NCBI GenBank assembly: GCA_038496445.1
Contig: JALMLS010000079.1
Coordinates: 158,758-222,757 of the forward strand
DNA: 64,000 bases
Reading direction: 5' to 3'
Origin: Trichosphaerium sp. ATCC 40318
Taxonomy: Eukaryota > Protista > Tubulinea
Part shown: positions 1-64,000 of the stretch, piece by piece
How positions within the stretch are numbered: position 1 is the stretch's first letter
Layout of the letters: every line of letters starts with the position of its first letter
Translations under genes and position numbers: made by a program
Notes under the pieces: model-generated
Database searches by the model: none
The model's input: only the letters and a program-made list of their open reading frames with translations
What the model was told of the DNA's origin: nothing

Positions 1-400
1 CCGTATACTCCGCTCCCTTTATACCTGTAAAACAACCATCTCCATGCCGTTTACCCTCTTTCCAGGCTCCAAAATACGATCCACGGCGATGGTACATTGC
101 CATACCAACACCATGTGGCTTACCATTTTGTATTTCGCCTGTATATTGCCAGTATCTGAACTCTAGGGTACCAGCACTGCGTTTTTGTTAGTGAAAACCC
201 AAAAAAAAAGAAAAACACTGTTTTTTGTCTTTGTCGTTAATCAAAAACACGTGATTTTCAGTTGAAACAACGTACAGAGAACTCATGTTTCTTCGTGCAA
301 AATGCCGTTTTCTGGTCCTAACTCGGCTTGTAAGACTATCAATTTCCATGCTTTTCTTTCGGTAATAATATCGCAGGTTATGTTATTTGGGTTTTTCTCT
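1..400 (-). CDS. MORN-repeat protein, partial (runs off window start; 5' end uncertain)
   Basis: Minus-strand exon ~1-180 reads GTLEFRYWQYTGEIQNGKPHGVGMAMYHRRGSYFGAWKEGKRHGDGCFTGIKGAEYT (YxGxWxxGxxHGxG MORN pattern). An upstream exon ~274-400 ends at a GTACGT donor. Confidence 0.75.
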
Positions 401-1757
401 GTTTGTTGTGATGTGTTGCTTATCGTGTTTGGTTTGGGAGTAATTGGGTACGCTGCGGGTTAGCTGAACGCTCTTCACAAGCTTCACAACTAAAGTGTAC
501 TTTGTGACGCGATATCGGTAGTTCATTACGTTCAAGTACTCAAGGAGCAGTATATAAACATTTTTAGAGCGTATTCAGACCATTATAGTAAATCGTTCTG
601 GAATTTACGCTTATACGCGTCAAACTCCGTAACATCTTAGCGTAGTGCAAGATCTACAATAGTAAGGCTACAGGAGCTTTTTTCCAAATGGAAGTATTAA
701 AAAAGGCCGTTGTGAATAGCCAATTTGTTTGAGAACAGTTCGAATACCTTTCGACAAGGAAGGGAGGCTTTTAAGACATTTCGATCATGGAAGCAACGAA
801 AGCAGCTTCAGTTGAGTGAGAGTTCCCAGACAAGTAAGACAAAAAGCAAGGCTAAAAGTCAAAGCGGCTTACAAAACTCAAAGTGAGAAAATTAATAGCT
901 GTGATCAGATTGCTGCTTCATTTCTTCAATACCTTACGGGATATTGGGAACCAAATCAACTACTGCACACAAAATACTACAGCCAGCCCACTAGGCTTGT
1001 ATACCCTCTACTCAATAACAAGTTCTAGAACAAAAATAAAGTTGCTAGAGATTGTCAATAAATTCATCTCCAATTTTTTTGTTATGGTAGATTGTGACCA
1101 CTTCTTGTTTGATTGTTTACGATGGTGAAAATGCATTTTCATTGTAAATTGATCTAGTGAAAAAGTGATACGTGGAATGTTCTCATAAGCTGAAATGAAA
1201 AAAACCTGTTCGTAACACGTGAGCCGTGTCAAAGCATAAAACTAGAAACTAGTATCTCGTTAACGAGGGGTGGAAAGCTGTAATTCACACACAATTAGTC
1301 TGTGAATTAGGTAACTGCCACTCTAGTGTAGAGTACGTGCGTAACGGCAATGTGACGATCTGGAGGGTATTCTGATAATCTTGAGAAAGTTGGTATAACG
1401 CGTCGTACCATTACCACTTTCGACTTACAGTTTTGAGTATTCTAGATATCTAGAGGCGACAGTTAAGCTTCGTTTCGTTTCGTTTCACATGTCTCGTGGC
1501 CTACGAGTTCTCGGGTTGGCGCTTATAAATGCCAAGCAGGTGTACAAACAACAGCGAGGTAGCCATGGAGATATCTTAGTGGGTAGTACTACCTGAAAAT
1601 ACAAGAAAAAACATCGGTTAACGTTTGGGATACAGACCAACAACGTGAAGGCGTCTTCAAACCTGATACCGCCACGTGGGAAAATTAGTTGGAAATATTT
1701 GCCAACAATGTGCGATTTTAAAGAAGTGAATTACCATAATTCTAAGCCTTAAACACG

Positions 1758-3132
1758 ATGCGCACCTCATTGTTTGTTATTCTAGCAATATTAGCAGTGG
1801 CTGCTGCGTTTGACCTGATTTCTATCGACAAGACTAACAGCACTGGAGTATCTTACTGCGGCTCTAAATGCCGTTCGGTCAGCTGCGGACCTAGTTGGAA
1901 CAAGCATAGTTCAGGAAAATGCTGCCCTGTAGTACCTGGATCAAAGAAGTCATGCTCAAAGTCCTGCGCTACAGCAAAATCATGCACCTGCCCACAACAC
2001 ACAAGCTCTTATTCTTTCCCTCAAAAACACTGCTCTTTGGCAAGCGATGAACATTTACTCGAGAAGGAAGCTTTGCTTGGCTCTTACACAAGTGCTCTAC
2101 AAGATTTGAAAGATTGGGCAAACTCAAAAGGAATAGATCGTCCTTCATTTAAAGGACTCATGTTTGCTGCTTTCACGAGTGCCTATCAGGCAGATTTTAG
2201 CAACTTGCAAGCTTTTCAGTTGCTTATGTCACAAACTGATCCAGCACCTCCTTCAAATAAGCTTCCAGGCTTTTTGTTTACAGTACTTACGAGCGCTATT
2301 GGAAACTTGGGTGATGTTGGTACGACTTCTTTTTTTTTTTTTTTTATTGATCTGTCACGTGATTAATTGTATTTCAAAAGGCGGTAATATATCAACTATT
2401 ATAAAACTTGCAAATGGTGGAATTTCAGCTGTAACTACTAATGATAAGAATAAGCATAACCCAGATGTCACATGGAAAGATTTCATTGTTGATAGAATCT
2501 TGGACGCCAATGCAGCAAAGCCTGGTTTGGAAACTGCATTAAATAACTATTTGGTCGCGTACTACAAGCACTATAAGATCCCTACTAGTGGCGTAAAGGG
2601 AACGAAATCTGCAGCTTACGGTCACTTGGCTTCACTTCTCAAAAAGTTCTACGATAGGCCGACATCAACCCAAGCGTTTGTCCATCTCGTAGGCAAGCAA
2701 CTTTTTTCTGAATTCTTTTTTCTTTTTTGAAGTACCAGTACACGTGAAGCTGATATTTTTGTTTTATAGGGGATTATCTTAACTCAGTAAAAGCCGGTAT
2801 TGTCGTATCTGCATGTGGTAGCAAGTTTGAATGGCGTATTTCGAAGTTGAACTCCAATTCAGCACTTACAAGCAAACTTATGCAAAAAATGGGAAACTGT
2901 ATTAACCCTGCCACAAACTTCAAGGACAGACATGGAACTCCAGTGCGTATCGCTCTTTTTAGTTGTGAAGTACGTAACCAGTAAATCAATAACCAAAAAC
3001 AAAGTCAACAATTGGTACTAACTATTTTATTTTTAGCACGCAGTAACAAATGTCAAAAATTCGGCAATTGTTGGCCACCATTCCAGTGATTTCAAAGTAT
3101 GCGGTGTTTCTGCCAAAGACGTAGACTTCTAA
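1758..3132 (+). CDS. Secreted protein with Cys-rich N-terminal segment and helical C-terminal region, function unknown (4 exons)
   Basis: Signal peptide MRTSLFVILAILAVAAA followed by a Cys cluster. Introns at ~2320-2380, 2693-2769 (GC-AG) and ~2970-3036 give an open frame to TAA at 3130-3132. Confidence 0.75.
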
Positions 3133-3577
3133 GTGATGATAGTACCTGGTGCAATGTAACCAATAAAGTACCCTCCCAAATTGTTTGAAAAGTACATTCT
3201 GAAGCTCTTCATTTTGGACCTGTGGTAGTATCTCCAGGCAAGAGATTAACCGTATGGTTAGCTGCTATATGTTTGTTGTTTGTTAGACCATCTTCACACG
3301 CATATCTGAAGAAGCAAGTTGTTCTAGCTTCAGCTTATTCTTTCGCTTCCTGTGTACTAGGTGTAAGTACCCAACATCTAAGTTAGATCACTAAAACGTG
3401 CTTGCTTCCTTTTCATAACCAAGGTAGCCAAAACCAGGTTTTGTATTTTGCGCAAAAAGTCCAGTGTAGTACCGTTTTTCGTACCCTACACGAACTACAA
3501 AGCATCTAGCTATGTTAAACAATACACTAAACGCCAAACATCAAAAGCATGTTATACATACAAGCGTATAAAACCTA

Positions 3578-4016
3578 TTGTCTGAGTGCAAAAACAGCTT
3601 TTTGGACCCTCCCACAGAGATTTTAGCTCATATCTTATGTCAAACAACTAAATCACGATTCGCAGCATATCAAACGTGTCATCACCTTGCTGCTATTGTT
3701 CATGACATTATCGGATACAATGATGTTAAATTTCAAGTATGTGGCAAGCTACAGCAATTCTAAGACATCCAAGTACCCTCCTACATACCGAAATCATTCT
3801 TTGTGCTAGTCAGATTAGAAGGTTTAAACTCTTTTTGCTGCATATGCTATTAATCTCACTTGTACATGCATAGCAGATGAAGGGTTAAAAGCACTTTCGA
3901 ACGTTAATGCTATCTATCTTTATGGTTGCAGGGGAGTTACACATGAAGGAATAAAGGCTCTAACTAGTGTACAAGAAATTCATGCTGAAAGCACTCTGCT
4001 ACAAAAGAAGGTGTGA
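3578..4016 (+). pseudogene. Decayed F-box/LRR gene, related in style to the gene at 51693-52691
   Basis: F-box-like FLDPPTEILAHIL and LRRs (AINLTCTCIADEGLKALSNVNAIYLYGCRGVTHEGIKAL) lie in different frames, separated by an in-frame stop at 3761-3763. Confidence 0.6.
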
Positions 4017-4524
4017 GCTGTTTTCGTAATAGGATAAAACTAGGGGGTGGCCTCTTAATTACAGCCAAAGTTATTTTAAAATATTGAATTGTAATTGCAA
4101 CAATATATCAGTTAAAGAATTGCATTTAAAGCGCCCTTCAATGAAGAGTTGTTTTTCAGTTTTATTTAATTTACTTTTGATGTTGAGAATATATTGAGAT
4201 TAAATCTTTTATAAACCAGGGGAGTTATGAAGGACTAAAGGTTCTAACTACTATGGTACGTATGAGTTTACCAAGATTGACAAACTTCTTTTATAAGACA
4301 ACTAACACGGCCACATGCAACTCATGGAAAACTCAACACTGAAGCGTTCTTGCGATTATAAAGCTCGCATTCACTGTATGCTGGTATGGGCTCCTTTCTT
4401 TATTTTTTTTTGAGGCAAAAAGCTTCTTTTATTTTTTTTTTTCAAAATCTCAGTATTGAGACCTTACTGTACTCAACTCTAGCATTAAGATGTCATACAG
4501 TATGAACTGATTAAAGTGGCGTCA

Positions 4525-6354
4525 TTATTTAGCGAATTTGATCCATTTTCCTGCTTCGGCCTGAAAAAACATTGAGTTTTAGAAATCACGTGATTTGTGA
4601 TAAAATTGATATTAGTACGTACCTTTGGGTAAACAGCTTTGAGCATAGTTAACCATTTTTTTGAACCTTCATCGTATTTGCAAAGATAAAACTTGCAAGA
4701 GCGTCCTCCTGAGTTAGGTAACGTTGGACCATCCGTAAGCTTAACAGTAACTGAATTTCCTGGAGATGGAAGTTTTTTCAATTCTTGAAGCCTAGACACG
4801 TGTCAGTATTCGCTAAAAGTTTTCTTCATGTACCCTCCGAAAGGACCTTCAATACGCCAACGACCAGTAACTTTACCAGTAGCACCAAAGGTGATCTATT
4901 GGTGAAGTTAATAAGCGCGACTTGCGCCTGTTTTTTTTTTTTAGATATTTTTCTTGTACCTCTTCAGCGCCTTCGTCACGACCTCTTGGATCAGGTAGAA
5001 TGGCAACAACAGTTACAGGGCCCTTATTGAAGGTTACTTCACCTCTTGCTTCATCCAATGCGTTTTCATCTGCATTAGTGATGGCAACGAGAACGCTGTC
5101 TTGAAGCCACAATTTTTGATTTTCAATCAAAGGATTATTGTATCCTTAAAAACAAGACAATTAGTTTTTGAAGATCGTCAATCGAAGTGTACCTTTACAG
5201 AATGGTAAAGACTTTACCCAGTTGTTGTACGCTTTTTCCCAAGCGGAAGGAGGATCTAAAAAACATCAAATTAATTTTCTTGTTTACGTCGAGAAAAAAA
5301 ACTTTCTCCTTACCATGTAAGGCCCATTTCTTCAACGTGGCTACTTCGTTTGGGTACAAGTTATTCAATCTGTACATGATAGACATGTATATCATTGCGC
5401 GAGCAACATCACCTCTATGACAAAAGTATAAGAGAAATTCCAGTTTTTTGTTTTACACATTTTCTTTTTTTGCTTACTTGCTGCGATTTGGTACAATCCA
5501 CTCATGCTCTTCGTCCAAACCAACTCCTTTATAAGCGGCTGTGCCCTTGAATCTAAGTGGTTTATGTTTTACACCATCTCCATCGAGGTCAAAAGGATAA
5601 CACCTTTATTTCTTGTAAGTACGCTAAATTATGATAATGCGCTTTGTTACGCACTCTCTCATTTTGTTTACTGTTTGGTGAGACGCTGCCATGTTAAACA
5701 AATTAGTTGTCGCTCCGGCAAAAATATTAGGGTGTTGTTTCAAGAACTTAGGGTACTACAAGGAGATGGTTAGTACAAGCATATTTCGATAAAAACCCCG
5801 AACAAAAATTAGCGATAAGGACTTGAAAATATACGCACTTTGGCTTGCATTTGTTGACAAAGAACGTCCTTTGGTAACACGTGCTCGATAGATTGTTTAC
5901 GATCTTTTAGTAGTTTGTTGATATCCATTTTCTCGTCAGCGGCGTATACAGGAGGCACTTGTAGGTAAGGATACTTGCCATTGATTTTCTGGGACAAAAA
6001 AACGCCTTTAGATAAAAAAAAAAATAGCGCAATAGGTGACGCTATTACCACACTCGTACTTGAGAGAAAAAGTTCCAAAAGTACTGTTTACGCTCCTTCC
6101 ACGTCCAAGCTTTCTGATTTGGACTACCATATTTATCTCGGAGATGCTCATCGTACCAACAATTAAAACTATCCGGATTACCTTTAAAACAGAGTTGTTT
6201 TAGTATTTAATCACGTGATTGTAAAAGATATACCGCTTGGTGGACACGCGCGTTTCCTAAAGTCATTTGCGTTTGGAGGACGCTTAGCTGCTGGTTTTGG
6301 GTGCGGCTTTTTAGCTGCGGAACCGTCTTTCGTAAGAGCCGATTTAAAGTCCAT
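4525..6354 (-). CDS. Endonuclease I (EndA/Vvn-type His-metal nuclease) domain protein with basic N-terminus and C-terminal extension, multi-exon
   Basis: The spliced product contains SIEHVLP, TNLFNMAASHQTVNKMR, RGDVARAMIYMSIMY, LKKWALH..DPSAWEKAYN and GYNNPLIEN. These match Endonuclease I motifs (EHxxP; DLHNL..VNxxR; GDxARxxxYM; W..DP..E..RN; GNRNPF) in order. Confidence 0.8.
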
Positions 6355-6627
6355 ACTGCGAGAAACAATCTGAGAAATACGTTGACGATTTTTGCCAAAA
6401 CAGGACAAGTTTTCGTATTTTTGTAGGTACAGCGAAGGAATAGTTGTCACACAACATACGTAACAGAATATGATAAGATGAGAGTGATTAAATGTTACAA
6501 CAAGCTGGCTCCCAAACTACTCAATGGATGCTCTGTTTACGGTTGTTTACGCAAGGTAATGTTGATAGGGAATAGTGATTTATTCAAGTTGTTGTGAGAT
6601 AACACGGTATCTTTATTCAAGAGATTC

Positions 6628-7944
6628 TTATGGTGCAGGTTCAACCATAAATGTAGGAGATCCAACAGGAGCGAAACATCGTTGTTGAGTGTTGACCCTT
6701 TTGATATGATCATGTTAGTTTAAAACAATGAACAAAAGCTACAACGTACACATTAGTGCTTGCATGTGATCGTGTTATTGCTCCACTATCGTGTATTACC
6801 CATGGTTGGAATTCTGAGATTGTTCCAGTTCCTAAACGATTCTTAGAGAACAGTGCATAGAAATACAACCAGTCAGTGTGACATACCTATAAATGTTCCA
6901 TTGAAGGTACAGCTAACAAGGCTTCCAGCTACCAAAGATGCTCTTGAAGTTGCAAAGTCGTTGATACCAGGTACAGGATTGAACTGATATAAACAAATAG
7001 ATTGTAAAGAGTATCATTTAGAAAGTAGAAGGTACCTCAGGCATATCACATTCAATTCCATCAGCGGCAACAATGCCGTTTGTGAATGGAAACTCAATTG
7101 ACATCTCTTCGAATGAACTTCCTGTGTTACTACAAACAACATCAACTCTGAATTGGTTGCCTACAGAGGTATGAATAAGATGAACAATTGAAAAAAGTAG
7201 TATTTGTACCAACAGTTGCGCTTGAATCAAGGAATAATCTGTGCTCACAAATAATCTTAGTCGAGGTACACATGAAATCAAGAACAACAAATCGGCTTTC
7301 AGGAGCGTGAACATCAATTTTAAGACTCAGTTCGGTTACAGAGGTTGGCAGAACATGAAAGAATGGAATACAAACAGAAGTTCTTTGAGTGATATTTTGG
7401 AACACGTGTGTTGATACTTGATAGACGTCATTATTCTTTACACTGATTGTCGCTGATGCTCCTTCATTTGCAAAAAACAAATGAAGTAACCAGCAATCTA
7501 AGAGTATTTAGAGGCACACGTACACAAAGAGCGACTAACGTACCAGGACTCCATTCTTCTGTGAAATTGATTGGAGGGTTCATAGAGTTTGGTGGACTTG
7601 CGTATGGATAACCAGAGTATGTGATTGTTGCGTGGGTACCACAAGCGCCAATAGTTGATGCTGAAGCGCCATATGCGTTGCTTGAGCTCAAGTGAGATCG
7701 AATGAGAAGTGAGTTAGGAAGTGCATTTGGGTTGTTTGATACACCAACAGCCACAACTTCACGGGCGCACTTCTGAAAATTCAAAGAACCAATCCTCGAA
7801 TATCCACACTTAAACACTACATGCATAGATGTCTAGAGTCACTCTGGCAATATTTGATGATGAGAGATGTAACGTGAAAAATAGTAGAGAAAAACAACGA
7901 GAAAATTGTGCAAAGTGTGTATGTGTACAGACACAAAGACACAT
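6628..7944 (-). CDS. Probable secreted beta-rich protein of unknown function (one frameshift in a T-run near 7195)
   Basis: ORFs 7464-7826, 7142-7480 and 7018-7317 join through GT/GC-AG introns. The N-terminus is hydrophobic, and the last exon reads ...RCFAPVGSPTFMVEPAP* (stop 6628-6630). Confidence 0.55.
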
Positions 7945-7981
7945 GTGTTGTGATTCATAAAAATAATATCAGTTCAATGCT

Positions 7982-8330
7982 GTACCTGGTATCAACGACT
8001 TTGCAACTTCAAGAGCATCTTTGGTAGCTGGAAGCCTTGTTAGCTGTACCTTCAATGGAACATTTATAGGTATGTCACACTGACTGGTTGTATTTCTATG
8101 CACTGTTCTCTAAGAATCGTTTTAGGAACAGGAACAATCTCAGAATTCCAACCATGGGTAATGCACGATACTGGAGCAATAACACGATCACATGCAAGCA
8201 CTAATGTGTATGTTTATTTTTTCTGTAGTGTGAGTTAACTAACGCCACATCAAAAGAGTCAACACTCAACAACGATGTTTCGCTCCTGTTGGATCTCCTA
8301 CATTTATGGTCGTACCTGCACCATAAGAAT
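7982..8330 (+). repeat. Inverted copy of the 3' end (6625-6973) of the neighbouring minus-strand gene
   Basis: 7982-8210 is a near-exact reverse complement of 6748-6973, and 8258-8330 matches 6625-6697. Introns are retained, so this is a DNA-level duplication. Confidence 0.9.
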
Positions 8331-8606
8331 GAATACAAGTCGCCGCACAACTTGAAATAAATTGTTATTCGCAAAATTAATAGCGACACTATGTGTTGTT
8401 TCTCGTTCTATCTGTTTTCAAGTATTCAGAACAAGTCTCTTCTTTTTTATCAAACAATTTCAATGTACGTACTTTTTTCAAGTGATACTGTACACCTAAC
8501 GTTTGTCACGAACCCGTACAAAATTATCACACTACAGTATTAAAAAATATCACGTGACTTGTCAGATTTGTAGTATATTTGTTATTTTCCAGAAATCCTT
8601 TTTCAA

Positions 8607-10200
8607 ATGAAGCAACACGTCTCAATAATCATTCTTATCGCTGTAATACTTTCTATTATATCACCATGCGCATGCTTACCAAACCCTGGGTTCCTATTCT
8701 TATCGATACGTGATACTCTTGTCATTCAATCATCAGACTTGGCTTTTAACGGTACCATACAGACAAACACAACAACAAACCCATTTTTTTGACTATTTCC
8801 TCAACTATTTTGCTAACACTGTTTTCAGACTTTGGTGATACCCAATTTGATACTGGTATACGAGCAGAACTGGGTCCGGGTGCAGACACCATGGTGAGTA
8901 AGTGTAACTTTTTTTCGCCTTCAAAAAGTTGTTTACACTCATTTTAATCAGTACCTTCGTTGGATGGCCAAATGGTATTGTTTGGCTCTACAACATCAAA
9001 CAGAATAAGTATGGTTATATCGGTGAGAGCATTAGACAATACAGAGATTTGTTCTGGGCTTGTAAACACGGGGATTTCGGCTGGATTTTTTGTTGATGAC
9101 ACTGTATTCTTCGCAATGCAACGTTCTTCTACAGTGATCACCCGTTACCACCTTGACACCTCAAATGTTGATGATTGTATATCTGGGCCTATATCAACTT
9201 GTACAATTACACGTCCTTTCTCAAACACCCGAATACAAGGAAGTACGCAGTTTGTTAGAAAGGATAATTTTGTTTTTTGATTCTTTAAAAGCTGTTACTC
9301 TTTTCTCCAGTGTCACCCACGTGTCTTATGATTATTGTAGTGACTGGTGGAGGAAGTGAAATAATGTATCTTTCCATTGAAGGAGTTTTTAGTACTGCCA
9401 GTACATCCTTTTATGAAGTTCAAGTATCTGCTCTCTTTTCGGATTCTTGCGAACTTGATGTATCGTTACTTCCACAACTTGGAGATACAATCATGGGCAT
9501 ATATAGAATAACTATACTTGATGAGAATAGACTCCTTGCATCTTCTGGTGGTGACACAATTACAATTGATAAGGCGACTGGTACTACTAGGTTGTTTAAT
9601 TTCGCTAAACAGTCATGTGTTATAGGCGAACAAATGGCTTATTTTACAGCACCAATAGGTTCCCCTAATCTACAACCTACTTTTTATTCTACTACAGCGT
9701 TTTGTGCTCCACGAGTACGTCACTTTTAAACTTGTTTATTTTATCTATTCACAAACATGATTGTTTTTTAGATCACACCGGAGATGACCGCTTTAAGGAT
9801 TCAGTTATTATCTCAGTAAAGTACCAAGTTTCAGACAATAAAAATAAAGGTTCCAACCGAGTAGCATGCTTTCTTTGGGTAGCAAAAAAGGAACTTTTAA
9901 TTCCTTATTTAGCATCAACCCGTCGAATGAATATTCCGGCCAAATCCGCTTAAACAGTTATGTCCACTTATCCCTAACGTTAGGTCGCAAACAACGCTGT
10001 TTAGAAACAAATTACCGTATGAATCATTGCGTTGGTTTGTATCTGATGACGTGCTGTATAATGTGCACTACCTCCACCTGCCACCAACTTTCATTTTCCA
10101 ACCGATTCCCACCACAGTAGCATCAACAATACCAACTACATGGTCCATGATACATATTTACAAAACCCTAATCATGGCTGTATTTACCACCTTATACTGA
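8607..10200 (+). CDS. Secreted/GPI-type surface protein, copy A
   Basis: Signal peptide MKQHVSIIILIAVILSIISPCAC. Exons match ORFs 8960, 9310 and 9866. A Pro/Thr stretch and hydrophobic tail (..PIPTTVASTIPTTWSMIHIYKTLIMAVFTTLY*) end at TGA 10198-10200. Confidence 0.65.
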
Positions 10201-10871
10201 TCACCAAGAGGGTTGTTGGTCGTATGGTGTTTTGGTAAGGGAGTCCAAAGGATTTGTAGGATGTATTTGTGTAATATTCCATGTCAATGTACATACATAC
10301 ATTAAAAAACAAATAAATAGTGAAGAGGGAGCCAAGGCTCGCTCCGCTCGCTTGAAAAAAAAAAAAATTTGTACAGATCACCAAGAAACACATATTCAAT
10401 AATTGGCCAATTAACTACAAAACTAAAAGTTCCGCACAAAAACTAAAAGTTCCTCACACAACTTCCCGTACACTACACATTGCTAGATCTTTGTAAAACA
10501 GCACTAGAACACCCTTCGAAATCGCTACCTTAAGAAAATCTGGCGGGCTGCTGCGAGTGGGTACACATTGACGCTAGTAAAACTCGCCGTTTTTTTAGCG
10601 GTATACAAACTTAGAAGTGAAAATATAGTATATACACTGTATATTATCACGTGATAGCCAGTTTTTCTACGCCGATGCTGACGTGATAGAGATGGGTCGG
10701 GTTTTTTTGTCCGCTATTGTCGGCCAATCCTTAAACACGTATAATATTGTATTTGTACACCTTCGGAGGCCATAGGTTCGTTTTAAACTCTTTGCCAAAA
10801 CTTTTGTGATTCGTATACTTTCTTTGCTTAACCAACAAACGTGTTAAGCTGACATAAAATACAAACCAAGC

Positions 10872-13435
10872 ATGATGAGCAACGACTCTACTGCTCTTTC
10901 AGTACTACTTTTTCTTTCTGTAGTCACTCTCGTATCTAGTAGTACGTTAACAAAGGATAAATTAAGTCACCATGGCACAGTTCTGATTGGTTTTTTTTAG
11001 CAACTTTTACAGCATCCATCATTGGAGATCAAACATGTCGCGAAGGATCAAGCCCAATGAATGTACCTACAAACACACTTTCTTGGGGAAGTAACGGAAG
11101 GTTCTCTGTCATAAAGTTCCGTATCTTTGATGACGAAGGTGGTTCAGTACCACGTGGAGCTACTATTGACTCTGCGACTTTAACTTTTATTGGTGAAAAC
11201 AATGGCGAATATCGCGGAAACATTTACAGATCGGCTGTTGATTGGCAAGAAAGTACTGTCAGTTACGCAAACTTTGGCCCTTCTCCTGGAGCCGATACAG
11301 CAGATTTCAGCGGTCCTTTGATAGCTGGATTTGATGATACACGAAGAAACCAACCTCTTACTATTGATGTTACAAGCGCAGTTTTAGCTTGGAATAGCGG
11401 TCAAAACAACTTCGGTTTTGTCATTGTACCAGGTAAGGGAGTATGTAAAATATTTTTACTGATGTTATGTTTAGATGGTAACGGTAGAGGCAACTCGGCA
11501 GTTTACTCTTCAGAATCACAAGATGATCCTGTTCTTGAGATTGAAGTCCGTCAAGAGTACCAAGGATACGATGGCTCTGATAACAACGTTAATAACCCAA
11601 CGTTTGGCGCTGTTAATACACCTCTGTTACGCCAAGTAATGAGTAACGGAGGTAACATTGTCATACCAACGTCATATGCTGATGGTCTATCTGCAGTACG
11701 CTAACATTGCCATTTTTTTGTTTGCGACTTTATTAACTTTAATCGCTAGCCACGTGAATTAGATTCTAGCGGTAACCCTCTTCCTTCAGTTCGATTAGTA
11801 AGTAATCTTGTTGCCGGTCATGTTGAACAAAGATCACGTGCAAGAAACCCAAGAAGGTAATTGTTTTCACAAAACAACTTTCATTTGTCGCGTTTATTCC
11901 CTTGTTCTCATACGGTGTACTCTAGACATACTGATTTATTGACATATTTTGGTCAATTCATCGACCATGATATTGATTTAACACCAGAAGGTGGTGATGA
12001 CTTCAATATTGTAATACCTGCAGGCGATCCAATCTTCACAGGAGAATTTCATTTTACAAGAGCAGTACCAATATCTGGAACTCCCGCAAATCAACCCCTC
12101 GAACATCCAAACGTCATCAGTGCTTACATCGATGGTTCGATGGTATACGGAAACAGTGTCGAGCACGCCAATAGTTTGAGAACAATGTACGTTCTGAAAT
12201 TTTATCAGTTTTTTTGTCGTTTTGAGATTAAGTTTATGTTTAGGAATAACGGACTTATGAAAACAAGTGCTGGTGATTTCTTGCCTTTTAATCTTGCTGA
12301 ACTTAACCTTGAAATGGGAAATATTGGATTTGTTTCAGATGAGGAAATATACGCTGCTGGTGATGTCAGAGTCAATGAAAACGCTGTTTTGACTTGTTTG
12401 CATACTCTTTTTGTTAGAGAGCATAACAGAATAGCTGGAGAGCTTCAAACAGATAACCCAACTTGGTCAGATGAGAGACTATTCCAAGAAGCTAGACGTC
12501 GTGTCATTGCTACTATACAATCCATTACAATGTATGAATGGCTTCCAGAGATCATTGGAAACATACCAAACTACACTGTACGTCCAGAGCTCCAACATTT
12601 TTTTCTCTGAAGTAGCCACCAACCTTACTCTTTCTTGATTTCAGGGCTACAACGACAATGTTAATCCTGGTATCATGAACGTATTCTCAGGAGCTGCATT
12701 CCGATTTGGACACAGTCTCATCAGCACTGTAATTCACAGAGTTGATCCAGACTTTCACTCTATCTCACAAGGACCTATACTCCTTCGTAACGCTTTTTTC
12801 AACCCTGTTGCTATTCAATACGGTATTGGTTCTATGCTAAGAGGCGTCATGATGCAACAACACGAAGCAGTCGATGTACTTGTAAGTGATGACTTGAGGA
12901 ACTTCCTATTCCAAAACGTTGGAGGCGGTGGAGCTCAAACACATGATTTGATATCATTCAACCTTCAAAGAGGTAGAGACTTAGGTCTACCTGACTACAA
13001 CACACTTCGTGCAGCATACGGTTTTTCAAGAATGAACGACTTCTCTGATGTATCAAGCGACCCTGGAACTGTAAATGCGCTTGCTACTGCATATGCGAGT
13101 GTTGATGACATTGATCCGTTCATAGGTGGTCTAGCTGAAGGTACTAGTTCATTACTTAACTATCACGTGACTTATTTTTATTTTTAGATCAACTTCCGAA
13201 TAGTAAACTTGGTGAGTTGTTCACAGCTATACTCAGAGACCAATTCACAAGATTGAGAAGTGGTGATAGATTTTGGTTTGAAAATGGACACTTTAGCGCT
13301 CAAGAGACTCAAGAGTTGTTGAACACTAAAATGCTTGATGTAATTATTCGTAATACTGACACAAGATCATCAACAGCTCGAGATTTTAGCTCTGCTTTTT
13401 CTCTAAGCGATTCATCAGATGTACCTAACTTGTAA
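10872..13435 (+). CDS. Secreted animal-type heme peroxidase (peroxidase-cyclooxygenase superfamily) with N-terminal DNRLRE/CBM96-like domain
   Basis: Signal peptide, then VPRGATIDSATL..DWQESTVSY..IDVTSAVLAW..NFGFVI (DNRLRE-like). Peroxidase motifs follow: FGQFIDHD (distal His), AGDVRVNEN..LHTLFVREHNR, AAFRFGHS (proximal His), NLQRGRDLGLPDYN, DQFTRLRSGDRFWFEN. Confidence 0.92.
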
Positions 13436-13681
13436 TGCAAAGCGTATCACTGAACCTGCTCTGTAAATAAAACTCTACATCAAAATCGTCGAACGAATGA
13501 AGACATAGTTTTGCGCCCTTTTCACTAACTTATTGTATTCGACATGCACGTGTAGTATGCATATCATTTTTGGCTGTTTGAGATTTTGCAAATTGTACTC
13601 TTGCAACATCTTCTGCTACTCCGTTTCAAGTAGTTCTACTGCTTAGCAAAAATGCTCTAGCTTGTGAGTCATTTCTTAGAA

Positions 13682-13830
13682 CTTGGTAGCTGGATCCTGT
13701 TAGCAGTACCTTTATAGTATGTCACTGACTGGTGTATTTCTATGCACTGTTCTCTAAGAATCGTTGTAGGAACTGGAACAATCTCAGAATTCCAATCATG
13801 TGTAATACACGATAGTGGAGCAATAACACC
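13682..13830 (+). repeat. Third, more degenerate copy of the exon/intron block seen at 6775-6935(-) and 8020-8187(+)
   Basis: Shared text tatttctatgcactgttctctaagaatcgtt..ggaacaatctcagaattccaa..gatagtggagcaataacac. Confidence 0.85.
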
Positions 13831-14314
13831 ATAGATTGTGAATCCTTTGATAAACCATCATGGTTTGATAATGCCACTGCTGTATCCGTTGTTAGAAGAT
13901 TGGATGGTTCTTGGATTATGGTACGTGGGTTCAGAAGAATGGCTCTTTAAGCGTAGACAGCGCAATACTCCTGCATTTGTTATTGGTCATGGTATAGATG
14001 GTTTTTCCAGAGATGGTACAGTTATTCTATCCAAGCATTTAGCTCCTACAAGTGAAAAGAGAATATCAAAACAAGTTGAAAGAATTGGATTTATTGAGTG
14101 GGAAGATGCTTATGATTAAACTATTACTGCTGACGCTGGCACGTGGCCCTCCAAAATTTGTGAGAACAAATTTCGGAGGCTGATCGAGCAATCTGGGATG
14201 GTGATTTTTTTTTCGATGTAATCTTGTAATTATTATTATGAATAAAGCGAGGCTACGGCGCTCGCCCTCTTGTTTGAAAAAAAAAAACGATAGTTGGCAA
14301 CAGCACTATCACTA

Positions 14315-16070
14315 TTTATTTTTCTGTGGACTAACGCCACATCAAAAGAAGGTTGCAACAACGTTACAGAGATTACAGACAAAGTACGAATCGCTCTCAT
14401 ATTGTTATTAGTTAATTTAATGGTTAAAAAAGAGTCAACACTCAACAACGATGTTTCGCTCCTGTTGGATCTCCTACATTTATGGTCGTACCTGCACCAT
14501 AAGAATGAAGACAAGTTTTGTCACAGCTTGAAATAAATTGTTATTCCCAAAATTAATAGTGAAACTATGTGTTGTTTCTCGTTCTATCTGTTTTCAAGTA
14601 TTCAGAACAAGCCTCTTCTTTTTTATCAAAAACTTTCAATGTACTTTTTTTTCAAGTGATATTGTACCACCTAACGTTTGTCACTACAGTATTAAAAAAT
14701 ATCACGTGACATTTTATGATTTGTAGTATATTTGTTATTATTATTTTCCAGAAATCCTTTTTTTCAAATGAAGCAACACGTCTCAATAATCATTCTTATC
14801 GCTGTAATACTTTCTATTATATCACCATGCGCATGCTTACCAAACCCTGGGTTCCTATTCTTATCGATAGGTGGTTCAAATGGTGAAACTCTTGTAATTC
14901 AATCATCAGACTTGGCTTTTAACGGTACATACAGACAAACACAACAACAAACCCATTTTTTTGACTATTTCCTCAACTATTTTGCTAACACTGTTTTCAG
15001 ACTTTGGTGATACCCAATTTGATACTGGTATACGAGTAGAACTGGGCCCGGGTGCAGACACCATAGTGAGTAAGTGTAACTTTTTTTCAGCTTTAAAAAG
15101 TTGTTTACACTCATTTTAATCAGTACCTTCGTTGGATGGCCAAATGGTATTGTTTGGCTCTACAACATTCAACAGAAATAGTATGGTTGTATCGGTGAGA
15201 GCATTAGACAATACAGAGATTTGTTCTGGGTTTGTAAACAAGATTTCGGCTGGATTTTTTGTTGATGACACTGTGTTCTTCGCAAAGCAAAGTGATTCTT
15301 CAGTGATCACCCGTTACCACCTTGACACCTCAAATGTTGATGATTGTATATCTGGGCCTATATCAACTTGTACAATTACACGTCCTTTCTCAAACACCCA
15401 AATACATGGAAGTACGCAGTTTATTAGAAAGGATAATTTTGTTTTGGTTCTTTCAAAGCTGTCACTCTTTTCTCCAGTGTCACCCACGTGTCTTATGATT
15501 ATTGTAGTGACTGGTGGAGGAAGTGAAATAATGTATCTTTCCATTGAAGGAGTTTTAAGTAGTGCTGACAGTACATCCTTTCATGAAGTTCAAGTATCTG
15601 CTCTCTTTTCAGATTCTTGTGAACTTGATGTATCGTTACTTCCACAACTTGGAGATACAATCATGGGCGAACATAGAATAACTATACTTGATGAGAATAG
15701 ACTCCTTGCATCTGCGTCTTTCGTTGCTGAAACAATTACAATTGACAGGGTGACCGGTACTAATAAGTTTAAGTTCACATAGATTTCTGCTTTTTTCGCT
15801 AAACAGTCATGTGTTATAGGTGAGCAAATGGCTTATTTTACAGCACCAGTAGGGTTCCCTAATCTACAACCTACTTTTTATTCTACTACAGCGTTTTGTG
15901 CTCCACGAGTACGTCACTTTTACACTTGTTTATTTTATCTGTAAAACAAACATGATTGTTTTTTAGATCACACCGGAGATGACCGCTTTAAGGATTCAGT
16001 TATTATCTCAGTAAATTACCAATTTATGTACAATAAAAGTACTTTACTTGGAAGGTTTAAACTGAGTAGC
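14315..16070 (+). repeat. Direct duplicate of ~8213-9868
   Basis: Long near-identical stretches covering upstream region, exons and introns. Confidence 0.9.
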
Positions 16071-16091
16071 ACTCGTTGTTATGTAGAATGA
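14768..16091 (+). CDS. Secreted protein, copy B (paralog of 8607-10200), C-terminally truncated; possible pseudogene
   Basis: Same signal peptide and exons as copy A. Similarity is lost after ~16070 and a TGA is reached at 16089-16091 without the hydrophobic tail. Confidence 0.6.
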
Positions 16092-17533
16092 CAGTGTAGT
16101 CTTTAATGTAATGTTACATATTTCAATGAATTTCACTTGCGATAGTGAGTCTTTATCTCACGTTAACATGACAGCAGCGCCATACCTTTACAAAGATTAT
16201 GATGGTACATTTATTATAAAATAGCGGAGTTTGTGGGTTTGTGTGATACTTAGCTACTGCTTGCTAACCGAATGTGATGAGTAAAACAAAACTTGCTCCA
16301 ACTCGTTTTCTATTGAAAGTTGATACGACCTTACTAATCCCAAAACGATGCTGTAGCAATATTTGTACCTCTATAACTAAGCCTAAATTGTAAGTGTCAG
16401 AATACAAAGCCACAAAGGGTATGAAAGTATACAGTGGAGGTACAGACAACTTTTTGGTGCGATGCTCTTGTTTTTACAATTTTGTTTGGCTCTTAACCTT
16501 TTTGGTAGTCCCGTTTACAACGCTATGCATTGAAATGATGTTGACGATACACGGCTAAACACTCAAAAAATTAGTATCGCACGTGATTTGGGTACTACCT
16601 ATCATGGTCTACTTTCATTCAAAACTACTTCATTGAAACATTCACAAGTTCACTTTTATTGTGCTGCACAACTTGCCCCACGTTAAAGACCTAACTCCGT
16701 TCATTAGTCAGTAAATTAATAAAGAAGACACTGAGAACGTTATCAGTACATTATAAACATTTTGACATTACGTGTTGCAACTTGCAAATATCCAAAATGA
16801 TGTTCGGCTATTGTATAATACATATATTGTTGAAGCACGCCAAAGTGAAACTGTTTCGAGGGTAATGAATTCATGTGAAGTAAACAATTATACAAAAAAT
16901 TGTTTAGTGAACAGCTGCAGTGTTGGCGCTCTTTTCTAACATGGAACATTATAGTAAGCTCACTTTTTTCATGTGACTTTTATCAAATACATGAATAACA
17001 GTTGTGTAACACAAGATCATCAGCTCTTCCTAGTAATGCCCAGCTGAAAACTTAACACCACTATTGCCAATAGTCGTGTATAAAACCCGAAAAGGAATAA
17101 TAAATCGTAACAAAGCACGATTACTATCACAAAGCAGTTTTGATATTATTATTTTCTGAACATGTGTGGTTCTTCGCGCTCCTCGGGTTTTCTCCTATTA
17201 GCAACTTTTCGCTTCTATAGCACCGCCAATGTTATCGTCACCTGTCAAATAATCCGAGATTTCTACACGCGACCACTGAGCACGTGTGAATTACTAAGAA
17301 TCAGGAATAGTGAAAGCAACTGATCTTTTCCAACCAACAACACCGTTAGCAACAGCTCATACAAGTACGCCTTAACCACATACTTTTCTACATTTTGTGT
17401 CGTATCAATGAAGACTTTGGGAACCACAACCAACATGACTGAGCAACACATGTTCTTCATACTGCCAGTTTCATTTTTTTGTTTTTTTGGGGTTGGCTGT
17501 TGCTAAAAACGAGTTTAGTTAACTAACACAACA

Positions 17534-18125
17534 ATGAAATATATCACAGCACTAGCATTATTAGTTGTACTTGCCTGCTATGTAAATGGTACTATATTTT
17601 AATTTCTTAAACACCTTACTTTGAACAGGGCAGGGAGCACCGCCAACAACTACAGCACCCACAACTGCTATACCAGTAGCACCATCAACTGCATCACCCA
17701 CGACTGCAGCACCCGTAATTCCGTCAACTGCACCACCCACAACTGCACCACCGGTAACTCCAACGCCACCACCGACAACTCAGGCTCCAACAACTATGGA
17801 GCCAACAACACCAACGCCACCACCAACAACTCAGGCTCCTACAACTATGGAGCCAACAACACCGGCCCCACCTACAACTCAGGCCCCTACAACTATACCG
17901 CCAACAACTATGGCGCCAACAACGGCTGGACCACCAACAACAATACCGCCAACAACTGCTGGACCACCCACAACGCTACCACCAACATCAGCACCATCAA
18001 CAATTGCGCCATCAACAACAGAACCACCAACCACAGTAGCTCCAACAAGAGCTCCACCAAGTGCAGGAACATCCCTTGGTTTCATGCTTGTTCTAGGTGT
18101 AATTACTACTGTTATAGCTTTGTAA
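17534..18125 (+). CDS. Mucin-like Pro/Thr-rich, probably GPI-anchored surface protein
   Basis: MKYITALALLVVLACYVNG signal, one intron ~17589-17629, PTT repeats, hydrophobic C-terminus SAGTSLGFMLVLGVITTVIAL. Confidence 0.85.
17760..17895 (+). repeat. Coding minisatellite, ~51-nt unit (PTPPPTTQAPTTMEPTT), ~2.5 copies
   Basis: acaactcaggctcc(a/t)acaactatggagccaacaacacc recurs. Confidence 0.85.
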
Positions 18126-18382
18126 CTACAGTCCTGGAAATAAAAAATCTACACTTATTTTGCAAAGACAAAAACGCAGCTTGCAATTCCTTTGCCACGT
18201 GTTCCACAAACTACAGACGATTTTTAAAAACCCATGGTTTGTATCTCGAATATTTATACCCATAAGGCCGTAACGCACCCACAAACAAGTGATAATAGAT
18301 GTGCAGTTTTTGTTGAGACGTGAAGAACAGTCAAAACAAAAACAATACTTTTTAAGTTTTTTTTCCTCTTTCTTATTTTTGC

Positions 18383-21300
18383 TTACATTACTGTACAATT
18401 CTTATCCCTTACACCACGTCTACGACCTCTACCAGTCTCTGCGCTATCATTTTGTATAACTTCGTCACAATGACGGAATAAAGCATTATGTGGTCCACCA
18501 TACTCACTGAACAGGCAGAAATAATTGGCTTGATCCTCAACGATCGATTTACACATTGCAGAGGATGTTATATGCTCTGCATCATTACTATACAAGAACT
18601 CTATAATAGCTTCAACACATGCATATGTCATCGGCTCCTTAAGAACAAGGGTACCTATCGTAAAAGTTAAAGAGATTGAACTTTAAAAAAAAAAAAAAAT
18701 CGCTGAACTCAAATATGACTTTTCCCAACGTTATCACGTAACACCATGATAAAAAATTTTACTTTTATAGCAATATTAATATTGTTTGAGTAAACTAAAG
18801 TGGTTTTGGAAAAGACTAAAGAATTTATACTTGAGCTATGAAGAGTTGTTTGCGCAGAAAATTTTTTTCAAAGAATTCTTGTTTTGCGCGTGCTTAACTA
18901 GTTTTTAGTTTTTAGTACCTTTAGAGCACTCTGTCATTCCTGAACGGAATAAACAAGCAAAGTAATCGCATCTAGCAGCTAATATTGCTTTGTGACATTT
19001 CAAATTTTTATCTTCAATAACCAATGTAAAATCAGTCATAACTTGTTCTTTGAATAGTTTAAGCAATGCTGTCCCGACTATCTTTTCATTCCTTGGTATG
19101 ATGTCATGCGAAAAATCCTCTTCAAGCTATAGAATAAATGTTAACACTAAGGGTATGACATAGAATCCACGTTGTAGAGATGGAAGAAAGCTAGAAAACG
19201 AAAGATGTTTTAACTCGAAAAAAAAAAAGACGAACCTCCGGAATGTTCAATTTATCGAACTCAGCCTTCATGTTTTGTAGTTTGTCAGCATTGGATACAT
19301 GCTCAATCATCCATTTCCTCATAAATAATCCATATTTTTTAATGGGGTATTGCTCTTAAACAGTCGTAAATAAACGCTGTTACGCGATTGGTGAAAATGT
19401 TAAAAAAACTCAAGTTACCATAAGGCTTCGCATATTCCAACACATTATCTTCTGTCAGCATTGTTGAAGTAAGGTAGTAACATAATTGCTCCAAGTACAA
19501 CTGCTCAAAATGTATACTGAGCGATAGTAAACTAATAAGGTCCACAACTTCAATGTCAAGATCAGCTAAAAACAAAACAGAGTAAGCAAACTAATAAATC
19601 GAAAAAAAGGACTACTGCGGCGCACGTGGTAAGTTCCCTGTATAAACAAACTCTAAAAATAAATCAAATGACTTTGCAGATACTTTAGAAGGTATTGCTT
19701 CACTCTCGAGTAGTGCTGGGGCTCTGGAGAAGAAGTGTTAAGGCAAGAAAAAAACGAGAGTTTTTCGTTAAATTGTTACCTTGCATGTAGAATGGCTTTG
19801 TGCGTTTTAAACGTTCTACCTTCAACAACAATATCAAAATCAGTAAATTGTTCTGTCCTAAAGAATTCCTTCATATGTACTGCCAAGAAATTGACTTCAG
19901 GTACTAGTAAAAAGTGTGAGCGCAAAAAACAAAAAAAACAAAAAAATTTGTGTTTTCTCAAAAGAGTTAATAACTAAATACACGCGCAAGCACGTGGTAA
20001 TTTTTAATAATAACGTCAATAAATAAATATGGACTGTAAACAAATAAATTTTGTTAGATTAGTGTCGCAGGAAGGAGAACTCGTAGTTCAACGTTTGCTT
20101 TTCTTCCTTACCTTTTGTATCCAAGATGAACATATCGTTGAACAATGACCGCCCATCATACCCACCAAACAGTATTACTTTATTTTGAAATACTGTAGCA
20201 GAACAATGACTCCTTGGTGTAGGGACTTGTCCCTTAACCTTAAAATAAGACCACTTGAGCCTCTCTAAATGTCTTTGTTATTCCAGAATTTTCGAAAACA
20301 AAAAAGCTGACATACGTGTATCAAACATATAAACATTATTAGTACGTGCACCGCCATTATGTCCACCAAAAACAAATATCTTTGATGATATCGCAACAGC
20401 TGAATGGTAAGCTATAGCAGGCGGAATATCACCGCTAACCTCAGGCACACTACAATGCATAGTCTCTTTTCAAAAAATATGTCAATAAATAAAATAAAAA
20501 AAGCAAAACGCCTACCAGTGTCCAACACGTGCAAGTCAGCGAGCATAACATCACCATTAGTACCACCAAAAAAATAAACTTTCTTTTGCACAACTGTAGC
20601 TGTAGCTGCAGCACGCTTAGACGGTGCTGTACCTAAACAGAAATCAAAAAAAAAAAATCTTTCAAGAAAAAAAAAAAACACAACTCCACTCGAGTTATTG
20701 AAAACCGTACCATGTGTTTTTACCGCTTCCCATTTACCTTCCATTTGCTTTGTAACCTCATTATACTTAATTTCAGACGTATTAATTACATAAATCTCGT
20801 TCATTCGGATATTCCCGTCCCAGCCACTGAAAATATACAGTTTTGTGCCCACAACGGATGACGTATGATAACAGTGCGGTGGAGGAGGGCTTTCACAAAC
20901 AACTTCCGTCCAAACCATTGTATCTAATAAAAAGCGTTAATACGTCTATAAGTAGGTTGCCGATAATTTTTGGACGCGTGTGAGCGTAATATAACGGTTG
21001 ATTGACGCATACCAGTGTCTAAAACCCAAAAATCATTGAATTGCACTTTGCCGTCGAAACCACCGAATATGAAAGTGTGGTTCCCAATAGATATACCAGT
21101 ATGAGCGCAACTGCAGGCGTTTTAGCTAAATTTGTACATTTCATGGCGAATACCGTTTACTTGGCTTCTTTCCTGTTGTATGCTCTAGAACCCATTCCAG
21201 TCGCTCTGATTAGTAAATTAGTAAGGTTTGTAGAGTGTTTTAAAACAAAACATAACAAATATTTGGGAACGCCTGTACCTGGGTTAAAAGTATATAGATC

Positions 21301-21453
21301 ATCAAAATAACGTCCACCGTAGCCTCCAAACAAAACCATTCGACCTTCAACCATTGTTGCTGAGTGGGCAAAGTGCTCTTTAGGTGGAGAGCCTTTACAT
21401 ACGTCCGCTGTAACGCGCGTCCACTCCATCTCCTCTGGTATGAAACGTATCAT
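18383..21453 (-). CDS. LZTR1-like Kelch-repeat + tandem BTB protein with C-terminal polybasic-CaaX motif
   Basis: About six Kelch repeats (HSATMVEGRMVLFGGYGG, HTSSVVGTKLYIFSGWDG, YHSAVAISSKIFVFGGHNG). Two BTB starts (FTDFDIVVEGRTFKTHKAILHAR; MTDFTLVIEDKNLKCHKAILAARCDYF). Ends RGRRRGVRDKNCTVM*. Confidence 0.88.
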
Positions 21454-22005
21454 AATGTATTTTTGACCGTTTGGGTAGTAGATTAGTTATTTAATCTTCC
21501 CCGACGCGTATCAGCGCTTGGTTGGTATTTTAGAAAAATAAAGACACCAAATGGCAGCGATAAAGCTAATTTTTAGTGGACTAAATAGAGTCTAAGAATG
21601 GAGTGTTAATTGTATTAACAAACTCACCTTCTGTTTTTTTTGCTTAAAGAATTCGTTTCAGGTTTTTGACTGTAACTTAACGCAAGTGCTAAGTCGCGTT
21701 TAGCGAAATTTCACCTTGGCACTAATGTAATTGATGGTATTACTCAAAAAAACTGCTGAGTTGAACAAAAACAAACTACAAAAAAACTGTCACGTGACTT
21801 TACCAATGCGTAATTATAGGTCTAACTTTACATTTACATTTATCCGAGTACAGTACAAACTATGGAACCTCAATCTCCTGCTTTACATAATTGTCCGCAT
21901 AAACTGCGTGTGACTTATTCCATAACTTCTACTCCTCACTGATTGAAAATGCACTTGGTACAACTACTCTTAAATTACGTTTTAAACAGTTTAACTCACA
22001 CAACG

Positions 22006-23658
22006 ATGTACAAGCAGAAGCTGTTGTTGCTCATAATAATTCCGAGCGTTCTTTGCTCTCTTTCATGGCCTGGTATTGGTAACTTCTCTGCACCTACACT
22101 AAGGTACAGCTTCGGATAGGAGATGTCCCATTATGAGCGAAGCATTTTATATTAATCCGATATTAGCTACCCTCTCGTAAATTTCGATCAAGTGGCTGGT
22201 AAACCTGTTTTTTGGAACAACAGAAACACTTCTTTTGAAGGAAAAATTGTTTTTGTTGAATACGATTTTCCGTTAGCCGGAGTACCTTTGGAACCTATAA
22301 TAGTTGATTATCAGCGTCATGGACCAGCTGCTATTGTTTTTAAGGACGATTCAAACGATCCCGGTAAAATATGGCTGAATAGTAATCATAAACATCGTCA
22401 CGTGAAAGTACCCGTTGTCGCAATGAAAGGTGAGATTGCCTAAGTGTTCTTTTTTTGTGAATCTGACTCCCCGAGAGATGACGATTTCAATGCGTTGATT
22501 GAACTGTTTACGAACGAAACCTACTTGCAAAATAACATCACACTGACGCATGGTACGGTGCAATGATAGAGGGTTCTATATCTAATAGTATAACAGAGGA
22601 GAACAAGTGGGAACAAACTCTCGGTTCAATGTTGTTTGTCCTTTTGGCACAACTTCCTTTTCTCTTATGGAGTCTTACTCTGATGTCTTTGTGTGTTTAC
22701 AGACTCTATTGTATGTCGTCATCAAGGAGCAACAAGAGATGTAACGTAACTCCAATGTTACTTATTCTAATGCTAGAGTTGCTAGCAAATACTGGTACGA
22801 AGAGACAAAACGACCTCAATTTTGGAAACTAATTCTCTTCCCTGGAAACAGAACGCTTTATCTTTGCCATTGATTTGTTTGGAAGTCGTCGATTATACCC
22901 TCCTTGGATGGCATACGTATCATATAGGCATACAATCCCTTATTCTCTTGGATCGTTCTTGATCATGGCTGTCCACTGGAACGAGATTTTGAAGGCCAAT
23001 CAGGTCGTTATAAACAGATTTTTAAGTCGATCGAATAAGATAATATACGCAACAGTCATCGCTCTGATACTTGTAGAAACGATAATAGATATTGTAGGAT
23101 CAGTCGTACGTTATTTTGAATAAGAACAACCATCCATTCTGACTCTTTTTTGGAAATAGTTAACAGTTCAGCTGTTTTATTTAATTCCTCTTATACTTTA
23201 CTTCATTTTCACGGCCTTGATCGCCATATTTTACAATGCAACTGCTATACGCGTATTGATGAGAGTGTCCAAGCTTCGTGTATGCAACGATAAACCCGCT
23301 ATAACTGGTGTACGCCAACTATGATCTTCACACTAAAAAAAAAACTAACTAATTTTGTGACTAGGCTATGTACAAAGCCCTCATGGTTGGTATCATTCTC
23401 ATCATTATTCTTGTCTTCACTATTCTATTCTTACCAAGCATATATACATACGCTGTCAACTACGTTATCATTCGGTCTACATACACATTCTTGTGGTTTG
23501 CAGCAAGCACGTTCCAAATTTTACATTTCTATGATACAACAGACTGGTCGGGAAGAGCTGCGTCTTCAGTTTTTGGAATCAAAGTCGACAGTAGTTCTCC
23601 TAGACAATCTAGAAACACTATGAGTAGTGTAGTGCGCTCAGTTACTGACATAAAGTGA
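22006..23658 (+). CDS. Signal peptide + PA (protease-associated)-like domain + multi-pass (about 7) transmembrane receptor-like protein
   Basis: MYKQKLLLLLIIIPSVLC; GKIVFVE..GPAAIVF..VKVPVVAM (PA-like); successive hydrophobic helices in exons 22600-23530; Ser-rich tail. Confidence 0.7.
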
Positions 23659-25378
23659 AAGTGTCTAATCAAAATCAAAATAAAAAAAAAAGATGCTTTC
23701 AAAACTTCAACGATTATTTTACAAGTGAATAGATTAATATTATCACCTACTGCTCACCGCTTGAACATCCATAACAATCTCAAATAAAATTTCTAACACA
23801 CTTGGAGGAAAAAAAACCCGTTCCAAACTATACACGTGAGGTGAAACCACTCAAAACTAAACGTTCTTTAACATTAAATTTTTTTTATAGTTAATCAATC
23901 AAAGTACTACCGTGTAGTTTTAACTTGTACAGTTGAGAATAACTTGTTCGCGATTAACCATTACCTCGCGCATGCGATGAAAGAACTGTAAATTATCTTC
24001 GCGTTATAAAGCCCTTAGTTCGGAATACCTTCCGCGCTGATGCCTATTTTGAGTTAAACATGTTCAGTTCACTTTTTTTTTCCCAAGTGCTAACCTGTCT
24101 CGATGTTTTAAGGCTCAAAGGATAGTAAGGAACTAAGTATCCTACCCCATTATTGTTTTTATTTTAGGTGAAGTTATTATCATAACAACTTGCCTCCTTT
24201 ATGGTGCACAAGTTACGCTAGTGAACAAATCAATTGCGAAATCCTGTACTTTTCTTACCGCCGAGAGATTGCTCTAATGCTTGCTAACTAAGTGTTGATA
24301 CTGCTCTTAAAAAAATACTATGCTTCGCTATTTCTCAGTCTGTTTGTGCCCTTTAAGGTTGTTTGAACGCGCCGTGAGTATAAAGAGAAGTAACTACAGG
24401 CTAGAAAGCGGTCAGTAAGGAACATTGTTTTTAAATACGAAAAAAATTATTTAGTTTTTACCTCACATCTTCTCTACGCGTGATCTTTCTTATCACGTGT
24501 TATGAAGAGTTATAAAGACATTTTTAAAAAATAACTTACAAACAGAGAAGAAATATTCGTTTGTACCACAGTAGTATGGTCGCCTAGGTTGGCGTCGAAA
24601 TGGGTTGTGTAGAGCAGTTTAACAGCGTCATCTTCAAAGGTGAAAAATAGATTGGTTTACCTCTAGCACGAGATTTAGAACAATAAGGAGTAGAATAATG
24701 CACATTGAAAGATATTAATCTCTGGAAAGCGTACCCAGGCATCGCTAGCGTTTAGGCAATGAGTGATGACACCAAAACTGGGTAGTATTGAAAATAAAGC
24801 CAACTTTTTACTATTCTACCAGGGTTAGCAAAAACGTGACTATCACGTGGTATCGTACCATTTAATATATAATAACACACAAAGCCTTGTACATGGTTTC
24901 TTGTGATATGAAGGTGTAATCTCTAGAACACAAGCCAAAAAGAAAGAACTGAATTGTTTTGATTAAGTCAAAAATTCGCAAACGCCGACTAGGTTAACTG
25001 AAGGTAACGCCTCTAACGCTCATCCCCTCATACCTAATGACAGCAGTGTGAGTAATAACAAACAAATAAACTTGATTTATACTAGTTAGGGACAATCATT
25101 CTCCAATCTTTCAGTCCGACACACTAAACCTTTCAGAAGCGAAAGAGATATCTGTAGCATCACCTATGAGGATTGTTGTTAAAGATAAACACAATATTGA
25201 ACGCGTACGTGGTAGTAGAAGACAAATAAAACACGCCTTCCTTTTAAATACATTATACAATAAACAACAAGCGAGCAAACATCAATACCATGACGTTGTT
25301 GGCCTTGTAGTTGTTGTTTGTTTGTTTGTTTGTTTGTGAACTATTAGTTTACAACATTTCTGAAAACGGACTGTGTAG

Positions 25379-26050
25379 AATCCATGGAGCTTGTTCTCTA
25401 TCTCCCATAGAGAGTGTGATAGTACGTGGTTCGGTAAGAATCCTCAACCTGTATTATACGCACTTTGCTGTATCACTGGATTAAACCTTGGCGTAAAGTT
25501 TGAGAGAGACGAGAGAGGAGATTTTTTCCGTGTAGAGTACGTTTGTTTTTTTTTTTTTTTGGTTTGTTTTTCTGTTAGTTTTTTAAACGCGTCTGTACGA
25601 TCACGTGATATGCTAATTATCTAAAACTAGTAATCATAACGTCTTCATGCTTGCTTTTAGTATTTTTACATTACAAAAACCTAAGAAACCAAAGAATCAG
25701 TACAGCATATACAAGGCAATGAAAAGGTAAGCGTCAAAAATCAAACAGGTCAAAAAAACAACATAATAAATGCACCCTATTTTCTGGAAATCACTATCAT
25801 GGCTGATATACGCTTTAGATGGGTTAATATGATGGATCATAGGCGTAAGGATAGACAATGGAGGTTCCGAATACGTAGAGATGAAAGAGAAAGATGGGAT
25901 GCTGTAATGCAGCAGTTCTATGCTTTTATGAGTACAAGACCATCTATTTTATGGACATGGCAGTGCGACAACTCAAAAGAAATAATACACATTGACTGTT
26001 TAGATTTTTCTGTTTTGCTTAAATCTGTTGTATGGGCATCAACTTTGTAG
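25379..26050 (+). CDS. Hypothetical protein (3' exons; 5' end unresolved)
   Basis: Exons NPWSLFSISHRECDSTWFGK..., IFTLQKPKKPKNQYSIYKAMKR and WVNMMDHRRKDRQWRF... are joined by GT-AG introns. Confidence 0.4.
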
Positions 26051-26773
26051 TGTAAAAGAAAAAAGACTACTAAAGATTGTATTTATTTCTTCCGGTTGTA
26101 AAAGTACTTGGTTGTTGTTTTCATTTTTTCTGGAATTGCTGAGCTGTTTATTCCATTACTACCTACCCTTGTAGTACTATAAAACACTCGGAGAATGCTA
26201 GTATTGTGGAGTTTATTTGTACGGCAAGAATAGAGTCACGTGTGATAGAGTAGACTCTCAATTAAAGTATCACGTTTTTTTACTTCAGAGTTTTAGGCGG
26301 ACAACTTTTTTTTCAGCCTATTTTCGCGTTATACTACAGTTTCCGAGGCTAAAAAACTTCCATGTAGTAGAGGGTATCTTCTAGTTGAATATGAAACGTT
26401 TGGTACGGCGTACAACGTTCTTTTGCGGAGATTGACTCAAAATTACACGCAAATTTTTGTGTTCAAATACTTCGAGTTTACGGTCGTTCTAGCGTCATAG
26501 GTCGCCATAAAACTACGTAGGAGAATAAAACAAAATGTGTTGTCACTGCACTTTCTGTATCAAGTCATATTGTAGCCTAGGAAAGCGAAACAAAGTGTAA
26601 GCGAATACAGAATTAGATCGTTAGTTCCTTTACACTACTCAAAACCCTTGTCGATTTTTTCTTGTTGAAAACGTCATGACCGTTTCACGTTCACTGCTTG
26701 ATCAAACAAACCAAAAGGCCTGCTACCGACAACAGCTGTGGCTCCTTTTTTTTGTTTAAACTTGTCATCAACA

Positions 26774-28252
26774 ATGCGTATTGTTCTGGTTGTTCTAATG
26801 TATGTACCTTTTTAGTTTTTTTTGAAATTAATCACGTGATAGGTTCGTTTGCTTGGCAAACTGTTGTACGAGCAATACATGGGATGAAAGTCTCCCAAAT
26901 ATGCCAAAAGCGACAGGAGAAGTTGCTGGTGCCGTTATTGGTGATGCCATGTATCTCGCTGGAGAGGTAATTTAGTTAATGAATGCCGTTTGACACAGAA
27001 AACTTTTTTCCATCGAAAAGTCGGTCGAAAAATATTGTTAATTAAACTCCATTTCCTTCAACTTTCTGGGATTTGTTCTCTAACTAGTGTTAGGATAATA
27101 CCGAGACCTTCAAGTTTGATTTCAAGACAAACAAGTGGTCAACTGTAGCAAGCAGAATACACGCTGGTAACCACAACTCGGCTCACGTTATCGATGGTAA
27201 AGTGCTGAAAAAAAATTTCATCCTACTTTTTCTTTGCCTCTTATTTGTCAACTAGGCTTGTGGTATATTGTTGGTGGTATTGACGCCAACTCATATGGTA
27301 CCGTACAGATATACAATACTAAAACGGACACCTGGAAAGAAGGCAAAACGTAAGTGACTTTTCGCTTCGTCAAGTTTTTTTTGTGAGATAATGTGATATC
27401 TTAGCATGCCTTGGGATGGTGGTTCAGTATGCTCTGCCTACATAGATGGTTATATTTACGCTTGTGGAGGTGTTCAAGGCTTTGAGAATGGTCATAAAAG
27501 AGGTGGAACAAACACAACCTCACAATGTGGAAAATATGATGTCGGTACGATTAAACAGATGATTACTACTTGGGCTAAGTTCTATAGCTACTAATTCATG
27601 GACCTACATGAAATCTATGCCATATGGAAGGTAATCAGTACTCAGATATCTAGATAATTAACTAACCGTTTGCTTGAGAAATCACGCTGCAACTACTTCT
27701 GAAGGAGACAAGATGTGGGTTTTTGGTGGAAGAATGGGCGGAAATTATCCTACTAATGGGTACAATACTGTTCAGGTCTATGATCCAAAAACAGATAAGT
27801 GGGAGGTACAAATAATTAAGAGGAAAAAAAAATCACGTGATTTTTTAACCGTTGAAAATAGACAAGCGAAGATCGAGACTCAAAACTCAAACCGTTCCCT
27901 CAAGAAAGAGGTACAACAAAAAACTTCAAGTATTTTTTGTGGTGGCATGTATTTTAACTTGATCAAAGGTGGTATGGGTACAGCAAGGTATGCTAAAAAC
28001 GCAAATGGCGTAGGAGAGTTCTACATATTCGGAGGAGAAACACAAAATGGTAAAAACGCAACGTCTAATTTTGTGTATTCTCGTGTTGACATCTATAATC
28101 CTTCCACCAATTCATGGCGTTCTGGAAAGAATATGCCTCTACCTAGACATGGTATATATCCTCTTCTATACCAAGGTAAACTTTACATTGGTGGTGGAGG
28201 TATTCATCATGGGCATTCGACAACTGATCACTTTGATTCTTACTGCATTTAA
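26774..28252 (+). CDS. Secreted Kelch-repeat beta-propeller protein
   Basis: Spliced signal MRIVLVVLMFVCLANC; Kelch repeats (YIYACGG, MWVFGGR..VQVYDPKTDKW, FYIFGGE..DIYNPSTNSW, LYIGGGG). Confidence 0.85.
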
Positions 28253-28499
28253 AAAAGTTTGTTTTATCATAAATAAACTCAGTCACTTCGCACTTTGTGT
28301 TGCTATTTGAATGACAATAATAGAAAGCACGTGCTTATTGGCGTGGAGTTGCAAACCGACAAAGTCACGTATTACAACAACACCATAATTCGAAGGTAAA
28401 CGCAGTGGAACGAACCTAAGCTTTGCATTGTTTTTTTTCTCGGCGTTGAATTTCGTTGATCGTAAACACGATCTGTGCTTTCACGTACCTTTATACCTC

Positions 28500-30457
28500 A
28501 TGTTTGCCATAGGTACACTTCAAAGCTGCATAGACGTTGTTTCTAATATATTTGTAGGCTCCAAACGGTTACAAGTTCATTTATGCCAAAAACCGCTTCT
28601 AGAGTCGCGCTATACTCTAGCTACGCGTAAACAACGTTATTCATCAACAGGTTCAACCAAAATACAATATTGGCCTCAACCATCGTACGAAACAACATTC
28701 TATTGCGTGTTAATCTATCTCATAGGGTTTTAAAGACGATTGTACGCATTTTCTCTACTCCGCCTAATATTTTCAATTCTATGCTATTCAGAGCAAAGAT
28801 ACTGATGGGTAAGCGCCCGGAAAGCTATTTAAATACCTTCTCACTTTTTTTCTTAATTAAAGGCACCAATCTTTCAGTACATGATCGGATATCCTTTAGA
28901 AAACTTAAAAAAGATAACCAAGTACGTTTTTAAAAGAAAACAAGTCAATGACACCTGTGGAGCGCGTAAAAAAGTTGAGTTCATTTTTTTTGATGAAAAG
29001 TCGCTTTTTTGATTTTTGTGTTCTCTTGACAGTAGTTGCTTAAAATCTTTTTTTTTGCGTTTTTGATTATAAAAGAGAATTGGTTGAGTTTAAAGGAGTA
29101 CATACAAAATAGCTGTGAAGTTAATTATCATTGCTGTGATGATAAAAGACAAAACTAGTTTTGATGACATTTTTTCTGTTTTTTTGACAAAAACCTCACC
29201 CAACACTCAATGTCCTATACTTGTGAACATTTGAATTGCTAATATCGCTTGTAAAAATAGTTTTACTTTAAATAGAGTAGTAGTTTTGACCCTAGTGTTC
29301 GTGATAGCAGCGATTTTTATTTGACTTATAAAATTAAATTTTTGGAAGTTTTTTTTTGGTACTGACTTTGTTTTAGGTCTTTTTGTTTTTTGCTGCTGTG
29401 GTTGTCTTACCAGCTGCAGAGCTTTTATTACTTCCATTAATATATTTTTTTCTTGAATCAATGTATCCAAGCAACATATGGACAACATCATCATGGAAGA
29501 GAATAGCACAAAGAAATATAAAATATAAGCTTAAAATGAAAGAAAATCTCGTCCCTACATTGAACAAGCTTATTACAAAGGAGACAGACAAAAGAAAAGT
29601 ACCCCATGATATCGGCGTGAAACTAAAATACGTCATGGATAAGGTACGTTCCTGCAGTTCACTGAAACAGTAAAAAAACCTTCCTTGGCTTTTTTTAAGA
29701 ATTACATCACGTGACAGTATCTTAGGCTATGTGTGGTGTTAAGCCTTCTCCTGATGATATTCTGGCGTGCAGTAGTGCTTTGAATAATATTAAGTTAGGA
29801 AATTTATCTTGGAAACACCTACAGACGTTGTGCAAGTTTCAGAGGTAACATCTTATTTTTTTTGTATTCTTGATTTGAAAATAGAGTTTTTTTCGCACTC
29901 ACTTGTATAACGTAGGCAATTAGTAGCTCTTCCAATAAAGCCTGTTATGGTGTACTACTTGAATAAGAACTTGAGGGAACTCAAAGTGATTGATGAGGTT
30001 AGGACTTTGCTTCTTTTTACAAAAGATCATTTTTAGCGCTCTCGTTCTACCTTCGACTTAAACTTATTAGATGTTGATTGAACCTCTACCAGTAGACGAG
30101 GAAGGTGGTGATAAAGAAGATAAAGACGACAAGGAGAATGAAGCTAAACCAGTAAACGAGGAAGGCGGCGATAAAACACATTTAGATGAGCTTTGTTTTG
30201 AAGAACTTCAAATGCTTGCGATGGACAGACAGTTTGTGAATACTTATAAGAATTCAGGCGAAATAAGAAAAGAACTTACTGAGTATATAAAACTATCTCA
30301 AGCAAAGGCACCAGATGGATCTTCTTTATCAAATTCTTCAATGATGTTGTATGCTCTTTTAGTGAATATCTCTAAAATGACAAAAGACAAAAAACAAGAG
30401 CAACAACAAGCAAAAGAAAAAGATCAACCAAAAGAAGAAAAATATAAAATGAAATAA
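28500..30457 (+). CDS. LETM1/Mdm38-like mitochondrial inner membrane protein (divergent; start uncertain)
   Basis: VVVLPAAELLLLPLIYFFLESMYPSNIW resembles the LETM1 TM motif (IIVPFxEFLLP..FPNMLPSTF). LGNLSWKHLQTLCKF and LRELKVIDEML..DELCFEELQMLAMDR follow. The N-terminus is Arg/Ser-rich and presequence-like. Confidence 0.7.
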
Positions 30458-30625
30458 AAAATCGACCAGATTTTGAGTTGTAGGGGATTATGTCTTATGT
30501 AAACTATATTATTATAATTTTCTATGTTAATACAAATCTTTAGATGAGCGTTTTTGATGATACCACTGAGTTGTGGAAATCAGTTTAGGCTAAAGGGCTT
30601 AAGTTGTTTTTCAATTTTGAAAATG

Positions 30626-32173
30626 TTAAGGACCGTCATATCGTCCTTTAACTGATTCTGGTGTCTCATCTGTCATAATTGTAGGATTATTTTCCATGTG
30701 TTTACGTAATGAGATGCTCCTAAAACTCAATTATTTTATTTTCGGTAAAGATGGAGGTAGCAAAAGCATCAAAACAAAACAGTTTTTTTCATTTTTGCGA
30801 GAGAAAAAATTACCTGTCAGATAAAACAGTCGTGTCAAGGAAATTATCTCCTAGACCTAACTTTATAGCTGATAACATGCAATGTTTTAAATAAGCTCGG
30901 CAAGGTAATACATCACTATTCCAAACTTGTGTTATGCCATACCTATTTTTGATAAAAAATGAGAATTAGAAAAAAATAAGAATGAAACGAATCATTTTTG
31001 ACACATTGTGACACATTGCGACATTGTAATGTTTTTTTTCTAGTCCCAAAAAATCCCAATGAGGGTGGGTACGCCAAAATCAATAGCATTTTCGCTTCTT
31101 TACAAATGACGAAAGGTAGAGGATGGATAGATAAAAAACAGAAAAAACTAAGAAAATAAAAAAATTGCTGTTGAATGGCGTACTGCCCGTATCGCTCATT
31201 CCATTCTTCTTTTGTAAGTAATTTACGTAGATTTTCATTTGTATTACATAAACACATTGTTGCTAATATAATTTTAGCGAGTTATGGGTATGAATGACGC
31301 TGGTAGAAAAAAAAGACTAATGGATGTTTACCTTTTATACCCATAGGTTTTCCTTCAAGTGTAAGTGGCTCTACTTCTACAAAATTATACTCCCTTTCTC
31401 TATAGTAAAAGTCTTCCATTTTTTCCTTGATAAAATAAGATAAACAACAACAATCCACCGTGTTTCTCTACTTGAAATTCACGTGCAACAAAAAAAAAAC
31501 AGAAAAAAAGCAACTTTTTGCACATGTGATGGCAGAATCTGAAATCACGTGCAATGTTGCGTGAAAAAAAACCTTCAAGTTTTATTGAGAACTTTTAAAT
31601 GCTTGTAAACGATGTCTTAATCATGTTTACGCTGTTTAAAGACAAGAACAACACAATACTTGGGTGACATCACATTTTTGGAAAGAATTCGTTTAAACGT
31701 ACTATTGGGATTTCAAATATCGTCACGCCTATTCTAACACCTTCAAAACGTTCTACGCTAAGGCTTGCTACCTCCTAAATAAGATTTTAAGTGTTTTTTC
31801 AACGAAAAGCTTTATTTTGGATATAATTGAGCGCAGTCGCGTTGATTTAAGCTGTACCTTCGTTTCGCGCCTGGCGATCTTTACTTTGTGAAAAAACCCG
31901 GGCTGATGCGCAAAAATCCGCCTGTACCCTTCCACGTAACCAACACTACTGCGGTTAGCGATTACGGGTATGGAAAACGCGCTCTACCGAAACTACACCA
32001 AACTTTAGACTAAACCCGTTAAAAGTACTTCGTACATTTTTAAGATACGGGAAAGTGCCTCTAGAAGATCTCTCTACAAAACTAGTGTTAATTGACGTTT
32101 CAGAAGTTACAAAAGCCAACAAACCAGATAATAAGCTACCATAGCCTACAATAGACTTCCACTTAGTTGACAT
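30626..32173 (-). CDS. Gamma-glutamylcyclotransferase (GGCT/AIG2)-like protein
   Basis: MSTKWKSIVGYGSLLS (GYGSL motif), EDFYYREREY, VLPCRAYLKHC..NFLDTTVLSDR across about 9 exons. Confidence 0.75.
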
Positions 32174-32679
32174 TTGACGCGTATTCACGAAGAAATGACG
32201 TTATTGTCGGTGGGTCAACTATTTTCATAGTGGGCTTTTCTTCCATAATTAGTCTCAATGACAAACGTTTGCCGACCCTTGATTGCTTAAAGGTGTTCAC
32301 AATATTAAAGGTACCTTGGTGGAGGTGTCAAAGTACTGAAAGGTGTTAATACTAGTCAGCTAATGGTGGTTTGATTAAAGCAAAGATATCTTGTCTAGGA
32401 TAAAAAACTTGAGAGTTACTTGGCCTGGCTTGTTTAGTACTACTGGCCACAATTATGCGCTATAACAGTTGAACCCATGCAATATAATCCAGTAGTGGTA
32501 ATTAAAGCCGGCCATGTGCGCAAAAAAGAGGGCAACTAGTTGAACTTTATTCTGTTACAACCATTCTTTTCCATTTTCGACGCAACAGTATTCGAGTGTA
32601 GGACTCAATTTCGAAACATTATTTACCCCAGTTAAGAATACATTTACAGAGCACAATGAAGGTAGTTCAGCAATATAGT

Positions 32680-34809
32680 TTACACCCTATGATTAAGTGT
32701 CAAACACTCAAATTTCGAAGAAAAATATGTACGTACAACATGAGTTATATTTTGGTTGAATGAAAGGTTTAGACGGATCAAGGTCTTCATAGGTAACAGC
32801 AATTTGACATTAGTATCTTCTAAACGATTACAAGAAACATTTAAGTTCGTAATGTTTTGGCAGGAGGCAATTTGAGTCAACTGTGAAGGGAGAATAGCTC
32901 CATAACTGACATCTAACTCTTGAAGAGTTTTGATTTCATTAAGGAATGAAATATCACCATCAACAGCTGCTGTTGTACCAGATACATTGAGCCCTTTCAA
33001 CCGTTTGCTATTCTTAAGGTACTTCAAGTCGCTTAGATGAAAGTTTGTGCGATGTAAATCCAAGTGCTCAACATCTAAGAATAAATAAGCAAGACATTGA
33101 ATTTCCAAGAAAAAAAAAGTACCAAATTGAGCTAAATGCTCTTTTTCTTCATCTGTTAAGTTACAATTGGATATTTCTAGAACTTGTATAGTCATCATCC
33201 AGACCGCCAATTGTTTCAAATCAGGTAAGGTAGTATCAGAAAAGTGGAGTTCCCTGCAAGAAAAATAAATGAAAAATTGCGAAACACAAAAAAAAAACTA
33301 AAAAACCACGTACGTCAGTGTCAGCTTATCCCAGTTGACTATGTTGGATATCTGTCTGATTTTGGAAAGAGAAAACTTTGTTATATTAGGAACCTTAGTT
33401 AGGTCAAATAGACACGTGTTTCCAATTAATTCAAACTCTTTGAGGTCGTTCAAAACAAAAGCTTTATCTTCATGATGTGGAACTCGTGCACCCTCATCGA
33501 TAGGCAAGAAAGACTTTATAGTAAGCCGTGTTAGATTCTTTACGTTTTCTAGAACCTTTTCAATGGGTTTTCCTTTCGGTACAGGCATAACAACCTCAGT
33601 CAATCCAACAAAAGGTAAATATGCTTCAATAGCCTCATCAACAATTTTTGCTCCATACGCAAGTTTCTTTAAGTTGACAAGAGATTCGAGCGGCCTCAGT
33701 GAATCTATACGCACGTGATCCATAAGAAGTGTCTACAAAGTATAGATTGAGAAAAATGTAATAAAATCATCGCTAGTTCAAGCACGTGCTTGGACACCAA
33801 AGACAAAAAAAAAACCCAAGAAATAAGTACCTCAAGCTGAGTCATTTTTGCCAAATCAGGAAGACATCCATTACCAAGTCTAAAGCAACGTGACATGTTT
33901 AAGCTAGTGAGATTTTCGAGCTTGCATATTTCTTTTATCGATTTATTAGATATGCAATATGATGACGAAATATCTAATGTATGCAGGTGGGAAAAGTCCT
34001 AAAAAAAAATCATGTCAAATGCAAATAATATAAAAAAAAAACTAAAGCCAGCTGCACATGGCCAATGCTTTTAAAGTCAAAATGCCAATGATGGCTGCGC
34101 TGCAACTGATATTAAGGAAGTCTAGGTTACAGCTACTACGCCAAAACGCCGTAAAGAAGACTAGATTATAACAAGTTCAGTTTTGTTCATTTTAATGAAG
34201 TATAGATGACCTACTACGCATAGAAAGAGCAGTGGGCATACTATCGAGTACGTTTTAAATATTTTGATGAGACGCAAAGTTTTCAAAAAGCGTGTTTGTT
34301 TTCAAGAGTACGAGACCTTTTTGTCTACAAAACAGCGATGCAAGGACGTATCGGCGAGAAAAAAATCGTACCAAGATTTTGCTCATGACTCTGTCTGCCA
34401 AGTTACGTTCGCAACCTGCAATGTTAAGCATTTTGAGCTCAGTATTACACCTATAAGGGCTTATTAGACGCAGTTTCAATGCAGATTTTTTTATAGAGCG
34501 TGAATCAGTTCAAACGATATACTACCTTGTAAATATGGACTCTACAGTGGTTGTATTGAGGTTACAGTCTGAAAAGTTTAAACCGCGTCGAAAATAGAAA
34601 CAACTGTTGTGAAGCTCGTAACAGGCAGCTCCTACGCTGTGGGTTGCGTTAGCACCTATGAAGACAAAATTGTGTTTAATCGCGTACTTTCCAAGCGCAA
34701 GAGGAGATAGATACTCAAAAACTTGCGCCCACAGCTCCGGAACAAGCACTTGCCAGCATGACCCTGATCGGGGTGTTTGATTATCAACGCTTGTAGACAA
34801 CTCAGCCAT
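32680..34809 (-). CDS. F-box + leucine-rich repeat protein, multi-exon
   Basis: F-box LVPELWAQVFEYLSPLAL; many LxxLxLS repeats in ORFs 32680, 33298, 33705 and 34255. Confidence 0.8.
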
Positions 34810-35510
34810 TTGCGTAGTTCAGGCGTTAGAAAGAATATTTTGTAGAAAAGTGTGGACACAAAGTCTTAACGAAAATTGATGAAAAACTCACTCTTCACAG
34901 AACCAATGAACGCTGTTTGGGTTGCTGTTGCGTTAGACGCCGTAAATAAATGCTTAGAAACATCTAAAGCTACAGTGGAAACTAGTAAACCCTTTTAACT
35001 TTATTTTTCGCTAAAACCTTTCCAGTGCTTTCTACTTACCTCCCACCTTTGTTTTAACGATGAAACATCAACACGAGATACTAACGAGAATTAGATTTAA
35101 GACGAGATTTCGTCTTTAATCCCAGAGAGCGCTTTTCCGCCATAGGTTATAAAGAAGCGAAAAAAACACTACAAAGTATCTCAAACGTTAGTTACAAAAT
35201 CCAAATTATGTTTTGAGTGATAAACAATTGAAAGAAGCTACAACACAAAGATTGCCCTTTTTTTGGATAGAAACTACGTCACTCTGAAACGCCTCGATTT
35301 TTAAACTAACGTGCTATGAGTACTCGACACTTTGATTCTGGCATGCACTTTTCTCAAGTGTTACAAGCGCTTGTAAAACGTTTTAAGTCATTCTGAAAGG
35401 GTTTTTCTTTTGTAATGCAAGTACCACAGTTCGGTTGTGAGTTAAATTAACACGTCACGAGTATACTCTGCAGGCTTAAGCCTTTAAGTTGTTTTTTAAA
35501 CTGCTAAACG

Positions 35511-37934
35511 ATGAGAGTAGCTGTATTGCTCTCGTTTTCGTTATGTTTATGGCTAACTCTTGGGGTACGCCACGTGACTAAACATTTAAAGATAACGTTA
35601 AATAAAAAAGATTCAAACGGTGCCCAAGGCGGATAAACCACCTAATATCCTTTATTTGATGTCTGACGACATGAGTACGTATATTAGCTACTTTCTTCTA
35701 GCTGTTTAACATGGTTCACACTTGACTAGGGCCAGAGTTGGGCTGTTACGGTCACCCGTTTATAAAATCGCCTAATATCGACTCTCTTGCTGCTAGCGGT
35801 CTACAGTTTGATTTTGCTTACACCAACTTTGCGTATTGTGCGCCTTCAAGAAATTCTTTCCTTAGCGGAAGAAGGTACGTTGGTTGATCACGTGACTAGT
35901 CATTTTAAAGGAGAAGAATAAAAAAGTTTTTTTTTGTTGACGAAATGTAGGCCAGATAGAACACGTGCGTTGAACTTTCTTACTACTTTTCGTAAGAGAC
36001 CTGGTGGAGAGTCATGGACGGCTATGCCGCAGTTCTTCAAAGAAAAGGGATACTTCACTTCGTCAGCAGGCACAATTACTAAAAAGAAGAACAAGTTTTC
36101 ATTTTCGTTTGCTTAACTTTTTTCTCATGACTTACAGGTAAGATTTATCATGATGGTATGGACGACCCTAAGAGTTGGAGTTATCCAAGTAACCAAACTA
36201 AATGGATACAGTGCCAAGAAGGTGATATGAAGGATCCTTTCGGCAATTATTGTGGTCTTACAAATTCGTCAAAATTAAAGTACTTTCACGCTTATACGTG
36301 TAAAAATAATCTTTTTATTAAGGTACACAGATGAAGATCTTACCCTAGAGGCTGGTTTGAAGAGGATGGAACTTGCTCACCAATCCGGTACTATCATTAA
36401 AATCACTCACAATAACAATATTAACGAAAAAAATAGGAAAACCATGGTGGGTTTCTATCGGCGTTCATAGGCCACATACACATTACAGGTACATTACTTT
36501 TAACGCTCTCAGTTCTGAAAAGTATTAGAGTACCAGAGGGATTCTATGGCACTGAATTATATCCAGGCAAGTATCCGTGAATCCAAAATTAAAAAAATAA
36601 CATATTTAAAAGGAAGTATTGTGAAACCGCCTCAACACCCTGGAGCACCAATAGTAAGACATATATTGGAATAGAAACATACCCACATTTGTTATAGAAC
36701 GCACCTTGGATGTCAGGAAATTGGTATGGCGGAGATATTGGTGACAAAGCTCATGGATGCCCAACCTGTATCATACCTGATGATAGAGCTGACAACTACA
36801 GGCGATGGTGTGTAACTTATGTAGTTCGATAATATCTTATATTGGAACTAGGTACTATGCTGCTGTAACATGGGCAGATCATAATCTAGGCATGGCACTT
36901 AAAAAACTAGAGGAATTTGGTGTTGAAGACAACACTATTGTTGTACGCCGTTTGAACACATAAGAGTTTAATTTACTTCTTTCATCATAACGTCGTTAAA
37001 TGCCATTGTAAATAGGTTTTCCATGCTGATCATGGATATCAACTCGGAGAGCTAAATGAGTGGTCAAAGAAAACAAATACAGAACTAGCAGTACATATTC
37101 CTTTGATTATTCGTGTACCTTGGAAGAAAGAATCAATTGGAAAAAGGACAAAAGTAAAAGCTGAGCTCATTGATATGTACAAGTACGACCCTATCTGTTA
37201 GCTTAAAATACGAGTCGTATCTGTCTAATGTAACATTAAAAAGAACTTTGGCTGAGCTTACAGGACTCGGTGAAGTAGAAGAAGGCGTTCAAGGCACTTC
37301 CTTGGCAAAAGTTTTCGATGATCCTGAGACTCTTCCTTCTGATCTTCAAACTAAACGTGCATACTCTCAAATTGGTCGTTGTGGATGCGAATTCTATGTA
37401 AAGTAAGTATTGAATAACTAACACGTGACAAAGTAACACAAGCGCCAAGCTGTTCTGATTATTTTATTTATTCTATTTTTTACCATGAACAATCTGTTGG
37501 CACTCGGCTTATACTTTTAGGTATGGTGTGAAAGAATGTGATCGTGGCGCATGTGCTTCAGTACCTCTAGCTGAGTTTGATTTTATGGGATACACAATGA
37601 GGACTAATGATGTACTTTTATAACCTTATTCAAGATATCTTTTCTTAAAGCATTTAATCTTTATGTTAGTGGCGTTTCACAACATGGGTCGCTTGGGATA
37701 ATACAACTATGAAAGTAGATTGGTCTAAAACAGCAGCAAACGTACGCTATAAATACCAAGAGAGAGAAATTAATGACAAAAATTCTTTAGGAATTGTATG
37801 ACTTGAGGAACGACACAGGACGTAACTTTGATGCACCAAACTACTCTTTGAATGTTGCTGGAGAACCTCAATATGCCAGCTTGGTAGCTCAGTTCTATGA
37901 GGAACTCAAGGCTAGTGTTAATACATGGTATTAA
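35511..37934 (+). CDS. Secreted formylglycine-type sulfatase, iduronate-2-sulfatase-like (~15 introns)
   Basis: PNILYLMSDDMRPELGCYG, CAPSRNSFLSGRRPD (CxPxR), GKIYH, GVHRPH, FHADHGYQLGE..WSKKTN, ELYDL; signal peptide present. Confidence 0.93.
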
Positions 37935-38039
37935 TAAACACACGGAAAAGTTTCACTGAAAACTTTTATCACGTGGTAACTGAAATAGGTGTCTTGTTAG
38001 CCTTTTAGTTTTTGTGTTTTTTTCGTTTATTTTTTAGTG

Positions 38040-40683
38040 TTACAATTCTTCAAGTGGTTCAAGTTGAATATTATTCTCATCTTGAATGTTAAGATCGTCG
38101 TCATCTGAGATATCAAACATTGCTACAGTCTGAAAAGAAACATGTTCTCTCTTCATTTTGTCGTTAACTTGTTTACTCCTTAATAATATAGCAAGTACTA
38201 AGCCAATAAAGCAAATACAACTTGTTATCGCGAAAGTGATACGAAAGCATTTAGCTCCTAGAAACAAACGAAGTTTAGTTGGGTTTTTTTTCTTGTTTTT
38301 TTCTGATGGAAAGTCACGTGCCATAACAATGTTTCAATGTTCCTAGGTTCCCGCTAACACTTACCCAGTTATACTTTTTATAATAATCACTTATATTACC
38401 AGCTACAGCAGTAGCTAGAATCTCAGCACCAACACCTGGAGCAACGCCAAGAAATCCAAAATTTGCTCCAAAGTTTTTTAAACCAAATAAATCTGTTGTT
38501 ATTGTGGGCCTAGAATAACATCAATATCACGTGATAGTTAGCATAAACATACAACACACAAAAGAATCCACCATACGCAAACCCTTTTGAATAATGTGTT
38601 AGAATAATAAAGAAGGACATGCGTACCAAGGAAGCTGATGCAAAAGTACATCATAGGAATCTGTATGCAAAAATGTTAAAACAAGATTGAGATATTATCG
38701 TCTTCATACCGTTGCATAAATAAATGATAACTGAGCTAATAGTATCCCAAATGTTACTATAACAAGCCAATTACTCCTGACATAGGTCAAATATCTATCA
38801 GATAGTATACCAACCTAGAAAACATAAGATAGATATCGAACAAAAAAAAAAATCATACCGTCATACGCCCCAGTGTGTTGAATACCGAAAACAATGAAAC
38901 AAATGTTAATGTCGCTTTTGATAGGTCCTCTTGTTTTATAGGTTCTCTAGAAGGAATATCATTACAAAAACTTTCTTCGAAGGAGCTGTAGGCTTACACA
39001 TTTTGAGAAGGCAAATTTGTATCTCGAGATATTACCACTTCAGCAAGGTTGTTTAGAATTGCCATTGAAGCTCCAAGAGATCTTTACACACACGTGTTAT
39101 TATAATTTTTTGTATCACATGGTCGTACCCTAATGCAATAAAAAATAAAAGCCACATCTCTGGCGTCTTGAGAGCTTGGAGAAGATTAAGTTCTCTCTGA
39201 TCACTTTCTTCAATTTTGTCATCATTTTTCTCTTTAAGCTTTGATTTGACAAACAGAGGTTTTGTGCCGATTGGAATAAACTGGAAGCATCCTAATATAA
39301 CTATAACAACTATACCAACTGACACAGATGCTATAAAGATAATTAAACTACAGTAAACAAGAGAAAAATTTAAAACGTTTACCCCAACATGTTTTGTTTG
39401 GATCGCATTTAAGATTTGCTATCTTAACAGTTAACATCCTTATTCAAGTATACAATAAATTTACCTTCCATAAGACTACCACCAAATAAAACAGTTATTA
39501 ATACACCTCCGATACCATATGTTCCATAAAACCTTGCACGTGTTGAGGTTGTATTTATTTTAGTTTTTGAGTTTTGAAACCCAGAAAAAAAGCCTAGTTT
39601 AGTTAACTTGAGTAAGTGAAAGTAGGTTCATCGTGCCTGCAACAAGAGAGACAAGAGTATGTACAACACCAAGAAACAAGAAAAATCTCGTAATGTTTGG
39701 GGCAAAGAAACTTCTGTATAGTTGTGTGTACTACAAACTTTGATAAGAAAAAAGCTCAAACTCAAAAAGTTGCTACGAGACAAGATTCCGCAACTTTGCT
39801 ACGTACAATACCAGAGCACATTGCGAAAACACTAGCCAGAAATCCCACAACCTATAGTAAATATTAATTACCGAGACAATCAAGAAAGTTGAGTAGAAAC
39901 AACGTACTTGACCTTTATGTTCCCTGTCAAAATTTGAAATACTTGTATTCAGGGCAATAATATAAAGATAAGAAGATCCCTGCCCAACAAGAAGAGCAAA
40001 GAAGCCAAATACAAGCGGAGGTACTTTTATAACACCTGATGAAGTCAAGTACATGAGTGTGTAACTTGGTCACGTGTCAGAAACATCCCAAGACAAATAA
40101 AAAATAACCTTACCCAACACCTATCAAAGTAGTAGAAACAAGAGTCGTAAGTCTAGGACCATAGCGATCATATCTTGATTATCACGTGAGCAATTTTTTT
40201 TTTCAAAGTTGGTAACAATAAGACTTACAATAATCCACCTATAATTGCGCACCAAGAACCAAACTGTAGCAGGGTGCCGATCCTTGAAAAAGTCAACTTG
40301 TGCTGATTTTTTGATCGTCTTGTTTGTCGCTTACCTGTCAATGTCTGACGTTTTAGATAGGTGCAGATTGTCACGTAGGTCCAGGGAGTACGCTGGGAAC
40401 ATGTACATTGTACCTGCAATGCTCATAAGGTAAGCTCCGGCTATAAATGTCTAAATATCGTTTTATTAGCTTCTTACGCATGAATATTCGCGTTGAAGGC
40501 CCTAAAATGCACACGGGCTAAACCATGTAGTAATTTTGTATGTTTGTTTAAAAAAATGACTGTAAAGCATTTCTAACGCCAAATTAGAGCGTTTGTGATG
40601 CTTTGTTCACTGTAACAGTTTTGATGAAGCATATAACAGTAATAAAAGCTATAACGTACCTGCCACTGATTGAACCGCCACAT
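38040..40683 (-). CDS. MFS transporter, nodulin-like (NFD4/MCH1-type)
   Basis: AGTMYMFPAYS, YDRYGPRLT, NTSISNFDREHKGQVVGFL, FSVFNTLGRM..G.LSDRY, DLFGLKNFGANFGFL; multiple TM helices. Confidence 0.85.
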
Positions 40684-40964
40684 TTTGCGACGTTAACTCG
40701 CGTTCGCACTGTTGTCGCTTAACTTTCGCGATTTCTGACTTAAAATCGCTTTAAAGCGTCCTTTATTCCTTCACCTGCCGGATCTTATTCCCCTGTCCAA
40801 AGACAATCTATTGGTGACCTTCTAAGGTATCGTGTCAAGTGTTGACGTTTCAAAAAATAATAAAGTTCAGGCGTTTATTTACTGTTTTCGCGTACACCTT
40901 TAACCTTTTAATGACGGTTTTAACAATTTTAGATACTCCAAGTAGCTCTAAAGAATTTTAGGGA

Positions 40965-41823
40965 ATGGACTTTGATACCACGCTAACGACGCTTCAATTC
41001 TCGCTTTGCGCGTTCGAGGAGATTGTATGGGCAACAAAGAAGATGCCACTGTGGGCAAAACTACTGAACGGGCAGGTAAGGATCTAAAAACGGTTCGGAA
41101 GGCTATTGTATTCATTTCTCTTTTGTATTTAGATAAACGCTCTACCTCATATTCTATTCGGATGGCTAGGTAAAAAGTATAACATCCAAAGCCTTTTGGC
41201 GTTAAATTTGGTATTTTTAAACCTGTTCACGTGCATGCAAACTCATTTTTGGTGGATTCCATATTTTGGCGGTATGAGAATAGAAAATATATTGACATGT
41301 TGAAAAACAAAAAATCGAAAAGCTGAACTCACTTGATTTTATTGGTTTGTTTGTTGACTTTAAGTGTTGATTTGTTTATAGGGCCTATGCCAGCTTTGAT
41401 TAAGAAGAACCTTAAGGAGATTGAGAAGAGAAGAAAGGCAAGAGAGCCTAAAACTTTTAAGGCAGTTTTCATTAAAAAGTCTTTTTTTTTTTTTCGTACT
41501 TTTTTTTTATTGACTTTAAACGTCCTTAGATTCTTCCTTCTTTAAGTCGTAGTACTCTCACACCTGACCTTGAACATACTATACTATTTCCATTAACACT
41601 AGTCACATTGGGAATGACTATTAAGAACTACATTGAATCAACAGCCAATCACGGGATAATAGAAAACAGCATTCTACTGACAATACCTTCTATAATTCTC
41701 ATTAATTCTATGTATAGACAACCTGATGAAAAAGACAGAGCAGCAAATACTAGTTTTAGAACATGTATGTTGCTAAACTCTCTTATCACAGGAGCTATCG
41801 CATTAATCAAATTATCAGCATAA
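40965..41823 (+). CDS. Small multi-pass membrane protein of unknown function
   Basis: Four exons joined by GT-AG introns; motifs HFWWIPYFG and TLEHTILFPLTL; hydrophobic segments. Confidence 0.6.
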
Positions 41824-42474
41824 CAACCTTCATTTCTTTATTTTTGCAACAAAAAAAGTAGTCTCTCTTGTCAATGAAACGATATGTAAGAACACCGTCT
41901 CAATTGTAATTTGTATGACTAATAGTTAATAAAATAATGGCTACAACTTGAATAAGTGATATCAGTCTACATAACCGACAAAAACAACACCAAAAAGCTA
42001 GTACAACATTTGCAATTTTGACTACGGTGACTATCAACATAATAAATGTTGTAATCTTGTTGTACCGTTTGCTAGTGCATTGAAAGGTACACCTGCATCT
42101 GTTTTTTATTTATGTACTTACGCAAAGGGCTTAACACCTTGTTTGTAAGCCGTTACACAGTCCAAGTTAATGGTGCAATCAATGTGAGTGTAGCTGTAAC
42201 AAAATTTATTAGGCACTTATAATTGTTATGGTGACTTGTACTTTTCGCTACCTTCATCATGATTTGTTATTATCTTCTACTATGGCGGTACATGTTAGAG
42301 TGCTTCTATTGCGCATAAACAGAATAGAACTGAGATCCTTCTTTCTTAAATTTACTCATTGGAATTAGTAGAAGAAACAAGCATCAAAAATATGTTAAAC
42401 ACTATAAAATCATATGTCAAATTGACTACCATGTTGTAAATCTCATTTATTTAATTCAAAAAATTTGCGTATTA

Positions 42475-45400
42475 TTAGAGGAGTACAACCAAAGTGTACA
42501 TACAAAGAACATGCAGGAATGTTGTTGAAACTTGTGTTGAAGATGACCGTTGTTGAGTTGGTGATACTGTTGGTTGCATGGGTTCAGGTGTAGGTTCAAG
42601 AGTAGGTTCAGGTGTGGGTTCGGGCGTGGGCTCAGGAGTAGGTTCAGGTGTAGGTGTGGAAGGAGGGATAAAGTCGTTCAAACAGCTGCCCTTGTTCTCT
42701 TCATTTTGAACAAAAAATTCAAGTTCTGTTCCGAAAATATCTGAAAATGTGTTTGCTGTTACCTAAAGGGGAGGCTGTATTAGAAATGATTGAGTATATT
42801 GTCAGACTTACAAAGTATAAGTGGTTATCGCGGTCATACAGCATATCTCCTGGTGTAGGTCCATAATTTTGGAACTTTCTTATAGCTCGATTGACTTCAT
42901 TTGTTGTTGATATGGTGTACTCAATATTAATTCTATTCAATGGAGCATTGGTGTTAATTCCTAGATACAAAATGATCCTGAACTCATCGTTTGAACCATA
43001 CAATGCTGAAACAGATATACCGCGGTAATCGTGTTTATCAAAGAATTCAGAACCAACCATTGTTTCAAGTGCGAATGTCTTTTCTTCTGAGATGCTTCCA
43101 TTCTCACAATTAACTTTTACTTTGGTAGCTGTGAATATAGTTACCAAACCCCAAAGGTGTGGCTCCACCACTAGCATTACGTTTGTGTCCGTGTTGTAAG
43201 CCATTAGCTCTGGGCGCACATTAGGCACATAGCTTCTTACTTCATACTCTGGAAATACCTAAGCGACATTAATAATGTTGTTCTTTGTACGCTAAAGTTG
43301 GTACTTGTTCAAGTGAGTATACTCTCATAGCTAGTTCCCCTGCTTGTTTGTCCCTTCTACCGTGTACAAAACAATCATTTTTAAGCTGTAACACAGCCTC
43401 TAAAGGCCCTGTAACATTCATCTCTTTACGTGTAACCTCTCCATCATTTGTCAACACGACAGTGGCTCTTTCAGTATTTGTAGTCCATAAATCAGCATCT
43501 TTAAAAGGAAGGTTAAAAATTTTATACATAAATAGAACTATGTTGTGCCTGGTATGTAGTGTGTTTGATAAATAGGCTTGGAGCTTGTGAAAACGAGTTG
43601 ACTCAGTGTCTTCACCACCACGGTTTGCTGGGGTATACGATAAGTGTTTCTGTTTATGTATATAATGGTTTACCGTGGCGCCAGCCTCAAAACTCATAAA
43701 CATGAAGTTGTTTCCATCTTGAAAGAAAAGTCTGACTTCATTCTCTCTTCCTTGCAAAATAGTCCTTGGAGACCCGGTGAATTCAAACACATGACTGTAA
43801 CGACCAAATGCGAGATCTGATACTCGTTAGTGGGTTAATTTCATTGGTTTTGTACCTTCATAAGAGATGAAATAGATGCGACCAGGATAAGGAGAGCTGT
43901 CGAGAGTACTACCAATTGCTAAAATAAGAAAGCGAACACCATTCAATGTTCCCAAGCCAGATTTTGTTACTGTAAACGTATAGTTTCGTAAGTTATCAAA
44001 CTGTCTTAGACTTTGTGCCAAGTCACAATAAAGAAACGGGAGAGGTGCTGAGAAAAATATGAGAACTTTTCAGAAAAAAAAACGATAGCCGCACGTATAA
44101 TAGCTGTCTCGGGTGTATTAGCTGGTGTAGTATACTCACAGGTATCTAATACTCTATAATAAACTCTACTAACGTCTTGTGGCCTTGCTGACAACTAGCG
44201 AATGTAAGAACGTAGAAAACGTGACAACAAACGCACGATAATTTTACAACCATATCCAAAGAGAATATTCGCAATGCGAACAGAACCTTCACGGAAATTA
44301 ACTCCACCCCTGACAATATCGCCACTATCTTTTAAGGCTATTATAGGCTGATAATATTGACCTCCGTGAGTAATATAAGCAATAATATTTCCGGCTTCGT
44401 ATTCTGTTGATGTCATATCAATGTTCTCAATTGAGCCGTGTCCTTGTACTCCATTCTCAATGTTGGTAATTTCAATCGGTTCGTTTCTTGTAAGCGAGAT
44501 ACTGCCGGTGCCATAGTCCACTCATAAATTGAATGTAAAATGTACGTGTTTTTGATATGTCAATATTACACACAATCACATGTCTATCACGTGCGAAATT
44601 TCGTATCACTTTGAACGAATGCGTGTTTTTTTGATCCAAATTGTTAATCACAAGCATTGGCTTATCTGCACCTTTTGGAATAACCACAGCCACGAGATTG
44701 CGTTCACCTTTGGTCACACATACTAAGAGGATTATTCTTGTCTCCAAGAGTCAAAGAAATATCTTCAAGGTCGTTTAAGTCTAGAAGAAAAAAGTGAGCG
44801 CAACAGTACTTTGTACAAGTTCACACACCGTATGATACCTCTTTGGTGTCTGATGCGCTCCCTGAAGAAGAAAAGGAACTTAAGATTACTTTTTGAGAAC
44901 TTGCTATGTAAGCATAGTAATACAAATCATCGTCTATTATATTTGTTAGTTGCAATCAAATAAAAGTGAATCAAGGTACCCTTATCATACACGGCACTAA
45001 ATGCTTGAACATCGCTAACAGGGAAGCTTTCCATGATCGCACTTCCATCTGTGATGTAGTACTTGTAATGCGTTAGATAAAATATTAACACTGTGGACTT
45101 ACTCTGGAGGCTGTTTCATTGAAGTGAAGCCATCGTAGAATTAGATCGCTATCTCTGTTCAAGTGCAAAATAGCCATCTCGTCTTTACCAGGAGTTACAG
45201 CAAAAAGTACTCCGTTTATACTATATCCCAAGCTTTGAAAACCACGTGCAACAGCTGAGAGAAACGAATAAGAGAGATTGTTATGAAAAGCAACTATGTC
45301 GAACGTACTTGATAAAACCTCGTTTTGACCTTTCTGCTGCAGGAATGGCTACAATAGTTTTTATCCCTCCAACTTTTCCCTTCAACATGGGCACACGCAT

Positions 45401-45622
45401 TCCAAACCCATAGTTGTACTGTACATACTTTCGTGTTGCATCTTCGCTGCTTAGCCCACCTAGCGGCAAATAAAGTTAGTATACTCCCACAGTTGTTTCA
45501 CGACATAAGCAGAATACTATTGCTGTAACTCGTGATGAAGACGAGATGGCTAAACAAAAATTGACTTGTACCTCCCACAAGTACACAAAGTATTGTTTTG
45601 ACAAATACCGTATGTGTCATCA
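42475..45622 (-). CDS. Large beta-rich surface protein with PTPE stalk and GPI-type C-terminus (start uncertain)
   Basis: Chain of ORFs 42475-45750 separated by short introns; C-terminal (PTPE)n, Ser stretch and hydrophobic tail. Confidence 0.65.
42572..42657 (-). repeat. Coding 12-nt repeat (PTPE) x ~6
   Basis: ggttcaggtgta-type units on the + strand. Confidence 0.85.
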
Positions 45623-45804
45623 CCTAAGTGTTTGTTGGTATAGTGCAGTGAAAACAAACTAATATTAGTTAAGCTAAGGTAACGAACAATAGTTACCCAC
45701 TGTTGCAAATCACAGTTGCCAATAGTGGTGATTTCAGCCCATTTGCGCATTAAATATATTTTTCGTATATCACCTCGGGTAGGAAGCTGTACTTACTATA
45801 AACT

Positions 45805-46090
45805 TAGTGCAATGTCCAAGTACAAAATACTTTCATAACAATATCACGTGCCATCAGAACGTCAGAATCCTCTCAACAAGTCAATGTGCGGTGGACTGCC
45901 AATTTGGGCAAATTTGGTCAAGAAAAATGAAAAAACTACTTTCACTGTTCGCTAATATGGTAGAGTAAAAGGCGGAAGAAGGCTCAGTATAAAGCAGTAA
46001 ATTGACCTAAACGCTTTTCCTGTGAATTTCATATCAATAAACTAGCAGAAGGACAACAGGGAAGAATAGTACACCTGGTTCTACAAGCTT
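45805..46090 (+). pseudogene. Internally deleted remnant of the 3' part (48350-48920) of the downstream surface-protein gene
   Basis: Shares tagtgcaatgtccaag..cagaatcctctcaa..gggcaaatttggt and ggcggaagaaggctcagtataaagca with 48351-48835. Confidence 0.8.
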
Positions 46091-46832
46091 CCTTTCCATA
46101 CAGTTTTAGTGTTCAACAGAGAGTAAGCAAGTTTACATAGAGTACAACTCAACGTTTAAAGGAACAGCATTGTGACACAAATGTCAACCTAGTAACGTTA
46201 GCGTATTTCTGATGTACTAACTGGTACCCATTTTAAGAGTATCATTGAGTCTCAACACTTTCAAAGAAATTGAGGTAGATTTACGAAAGAGGGTCTTTTA
46301 AATTAAGAACTTTGTATATGGTTCTTAATGCTTCAACCAAAAAACAAAGACACTTCCTGTGAAGCAATCTTCCTACTGATCTTATTCTATTAAGAATTCA
46401 TTGTACTACTACATCTGCACTGGATTGAGCTAGTATACTTTCAGGATGTCAACGAACTTAAACTTATGCTAGTGATCTTTTTATGAATTCTTGTAATACG
46501 CACTTGGGATAATTTCAAAACCCAGTTAGTTAAAAGATAGTTCCCTGTTGTTCTGACATTTGTAGTCTAATTTGCTTTAGTTTTCGTTTAAATTTATTTT
46601 CCGTGATATCTTGTTAGTTTTATCTTTTAGTTGATAAGTGTTTACTTAGTTAGGTTGAGGTCACGTTTTCGTAGTCTAATTCCAATGACTTTTCGTTAGA
46701 TCTTATTTTAGGACTATTACTACAAATCAAGCACAGCTTATATTCTATACGCTTTTAGATAGCGTTAGTATTCTTGTGCGAATTTGTATTTGTTCACTTT
46801 TATTTACTTCTTTATTTCTTCGCAAAGTGATA

Positions 46833-48842
46833 ATGGCAACACGTCAAGTTATCGTTCTCGTATTTCTATTTGGCATCATGTGATATTTATGTCTCGCCAA
46901 ACGGGCATAGAAACAACGTACTGAACAGAATCATGTTACAACTGTGCTAATAATATAAATAGAATGGATCAATGGCATCTCCTGTTGGAAGTATTGATCA
47001 GGCTCTTGATAAAACCGACCGATGTTCTCTTGTGTCTTGTACAATATGCGTTACAGGTACACAGCGCTCACTCTACAAAATTGATATCAGTCTTAGGCGG
47101 TACGTACAAAGTTACCAACCCAACAAAGTACACAATCTGGTCTTCAGTGTCGAACGGTCCTTTGATGATTCAATACCTCGATTGGAGTGGTTCTGGTATT
47201 CCGGCTGTAAACGTAGCTTACTTTAAGGTATTATTTTGCGAATTAGGCAATTTTTTTATCACGTGCACAAGCGTTTTGTTACCACTTTTTAGTTTACATA
47301 CAATGACACATCTATAACCATACATGGTTTCAATGATATTGAATTTGATGCGATAAGTTTGGATAACGCAACAAGTTGTACCCTTAACCTTACTATTTCT
47401 AACTGCACAGTTGTTAGTACTGATAGTTGTAAGTTCGTTTGTCGCTTTTATTGTTTCTTCTTTTTTTCTGTTTTTCAGAGTTCCTGTTTTTGCTTTCACG
47501 TATTTCTTACCCACTTTCTAATAGATGTTCGTATTGAAAGATTTACTCATTACACTGTTGCGCTAAATATCATTGACTGCATAATTGAAAAGACACTCTT
47601 AATGTATTCTGAAGTGCCAATTAAGTTAGCTACAATTACCATACAGAAATCAACCTTCTCGAACGCAGATCAAACATTCATAGGTACTATGAGCAAAAGA
47701 CGTATTTTATGAAAGACCGTTGTAAGCTGTACATGTTTTCGGATGAACATCCTTCACTCTGTTAGTAACTTTCCACGAAAAGCAAGAAAGTTTAGATTTT
47801 TCAAATCTCAGTGAAGTTTTTTTCTTTGTCTTGTACTTAGCTTATACCACCCAATAGCAAAATATATTATTGTTAACAATTGCACCTTTGATGCACATAA
47901 CAGTAACCCGTTTATTGATGCCGACTCATCAATACAATTCAGCAATAACAATCTGTTTGGATGCATCGAGGAGAAACAGGGTTGTGTACAACTTGTTGCT
48001 GGAGGTCCTGACATAAATTCTACTAGTATCACAGTAGATTTCAACAGTTTCTATGGTAATCACACATTTGTGTACATACTATTAATGGCATTTCGTTCGA
48101 CAAGTTCGATGTCAATATCAAACAATTACTTCGATTGTTCATCGAAATCGTTGGTATGTTGCTTTGGTTTTTTTTTCTGTCTTTTGCTGAAGGAATGTAT
48201 AATTGTAAACTACTTAGACAAGCTTAAACAATGTCATTGAGTATTCTATATCAACGGAAAATGTGACAATTGAAAACAATACCTTTGCATGTGAATGTAC
48301 GCCCTCAAAAGTAACTAGCTAAGCATCGGAAGCTGAACTTACTCTGACCTTAGTGCAATGTCCAAGCACCAAATACTTTTATAACAATCTCACATGCCAT
48401 CACTGCCCTCCATTCGAACGCCAGAATCCTCTCAATAAGTGTATGTGTGGTGACTGCAAACTAGGGCAAATTTGGTACTTCCAAAAAAAGAAAAAAGCAA
48501 ATTGTTGTACATGCTAAGCTTTCAAAGGACAGCTTCTGGTTGTTTAACTTGTGCTGGAAATAATTATTCAGATGAAATAGATGCAACAACTTGTGAGATA
48601 TGTCCAATGCTAAGCAAAGTTTCAAAGTCAGCGAACTCAGCTGGAAACACTGATTGTAGCTCATACCTTATTTACATAATTCATAGTATTGTGGTTCTTC
48701 TTATTGGTACGTTCGTCAATAAACATACATCTAATATACGTCCACTAACATATTTATAAAAGTTTTTATTATTACACTGTTCGTTGTACAATATGCAGTA
48801 AGGAGAAGGCGGAAGAAGGCTCAGTATAAAGCAATAAATTGA
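46833..48842 (+). CDS. Type I membrane protein: pectin-lyase-like/beta-helix ectodomain, Cys-rich (GCC2-GCC3-like) repeats, TM helix, basic tail (one frameshift near 46870)
   Basis: DIYVSPNG..NGSMASPVGSIDQAL; Asn-ladder segments; CLTCAGNNYSDEIDATTCEICP; TM YLIYIIHSIVVLLI..FIITLFVV; RRRRKKAQYKAIN*. Confidence 0.7.
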
Positions 48843-49457
48843 AATGAAGGTTTCAAAATGAATTTCATGTCAGTAATAAACAATACCTTGTGTAGCGCCC
48901 GGTTCTAGGAACCAAGCTTCGCCAACCCAAATAACGTCTTCGATTTTATAACAGTTAGAGGCAAGCTTAGTTTTTGTGACAACGCAAAGTTTTAGGTAAA
49001 CGTGAAGTCTAACTAGTATCAGGCATATTTCTTCCACAAAAAACACCTTCTTAATGTTGTTGAGCAAAAGAACGATCATAGGCTGCTATGCCTAATCAAA
49101 GTTTATATAGAGCTTTTCCCTAACGGCAGAACTCACCTCTATATCGGACCTTATAATTTTCTTGGCCCAGACCGAGTTCCTAAGTTAATTACGTGCTACT
49201 TACGAGGACATGCTGGCTAATGTAACGATTCAAGCTTTCACACTACGTCGGATTAAGATGGAACTTTGTCAATTCCACCTCGCAATGCATACACCCACTA
49301 AGCTAGACGGAGGACTCCCTTAAATATTTTCGACCAAATGGCTAGGAAGCCCCACGCGTGGTGCACACACTGCAACTACTACAATTTAACAACTATTTTC
49401 ATTTCATTTTATACCCATAAAAACTTGTAAGAAATAAATTGTGGGATACAGAGTGTA

Positions 49458-49788
49458 CTTCACTGAAAATTCTATTGCAATTACTCAAATATGGATAATG
49501 CACATTCCAAAACGCTCCCAAAGGCTTGTGACAGGTATTTACACACGTGGAAACCTTATCAGCGAGTTTTGGTTCGAAAAACGTGCACCTAAACAATAAC
49601 TTCTGTTTTCTGGTTGTTGTCGACGCACTTCACTGAAATAACTGTTGTAATAGACTCAAATACGGATAATGGACCTGTACAATAGCCATAAACCCTTGCA
49701 CTAGCTATTTACACACGTATGTAACCTTAACAACAATGTTTTGGTTTGCAAAACGTGCAACCAAACGAATAACTGCTTTTTGGTAGTT
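49458..49788. repeat. Degenerate tandem duplication, ~170-nt unit x2
   Basis: cttcactgaaa..actcaaata(t/c)ggataatg..tatttacacacgt..aaaacgtgca starts at 49458 and again at 49628. Confidence 0.8.
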
Positions 49789-49936
49789 TTGGTTACTAAT
49801 ACCATGTTTATTTGTATCGACGGTAGTGTACACAAGCTATTACTAACGATATAAATAAAAATGGAATGATGGCATCGCCAGTGGAATTATTAGGCTCTTG
49901 ATAAAACAAACCGATATTCTCACCATTCTTGTACAA

Positions 49937-51120
49937 TTTCATCTTCAGATTTCCTAAAAACAATTTGGCTTTTGAGAAGACAAGAGAAATGCTCAACTAT
50001 TACAACATATCTCCTCTCAACATTACCAGAAAAGTTGATACCACTAATAGCCATACTGTATATAATATTGTTATCGCTGTCAAGCCTAACAATATTGTGT
50101 ATTCCATCATTTCTTGCTTCAAAAGTCTTTTGGATCGATCTTAAAAATTCAACTTCTTGTTTGTAACACACCTGGTGTATCTGTTAATGTGTCTTGATTT
50201 ACGATGGATGAAGGAGATGAGAGGATGTTAATGTTGCAGGATAGTGAATAAAAGGCTTACAATTTGAAGAAATTAAGTTACAAGAGGAACAGCGACGCCG
50301 AAACTGGACAAGTGCTAAATCAAAAAATGAATAAAAAAATAGTTTCTTGCACTATACGCAAAGAAATCATTGTAATATTCTGTTAAACAACTTTATGGGT
50401 TTTAGGGACGTTAGAGGGAGGTTGGCGACTTGACAGACAAAGTCAACAACCTAGAGGCAAGTACACAATATACACGGAAGTTTTTCTTGTTAATAAAACA
50501 AGGTCTCATTCAAGCCAAGACTAGGTTCTACTCCAATCTGTTGTCGTTTGTAATAGCCAATGTACTATAGGGATCTAACACAGCGGATAGGCTATTGCGT
50601 TATTATAGCCTAACTGAAAATAGCTAAACTCACAAACTTGCGAATGAAACAACAAATCTTCAACAATCAGGGTAACAAGTTTATTCGCGGCCTAATCAAT
50701 CCAAACAGTACAGTTTTGACATACTTGCGACATTTTTAGCTACAAGCTTGTTCCATACTGGTTGATCTTGACATCCAATACCTTGAAGACATGAAATATC
50801 GTTCTTGTAGCACGTGCAGTGTTCGGTTCTAGCCAAACAAATAAGCAAAAAAAATAAAACAAACTTTCAAAAAAACGTGAACACATACACTGGACGGAGA
50901 CTAATACAGTCTGTAAAGGCGTCCTGGCATACATCAATGCTTGGTAAATCGCAAGAAAGAGCAACGGTGATAAAAGCAATACCAAAGAGAATAGTAAGAG
51001 TTGCTTGCATTGTTGGGGTGTTGTAGTTTTACGAAGTTTGTTCAATATCCATTCAAAGAAGGCTTTGTAACTTAATGCAAAGACTGCCACTACTACGCAA
51101 GTGTTTTGGTTGTAACTTTG
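49937..51120 (+). repeat. Left arm of a ~1.2-kb inverted duplication (right arm 54610-55957); carries a pseudogenic topoisomerase 3' fragment and a copy of the small Cys-rich gene
   Basis: Reverse-complement identity from tttcatcttcagattt to gtgttttggttgtaactttg. The left arm has stops, frameshifts and an internal deletion at ~50308. Confidence 0.92.
50655..51010 (-). pseudogene. Duplicate of the small secreted Cys-rich gene with a 5-nt deletion near the C-terminus
   Basis: gctatttgcaaaatg (54988 copy) becomes gctaaaaatg here, shifting the frame and removing a Cys. Confidence 0.65.
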
Positions 51121-51692
51121 TATTGAGAAACCTGAGAAAACGCTGCTAGCAGAATATCATGTGTGTATACATAAGAATAAGCTAATGAATGCATTCTTAG
51201 AATTATACATAGTTGACAACAGTGGCCGGATGTTTACAACGTCAAGTTCACTTTTGTTATCAATTACACTTGGAAAAGTAAAAGAAAGTTGTTACGTTCT
51301 TTTCACAACCAACAAACTTTTTTGGGGTCTTGGTTTTTACCTTACCTGCTCTTCGTAGGTTGTAGTCATTAGCGTTTGTAACAATTAAAATAAGTGTAGA
51401 GCTACAATGTTTTTAGGTTGAAGAACTTAGTGAAGGCTTGTGGAATCAAGAATGCTAAAAAAGTGGCTTGACCTTTTTGTACAAAATGAGTAATTCTCGT
51501 CTAGCGCTAAGGTCCTGCCATGTCTCGTTTTCCAAAGATCTAGCAGTGTTTCTCTATTTTACTACTGAGATACATATCTTTAATTTCATAAGGCTACTAT
51601 TGAAAGTGATTGTTTATTAGTTTCCTGTCGAAATAGTTGGTAGGTTAGACTTGGACTGCAGTTTTTTAAAAGTGGAGATGCTACAACTCAAC

Positions 51693-52691
51693 CTATCCAT
51701 AGTGTGATGTTATGTCTGTTCCATATCCTCTAACGGTTTGCATAGCTTCAAAAGACACGTTTCTACAATAGCTAACAATTAAAAATTTTACACCGGTAAG
51801 TGGAAGGAGCCAATCATCTGTTGCATTTGTGCGTGTAATGTCAATAGTATGAGCGTTCGCAAGACTTTTCATACAAGATCCATTGATATGTTTACAACGT
51901 ATGAGAATGATAGTGTGTACGCCCTCTAAAGCCACTACACCTTTGTCTGTAACCGTAGTATCTTGTAAGTTAATGGTATGTACTCCAGCTAGCGCTGCGA
52001 GACCTTCATCTGTAACTGACGTTCTGCTTAAATCAATTTCATGTACTCCAGCCAGTGCTGATATTCCTTGACCGTTATTGAGTTTAGCTCCTCTTAAAGA
52101 AAGCGTATGAACACCAGCCAAGGCTGACAAAGCATCTCCGCTTAACGTGAAGTATTCTAGACCAACTTTTGGTATTCCCTTAAGAGCTTTCACGCCCTCC
52201 CATGTAACGCTTGTAAACATCATGTGAATGGATTTGAGGTGCTTTACTATTTCGAATATGCTTGAATCAGTAACACTTGGACAAGAGTGTAATTTAAGAT
52301 GTTGTACGCCACATACAGAGCTTATTCCTGTATACGTTATTTTCCTATTTTCGTACAGTGTCAATTCTTTAACACCAGAGAGAAGAGCGAGATCTTCATC
52401 TGTAACATCTGGAAATAACTTGAATGATATTTCTGTATTGCGAAGAAGAGGACTTCCTGAGATATACGCACAATCCTCACTCGATAAAATATTGATAACG
52501 CCGTATCCAACGTGATTGCGTATAAGCTCTGATAGTCCCTTGCAGGTTTTGGACACTTGATATTTATCTTGACGGGATTTCGTGCTCAACAAATATTGGA
52601 ACATATATGTGAGTATCTCTGTTGGTATGTCTAGTAGCGAGATACCACTGGTTTGGTCATCGCAATATTCTTGGTTTGAACCAGATTGCAC
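51693..52691 (-). CDS. F-box + short LRR protein; ~1-kb uninterrupted coding exon (true start unresolved)
   Basis: SLLDIPTEILTYMFQYL F-box; repeats LAGVHxIxLxxTxVTDxGxxAL. Confidence 0.85.
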   Translation of the reverse strand: MQSGSNQEYCDDQTSGISLLDIPTEILTYMFQYLLSTKSRQDKYQVSKTCKGLSELIRNHVGYGVINILSSEDCAYISGSPLLRNTEISFKLFPDVTDEDLALLSGVKELTLYENRKITYTGISSVCGVQHLKLHSCPSVTDSSIFEIVKHLKSIHMMFTSVTWEGVKALKGIPKVGLEYFTLSGDALSALAGVHTLSLRGAKLNNGQGISALAGVHEIDLSRTSVTDEGLAALAGVHTINLQDTTVTDKGVVALEGVHTIILIRCKHINGSCMKSLANAHTIDITRTNATDDWLLPLTGVKFLIVSYCRNVSFEAMQTVRGYGTDITSHYG

Positions 52692-54722
52692 GACTTTTTC
52701 TGTCTCTGAACGACTTAAATAAAGTTGTGAATAAGAAAAGTTGAGAAAGTTTGGTAAAAAAAGGTCGTTGGATGCTTTTTTCGTTGGTCCAGGACTTGAC
52801 CTTAGTTTGTCCTCGCTACATTGAAAGATGTAGTGGGTGCTAAAAGGTAGCTAATCCATATTTTGCTTATTAAAAGGAATTGCGTGCTCTCAGTGAAAAA
52901 CAAAAAGAGCTCAACACTGCGATTGTAGTGTGACGTCTTTTTTATCGCTCTTACCGGTCAACTCCATAGTTTTTCGAAAAAAACGTTTACGGTTTAACAC
53001 GTGCTCAAAAACCGAAATAAACTTGATTCACGCTGTAAAATTGGTAATCTCATCGCAATTACGTTTAATAAGGTTAACGTACTCATTGGTGATCTCTTTA
53101 TTGCTTTTGAGGGAGCCGAGAATCGGTTTTAAACTCATTTGACAGCGCTAGAATATCTAAACATGCGGTAAGGATTATCAAATCTTCACATTATGTGTAC
53201 CTTGTTTGGGCTAGGTTTTGTGTTTATTAGTGCTAATTATAGGTCAACTTAGTTAGAGCGAATTTTGTTAAGCAGTGCCACTTGTTGTACACACGTAAAT
53301 ACGCATGGGAAACATGTTGTCACTAGTTTTAGTGCGTTTGTGTTATTTTGAAAGTCAAAAAAAAATCAATACTGTTAACGTTTTCAAAACTCAAATCAAA
53401 AAAATACCAAAAACAGTGCGTCAAACTACTCCAATAATCACACTTACACAAGGATAGGCAGTTGGATGCGTTTAACAACAAAGTGCAACACACATGGTAG
53501 CGTTTCTTAAAACTCAAAGTAGGTATGCAAGAAGGTGCAGAGTTACAGTATCAAGTTCGAAAAATAGAGTTGCTTGAATACGAGAGTAAACAAGAAAAAA
53601 ACTTTGAATTTTGGGAATTGGATGAGGATTTTATTGCTAGTCAAGTTCCTGCTAATGATAAAAGAGTACGCAAGGCATTTGAATGGAGTGCACTAAAGGG
53701 TTTTGGATGAAAATAATGGCATTGGAGATGAGACTTTTTGTCTTTAATACGGAAAAATGACTAAAAAACTTAATCGACTGATGGAGAATGGTCAATAGTA
53801 TTTAGAGCTCTCCTAAGCTACACGCATACACCTAACATATAGTAGCTTGTATACAAAAAATAAATTCACTGTTTTATGGGTTTCTAAGTTGTTGACGATT
53901 TTTATTGTATGATCCTTTATAGTTGTAGTATTCCAAGCGAAGTCCGTTGGTGGAAGTTGCAAGAGGGCAACCTGAAAGAGGAAATAATTAAAGAGCAATT
54001 GAACATAAATTGACGATTCTTCATACCAAATGCAATAAGGCCTACATGTAGGGACTGATAATCCCAAGAAATTACCATAAAGGGCAGTTTGGAAAGCTGA
54101 AACTCTCGCAGCAGTCACATGATACTAAACAGCTTTTATTACGATAGAAAGTAAATAGAAATACGAGAACACTCGCTTGATGTGTTGCCATCCGAAATAC
54201 AATTGCTTGAAAAATTGAACAACCTGAATCCCAAATTCGCAAAAGAATACGCTATCTAAAGAGGTTATAGAATAAGTTTGTAACAGCACCACCGGAAAAT
54301 AAATTTAACGAAAACTCAGTCAAATTAGACTACCAAAACTGCAAACCAACACTTTACAAGATTGAAATTAAGCTTTGATTGTATTGTCAGTACAACACAA
54401 GAAACCAACTTTTAACTGCGTTTTGGAATTATCCCAAGCGCGTATTACAAGAATTCGTAAAAAGATCACCAGCACAATTTTAGGTTCGTTGACATCCTGA
54501 AAGTACACTCACTAGCTCAATCCAGCACAAATGTAATGTGGCAGGTTTTCTACGTACTATTGTCTGTATCGCTCAAATTTGTTTGGTACCTTTTTTTATG
54601 GAGTCCAATCAAAGTTACAACCAAAACACTTGCGTAGTAGTAGTGGCAGTCTTTGCATTAAGTTACAAAGCCTTCTTTGAATGGATATTGAACAAACTTC
54701 GTAAAACTACAACACCCCAACA

Positions 54723-55075
54723 ATGCAAGCAACTCTTATTATTCTCTTAGGTATTGCTATTACCACCGTTGCTCTTTCTTGCGACTTACCAAGCATTGAT
54801 GTATGCCAGGACGCCTTTACAGACTGTATTGGTCTCCTTCCAGTGTATGTCATGGTTTTTTTTAGTTTGCTTTTTTTTTTTCGCTTATTTGTTTGGCTAG
54901 AACCGAACACTGCACGTGTTACAAGAACGATATTTCATGTCTTCAAGGTATTGGATGTCAAGATCAACCAGTATGGAACAAGCTTGTAGCTATTTGCAAA
55001 ATGTCGCAAGTATGTCAAAACTGTACTGTGTGGATTGCTTAGGCCGCGAATAAACTTGTTACCCTGAATTGTTGA
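54723..55075 (+). CDS. Small secreted Cys-rich protein (~87 aa, 3 exons)
   Basis: Spliced: MQATLIILLGIAITTVALSCDLPSIDVCQDAFTDCIGLLPVTEHCTCYKNDISCLQGIGCQDQPVWNKLVAICKMSQAANKLVTLNC*. Confidence 0.7.
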
Positions 55076-55454
55076 TTTGTTGTTTCATTAGCAAGTTTGT
55101 GAGTTTAGCTATTTTCAGTTAGGCTATAATAACGCAATAGCCTATCCGCTGTGTTAGATCCCTATAGTACATTGGCTATTACAAACGACAACAGATTAGA
55201 AAAGAACCTAGTCTTGGCTTGAATGGTCCCGAAGCCTGAGACCTTGTTTTATTAACAAGAAAAACTTCCGTGTATATTGTGTACTTGCCTCTAGGTTGTT
55301 GACTTTGTCTGTCAAGTCGCCAACCTCCCTCTAACGTCCCTAAAACCCATAAAGTTGTTTAACAGAATATTACAATGATTTCTTTGCGTATAACTCCATG
55401 TGCAAGAAATTAGAGTTCTAACAAGAAACTATTTTGAAAACATTTTTTGATTTA

Positions 55455-58400
55455 TCACATGTCTTGCAAGTTCTCTTTTGCACGAGAAAATTTGAACCTA
55501 CCCATTACATACGGAGAAGAAATATCCGCAAGCATAAATTGTGGGACCTTGTCAAACGAAATTACACAAGAAGGTAGACTACATCCAGTTTCGGCGTCGC
55601 TGTTCCTCTTGTAACTTAATTTCTTCAAATTGTAAGCCTTTTCTATACTTTCTTGTAGCATTAACATCCTCTCATCTCCTTCATCCATCGTAAATCCAGA
55701 TACATTAACAGATACACCAGGTGTATTACAAACAAGAAGTTGAATTTTTAAGATCGATCCAAAAAGACTTTCGAAGCAAGAAATGATGGAATACACAATA
55801 TTGTTAGGCTTGACAGCGATAACAATATTATATATAGTATGGCTATTAGTGGTATCAACTTTTCTGGTAATGTTGAGAGGAGATACGTTGTAATAGTTGA
55901 GCATTTCTCTTGTCTTCTCAAAAGCCGAATTGATTTTAAGGAAATCTGAAGATGAAAGAAAGACCTTCATTATTGGTTCATGGTCTTCCTTATCAAGAAA
56001 CCGAATAGCTCGTTGAAGTCCTCTAGGATCATTTAGTTCAAAAGAACTTAATTCTAAGATAATCATTAGAAAAGTAGTGCGTACGAGGTGTCAGATCACC
56101 AAAAAAACAAAACAAAAAAAAAAAATTAATAGAACGTACTTTGCGGTTGTTCCTTATTGTCGACTGTTTGTGTAGCTTGGCGTCCAACCGGTTCTTCTTG
56201 TTCTTTATGTTGTTGCTTTGTTGAATTAGACGATTCTTGGTTCAGATTCGGTTTTGGATGGCTTTCTTTCACATCGAGTGTAAACGAGTGTTGCAATTCA
56301 GCTGGAACACCTTGGACAAGCCAATCGCTTTTCTGTTGTACTTCTCTGGGAGGGTTATATTCGAATGGAATAAATTCATACGCTGTAGGTTTTACATCAT
56401 CACTTGTAGAGGGTAGTTGAGCAGAAACAGGTTTGTTTGGTTTGTAAGCATATTTTGTAAAGTCAAACTTTGGACTTTTGTTTTCTATCTTGTCTTTGTT
56501 TTGAACCAATTTGGCTTTGGTATTAGTGGAACTTGTTGGTGACACATGAAATTCTGTATCTTGTTTCTTCGCCTTTAATGAAGGGACACGAGGAGTAACT
56601 TTTTTTGTGATGACTCCTTTTTTTGGCCTTCTTGTCATTGGTGTCTTGTACGACTCTGACATCTTCTTCAATTTCTCTTCTCTTTGTTTTTCGTATGCTC
56701 TGTAAGCAGCTTCAAACTCATTCAAGTCATTCTTCCACATTTGCTTCAAAGATATTTTGGAAAGGTCGGAAATAGCTTTTCGCTTGTCTTCAAGCTCATT
56801 CGATACATTCTGGATGTTTTCACTGCTAATACAGCTGAAAGGAAGCTTTAAGAAATCAGTGTAGTCTACAGGGGTGACCTCTGGAGATGGTAATGCATCT
56901 TAGGAGAAGAGGTTAATATAGAATAAAATCAGTGTCAAAACAAAAGAAGAAATGCATTTCATTGGTTGTTACGTACCTTCACGGAGAGAAGTCACTGTTT
57001 TACGCATAGATTCGATGTCTTTCCCAAACAAATCAATCTTTTTGGTCGACAGGTATACAAGAAACTTGAGCTTTGCAGCAAGAACGCACTCTTCATGTTT
57101 GAGCCTCTTTAGCATAGATACCTATTTTCATGAACGTCAGTTGTACCTTTAGAAAATAATGTCACGTGTAAATCACGTGATGTTTTACGAGTTTACCTTC
57201 CTGTCAGCGTATCTAGAGAGCCTGTAATCATAAAACGCCTTCATAATATCTTCAATAGTATCATACTTTTGAATATTGCCATGATGATCAAAGAGATTAA
57301 TGTTGTTCCTTGATAAGGTTGTAGAAAGTCTGAATTTTTTGATAATCTCTTGATCAGACATTTCAAATAATGTAGGTACAGTAACATTAAAGGTAACTAA
57401 AAAGCACGTGTTTACATAAGACGCTGTTTCGAAAAACAAGAAAAGAGTAGGTAATATCTTTTTGACTCACCTTCATCAGGTACTCGTACTGGTACAGCAT
57501 ACTCCTCGATAATACCATAGCGGGGATCAGAGAGCTTATTGAGAGTATTTTTATAGTCGGTAATAGAATTGTTTGGAATCTCTGTTATGACCAAAGTCGT
57601 GTCATCTAAGCGATAAAAGATACCACTGTGAAAACTTGTAAGTATTTAAAACCAAAACATTAAACGTACCTCTTAACCCATAACTGCCTTTTTTTATTCC
57701 ACTCAATTTTGCCTTTGAACCCTCTATACCAAGGGTTCATAATCTGAAGCTCTTCACCGTCGAGTAATCGTCTATAAGAACAAGATCAATACATTAATGG
57801 AAAAACGTGACTCACCTTAAATTGTGTACAATTTCTATTGGATTAAATTGAGGCAATGAACATGATACTCCTTGGCCAATACCCTGTGTACCATTCACAA
57901 GTACCATAGGTATAATAGGTAGATAATAATCAGGTTCAATAGTATCTCCAGCGTCGACAAGATAATTCAAGAGAAGATCGTCTTTAGGATGGAATATTGT
58001 TCTTGTCAATTTAGATAGGTTGGTAAAAATATACCGAGAACTAGCATGATCTTTACCGGCATCATTTCTTGTACCGAACTGCCCCAAAGGTTCCAATAAG
58101 TTTATGTTATTGCTACCGATATAGTTTTGCCCCATACGTATGATTGTGTTTGTTAAGGAGCCCTCTCCGTGATGGTAAGCACTTTTCTCGCTGAGAATAA
58201 AATTAATAAGTATCAAAAAAGATGTCGCTGAAAATGTTGGCACCTCACATAGCCGCAAAGTTCTGCTACTTTAATTTCTTTTCTGCTCTTTCTTTTCAAA
58301 CAACCATAAAGTACTTTGCGTTGTGAAGGTTTTAACCCATCAACAATAGATGACACACAACGCTTGATATCAGCAATCGGATACTACATGTCATTTTTTG

Positions 58401-60212
58401 TTAGAATAAAATTCTTGAAATTCCTCTGGCAGTACCATTATCAACTCCTTGTCAATAAAGTCCTTAATGCTCACAGACAATGAAGAAGTATCCAAGTAAA
58501 TATCTGGGTTGTAAGTGCGCATCCAAGCCTTCCTTGAATTAATTTTATGTCGACTAAAAGCCATATCAATCGCATCATCATCTTGCTCATCTTATTGGGT
58601 TTTTAGTTGACAAAAATAGACTCATCACGTGATACATACTCGTAGGTAAAAACATAATCTTATGACGCTCTAAATTCGAAAAAAACTCGGTTGCTTGTAC
58701 ACTTGTGAATGTACCAAGACCTCTGGAGTATAGTGATTTCCATTGATTGACATCATTTGTTTTTTTCCATGCCTCAAATTCTGGAGCTGAATAAAAATCT
58801 AGCTTCTCACCATTTCGTTCTAGCTAAAGTATTGAAGTTAATATTTTCATAAAAGAGCGTTCTAGTGTACAATAACAATGGGTGTTATGAATTCAAACAA
58901 AAAGTTGGGAAGTTTCAATAACTCAGGCCAATAAAAGTGAAAAAAATTGATCATGAGTGCTTTGATGTGAGTCCCATCCACATCTTGGTCCGTCCTAAAC
59001 ATTACATGTAAAGAAATCAAGTACATGGATAACGGTAAATTCAAAAAGACCAGAGACGTACATTAGCATTACACTCCCATATCTCAAGTCATCAGTTGAT
59101 GTATACTGTTTACCAAGTTCAAGTCCAAGAGCGGTTTGTACGTTTTTTAGCTCCTCGTTCATACCTCTAGAGCTAACTCTAACATTCAAGGGTTTGCCCT
59201 GTAATGGGAATACACCGTAATATTTCTTTTGCTTAGTGGCCCGAATACCAGAGAGTGCCAGAGCCTATGATGTATAAAAAAAGAATGAACAAAATGTCAG
59301 CAACACGCACTTTTGCAGAATCGCCTTCAGTGATTATCAGAGTACATTTAGTAGACTCGCTTGTCCCTGCTTTTGGTGCATCTGATAGCTTTCTAACAGA
59401 AACTTTTTTTTTAATGTCACGTGATTTGCACGTTTGTTTTTTTACTGATTTTGTCTCGTTCTCTTTTTTTTCTGAAACATTAGCTTCACTCACATCTACC
59501 ACAGAATGAGTTTCTCTAAATTTCAAGAAGACTTTTAGTACCCTTCGCATCAAGCTTCTCAGCAATAAACTTAATAATACAAGAAGGAGCTTTAAGTATA
59601 TAGTTAAGAACTTGTGTTCGAATAAAGACTTACTTGACAGCGCCAGAGTATTTTTTCGTAGAGCGTCAATATCAACTTGATGACCTTCGTCTATACGAAA
59701 TTTAAGGATTGTGCCCGTTGTGATCAACGTGGGGTCACATTTAAGCGACACTGTATCGTTCTTTGTGAAAATATAACAATTCACTTGTCCACCGTTGGAA
59801 ACTTCAATGCGAACAGAAGAGCTAAAAGAAAAAAAGGGTCAGCAAAAACCGTTTAACCTGTTTTCTTAGAAACGGTGAATAGTACCTTATCGATAAAGCT
59901 TCTTTTATAAATGGTGGTGGAGGGCAGGAGCCTTTGGAGTCACCGCTGAATAAAACTACATAACAATTAAAAAAAACGCGCCAAAAAGCATGTTTGACGC
60001 GGTTTGTACGTTGTCTGCCTATCCAGAAGATGATTTCTCTGTCTCGAATGGTAATATTCAAAAAAGTTGGTTCTGCGTTTACTAAAGCACGTGTTATAAC
60101 ATCAAATACCCTATATACGTCATGTGGGCGTTGTTTTTTAACACTTTTGATTAAATTAGCTTTTTGATCTTGTGTAAGACTCGTCGCACTCTGGTTCTGC
60201 AGTAGTCTCCAT
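55455..60212 (-). CDS. Type IIA DNA topoisomerase-like protein: degenerate GHKL remnant, intact TOPRIM and WHD cleavage core, extra C-terminal domain
   Basis: CTLIITEGDSAK, GVFPLQGKPLNVR, LRYGSVMLMTDQDVDGTHIK, DGLKPSQRKVLY, AYHHGE, GQFGTR..KDHASSRYIFT (catalytic Tyr), IIPMVLVNGTQGIGQG, MWKNDLNEF. Likely start METTAEPE at 60212; alternative start at 60436. Confidence 0.9.
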
Positions 60213-60934
60213 TTTGTTGTCGAGTCAACTGCTTGTTTTGATATCGCCTTTGTCGAACTTGTTTAAGGCACGTGAATGCTTGTGTACCACAAACTAAGCA
60301 ATGACTGGAAAAAAGAGCTCAAGGTCGTATCAAGCACCAGGAGCTATTATACTAATTTTGATATCAGTGAATAATTATTGAATAAAAGTAGTAAGTTGAC
60401 CGAGAAAACACTAGATATTAAGTTTGGGAGATCCATACTTAGTACCTTTGATAATTTTGCTCTAAAAACACTGCAAGTAGCTGGGATACAAGTACTAAAC
60501 GCTGTTAATGAGTCGTGGCCTTCCTACCGCAGATGGGTATGATTAATCGAGTTTACAGCTGCAATTACGATCTATCGCACTATTGTAGCCAATTGCATCA
60601 ATTGTTGCACAAATCACCTCGAACTACGGAATTCACATTTTTAATAGGGCAACGGTACCTCGTATAGAGACTTCTAATACGTCTAGACACCAAAGCGGTA
60701 AAAAGAAAGCCAAATCGAACAGAGGTTAGTAAATAAGTTTAAAACTACGCAAATAATCAATGAATTCGTTCGTAGGTCATAGAAAACGCGAAAGCGAGGA
60801 TACATACGATAATTACAGCAACAAAGATGATAATTCAGACTTAGGTGGTAAAAACGAACATACAAAGGTGTGAGGCGTTACATTTAGTAGTTTAAAGCTG
60901 TTTATACTACAATGAAACTCTCGCTGTATTGAAT

Positions 60935-61708
60935 ATGAAGGCACGCAGCGGAAGAGATATGAGGGAGAGACGTAAATCAGATAAAGAACCTGTAACTGAA
61001 CCGAGATCCAGGGTTGTAAGAAAACATACGTGAGTAGTTGCAAGAGAAAAAAAGATAAATGAAAAAAAAAAAAAAAAAAAGAAGTCAAGCTTGACAACGT
61101 TTGAATATCACGTTGATATTTTTCTCTAGATTTGAAAAAACAGTTGAATCTGAACCTTCTCAAAAAGATCTTGATAAGAGAAAACGAAGGTACGTTTCAA
61201 GAGCACGTTGTTTAAGAGAGTGTATTGTTTTTTTGCCAAGACGACACGAAAAAGTGAACACAGCCGCCTGACTATTCGTTTAGATACAACGCAATTAAAA
61301 AACGGAAAGTCCCCCATAATGGATCAGAGAACTCTACTATAATACAAGGAGTTATTGTACCTGAGATTGATCAAGTACGTTTTCTGAATGGGAATATACC
61401 TACACGTCATTTTTTTTTCTCTGGATGGTAACTAACGTTTGATTTAGCTTATGAATGATCCAAAGAATGAGAATGTTAAAGACCTATTGGACCGCTTTAT
61501 TACCTCTGTTACTAATTTAGAGCAACGACAAGCTGGTATCGTAGACAGCATGTTTATTCAATTTATGCGAGCAATACAAAAGTACACTTACTAACAATTC
61601 TGTTTTTTTCTTACCGTCGTGCTTTTTAGGAAGCAAGGTGATCTTCGTCTTGGGGTTAGTGTAGCTATTACTCCAGATGCACCCGTCAGTGAAGTAGCTC
61701 AGTCTTAA
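60935..61708 (+). CDS. Hypothetical basic, probably nuclear protein
   Basis: Five exons join in frame via GT-AG introns (..KDLDKRKRR/YNAIKKRKV../LMNDPKNENVKDLLDRF../KQGDLRLGVS..AQS*). Confidence 0.5.
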
Positions 61709-62827
61709 GCGGTGGCGTGCTCGTGTAAATGTAGAGGAGCAGAATGAAAAGCCATACTTTTTGTAAATAAATTTTATATTGTTTTGATCTCTCTTTCGAC
61801 CATCATGATACTCCAAAGCAAGATAATTGCCGTAATAGTGAGCACAGTTCTATATCTCAGTATGAAGGGTTTAAGTTATGAGAAGTTGCTTACTGTTATT
61901 ATCCTCAACGATTCGTAAAGGAAATGAACACGTTTTATGCCGATCTGATAAAAGAGGTGACGTTTCATTACCGACTTAGTATAAATTACCCTCCCTAAGG
62001 AGGTATGGTAAGCACTTTTTAAATTGTAAGGAAGTACTGTTTTAAAAGTACAGTGTTCACTATTTTGTGTAAAGAAAAATAAAAAGTTAAAAAAGGGAGA
62101 AACTTGGACTGATGTATGGAGACAGAGTACCAGTTGAGTAGGTTTTTAGGGTAAGCGTTCACTTACCTTTTTTGTGACTAACTGCCAATAAGGCAGATTT
62201 ATCTGTGTTTGCTGTAGCGCTTGTGTCGGGTAGTACTAGAGAAGTTCGGGTAGTTATTTCGGCGTATGGCGGTTGGTCAGCCCCCGAATATAGTATCTTA
62301 CCCATGTGACCTCTCTCATGGACTCTAGTGATACTGTATACGCTTTTAAAATAGTTTCTCGCGTGGAGGGCCGACTCTTGGGCTTTTCTTAACTACTCTT
62401 ACGTTGTTATCCTTACTACCCTTATAAGCTTTTTTTAGTAGTAGCGGTGTTACAACGGTGCGCTAGTATCACACTCTAAAACAAGTGTATCACAATATAA
62501 TAGGTTTGAGTTTTAAAAAAACCGTAACTTCAGTTGTACTCAATGAAGAACATCCAGTAACTATTTTACCAAAAAAAAATCACTTGGCTCGTCGTGTTTT
62601 TTTCTTTTTTTTGAGCACTGTTAGCATATTTTTGTACCGCCTTACAGCTCATGTAAATCTCTCCTTTAAGTTTTAATGTATCAACATAGTAACTAAGAAC
62701 AACTTCGCACCTAAAAAGGGCTATACACAAGTTTTTTAGGTAAATTTCCAGAACGGTAAAAAATGTTGATCACAAATTCTCCTCTCCAACACTAGCTACC
62801 ACACCTCACCAAAACGCTATAACTACC

Positions 62828-64000
62828 ATGGACGGAAGAATTATAGCTTTAGTGTGTCTATGTACCTTCGTATCACTCATATCAGCTCATGGACGCCTTA
62901 CAGTACCTGAAACAAGGGACGTACAAAACGGCAGACGTATTGACCAGCAACACGCTCCAGTATTCCTTCAAAACGGCGATTGGGTATCAGGACACGTGTG
63001 CAGAGATCTTCCTTTTGTCGGTTCAACAGCAACGTACCAAGCCGGAGAAACTTACTCAACTGAATGGTTCTTCGAAGCAAATCATCCTGGAGATTGCTTT
63101 TTCTACCTCTCCTTCGATAATGAACAAACTTGGGCTAAGATAGCCGAGATCCGCGATTGTCACCTCATAAGTGGATGGGATATGTACATTCCTTCTTGGG
63201 TTCCTAGTGGACCTGCAGTACTTCGCTGGGAATGGTATGCTCTTCAACAAGTCGTCAATGTTGAGCACTATCTTCAATGTGCCGATGTCACTATCACTGG
63301 CGGGAACACAGGAGCTGTTTCATGGACCCCAGTTGTTACTATCCCTGGTCACCTTCCTTTGGACGCTAGCGGCTACAGACGCGTGTATGATGTAGGCGCT
63401 CCTTTCTTCTTCACTGGACCTGCAGTGGCACAGTTTATGTCTGGTGGTACATTTAGTCCTACTAATCAACCAGTAGCACCACCACCAATGAGTGGTAGTA
63501 CTCCTACACCATCCGGTGCCGCTTTTTGTCCAACTATTTCAAACGTTGTAATCAACAGTACGCCTTTGGTGTTTCGTTCTGCATTTTTTTTACTGTATTT
63601 ACTTTTTCTTTAGACTTTGGCACAAGTATGAACGTCCTTGTATCTCTCACAGCACCATCAAGTGGCGCTCCAGTAAGGTCTATAAGAGTAAGACAAGTAT
63701 CTCCATCTGGAGCTACAACGGACAATTGTTGGTCATCTACTGGCGTAGTTGCCTCTGCATCAGCCACTGAAACAGGCACTAAATTCGTATGTGCTGTTTT
63801 CGAAAACGTTTTTTTTGACTGATAACTAACCTATTTTTTTAGATCAGCTTGTACAATCCTTGGCCAGCAGGTACTGAGATTATGGTGATCGGATGTGCTT
63901 GGGATCTTGGCGATGACAATATTGCAGTATCTGTAATAGAAGTAAATGGTAACGCATGTTAGCACTGTTTAAGTAATAAATATCCATCTTTTCAGTGAAG
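62828..64000 (+). CDS. Lytic polysaccharide monooxygenase (His-brace copper enzyme) with linker and further C-terminal domain; runs off window end
   Basis: Signal peptide ends ISA followed by His1 (HGRL); second His in ANHPGDC; LRWEWYALQ..EHYLQCADVTI; Pro/Thr linker; further exons to the window end. Confidence 0.85.

Follow-up and report, generated by a model that had tools for sequence, protein, structure and literature searches.

Can the cleavage core of a eukaryotic type II topoisomerase be maintained in nature without its ATPase? Why type II topoisomerases spend ATP on reactions that are energetically downhill is an open question, and the experimental answer to date is that the ATPase shields the genome from the cleavage core (PMC10853770). 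A topoisomerase gene in the window, the whole 64-kb stretch of DNA analysed here, bears on this idea of genome protection: if nature does maintain a Top2 core that lacks the ATPase, that core would be a ready-made test of it, in which the cell either exploits breakage or tames the core by targeting it, by a partner or by expressing it only at certain stages.

Judged by its sequence, the predicted product is a eukaryotic type IIA topoisomerase derived from Top2, with a complete cleavage core (Table 1). The assembled gene model has a reading frame of 1265 codons followed by a single terminal stop. An earlier note on this DNA had described a frame open through about 15 introns, and the model bears this out with 17; the same note had ended the gene at 57800, which is wrong, as the gene continues to 55455 through a lysine-rich tail and a 198-aa module. 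Splicing is least certain at the first intron and at the junction of 59634 with 59495; for the ATG at 60212 to be in frame, a 46-nt intron (60189–60144) has to be spliced out.

Similar to canonical Top2 (human TOP2A, PDB 6ZY5; yeast Top2, PDB 4GFH), the predicted protein contains TOPRIM, TOPRIM_C, a winged-helix domain with the Arg-Tyr pair, a tower and a C-gate, and is 55–60% identical to canonical Top2 in the TOPRIM and winged-helix domains (55% for TOPRIM). Near-invariant Top2 columns are kept at 101 of 109 positions, as are all of the catalytic residues checked (EGDSA, DxDxD, YHHGE and Arg-Tyr538). The columns to which EGDSA (59328–59314, minus strand) and DQDVDG align are conserved in 50 of 50 canonical Top2 proteins, and SSRY, within which the codon of the catalytic Tyr538 occupies 58033–58031, aligns with an RY conserved in 49 of 50. 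Minus-strand translation and alignment of these motif columns confirm the earlier description of the TOPRIM acidic residues, PLQGK, YHHGE and SSRY as intact; the Q of PLQGK is unremarkable, the x position of PLxGK being variable among eukaryotes. The winged-helix domain matches human TOP2A residues 753–876 (E 3e-45). Per-domain identity within the core is 0.76–0.92 of the value among canonical Top2 proteins, with 0.37 versus 0.40 in the tower and 0.24 versus 0.31 in the C-gate, which is the most diverged core domain (0.76). This divergence of the C-gate and the retention of both dimer interfaces, DNA gate and C-gate, would suit a non-catalytic or modulatory Top2 derivative, acting as a DNA clamp or joining canonical Top2 in a heterodimer, a one-armed enzyme whose activity would be altered. 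The catalytic residues, all of which are kept among those checked, would however be dispensable in a purely structural role, and we regard such a derivative as very improbable.

Table 1. Positions of the features of the predicted topoisomerase gene within the window
Feature	Positions	Strand	Basis or detail
Whole gene model	55455..60212	minus	18 exons, 17 GT..AG introns (35–86 nt); splice enumeration; predicted
N-terminal ~146 aa (exons 1–4 and start of exon 5), orphan or vestigial GHKL-like region, open frame	59567..60212	minus	
N-box-like motif YRVFDVITRALVNA, YRVFDVI(TRA)LVNA	60074..60115	minus	Val at catalytic Glu position, Asn kept
Transducer last-helix remnant and linker into TOPRIM	59365..59566	minus	Residues 147–198; canonical HMM positions 377–451, E 1e-18
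TOPRIM domain with EGDSA, PLQGK, DQDVDG; 2 introns inside	58871..59328	minus	PDB match to Top2 TOPRIM, motif columns
TOPRIM_C region	58436..58823	minus	Pfam PF16898, E 1e-13 and 1e-14
Winged-helix DNA-gate domain with YHHGE, Arg537-Tyr538	57816..58383	minus	Pfam PF00521, E 1.6e-45; motif columns
Tower and coiled-coil C-gate	56500..57771	minus	tblastn match to canonical Top2 residues 844–1190
Lys/Ser-rich low-complexity C-terminal tail	56140..56500	minus	Translation
Extra C-terminal module, 198 aa	55455..56053	minus	Joined via 86-nt intron (56139–56054)

Upstream of this core, the predicted protein is unusually short. Only 210 residues precede EGDSA, close to the ~190–200 first claimed, compared with 420–500 in 31 canonical Top2 proteins. 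Three approaches, tblastn, a six-frame HMM scan and Pfam, all failed to detect ATPase or transducer sequence in any part of the 64-kb window. In the tblastn search, canonical Top2 gave no match for its residues 1–412, and the six-frame scan with a canonical N-terminal HMM matched only HMM positions 385–445; as a positive control, the identical scan tiles HMM positions 20–452, covering all ATPase exons, at two canonical intron-rich Top2 loci. Pfam detected neither HATPase_c nor DNA_gyraseB in the predicted protein, the two domains for which an HMM check had been proposed beforehand. Of the signatures of a GHKL ATPase, the ATP-lid (GGRNGYGAK) is missing from the predicted N terminus, as the earlier note had said; there is no G1 box either, and the N-box-like motif has Val in place of Glu. 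The further claim that transducer and QTK loop are both gone holds for the loop and for the transducer body; the last transducer helix and the linker are retained (residues 147–210, with KLSDAPKAG at 59391–59365 on the minus strand), and are the only part of the transducer to survive. Since canonical proteins share 46% identity in their ATPase regions, the loss is particular to the N-terminal region of the predicted protein. That a working ATPase or transducer is absent from the predicted polypeptide carrying the core is a robust conclusion.

A normal TOP2 gene could give this picture if its ATPase exons had been lost through mis-assembly, and the locus is known from a single assembly. Against such an artefact, which we consider extremely improbable, the gene region contains no Ns or breaks, its N-terminal exons are contiguous, spliced and open, and a plausible ATG adjoins a divergently oriented neighbouring gene that starts ~550 bp upstream. 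With introns of 44–64 nt in the N-terminal part and an opposite-strand gene at that distance, hidden exons have no room.

The 146 residues that stand in place of the ATPase are harder to classify. The motifs quoted for this region and its flank were all found on the minus strand where the earlier note had placed them, including FWIGRQ (60028–60011) and TGTILKFRID (59718–59689). The same note had called the region a recognisable but crippled GHKL domain. It is not recognisable to profile searches: Pfam found no match in the 146 residues, HMMER gave E 0.13 against a canonical ATPase profile, with the N-box-like motif as the sole local alignment, and hmmalign and global hhalign yielded no alignment. 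Only alignments to canonical GHKL sequences with cheap gaps beat most shuffles, at z 2.1–2.7 (p ~0.015–0.04; between 3 of 200 and 13 of 300 shuffles scored as well), a weak colinear resemblance centred on the N-box-like motif. A language-model match for exon 4, a 'Topoisomerase VI fragment' cluster, has a score of only 0.81. A crippled GHKL domain is a plausible reading of these alignments.

Searches of protein, cluster and metagenome collections found no ortholog and no protein of the same architecture. One query for orthologs was the conserved exon 12 (window positions 57816–58192). With it, HMMER against 1.84 billion representatives returned canonical Top2 only, at ≤67% identity, the two top matches being gene models with a duplicated segment; 90% clusters gave only fragments (≤68% identity), and a metagenome scan gave only canonical, apparently intronless Top2 loci (62–69% identity). 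The N-terminal exon 4 found nothing in a metagenome scan, and an exact-ORF look-up returned no match. Two kinds of candidate were rejected as analogues: the two best fragment matches, whose contigs bear ordinary Top2 genes with ATPase exons, and database proteins with a short N terminus before EGDSA, which are truncated models still carrying the transducer, QTK segment included. In a tree that does not resolve its placement, the predicted protein has an end branch of 1.18 versus a median of 0.5.

The lack of orthologs in these collections is compatible with a partial duplicate of recent origin or a pseudogene without expression, in which the 3′ two thirds of TOP2 would have been copied beside unrelated 5′ sequence too recently for decay. 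The N terminus, not significantly GHKL-like by HMMER, could then be that unrelated sequence, and the conservation of the core could be mere inheritance from an unsampled, divergent parent gene. We hold this to be decidedly unlikely. All 17 introns are GT..AG in a frame that stays open to its end, in this AT-rich DNA (37% G+C) the N-terminal exons are covered by open frames 146 and 201 codons long, and the weak colinear GHKL similarity implies that the N terminus diverged over a long time as the core remained intact. A spliced frame open over such a length also counts against an old pseudogene; the earlier note had argued from the open frame against a pseudogene.

Whether the locus is a genuine and probably functional gene, encoding a diverged derivative of eukaryotic topoisomerase II that has lost its ATP motor, is, in our judgement, evenly balanced. 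Such a protein would differ from canonical Top2 in lacking the GHKL ATPase, the transducer body and the QTK loop, in its extra 198-aa C-terminal module and in its long branch. Since the ATP-driven N-terminal motor is missing, the protein as predicted must act without ATP or with a partner. It would dimerise through the DNA gate and the C-gate, like any Top2, bind and bend one duplex, then cut and religate it via Tyr538 with Mg2+. A second duplex could not be captured by ATP-driven N-gate closure, so that the protein, when alone, would be an ATP-independent enzyme, relaxing and decatenating weakly and highly prone to leave breaks, comparable to an engineered core of human TOP2B. Deprived of its ATPase, that construct needs no ATP for relaxation or decatenation, and it damages DNA potently (Bandak et al., Nucleic Acids Res 2023, PMC10853770). 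Both proteins are cleavage cores without an ATPase, but the TOP2B core is a laboratory truncation, whereas the present architecture, as predicted, is genomic and adds a 146-aa N terminus and a C-terminal module. Genotoxicity would be expected of a natural ATPase-less core, and this speaks for tight control or a partner over free-standing activity; the 146-aa N terminus and the C-terminal module would serve regulation, targeting or partner docking. A programmed-break function of the gene product would be conjecture.

CIN-4 of Caenorhabditis elegans would offer a precedent from nature for a Top2 paralogue lacking the ATPase: it is reportedly a Top2-related protein, essentially a catalytic core without that domain, and needed for centromere resolution. 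CIN-4 is said to be a short, very TOP-2-like recent copy, whereas the present protein is full length, diverged and equipped with extra modules. Spo11 with TOPOVIBL is alike in concept: a type II topoisomerase cleavage unit that is no longer coupled to an active GHKL ATPase but keeps a degenerate GHKL relative. It is, however, meiotic break machinery of type IIB descent with the degenerate GHKL on a separate subunit, and the present gene is of type IIA.

A partner could also restore the motor. The predicted protein would then be the core subunit of a split enzyme, paired non-covalently with a separate GHKL and transducer protein to form an ATP-dependent type IIA topoisomerase laid out like Top6B/Top6A, with the 146-aa N terminus and the retained last transducer helix as docking site. 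The core conserved as in working enzymes, the retained transducer helix remnant and linker, and the N terminus kept as an open frame are all consistent with this arrangement. A clean gene fission, however, should leave no degenerate N-terminal remnant on the core, and we think the split enzyme unlikely. If a separate ATPase partner exists, the system would resemble GyrB/GyrA, ParE/ParC, phage T4 gp39/gp60/gp52 and Top6B/Top6A in having ATPase and cleavage on different polypeptides. The bacterial and T4 enzymes have TOPRIM on the same subunit as the ATPase; separating transducer from TOPRIM is how type IIB enzymes are laid out, and to our knowledge no type IIA enzyme with such a split has been described. 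Paired with a separate ATPase-gate protein, the present core would form the first type IIA enzyme known to be split at this boundary. Taking free and partnered forms together, it is possible, if on the doubtful side, that the gene encodes a maintained natural ATPase-less type IIA core, either a regulated ATP-independent break and religation enzyme or a split-Top2 cleavage subunit docking a separate ATPase gate in a type IIB-like layout, with the C-terminal module serving targeting or control.

In the C-terminal extension, Pfam found no match in the Lys/Ser-rich tail, and a protein search with the 198-aa module found no homologues. A single-sequence AlphaFold2 model of the module has a pLDDT of 38 and is unusable; by Atlas features, the module is closest to GDH_2nd (PF23152) clusters, with a score of 0.90.

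The Top2-like gene lies in eukaryotic sequence of 36–41% G+C with very short introns. By anchoring exon peptides and enumerating the GT..AG introns that keep the frame, we obtained a gene model in which 17 introns (35–86 nt) separate 18 exons; its 1265 codons are interrupted by no stop before the terminal one. An earlier note had located a type IIA topoisomerase here correctly, but the gene is about twice as long as the interval then given: beyond it follow the tower, the C-gate, a Lys/Ser-rich tail and, after an 86-nt intron, a terminal module. The start is uncertain, as the ATG enters the main frame only via a 46-nt intron and the unspliced sequence has no in-frame ATG. One junction admits several splice solutions; we settled, also with uncertainty, on a pair of introns (44 and 46 nt), since the alignment with the canonical transducer helix runs on through the small exon that they enclose. 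The splice sites are unusual, which may be of use in placing the lineage: most donors fit GTAC(G/A/T)N or GTG(A/C)N, five of them reading GTACGT, and the 17 acceptors comprise 11 TAG, 5 AAG and just one CAG.

Coordinates of the Top2-like gene, other features of the window and two contigs with canonical Top2 genes
Feature	Sequence	Position	Strand	Remarks
Top2-like gene	window	60212–55455	−	ATG to stop
Interval of the earlier note	window	57800–60212
Intron following the ATG	window	60189–60144	−	46 nt
Junction with several splice solutions	window	59634–59495	−
C-terminal module	window	55455–56053	−	198 aa, single exon
Head-to-head gene	window	60760–61720	+	small, intron-containing; Lys/Arg/Glu-rich protein
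AA9 gene	window	62828–64000	+	lytic polysaccharide monooxygenase, Pfam E = 3e-11
Peroxidase-type ORFs	window	11861–13187	+	FGQFIDHDIDLTP; RVNENAVLTCLHTLFVREHNRIA
Paired ORFs	window	9310–9729, 15132–15782	+	SPTCLMIIVVTGGGSEIMYLSIEGV...
Canonical Top2 gene	L081 (Logan SRR25394087)	3449–8087
Canonical Top2 gene	L082 (Logan SRR25399869)	7504–12473

Single exons of the gene match the Pfam families TOPRIM_C (E = 1e-13 and 1e-14) and DNA_topoisoIV (E = 1.6e-45), the largest exon matches residues 753–876 of human TOP2A (E = 3e-45), and the TOPRIM exon matches Top2 structures. When the encoded protein, hereafter the window protein, is aligned with 50 canonical Top2 cores, it keeps 101 of the 109 columns that are at least 95% conserved, along with the EGDSA glutamate, the DxDxD aspartates, YHHGE, GQFGTR and the Arg-Tyr pair containing Tyr538. 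Where PLQGK has its Q, eukaryotes vary between K and R. The identity of the window protein to its canonical counterparts is 0.55 in TOPRIM, 0.60 in the winged helix, 0.37 in the tower and 0.24 in the C-gate, and amounts, domain by domain, to 76–92% of the identity shared among canonical proteins. These matches and retained residues bear out the intact cleavage core that had been claimed, and the DNA-gate and C-gate apparatus is complete.

The N-terminal part of canonical Top2 (residues 1–412) has no tblastn match in the window, even at E = 10. An HMM of 453 positions, built from 15 canonical N-terminal regions, matches the spliced window protein at positions 377–451 only, a stretch that covers the final helix of the transducer, the linker and the first part of TOPRIM. 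Scanning the entire 64 kb in six frames recovers positions 385–445 only. The identical scan of two canonical intron-rich Top2 loci from public assemblies yields exons tiling positions 20–452, with E values down to 1e-34, and is therefore sensitive to split exons. Because canonical ATPase regions have a mean identity of 46% with one another, the loss is specific to the N-terminal part. There is no space for the ~230 missing residues, since the 5′ introns are 44–64 nt long and an opposite-strand gene begins ~550 bp upstream of the start. The ATP-lid, the G1 box and the QTK lysine are all absent, so that Top2-type ATP hydrolysis is impossible for this polypeptide. The predicted window protein has no ATPase, and the earlier claim that it lacks a transducer and QTK loop holds beyond the last helix and linker. 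The head-to-head arrangement with the upstream gene implies a shared divergent promoter region.

The N-terminal 146 residues had been described as a recognisable but crippled GHKL domain. A dead ATPase agrees with the missing lid and G1 box, but the domain is hardly recognisable: Pfam gives no match in this stretch, and HMMER against the canonical ATPase reaches E = 0.13, with YRVFDVI(TRA)LVNA the sole stretch aligned, to the N-box LYKIFDEILVNA. In that alignment, Val occupies the catalytic Glu position and the Asn is kept. Smith–Waterman alignments with cheap gap extension, compared with shuffles, gave z = 2.1 for the mean score against 15 canonical GHKL domains (13 of 300 shuffles as good), 2.7 for a profile of 33 domains (3 of 200) and 2.3 for the GHKL consensus (25 of 1000); they are colinear, and differ in detail from the alignment first proposed. 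In a language-model search, exon 4 matched a ‘Topoisomerase VI fragment’ cluster with a score of 0.81, which is often equalled by shuffled proteins. Derivation of the region from a GHKL domain through deletion and decay is no more than plausible. In DNA that is AT-rich, the region stays open in frames of 146 and 201 codons, which suggests that it is maintained as protein.

Among 5906 Top2 relatives in a representative library, the best, at 57–67% identity, are all canonical or truncated models. A search of 90% clusters gave fragments of at most 68% identity, and metagenome scans gave only canonical Top2 loci (62–69%), with no match to the N-terminal exon. On L081 and L082, the intron-rich eukaryotic contigs of the two best fragment matches, the canonical Top2 gene adjoins an opposite-strand P4-type phospholipid ATPase gene, a gene order common to both. 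In a maximum-likelihood tree, no sister of the window protein is supported, and its end branch, at 1.18 against a median of 0.5, is the longest. For the conserved core to prove selection on this copy, the long branch must postdate loss of the ATPase; a recent partial duplicate of a divergent, unsampled parent would present a similar pattern.

The ATPase-less Top2 architecture of the earlier note is confirmed, with corrections, at the level of the predicted protein: the core is complete, and the 64 kb contain no ATPase and, of the transducer, only the last helix. Going by what is established for Top2 enzymes, a homodimer would be expected to bind one duplex and bend it, with Tyr538 and the Mg2+ site of TOPRIM serving its cleavage and religation; a second duplex could not be clamped by ATP-driven N-gate closure. 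Among natural proteins, CIN-4 of C. elegans is Top2-like and lacks the ATPase. The best functional analogue is an engineered ATPase-less human TOP2B core, which shows weak ATP-independent relaxation and decatenation and increases recombination in yeast ~50-fold (PMC10853770). A programmed-break role for the window protein is speculation.

Protein sequence search found no homologues of the C-terminal module. By its language-model (Atlas) features it comes closest to clusters of GDH_2nd (PF23152), from large NAD-glutamate dehydrogenases, at 0.90, a level that some shuffled proteins reach; the ten best family matches all agree. A single-sequence AlphaFold2 model of the module was poor and unusable.

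Elsewhere in the window, the AA9 gene extends past the window end and encodes a protein that looks secreted, as it has a signal peptide and, directly after it, His-Gly. Motifs of the animal haem peroxidase type were recognised by eye only. Two ORFs ~6 kb apart have a long, near-identical peptide in common, which suggests tandemly duplicated genes.
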